DNA from: an uncultured Gammaproteobacteria bacterium
GTDB lineage: Bacteria > Patescibacteriota > Microgenomatia > Daviesbacterales > UBA10151
Direction: 5' to 3'
DNA length: 8,131 bases
Assembly: GCA_964522265.1 (NCBI GenBank)
Contig: CAZFVS010000048.1
Coordinates: forward strand, 1 to 8,131
Part shown: in pieces, positions 1 to 8,131 of the stretch
How positions within the stretch are numbered: position 1 is the stretch's first letter
Layout: the number at the start of each line of letters is the position of its first letter
Program-made: the position numbers and the translations under genes
Notes under the pieces: generated by a model
Database searches by the model: none
Seen by the model: only the letters and a program-made list of their open reading frames with translations
Told to the model about the DNA's origin: nothing

Positions 1-488
1 TGATATATCTTGCAGACCCGCAGGTATTTTCATATCTTGTTTCAGAGAATTGGGCAGGTGTGATGCCAAGGGAGGCAAGTATTCAGGGAGCACAATATTT
101 AGATTTTCTGTCTGTTGTGGAAGCAAATTACGGAGCCAATAAATCTAATTTTTTTTTAACCCGGAAAAATAAACTAGAAACAACCTTCGGTAAGGAAGGC
201 CAGGTTGACAACAGGCTTACCATAAATTATGGGAACAATAGTCCGTCTGAAGTATTTCCTGCAGGGAAGTATAAAAACAGGTTTAAAATATATTTGCCGA
301 TTGGTTCAAAAATAACACATGCTCTATGGGGAGAATCAGACGTGTTGCCATTGCTGGCCACCTTCTCTGATTATGGCAGAGCAGGATATTCAGTATTATT
401 GGAACTTAAACCAAAAGAACAAAAGAGTTTAATATTAGAATATGTTGAGCCAAAGCAACTTCAATGCCAGGCTTCTCCTGAAGGTTAG
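1..488 (+). CDS. DUF4012-family protein, C-terminal part. The 5' end lies off-window and the ORF is closed by TAG at 486-488.
   Basis: The frame is open from base 3 (IYLADPQVFSYLVSENWAGV...), so the GTG at 60 in the ORF track is internal. The motifs DFLSVVEANYGANKSNFF and GKYKNRFKIYLP match my memory of the DUF4012 C-terminal region (ANxGxNKxNyf ... YknY.R.y.P). Family assignment is from recollection and was not searched. Confidence 0.7.
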   Translation, partial: IYLADPQVFSYLVSENWAGVMPREASIQGAQYLDFLSVVEANYGANKSNFFLTRKNKLETTFGKEGQVDNRLTINYGNNSPSEVFPAGKYKNRFKIYLPIGSKITHALWGESDVLPLLATFSDYGRAGYSVLLELKPKEQKSLILEYVEPKQLQCQASPEG

Positions 489-689
489 GGGCAACCAGCA
501 GCATATCGTTTGGATGTTATAAAACAGGCTGGGACAGACAGGGATCAATTTGATTGGGATGTGACATACCCGATAAACTATAAATTAAACAAAAAAGTAC
601 TTAATGCAAAAGAAACAGATCAGGAGCTTAATATCTCTACGGATCTACAAAAAAACAGATCATTTATGTTGGAATTTAGCCAAAAATGA
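489..689 (+). pseudogene. In-frame continuation of the DUF4012 reading frame past the TAG: 66 sense codons, then TGA at 687-689. This is the split or read-through C-terminus.
   Basis: Hand translation in the same frame gives GQPAAYRLDVIKQAGTDRDQFDWDVTYPINYKLNKKVLNAKETDQELNISTDLQKNRSFMLEFSQK. There is no stop for 66 codons in AT-rich DNA and no start codon until 666. YRLDVIKQAGT resembles the Y.l.iqKQpGt motif I recall near the end of DUF4012 proteins. Confidence 0.5.
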
Positions 690-727
690 AGCAGATTCTT
701 CGTCTTTGATAAGTCTACCTTTGCACG

Positions 728-768
728 TTGACGAAAATGTTGCGCCAAACTAGTAAATGTGGTAAATT
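728..768 (+). promoter_or_regulatory. Candidate sigma70-type promoter(s) for the L25 gene.
   Basis: Two overlapping candidates: TTGACG (728-733)-17 nt-TAGTAA (751-756), and TTGCGC (740-745)-17 nt-TGgTAAATT (extended -10, 760-768). An SD-like GGGGAG at 784-789 lies 10 nt before the ATG at 800. Confidence 0.3.
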
Positions 769-799
769 ACCAGGGATATAACTGGGGAGTATTTTAAAA

Positions 800-1603
800 A
801 TGGACAGATTATTATTGAAAGCTGAAGAACGCACTATACTTGGAAAAAAAGTTAAAAACCTGCGCAAAGAGGGCAAACTCCCGGCTCATGTTTTTGGAAA
901 AGGGTTGGAAACAGAACATATCTCTGTTGACGGAAAGACTTTTTTAAAAACTTTTGCCGAAGCAGGAGAGACAGGGCTGATTGATTTAAGGATAGACGAG
1001 GAAAAGGTTAAACCGGTTTTAGTCCGTGATATCCAATACGACCCGGTTAGCGGCTACCCGCTCCACATAGATTTTTATCAGGTTAATTTAAAAGAAAAAG
1101 TTGCAGTTCCTGTGCCGATTGTGCAGATAGGGGATGAGCCTGAGTCAGTGCACATGGGAGAGACAGTGGTTTTACAGACACTGGGTGAGGTTGAGGTGGA
1201 GGCGTTGCCAGCGGATCTGATTGAAAAAATTGAGGTAGATATCTCTAGTCTTAAAAATATTGATGATGCAATTACTGTAGGAGAGTTAAATTATGATCGG
1301 GAGAAATTAACAATCTTTGTTGATCCTGAAGAGGTGGTGGTAAAATTGGCACCTGCTGTGACTGAGGAGATGAAAAAGCTGCTTGAAGAACAGGAAGCAG
1401 AAGCATCTGCTGCAGTGGAAGAGGCTAAGGCTGAGGAGGGTGCAGAAGAAGGGGAGAAGGTTGAAGGTGAAACAGCCTCTGCCGAAGGCTCCGGCGGGCC
1501 AAAGGAGGGTGTTGAAGGTGTCGGGGAAGAGAAAGAAGCAGGGGAGGCTCAAACAGGTGGTGAAGCAGCTACTGAAGGTGGAGAAGAGCATAAGAGTGAA
1601 TAA
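800..1603 (+). CDS. rplY: 50S ribosomal protein L25, Ctc (long) form, with an Glu/Gly/Ala-rich C-terminal extension of about 80 aa.
   Basis: The N-terminus LKAEERTILGKKVKNLRKEGKLPAHVFGKG ... PVLVRDIQYDPVSGYPLHIDFYQV is the classic L25/Ctc signature. The second beta-domain (VPVPIV..GE..VLQTLGEVEVEALPADLIEKIEVDIS) is present. An SD lies upstream and the stop is TAA. Confidence 0.9.
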   Translation: MDRLLLKAEERTILGKKVKNLRKEGKLPAHVFGKGLETEHISVDGKTFLKTFAEAGETGLIDLRIDEEKVKPVLVRDIQYDPVSGYPLHIDFYQVNLKEKVAVPVPIVQIGDEPESVHMGETVVLQTLGEVEVEALPADLIEKIEVDISSLKNIDDAITVGELNYDREKLTIFVDPEEVVVKLAPAVTEEMKKLLEEQEAEASAAVEEAKAEEGAEEGEKVEGETASAEGSGGPKEGVEGVGEEKEAGEAQTGGEAATEGGEEHKSE

Positions 1604-1615
1604 GAAAGACTCTTG

Positions 1616-1642
1616 TTGCGTCAATTTTGCGTTAAATTTGCG
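1616..1642 (+). repeat. Three TTGCG words phased at exactly 11 nt: TTGCGtcaatt TTGCGttaaat TTGCGggaaaa.
   Basis: TTGCG occurs at 1616-1620, 1627-1631 and 1638-1642. This was read directly from the sequence. Confidence 0.5.
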
Positions 1643-1724
1643 GGAAAAACATGCCTAACCTAGAAAATTTAGAATCAAGGGTGAAGCAAATTGAGGAGAG
1701 AAATTCTCGGGTTAGGTTTTGCCC

Positions 1725-1754
1725 CTTGTCAATCCGGCTGCGCCGGATTGCAAG
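1725..1754. repeat. GC-rich hairpin / inverted repeat in the rplY-DUF218 spacer.
   Basis: caatccggc (1730-1738) tgc gccggattg (1742-1750) forms a perfect 9-bp stem with a 3-nt loop. It extends through cttg (1725-1728) / caag (1751-1754) with one bulged t. No U-tract lies on either side, so it is not a canonical intrinsic terminator. Confidence 0.5.
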
Positions 1755-1842
1755 CGATCTCCCTCGTTCGAAACAAATGTTTAATTGTAATTGTTTCTCA
1801 CTCGGTCCGATTGGTGGATGAAAACTATTCATAAAAAATAAA

Positions 1843-2472
1843 ATGGAGAATGAAGTTTTTAAAGCTAGTGTGTTGACTTCAAGTTTGTTTCCTCAGGAGA
1901 AAGTTGATGCAGCTTTTTTCCATGGCAGGGCTGTATGGAATAAAGAAGGTTTAGGTGAAGATCATGGAAGGTTATTTGAGTTTGTATCCGGGCTTTACCA
2001 TGAAACTATTGTGGATTATATTGCTTTGACAAACACAGAAGGCCAGGGGGTAGATGCTCCTGAGCCGCAAAGCGCCTGGCCAGGTAAAACCGTTTATAGA
2101 AACAGGCTTATAGCGCTGGGAGTGCCCAGTAAACGGATAGTACCAACTAATATCCCAGCCCTGCATACAAGAGAGGAGAATGATGCTTTCTTAGACCTGG
2201 CAAAATCAAGGTTATGGGAAAGTGGGGTTATTGTGGCACATCCGCATCAGCTGTTAAGGTCCATTTTGGGGATGGTGCAAAGCATGGATCAGCAGGGGTA
2301 CTTAATGAGAGTTTATACTGCCTCACCCTTATTTACAGATTGGCGAGAGTTGGTCAACGGTAACCAGGGTCAGGAATTAAAACCCCGTATAAAGCATATA
2401 GAAAACGAAGCTGAGAGGATTTTAAAATATCAAAATTTAGGACTTCTGGCCTCTTTTAAACAGTTTTTTTGA
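1843..2472 (+). CDS. DUF218 (YdcF/SanA/ElyC)-like protein.
   Basis: Single long ORF from ATG to TGA. The segment RNRLIALGVPSKRIVPTNIPALHTREENDAFLDLAKSRLWESGVIVAHPHQLLRS resembles the DUF218 core (L...GVp...I..e..s.nT.eNa......l......vilVT...H..Ra). The family call is from memory. Confidence 0.55.
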   Translation: MENEVFKASVLTSSLFPQEKVDAAFFHGRAVWNKEGLGEDHGRLFEFVSGLYHETIVDYIALTNTEGQGVDAPEPQSAWPGKTVYRNRLIALGVPSKRIVPTNIPALHTREENDAFLDLAKSRLWESGVIVAHPHQLLRSILGMVQSMDQQGYLMRVYTASPLFTDWRELVNGNQGQELKPRIKHIENEAERILKYQNLGLLASFKQFF

Positions 2473-2487
2473 TTATGCTAAAAGTCT

Positions 2488-2736
2488 TTAGCGGTAAACT
2501 TCTCTTCTATGGCTGATTTTGATAATGGTGATAAGTTTTTTTAATTTATCAATTGTATAGATTACTCTATAGTCACCAATTCTGATTCGATAGCCTTTAT
2601 CCGCTTCCAACTTTTGGCTATCTAAACCATAGGGGTTATTTCTAAGTAAAGCCACTTTTTTAAAGATTCTTTGTGCTAATTGACGATCCAGAGAGAGAAT
2701 CTCTTTTTCTGCGGAGTTGGAATAGACTAAATTCAT
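2488..2736 (-). CDS. Type II toxin, RelE/ParE superfamily.
   Basis: 82 aa. The sequence ...AEKEILSLDRQLAQRIFKKVALLRNNP...YRIRIGDYRVIYTIDKLKKLITIIKISHRREVY carries the hallmark YRiRvGdYRviY...hR.evY. Its ATG overlaps the upstream antitoxin stop (ATGA, 2733-2736). Confidence 0.9.
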   Translation of the reverse strand: MNLVYSNSAEKEILSLDRQLAQRIFKKVALLRNNPYGLDSQKLEADKGYRIRIGDYRVIYTIDKLKKLITIIKISHRREVYR

Positions 2737-2984
2737 TTAAGCCCAAGTTTTTTTGCTATCTCATCAAAAGATACAGTTGGTTCATTTTTTCGCTCTTCAA
2801 TGGCTTGCAAATCTTCCAAATCTTCCAGTGCCTGTTCTAGCAGCCGGTAATAGTCAGGGTCAACCATAACTGCTGCAGGTTCAGAGCGTTGTAAAATTAC
2901 CACTGATTGGCCGGAAGATTTCACCTGGCCAACCACCTTCTTGGTATTTTGTTTTAGATCAGTAATAGAGACAATATTTATCAT
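2733..2984 (-). CDS. Type II antitoxin, Phd/YefM family.
   Basis: 83 aa. The N-terminus MINIVSITDLKQNTKKVVGQVKSSGQSVVILQRSEPAAVMVDPDYY is a typical Phd/YefM fold signature, followed by an acidic C-terminal tail. It has a 4-nt overlap with the toxin gene. Confidence 0.9.
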   Translation of the reverse strand: MINIVSITDLKQNTKKVVGQVKSSGQSVVILQRSEPAAVMVDPDYYRLLEQALEDLEDLQAIEERKNEPTVSFDEIAKKLGLK

Positions 2985-3020
2985 AAGTACATTCTAACGT
3001 ACTTTTGGAGATATTGTCAA
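2985..3020 (-). promoter_or_regulatory. Promoter plus putative operator of the phd/relE-like operon, with leaderless geometry.
   Basis: The minus strand reads TTGACA (3015-3020)-18 nt-TAGAAT (2991-2996)-gtactt-ATG (2982-2984). A 6-bp inverted repeat aagtac/gtactt (2985-2990 / 2999-3004) brackets the -10 box. Confidence 0.55.
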
Positions 3021-3056
3021 GAGTATTACTAGGTTCTCCAATAAATAAAAACTTCT

Positions 3057-3479
3057 TTATATTTCATCCCAAACCTTTTTGAGCTCTTTTTTTGTATATT
3101 CCTTTGAGACAGGCCAAAGATATATATAATCGGAAAGAAACATTGCATTTTTCTCAAAATCAAAGGTTATTTTGTTTTTCTTTAAGTATTTCATTCCCTC
3201 CCTTACTGCTAAAAGCTCCTCTTGGAAGCGAAACGTCGATTTAAAAAGATATTGATAGGCAAATTTTAAAATACCAATTTCTTTTTGTCTTTTACGGTGA
3301 GTTTCTTCATGAATAAGCAGTGCTATGTGTTTTGGATTAGGGTGATCGGTTTGCAAATCTCGATATATGGGGTCAGGAATGAGAATAATCAGCCCTAAGC
3401 TCTGAGCGGTTGTTTTCCCAATAAATGGAAAGTGATGCAATAGTGAGCCTTTTGAAATAACATACCAAGGAAGTTTCAT
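3057..3479 (-). CDS. Small (140 aa) HExxH zincin-like putative metallopeptidase. Family not recognised.
   Basis: HEETH is encoded at 3297-3311 (checked: cat gaa gaa act cac). A hydrophobic strand LGLIILIP precedes it and Glu87/Glu88 follow as possible third ligands. Clean ORF from ATG to TAA. Confidence 0.6.
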   Translation of the reverse strand: MKLPWYVISKGSLLHHFPFIGKTTAQSLGLIILIPDPIYRDLQTDHPNPKHIALLIHEETHRKRQKEIGILKFAYQYLFKSTFRFQEELLAVREGMKYLKKNKITFDFEKNAMFLSDYIYLWPVSKEYTKKELKKVWDEI

Positions 3480-3485
3480 TACAAA

Positions 3486-3494
3486 ATTATAACA
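3486..3494 (-). promoter_or_regulatory. Extended -10 element (TGtTATAAT) directly upstream of the HExxH gene.
   Basis: The minus strand reads TGt TATAAT (hexamer 3486-3491)-tttgta-ATG (3477-3479). The -35 position is poor (CCGAAC). The gap is 6 nt, the same as at the two TA promoters. Confidence 0.4.
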
Positions 3495-3515
3495 AAAGTT
3501 AGCTGAAAGTTCGGA

Positions 3516-3773
3516 TTAACTCACAGTTTTGTGGAGTACTGAAGCAGCATAGGTTTGGTAGGGAAGGCCCTCTTTGGCAGCTTTGGTTTTTAGATTATGC
3601 AGATCCCGTTCAGAGAGCCTAATATTGATATTTTTAGTCTTATTTAAGGTGTTTCTGGCTGCAGCCATAAGCTCTTTTTTAACCCTTGCAAAATTTTTAA
3701 CCCTAACTAATTTACCCTCCTCAAAGGCTTTTAAGATTTCTTCTTCTTCTGGATCTAACTGATAGAACTTCAT
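3516..3773 (-). CDS. brnA: BrnA-like antitoxin (ribbon-helix-helix/CopG type).
   Basis: 85 aa. The segment NINIRLSERDLHNLKTKAAKEGLPYQTYAASVLHK matches the i.iRl...dl..lK..A...GlpYQtli...lH signature of BrnA-type antitoxins. Its start overlaps the stop of the upstream toxin by 1 nt (TAATG). Confidence 0.8.
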   Translation of the reverse strand: MKFYQLDPEEEEILKAFEEGKLVRVKNFARVKKELMAAARNTLNKTKNINIRLSERDLHNLKTKAAKEGLPYQTYAASVLHKTVS

Positions 3774-4051
3774 TAGTTGTTTCCCCTTAGGTATTTTTTA
3801 GTAGCTTTCCTACTAGGAATAATCGTTTTTAAAAAAACTTTTTCTTCATCCCGTACAAAAGGTACTAAATAAGCATAATCATCTATTTCCACAACCATTA
3901 TTTTTTGGTTAGGATATCTTATTTGATTAGGGTGATCAAATGTATCTAATAATCTTCCTGAATCTACGGCTACCTTTATATCTTCAAACGCAATACCCCG
4001 CACTTTCTTCAAAAGTACATTTTTACCTTTATCCCAATCAAGGTATTTCAC
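3773..4051 (-). CDS. brnT: BrnT-like toxin (DUF497 family).
   Basis: 92 aa. LDWDKGKNVLLKKVRGIAFEDI ... FLKTIIPSRKATKKY matches the DUF497 pattern (f.WD..Ka..N..KHgvsFeea ... iRIISARkAtk.E...Y). The toxin-first gene order is typical of BrnTA. GTG start. Confidence 0.75.
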   Translation of the reverse strand: MKYLDWDKGKNVLLKKVRGIAFEDIKVAVDSGRLLDTFDHPNQIRYPNQKIMVVEIDDYAYLVPFVRDEEKVFLKTIIPSRKATKKYLRGNN

Positions 4052-4086
4052 CTATGTATTCTATGACAAAACATATTAATTGTCAA
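4052..4086 (-). promoter_or_regulatory. Promoter of the brnTA-like operon. The -35 box is embedded in the last valS codons and the geometry is leaderless.
   Basis: The minus strand reads TTGACA (4081-4086)-17 nt-TAGAAT (4058-4063)-acatag-GTG (4049-4051). A 5-bp inverted repeat tatgt/acata (4053-4057 / 4071-4075) brackets the -10 box. Confidence 0.55.
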
Positions 4087-6322
4087 TAATGCCAGGCCAT
4101 TTGGAGAGCATGATTGATTGTTCTGTATGAGGAAGTTTTCTCCAAAACTCTTCTGTTAAAAAGGGTATGAATGGGTGGAGGAGTTGCAGTGATGTTTTTA
4201 AGACATATTCTAAGGTGGGTTGTGCCTCAGCACGCCTTTTTTTTGTGTTTTCAATATAAATATCGGCAAAATCATGCCAGATAAAGTCATAAAGTTTTTC
4301 AGTAGCTAAATGAAGGTTGAAAAATTCTATATTTTTGGTTACTTCTGATATTGTTTGATTTAGTTGCTTGAGAATTTTTTGGTCATCAGAGTGAAGCCGT
4401 TCGGGGTCCTGTCGGACTTTACCCCCATCCGATGTCCTCACTTCGTTGCGGGCACTCGATGGGGGTCCCCCAAGTCCGCCACCCCTCGCCACTTCTCCTG
4501 GAACCAAATCCACCACAAACCTGGTGATGTTTCTTATTTTTGTACCAAAGTTTCTGTAATTTTTACATCTTTCATCCATGATCTGTCTTGACGTCTTAGC
4601 ATCCCGTCCAGGAGCGCAGTAGCTGTAAAGTGCCATCCTGGTTGCATCGGTTCCCCACTGCTTAACAAGTTCATAAGGATCAATACCGTTTCCGAGGGAT
4701 TTGGAGAACTTTCTGCCCTGCAAATCCCTGATCATGCCATGGAAGAACATGTTTTTAAACGGTATTTCATCCATAAACCAAACTCCAAGCATAATCATTC
4801 TGGCTATCCATAAATATTTGATCTCCGGGGCTGTCAGTTCAAAATTCCACGGATAGTACCTTTGAAGCTCTTTTGTCCGGTTTGGCCCGCCTTCGTTATG
4901 ACTACGACGGGTAGACCAGTCTAAGGTAGCCATGGGCCAAAGACCCGAGGAAAACCAGGTGTCAAGTACCTGCTCGTCCTGAACCCATCTTGAGAGCTGG
5001 CAGGTCTGGCATTTTTTAATTTCACCTGAATCAGGATCTTTTGGCTCATCCAGTGAAATTACCATGTCTTTGTCTTTGCCTACTTCATGATTGGGGTTGC
5101 ATTTTTGACAGTACCAGACCGGAATCCGGTGGCCCCACCAAAGAGAGCGGGAAATTGACCAGTCATGCACGTCTTTGATCCAATCTGATATAATCTTGTT
5201 GTAATTTTTAGGCACAAAATTGATTTTATGAATATGTTTTAGGGCTTTTTGAGCCAAAGGCTGCATTTTAACAAACCATTCCTCAGAGATTAAAGGTTCA
5301 ATGGTTGTTTTGCAGCGCTCGCAAACCGGAACTGAATGGGTATATTCCTCAACTTTTTCGAAAGCTGCTGATTTTTCCAGTTTTTCCGCAGCCTTTTCCC
5401 TGGCCTCATTAACTTTAAGCCCGGTAAGATCATCCGCCAATTCAGTCATACGGCCGAGTTTATCAACGCAGTGCAAAATAGGCAGTCCGTGTTCTTTGCC
5501 GATTTCATAATCAAGCGGGTCATGGCCGGGTGTAATCTTTAAAGCACCGGTTCCAAAATCTTTTTCAACACGTTTATCTTCAAAGATTGGGATTTTATTT
5601 CCGTTTAAGGGGTTGATGGCAACTTTTCCGATAAATTTTGCAAATTTGGGGTGCTTTGGGTAAACCGCGATTCCTGTATCAGCGTAAATAGTCTCAGGTC
5701 TGGCGGTGGATATGGTAATAAATTCTGCTGTTTTATCAATTTGGTATTTAACATAAAAAAGTTTTTCCTTTCTTTCCTCGTATTCCATCTCTAAATCTTC
5801 AATCGCTGTCTGGTCTTTGGGGCACCACTGGACAATGTAGGCACCTTTATAGAGTAAATCCTGGTCCCAAAATGTTTTAAATTCCGCCAAAACAGCTTGT
5901 TGGACTTTTGGCTCCAGGGTAAAAACTTCTCTTGACCAATCAGCAGAGAGTCCCATCAACTTCCAGGTATCATGGAAAGCCTGGTAATTTTCGTCTTTAA
6001 ACTGCCAGGCTTGTTTCATCCATTCCTCCCGCCCCAATTTTTGCTTACTTAAACCCTCTTTTTCCAAAAGTTTGTTTAAAGTCCCCTCAAAAAGTATTCC
6101 GGCATGGTCAACACCGGGAAGCAGCAGGACATCAAACCCCTGCATTCTTTTAAAACGGGCAACGGCATCCAGGATTGCATGCTGCATGGCGTGACCCAGA
6201 TGCAGGGGCCCATTAACATTTGGCGGAGGGATTAAAAGAGAATAAGGTGTGTTGGTAGAATTTGGGTTTGCCTGAAAAAGATTTAATTTCTCCCAAAACT
6301 GATAAATAGATTTTTCGTCCAT
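4076..6322 (-). CDS. valS: Valyl-tRNA synthetase, short form without the C-terminal coiled-coil.
   Basis: HIGH motif HLGH at 6191-6202 and KMSKS motif KFSKS at 4697-4711, both verified by reverse-complementing. Editing-domain motifs are present ([34 protein letters not shown]), as are Cys knuckles CERCKT and CQKC...CQTC. The ATG at 6320-6322 is preceded by AGGAAG (6327-6332). The ORF-track TTG at 6361 has no SD but cannot be excluded. Confidence 0.95.
   Translation of the reverse strand: [748 protein letters not shown]
4403..4485. repeat. GC-rich imperfect palindrome inserted in-frame in valS.
   Basis: Paired arms: gggg (4403-4406)/cccc (4482-4485); cggactt (4413-4419)/aagtccg (4472-4478); cccccatc (4422-4429)/gatggggg (4458-4465). 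By hand count, 60 of 90 bases in 4401-4490 are G or C, against AT-rich flanks. It encodes [35 protein letters not shown]. Confidence 0.6.
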
Positions 6323-6364
6323 ATAACTTCCTATTATCTCAAAAGATTTAAGATTATCCAAGGT

Positions 6365-6925
6365 TTAAGAGACAAGCGTAATACGGCAGATCTCCGAGAG
6401 ATCAAAAGGGACCTTTTGGTAATGGTTATTACCGTCTATAAATGCGACAATCAGTTCATTTTTATTATTCCGGGTAACGCTTATCACTTTTGTTGTCTGA
6501 AAATTAGCAACTGAACTTGTAGTTTCTATAGTAAAACCTGTGACCCCTCCGATTTCAAGCAGTAACCTATTAGCGCGGATATTATTTTTTGTATTATGGT
6601 TGGATGCTGTCCCATATGCCTCCAAATATACTTTGCCTGGATTGGGTCTCCGGTATCTTTTTAGAGTAGGCCATTTTGAACAGTCTTCCAGGACTCTTCT
6701 TTCCGGGGATTCAGATGCAGATTGGTGTTCCTTAAAAACTAAACTATCACCATCAAATTCATCAACCTGGAGGTTAAGTTTTCTGAAGCTTAATTTCTTA
6801 ATTTCACCGGAGTCTTTATCTAATATTATTTTGAAACGGTCATATGTCCCTTCTAAAATAGGGTGGACCAGATCGTTAATCCATAACCTGCTATTTAGAG
6901 AGATAAAAAACTCTTTTTCTTGCAT
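6365..6925 (-). CDS. Hypothetical protein, 186 aa, no recognisable family.
   Basis: ATG-to-TAA ORF between tsaD and valS on the same strand. A near-consensus promoter lies immediately upstream. Lys/Glu/Asn-rich composition is typical of this genome's genes, whereas the overlapping plus-strand ORF (6540-6953) is Ser/Leu-rich and looks like a shadow. Confidence 0.6.
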   Translation of the reverse strand: MQEKEFFISLNSRLWINDLVHPILEGTYDRFKIILDKDSGEIKKLSFRKLNLQVDEFDGDSLVFKEHQSASESPERRVLEDCSKWPTLKRYRRPNPGKVYLEAYGTASNHNTKNNIRANRLLLEIGGVTGFTIETTSSVANFQTTKVISVTRNNKNELIVAFIDGNNHYQKVPFDLSEICRITLVS

Positions 6926-6940
6926 GACTATTTTAAGCGA

Positions 6941-6969
6941 ATTTTATAGATAACTACTTAATGTGTCAA
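6941..6969 (-). promoter_or_regulatory. Near-consensus sigma70 promoter for orf186, and probably valS.
   Basis: The minus strand reads TTGACA (6964-6969)-17 nt-TAAAAT (6941-6946), then 15 nt without an SD, then ATG (6923-6925). Confidence 0.5.
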
Positions 6970-6980
6970 TACTAGAGATA

Positions 6981-8131
6981 TTAAAAGAGACTTAAATTAG
7001 GATCGGCCTGGATTGTAAGGGGGTTTTGTGGTTTTTCAAAAAATGCGCGTGAGGCAATCATTGCTGCATTGTCGGTACAAAGATAAGGAGGAGGAACCAG
7101 TATGCGGATTTCGGATTTCAAATTTCGGAGTTCGGATTTTAAATCAGCAGTAAGTTTTTTATTTGCTGCAACACCGCCTGCAGTAATAATTTGTTCAACA
7201 TTATATTTTTGGGCAGCCATAATAGTCTTTTTGACAAGTACATCTGTGATAGCCTGTTCAATAGAAGCACAGAGGTTATTCCGGAACGACTCGGAAAGAC
7301 CCCATGATTCAGAATTTCGGATTATCTGACTACCAAACTGACTAGTTTTCTGATTTTCTGAGTAATTCTGAGTTTTCTGAACCAGATTTGCTACCGCAGT
7401 TTTTAAGCCTGAGAACGAAAAATCAAAATCATTTGAGTCTATCATCGGACGGGGTAATTTGAACCTAAAGGCGTCCCCTTTCCTGCCTGTCGGCAAGGCA
7501 AGCGAGGCTAGTTTGGAAATTTGGGGGCCGCCTGGGTAAGGCAGGCCTAAAAGCCGGGCGCATTTATCAAAACATTCCCCTGCAGCATCATCCCTGGTGC
7601 CGCCTAAATATTGGTAGCTATGGTGGTTTTTCATTAAAATTAGGTCAGTATGCCCTCCAGAGACAAGCAAGCCAATACAGGGAAATTTAGGAATCCCAAA
7701 AACGTCATTGCGAGGAGGGGGTGGAGCGACCGACGTGGCAATCTGAGCTGTTGTTAGAGTTTGCTTCGCCACTTCGTGGTCTCGCAATGACGAAGGAAAG
7801 ATCCAACTTGCGTAAAAATGACCCATGAGGTGGTTGATAGGGATCAGGGGTTTATTCCAAACCAGCGAGAGTGTTTTGGCTGTCTCAACACCCACCAGAA
7901 GAGAACCGATTAAGCCCGGGCCTTGAGTGACGGCGATAGCATCAATAGCCGGACGGTGGATGGTGGAAGACAGAAGATGGTTTTTTGAGGACGGAGGGTA
8001 GAGGTTGGATTGGACCAATACTTCTTGAATAACAGGGATGATGCTTTTGATCTGCTCCCTGGCTGCCTGCTCAGGGATAATACCTCCATATTTTGCCTGC
8101 AAGTCAGCTGAGGATGCTACAATATTGGATA
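6981..8131 (-). CDS. tsaD: tRNA N6-adenosine threonylcarbamoyltransferase TsaD (Kae1/Qri7 family). The N-terminus runs off the window.
   Basis: Motifs [84 protein letters not shown] and CTDNAAMIA are present. The frame stays open upstream of the track's TTG at 8102 (..[16 protein letters not shown]), which matches the conserved TsaD N-terminal region. Confidence 0.95.
   Translation of the reverse strand, partial: [382 protein letters not shown]
7105..7139. repeat. Five tandem heptanucleotide units inside the tsaD coding sequence.
   Basis: cggattt (7105-7111) cggattt (7112-7118) caaattt (7119-7125) cggagtt (7126-7132) cggattt (7133-7139). It encodes [12 protein letters not shown] on the minus strand. 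Confidence 0.7.
7346..7380. repeat. Four imperfect tandem copies of ttttctga(g) inside tsaD.
   Basis: tctga occurs at 7349-7353, 7357-7361, 7367-7371 and 7376-7380, with spacings of 8, 10 and 9 nt (27 nt in total, so in frame). It encodes [14 protein letters not shown]. Confidence 0.6.
7703..7792. mobile_element. 90-nt palindrome-bounded GC-rich element inserted in-frame in tsaD (MITE/RPE-like).
   Basis: The terminal inverted repeats are perfect: cgtcattgcgag (7703-7714) and ctcgcaatgacg (7781-7792). The length is exactly 30 codons. By hand count, 52 of 90 bases are G or C. It encodes [30 protein letters not shown], which is absent from E. coli TsaD at this position. Confidence 0.65.

Follow-up and report, generated by a model that had tools for sequence, protein, structure and literature searches.

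An inverted dimer of two CGTC-tagged REP units is located inside the tsaD gene of a bacterium that belongs, together with its closest relative, to the Patescibacteria/CPR near Candidatus Daviesiibacteriota. The gene lies at one end of the 8,131-nucleotide stretch of DNA that was analysed as a whole (the window). The element belongs to the CGTC REP superfamily, for which both the host lineage and the gene are new, and it does not represent a new kind of element. As the best joint explanation, to which we assign a probability of roughly 85%, the dimer was fixed in tsaD of a common ancestor and has been kept since then as a translated and tolerated in-frame loop. More interesting than the element itself is that the tsaD and valS loops have been colonised repeatedly and that their occupants turn over.

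Results

Architecture of the element in tsaD

The host gene was assigned by both the Pfam TsaD family (PF00814; 263 bits, 3.4e-78) and the NCBIfam equivalog TIGR03723 (308.7 bits, against a cutoff of 296.1), with the insert breaking the Pfam match into two stretches. No catalytic motif is disrupted, and both histidines of the NHLMGH metal-binding motif are invariant in the alignment of TsaD proteins (alignment A1). An earlier note on this DNA had described a 90-nt segment with perfect 12-nt inverted repeats inserted in frame into tsaD, and the coordinates, the arms and the translation bear out this description (Table 1). The segment measures exactly 90 nt, equal to 30 codons in the tsaD frame, and its conceptual deletion gives the sequence that the note had derived. 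The two arms are 100% complementary to each other, with 66 nt between them.

Each half of the element was recognised as one REP unit by a covariance model (R1, described below). Unit B is composed of a CGTC tag, a stem in which ATTGCGAG pairs with CGTGGCAAT, a 19-nt degenerate inner loop or hairpin, and a CTG tail. Unit A is composed of a CGTC tag, a stem in which ATTGCGAG pairs with CGAAGCAAa, the mini-hairpin ACCAC-GAA-GTGG, and a CTC tail. The two units lie on opposite strands with the tags outward (7703-7706 on the forward strand and 7792-7789 on the reverse strand), and their inner hairpins are unlike each other. The stem of unit B is formed by ATTGC/GCAAT and a closing G-C pair with GA/GU in between, and the outermost pair of the unit A stem is broken (GCAAa). 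A conserved purine-purine block occupies part of the 8 stem positions and leaves only 5-6 Watson-Crick pairs, and the inner segments of 12 nt and 19 nt lie outside the textbook loop length of 4-5 nt. The short and non-conserved spacer between the units forms the apex of one long hairpin.

Table 1 Positions of the tsaD features and of the parts of the REP dimer in the window.
Feature	Position	Strand	Evidence or description
tsaD, N-terminus running off the window	6981 to beyond 8131	-	Pfam, NCBIfam, structure model
SGGHT motif, downstream of the insertion loop	7647-7661	-	Translation; alignment A1
Whole element	7703-7792	.	Inverted HH heterodimer (tags outward) of two CGTC-tagged REP units
Left arm, 12 nt, CGTCATTGCGAG	7703-7714	+	Inverted-repeat search
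REP unit B	7703-7746	+	cmsearch with model R1: 35.7 bits, E=3.4e-10
Spacer between units A and B	7747-7755	.	Gap between the two model R1 matches
REP unit A (5' half in mRNA sense)	7756-7792	-	cmsearch with model R1: 25.8 bits, E=8.2e-7
Right arm, 12 nt, CTCGCAATGACG	7781-7792	+	Inverted-repeat search
NHLMGH metal-binding motif, 8 residues upstream of the insert	7818-7835	-	Translation; alignment A1

The GC content of the segment is 0.578, against 0.442 in the rest of tsaD. Folding of the segment as RNA, a check that the earlier note had proposed, gave -33.7 kcal/mol (z=-3.4). Taken alone, the 12-nt inverted repeat is only marginally unusual, as an inverted repeat of this length with a spacer of up to 100 nt was present in 5.6% of block-shuffled windows. 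The element stands beyond chance because of its family membership, established by the exact 24-base pattern and by model R1, and not because of the repeat alone.

Membership in the CGTC-tagged REP superfamily

The palindromic repeat family that the earlier note had compared with the arm sequence proved to be real and widespread. The family scan covered one genome per species and required two exact arms with a gap of 50-80 nt. The exact arm pattern (24 bases) was found at no fewer than 120 loci in the genomes of diverse bacteria and also in 96 viral-contig stretches. Bradyrhizobium, sphingomonads, Pedobacter/Mucilaginibacter, Rickettsiales, Legionellales, Anaerolineae, Margulisiibacteriota and others are among the matches listed. 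The copies follow a common plan consisting of CGTC, ATTGCGAG, a variable loop or mini-hairpin that is often built around GCGAAGC, CGAAGCAAT, a tail of CCA or CTC, a variable spacer, and then a second CGTC unit in inverted orientation. The spacers differ among all family copies, even inside one genome. The commonest reference units have 5-nt loops (CGAAG, CGCAG), longer hairpin variants are frequent as well, and the tails are mostly CCA(G/T), with CTC in a subset.

Model R1 was built from an alignment (A2) of 78 distinct units taken from the listed matches of other bacteria, with the window excluded. Run with filters off, it gave exactly two matches in the window, namely the two halves of the element, and no further CGTC unit was found elsewhere in the 8-kb window by pattern or by this model. 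Four units are present in the 21 kb of the syntenic locus of the closest relative, and the model identified 21 units in the Patescibacteria tsaD loci (419 kb), where 35 arm matches were counted against 4.8 expected. Rfam gave no match at the element when the window was scanned by E-value and none in seven loci with canonical copies, so the family is absent from Rfam. The insert peptide had neither an RPE match nor any other match in NCBIfam at E<=10. Literature searches with the string GTCATTGCGAG returned only unrelated primer matches and those with typical insert peptides returned nothing, and no paper was found on such in-frame repeat inserts in CPR proteins.

CGTC-tagged REPs, with the families CGTC-1 to CGTC-4, were reported in five phyla by Di Nocera, De Gregorio & Rocco (2013, BMC Genomics 14:522, PMC3733652). 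According to this survey, the unit comprises a CGTC tag, an 8-9 bp stem that starts with AT and has complementary A-T pairs at its first and second positions, a 4-5 nt loop, which is variable in some families, and a 3-nt CCA tail (PMC3733652). The units mostly form inverted dimers with the tags outside (HH), often as heterodimers, and intragenic in-frame dimers encode 20-30 aa, with tRNA synthetase genes among the hosts (PMC3733652). No dedicated transposase, parent IS or mobilising enzyme was found for these REPs, which were regarded as possibly 'going toward extinction' (PMC3733652).

The window element shares with the CGTC REPs the terminal CGTC tag and the HH dimer and, in part, the stem beginning with AT and the short tail. 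It also shares the ability to fold as one long hairpin, the variable spacers, the in-frame intragenic copies and the lack of a flanking transposase. In contrast to the surveyed REPs (PMC3733652), it resides in a Patescibacteria/CPR host, outside the five reported phyla. Its units deviate from the textbook form by long variable inner hairpins in place of 4-5 nt loops, by CTC and CTG tails in place of CCA, by one broken stem pair and by a conserved GAG/GAA purine mismatch block in the stem.

Flanks of the copies and the origin of the terminal repeats

Perfect terminal inverted repeats, small size and a dispersed multi-copy family are also what a classical MITE would present, that is, a deletion derivative of a DDE-type IS with 12-bp terminal inverted repeats that moves by cut-and-paste. 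However, target-site duplications of 2-8 bp were not more frequent than expected by chance in 129 copies, which argues against such an origin. Direct repeats of 2 bp flank 8 copies, those of 3 bp flank 2 and one of 5 bp flanks 1; repeats of 4, 6, 7 or 8 bp flank none of the 129, and the window copy has no flanking direct repeat. Moreover, the interior of the element consists of two complete REP units that are each recognised alone by model R1, single units and 'TT' dimers exist too, and the spacers vary even inside one genome. Together with the missing parent IS in the 2013 survey (PMC3733652), these observations make a MITE very unlikely. What had been called 12-bp terminal inverted repeats in the earlier note are perfect repeats but not the ends of a transposon, as each of them is made up of the CGTC tag and the 5' stem half of one REP unit.

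The palindrome does not extend into the flanks of these 129 copies, and a Y at -1 (before the tag) and an R at +1 (after the opposite tag) are preferred there. By analogy with the GTAG REPs and their RAYT transposases, duplication-free flanks would be compatible with hairpin-dependent single-strand transposition.

Empty sites and other occupants in TsaD homologues

The TsaD homologues found are Patescibacteria proteins, one of which (P0002) comes from Candidatus Daviesiibacteriota. The loop after GHFYANW measures 6-9 aa in 23 of 120 homologues (6-8 aa in 22 of these) and 10-54 aa in 90 of 120, and 7 of 120 fall outside the motif pattern used for loop extraction. Three kinds of occupants were distinguished in this loop. 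The first is the window family read in different frames (SSLR..AKQS..IATS..PRND, VIAS..., VIPS..SEESQ..APRND), and the second is of the CGTC-1 type (VIPAKAGI...SGMT). The third kind comprises many unrelated inserts whose DNA is palindromic too (HLPGV..HLEGV, ESRVK..SRLSTL and others). The Rickettsia CGTC-1 stem ATTCCCGC...GCGGGAAT gives rise to the peptides VIPAKAGI / SFPRKRES (PMC3733652).

Based on UPGMA ordering and nearest-neighbour identities, the nearest neighbour of a filled TsaD is often empty or filled otherwise. A clean pair at the DNA level is provided by the loci L122 (filled) and L299 (empty), which share 89% core amino-acid identity and differ by an 84-nt gain, within which a 78-nt CGTC/TGTC hybrid dimer is located. 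The earlier note had proposed a search for empty sites by alignment of orthologues, and such sites do exist in relatives, in the form of the 6-9 aa loops and of L299.

The same insert in the closest relative, as well as the 5.6% of shuffles with a 12-nt inverted repeat alone, could be taken to indicate an ancestral, lineage-specific TsaD loop in which the palindrome is coincidental. Against this reading stand a highly significant match, at the level of the DNA, to a repeat family that spans phyla, the occurrence of empty sites and of unrelated inserts in close TsaD relatives, and peptides from different frames of one DNA family at the same site (SLR..., VIAS..., VIPS...), and we hold it to be scarcely credible. 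Judged from these sequence comparisons, the tsaD segment is an insertion and not an ancestral loop.

Translation of the insert

The in-frame test was performed on the best 80 of 305 tblastn tsaD loci, which come from metagenomes and not from gene calls, together with the window and the locus of the closest relative. Motif positions were available for 81 loci, one metagenome locus having yielded none. In 81/81 loci, the motifs on either side of the insertion site are in the same frame and no stop intervenes, a count in which disrupted genes could be under-sampled because only the best 80 of 305 were taken. All 41 distinct inserts at the tsaD site, with about 10 to 125 extra nucleotides, are multiples of three and free of stops. 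The family copies genome-wide show no such bias (40/36/53 for length mod 3). Among family copies elsewhere, only about 18% are well inside long ORFs; the corresponding count for the arm sites checked in Patescibacteria loci is 16 of 17. The 41/41 in-frame inserts and the lack of a genome-wide length bias thus point to selection on a translated insert rather than to splicing or bypass, and the sequence pattern argues for translation of the segment as a loop.

The earlier note had also raised removal at the RNA level or translational bypass. In this case, the segment would be lost before or during translation, either as an intron-like RNA element or by a programmed bypass of the byp or T4 gene 60 type. 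The strong mRNA hairpin that joins the flanks and the GC-rich character of the segment within an AT-rich gene would suit such a process, and a GC-rich hairpin insert in an AT-rich coding sequence is a feature shared with the byp elements of Magnusiomyces mitochondria and with T4 gene 60. However, bypass inserts, which are marked by matching take-off and landing codons, need not be in-frame or stop-free and removal would impose no such constraint, whereas the in-frame rule in tsaD is absolute. Furthermore, family copies elsewhere lack a length bias, the copies of the window and of the closest relative differ in length by exactly 3 nt, and Rfam gave no match. The suggestion is therefore not supported by the inserts at the site itself, and we consider removal or bypass extremely improbable.

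The AlphaFold model of the window TsaD matches the E. coli and Salmonella TsaD (mean pLDDT 72), with pLDDT values of around 90 in the core and 38-53 in the insert. The loop, which has 5 residues in the solved TsaD structures, has 37 in the window protein. The insert is free of stops and in frame in a housekeeping gene, and low pLDDT is found only there, so that the insert is probably a flexible surface loop according to the model. The structure prediction, which the earlier note had suggested in view of a possible surface loop, itself gave the low pLDDT confined to the insert, from which we infer the loop.

Closest relative and turnover at the tsaD and valS sites

The closest relative (GCA_016186955.1) has a syntenic locus, L121, with a DNA identity of 78-88% (about 85%) to the window. 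An orthologous element is present at the same tsaD site of L121, with a length of 93 nt versus 90 nt in the window. The two elements differ by one base in the first 70 nt, and unit A is identical to positions 10434-10470 of L121. In L121, a different and perfect 8-bp hairpin stands in place of the inner hairpin of the second unit, and a single arm base has changed.

At one valS site, the window and L121 carry entirely different inserts. The window insert (around 4400-4500) is a palindrome of another family with a GC content of 0.64 and a folding energy of -55.8 kcal/mol, and the L121 insert is a CGTC dimer whose tags abut each other ('TT' arrangement); this dimer makes up the second pair of units in L121. 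Other Patescibacteria valS genes contain single units or dimers at that site. Palindromic repeats have settled time and again in the same loops of the essential Patescibacteria genes tsaD and valS, and the re-occupation of these loops is rapid.

The retention of the tsaD element across about 15% DNA divergence, with the window arms still perfect, and the occupation of the same loop in most Patescibacteria TsaDs might reflect co-option, with the loop or the mRNA hairpin now serving TsaD through a translation pause between the two ASKHA subdomains or through a contact with a partner or tRNA. The occupants, however, are unrelated in sequence and length, 23/120 homologues have no insert, the inner hairpin has been rewritten between close relatives, and no ordered structure of the insert appears in the model. 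Co-option is thus unlikely in our assessment.

Discussion

Rickettsia palindromic elements, reportedly described by Ogata et al. in 2000 and 2002, resemble the window element in being palindromic and in lying in frame in a housekeeping gene of a small, gene-dense genome. They are translated as extra surface segments, and the window insert may be read likewise on the basis of its structure model. RPE-1 is a longer and unrelated element. The parallel with the Rickettsia elements that the earlier note had drawn is more than an analogy, as Rickettsia conorii RPE-4 and RPE-6, like Neisseria dRS3, are members of the CGTC REP superfamily (PMC3733652). The window element differs from RPE-4 and RPE-6 in its stem sequence and host lineage, and the Rickettsia CGTC-1/4 peptides differ from the window peptide.

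REPINs and GTAG REPs are similar to the window element in their short hairpin units, 4-nt tag, inverted doublets and lack of target duplication, but their tag is GTAG and not CGTC. GTAG REPs are mobilised by RAYT transposases and are mostly extragenic. To our knowledge, no RAYT association exists for CGTC REPs.

In the explanation that we favour, the dimer would have been fixed in tsaD in the common ancestor of the window organism and its closest sequenced relative. The repeats may have spread as a single-stranded DNA hairpin via an HUH/tyrosine-type or other enzyme, by analogy with the GTAG REPs and RAYT, and gene conversion or template switching between copies may have led to the rapid rewriting of the inner mini-hairpin. 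Such processes are known for quasi-palindromes, and they fit the hairpin-preserving hypervariability of the inner segment. The element would have persisted because its length is divisible by three, it contains no stop and it is situated in the connector loop that follows the HxxxH metal site. This connector would tolerate extra residues, and translation of the element would hence simply add about 30 residues, probably flexible ones, to the protein surface. That inserts recur at this loop may mainly be an outcome of selection, because only permissive in-frame sites would survive in a gene-dense genome.

A more far-reaching and, in our view, doubtful proposal is that CGTC REPs and other palindromic families are still or were recently mobile in Patescibacteria and home to loops of essential genes, with resident hairpins as targets and these genes as safe havens. 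If this were true, the homing sites would be two in tsaD and two in valS, the targets might be hairpins or repeats already resident in those loops, and essential genes would be safe havens because imprecise loss is lethal. The genomes of Patescibacteria hold only about 1,000 genes, and these bacteria would then be the most tractable place for finding the enzyme that mobilises CGTC REPs.

The peptide motif familiar to annotators (…SLR/VIAS…AKQS…IATS…PRND…) is now tied to a defined repeat superfamily. The inserts inflate CPR proteins, split their domain matches and distort marker-gene alignments and phylogenies, and they are maskable with a simple covariance model. The tsaD and valS loops, with different occupants in genomes that are about 85% identical, offer a natural system for the turnover of palindromic repeats, and the same loops provide a route toward the mechanism by which CGTC REPs are mobilised.

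Different palindromic elements at one valS site

The valS gene of the window holds an in-frame palindrome that reads GEVARGGGLGGPPSSARNEVRTSDGGKVRQDPERL and belongs to a family other than that of the tsaD element, the inverted dimer of two CGTC-tagged REP units. Its GC content is 0.64, compared with 0.41 for the remainder of valS, and its folding energy is -55.8 kcal/mol. At the same site, L121, the syntenic locus of the closest relative (GCA_016186955.1), carries a CGTC dimer whose tags abut (…CTTCGCAATGAC/GTCATTGCGAG…). Thus, different elements occupy one valS site in two genomes that are ~85% identical. CGTC units at this site were also identified in five further loci (L152, L154, L189, L184, and L123), and peptides related to the window valS insert (…ARSEV.TS…QDPE…) fill the tsaD loop of other Patescibacteria (homologues P0010, P0029, P0070, and P0111).

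Features of the window and of the compared loci (L, DNA loci; A1, TsaD alignment)
Feature	Location	Strand	Context
rplY/L25	window 1300-1603	plus	ribosomal protein L25
Two small gene pairs	window 2488-2984, 3516-4051	minus	toxin-antitoxin-like
Second palindromic insert, in frame	window 4400-4500	minus	valS
186-aa ORF without Pfam match	window 6365-6925	minus	between tsaD and valS
21-nt in-frame insertion encoding LALPTGR	window 7482-7502	minus	tsaD
CGTC REP dimer, 'TT' arrangement	L121 13106-13171		valS of closest relative
Second tsaD hot spot	~130-170 nt into match region of L126, L141, L164, L201; A1 columns 100-125		before IDAIAVT

Variable parts of tsaD

Outside one inner mini-hairpin, the tsaD elements of the window and L121 are nearly identical. 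In that mini-hairpin, which belongs to one REP unit, the two orthologous copies are wholly unlike (GGTCGCTCCACCCCCT at window 7715-7745 versus CTCCGATGGACATCGGAG at L121 10480-10514). This position is hypervariable across the family, yet it mostly still forms a hairpin.

Further inserts are found in tsaD. The LALPTGR insertion, which forms a small hairpin (CTTGCC GACA GGCAGG), occurs only in the window and is missing in all 27 aligned homologues, including one of 82% identity. Single CGTC units (…LPRP.GARNDGIG…) lie at the second hot spot in several Patescibacteria. The loop of the homologue P0103 is 54 residues long and carries a dimer of the CGTC-1 type (VIPAKAGI…SGMT), whose spacer contains three tandem copies of YNKVSSSA.

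Neighboring genes

The 186-aa ORF is missing from the syntenic relative, where tsaD and valS are separated by 35 nt, and an identical copy is held by a 1.1-kb contig from SRR12113420. The two small gene pairs look like toxin-antitoxin modules, and the second is the counterpart of the BrnT-toxin and CopG-antitoxin hits in L121. The C-terminal tail of L25 is long, acidic, low in complexity, and purine-rich (EEAKAEEGAEEGEKVEGE…), which accounts for the peak of local GC and GC skew at this gene.

CGTC dimers on viral contigs

The exact CGTC dimer pattern was found on 96 viral or prophage contig stretches from IMG/VR (L203-L298), some of which carry two to three copies (L229 and L264). Viral contigs with CGTC dimers are a possible route by which near-identical arms crossed phyla. 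Such dimers may alternatively be host DNA inside prophage calls.
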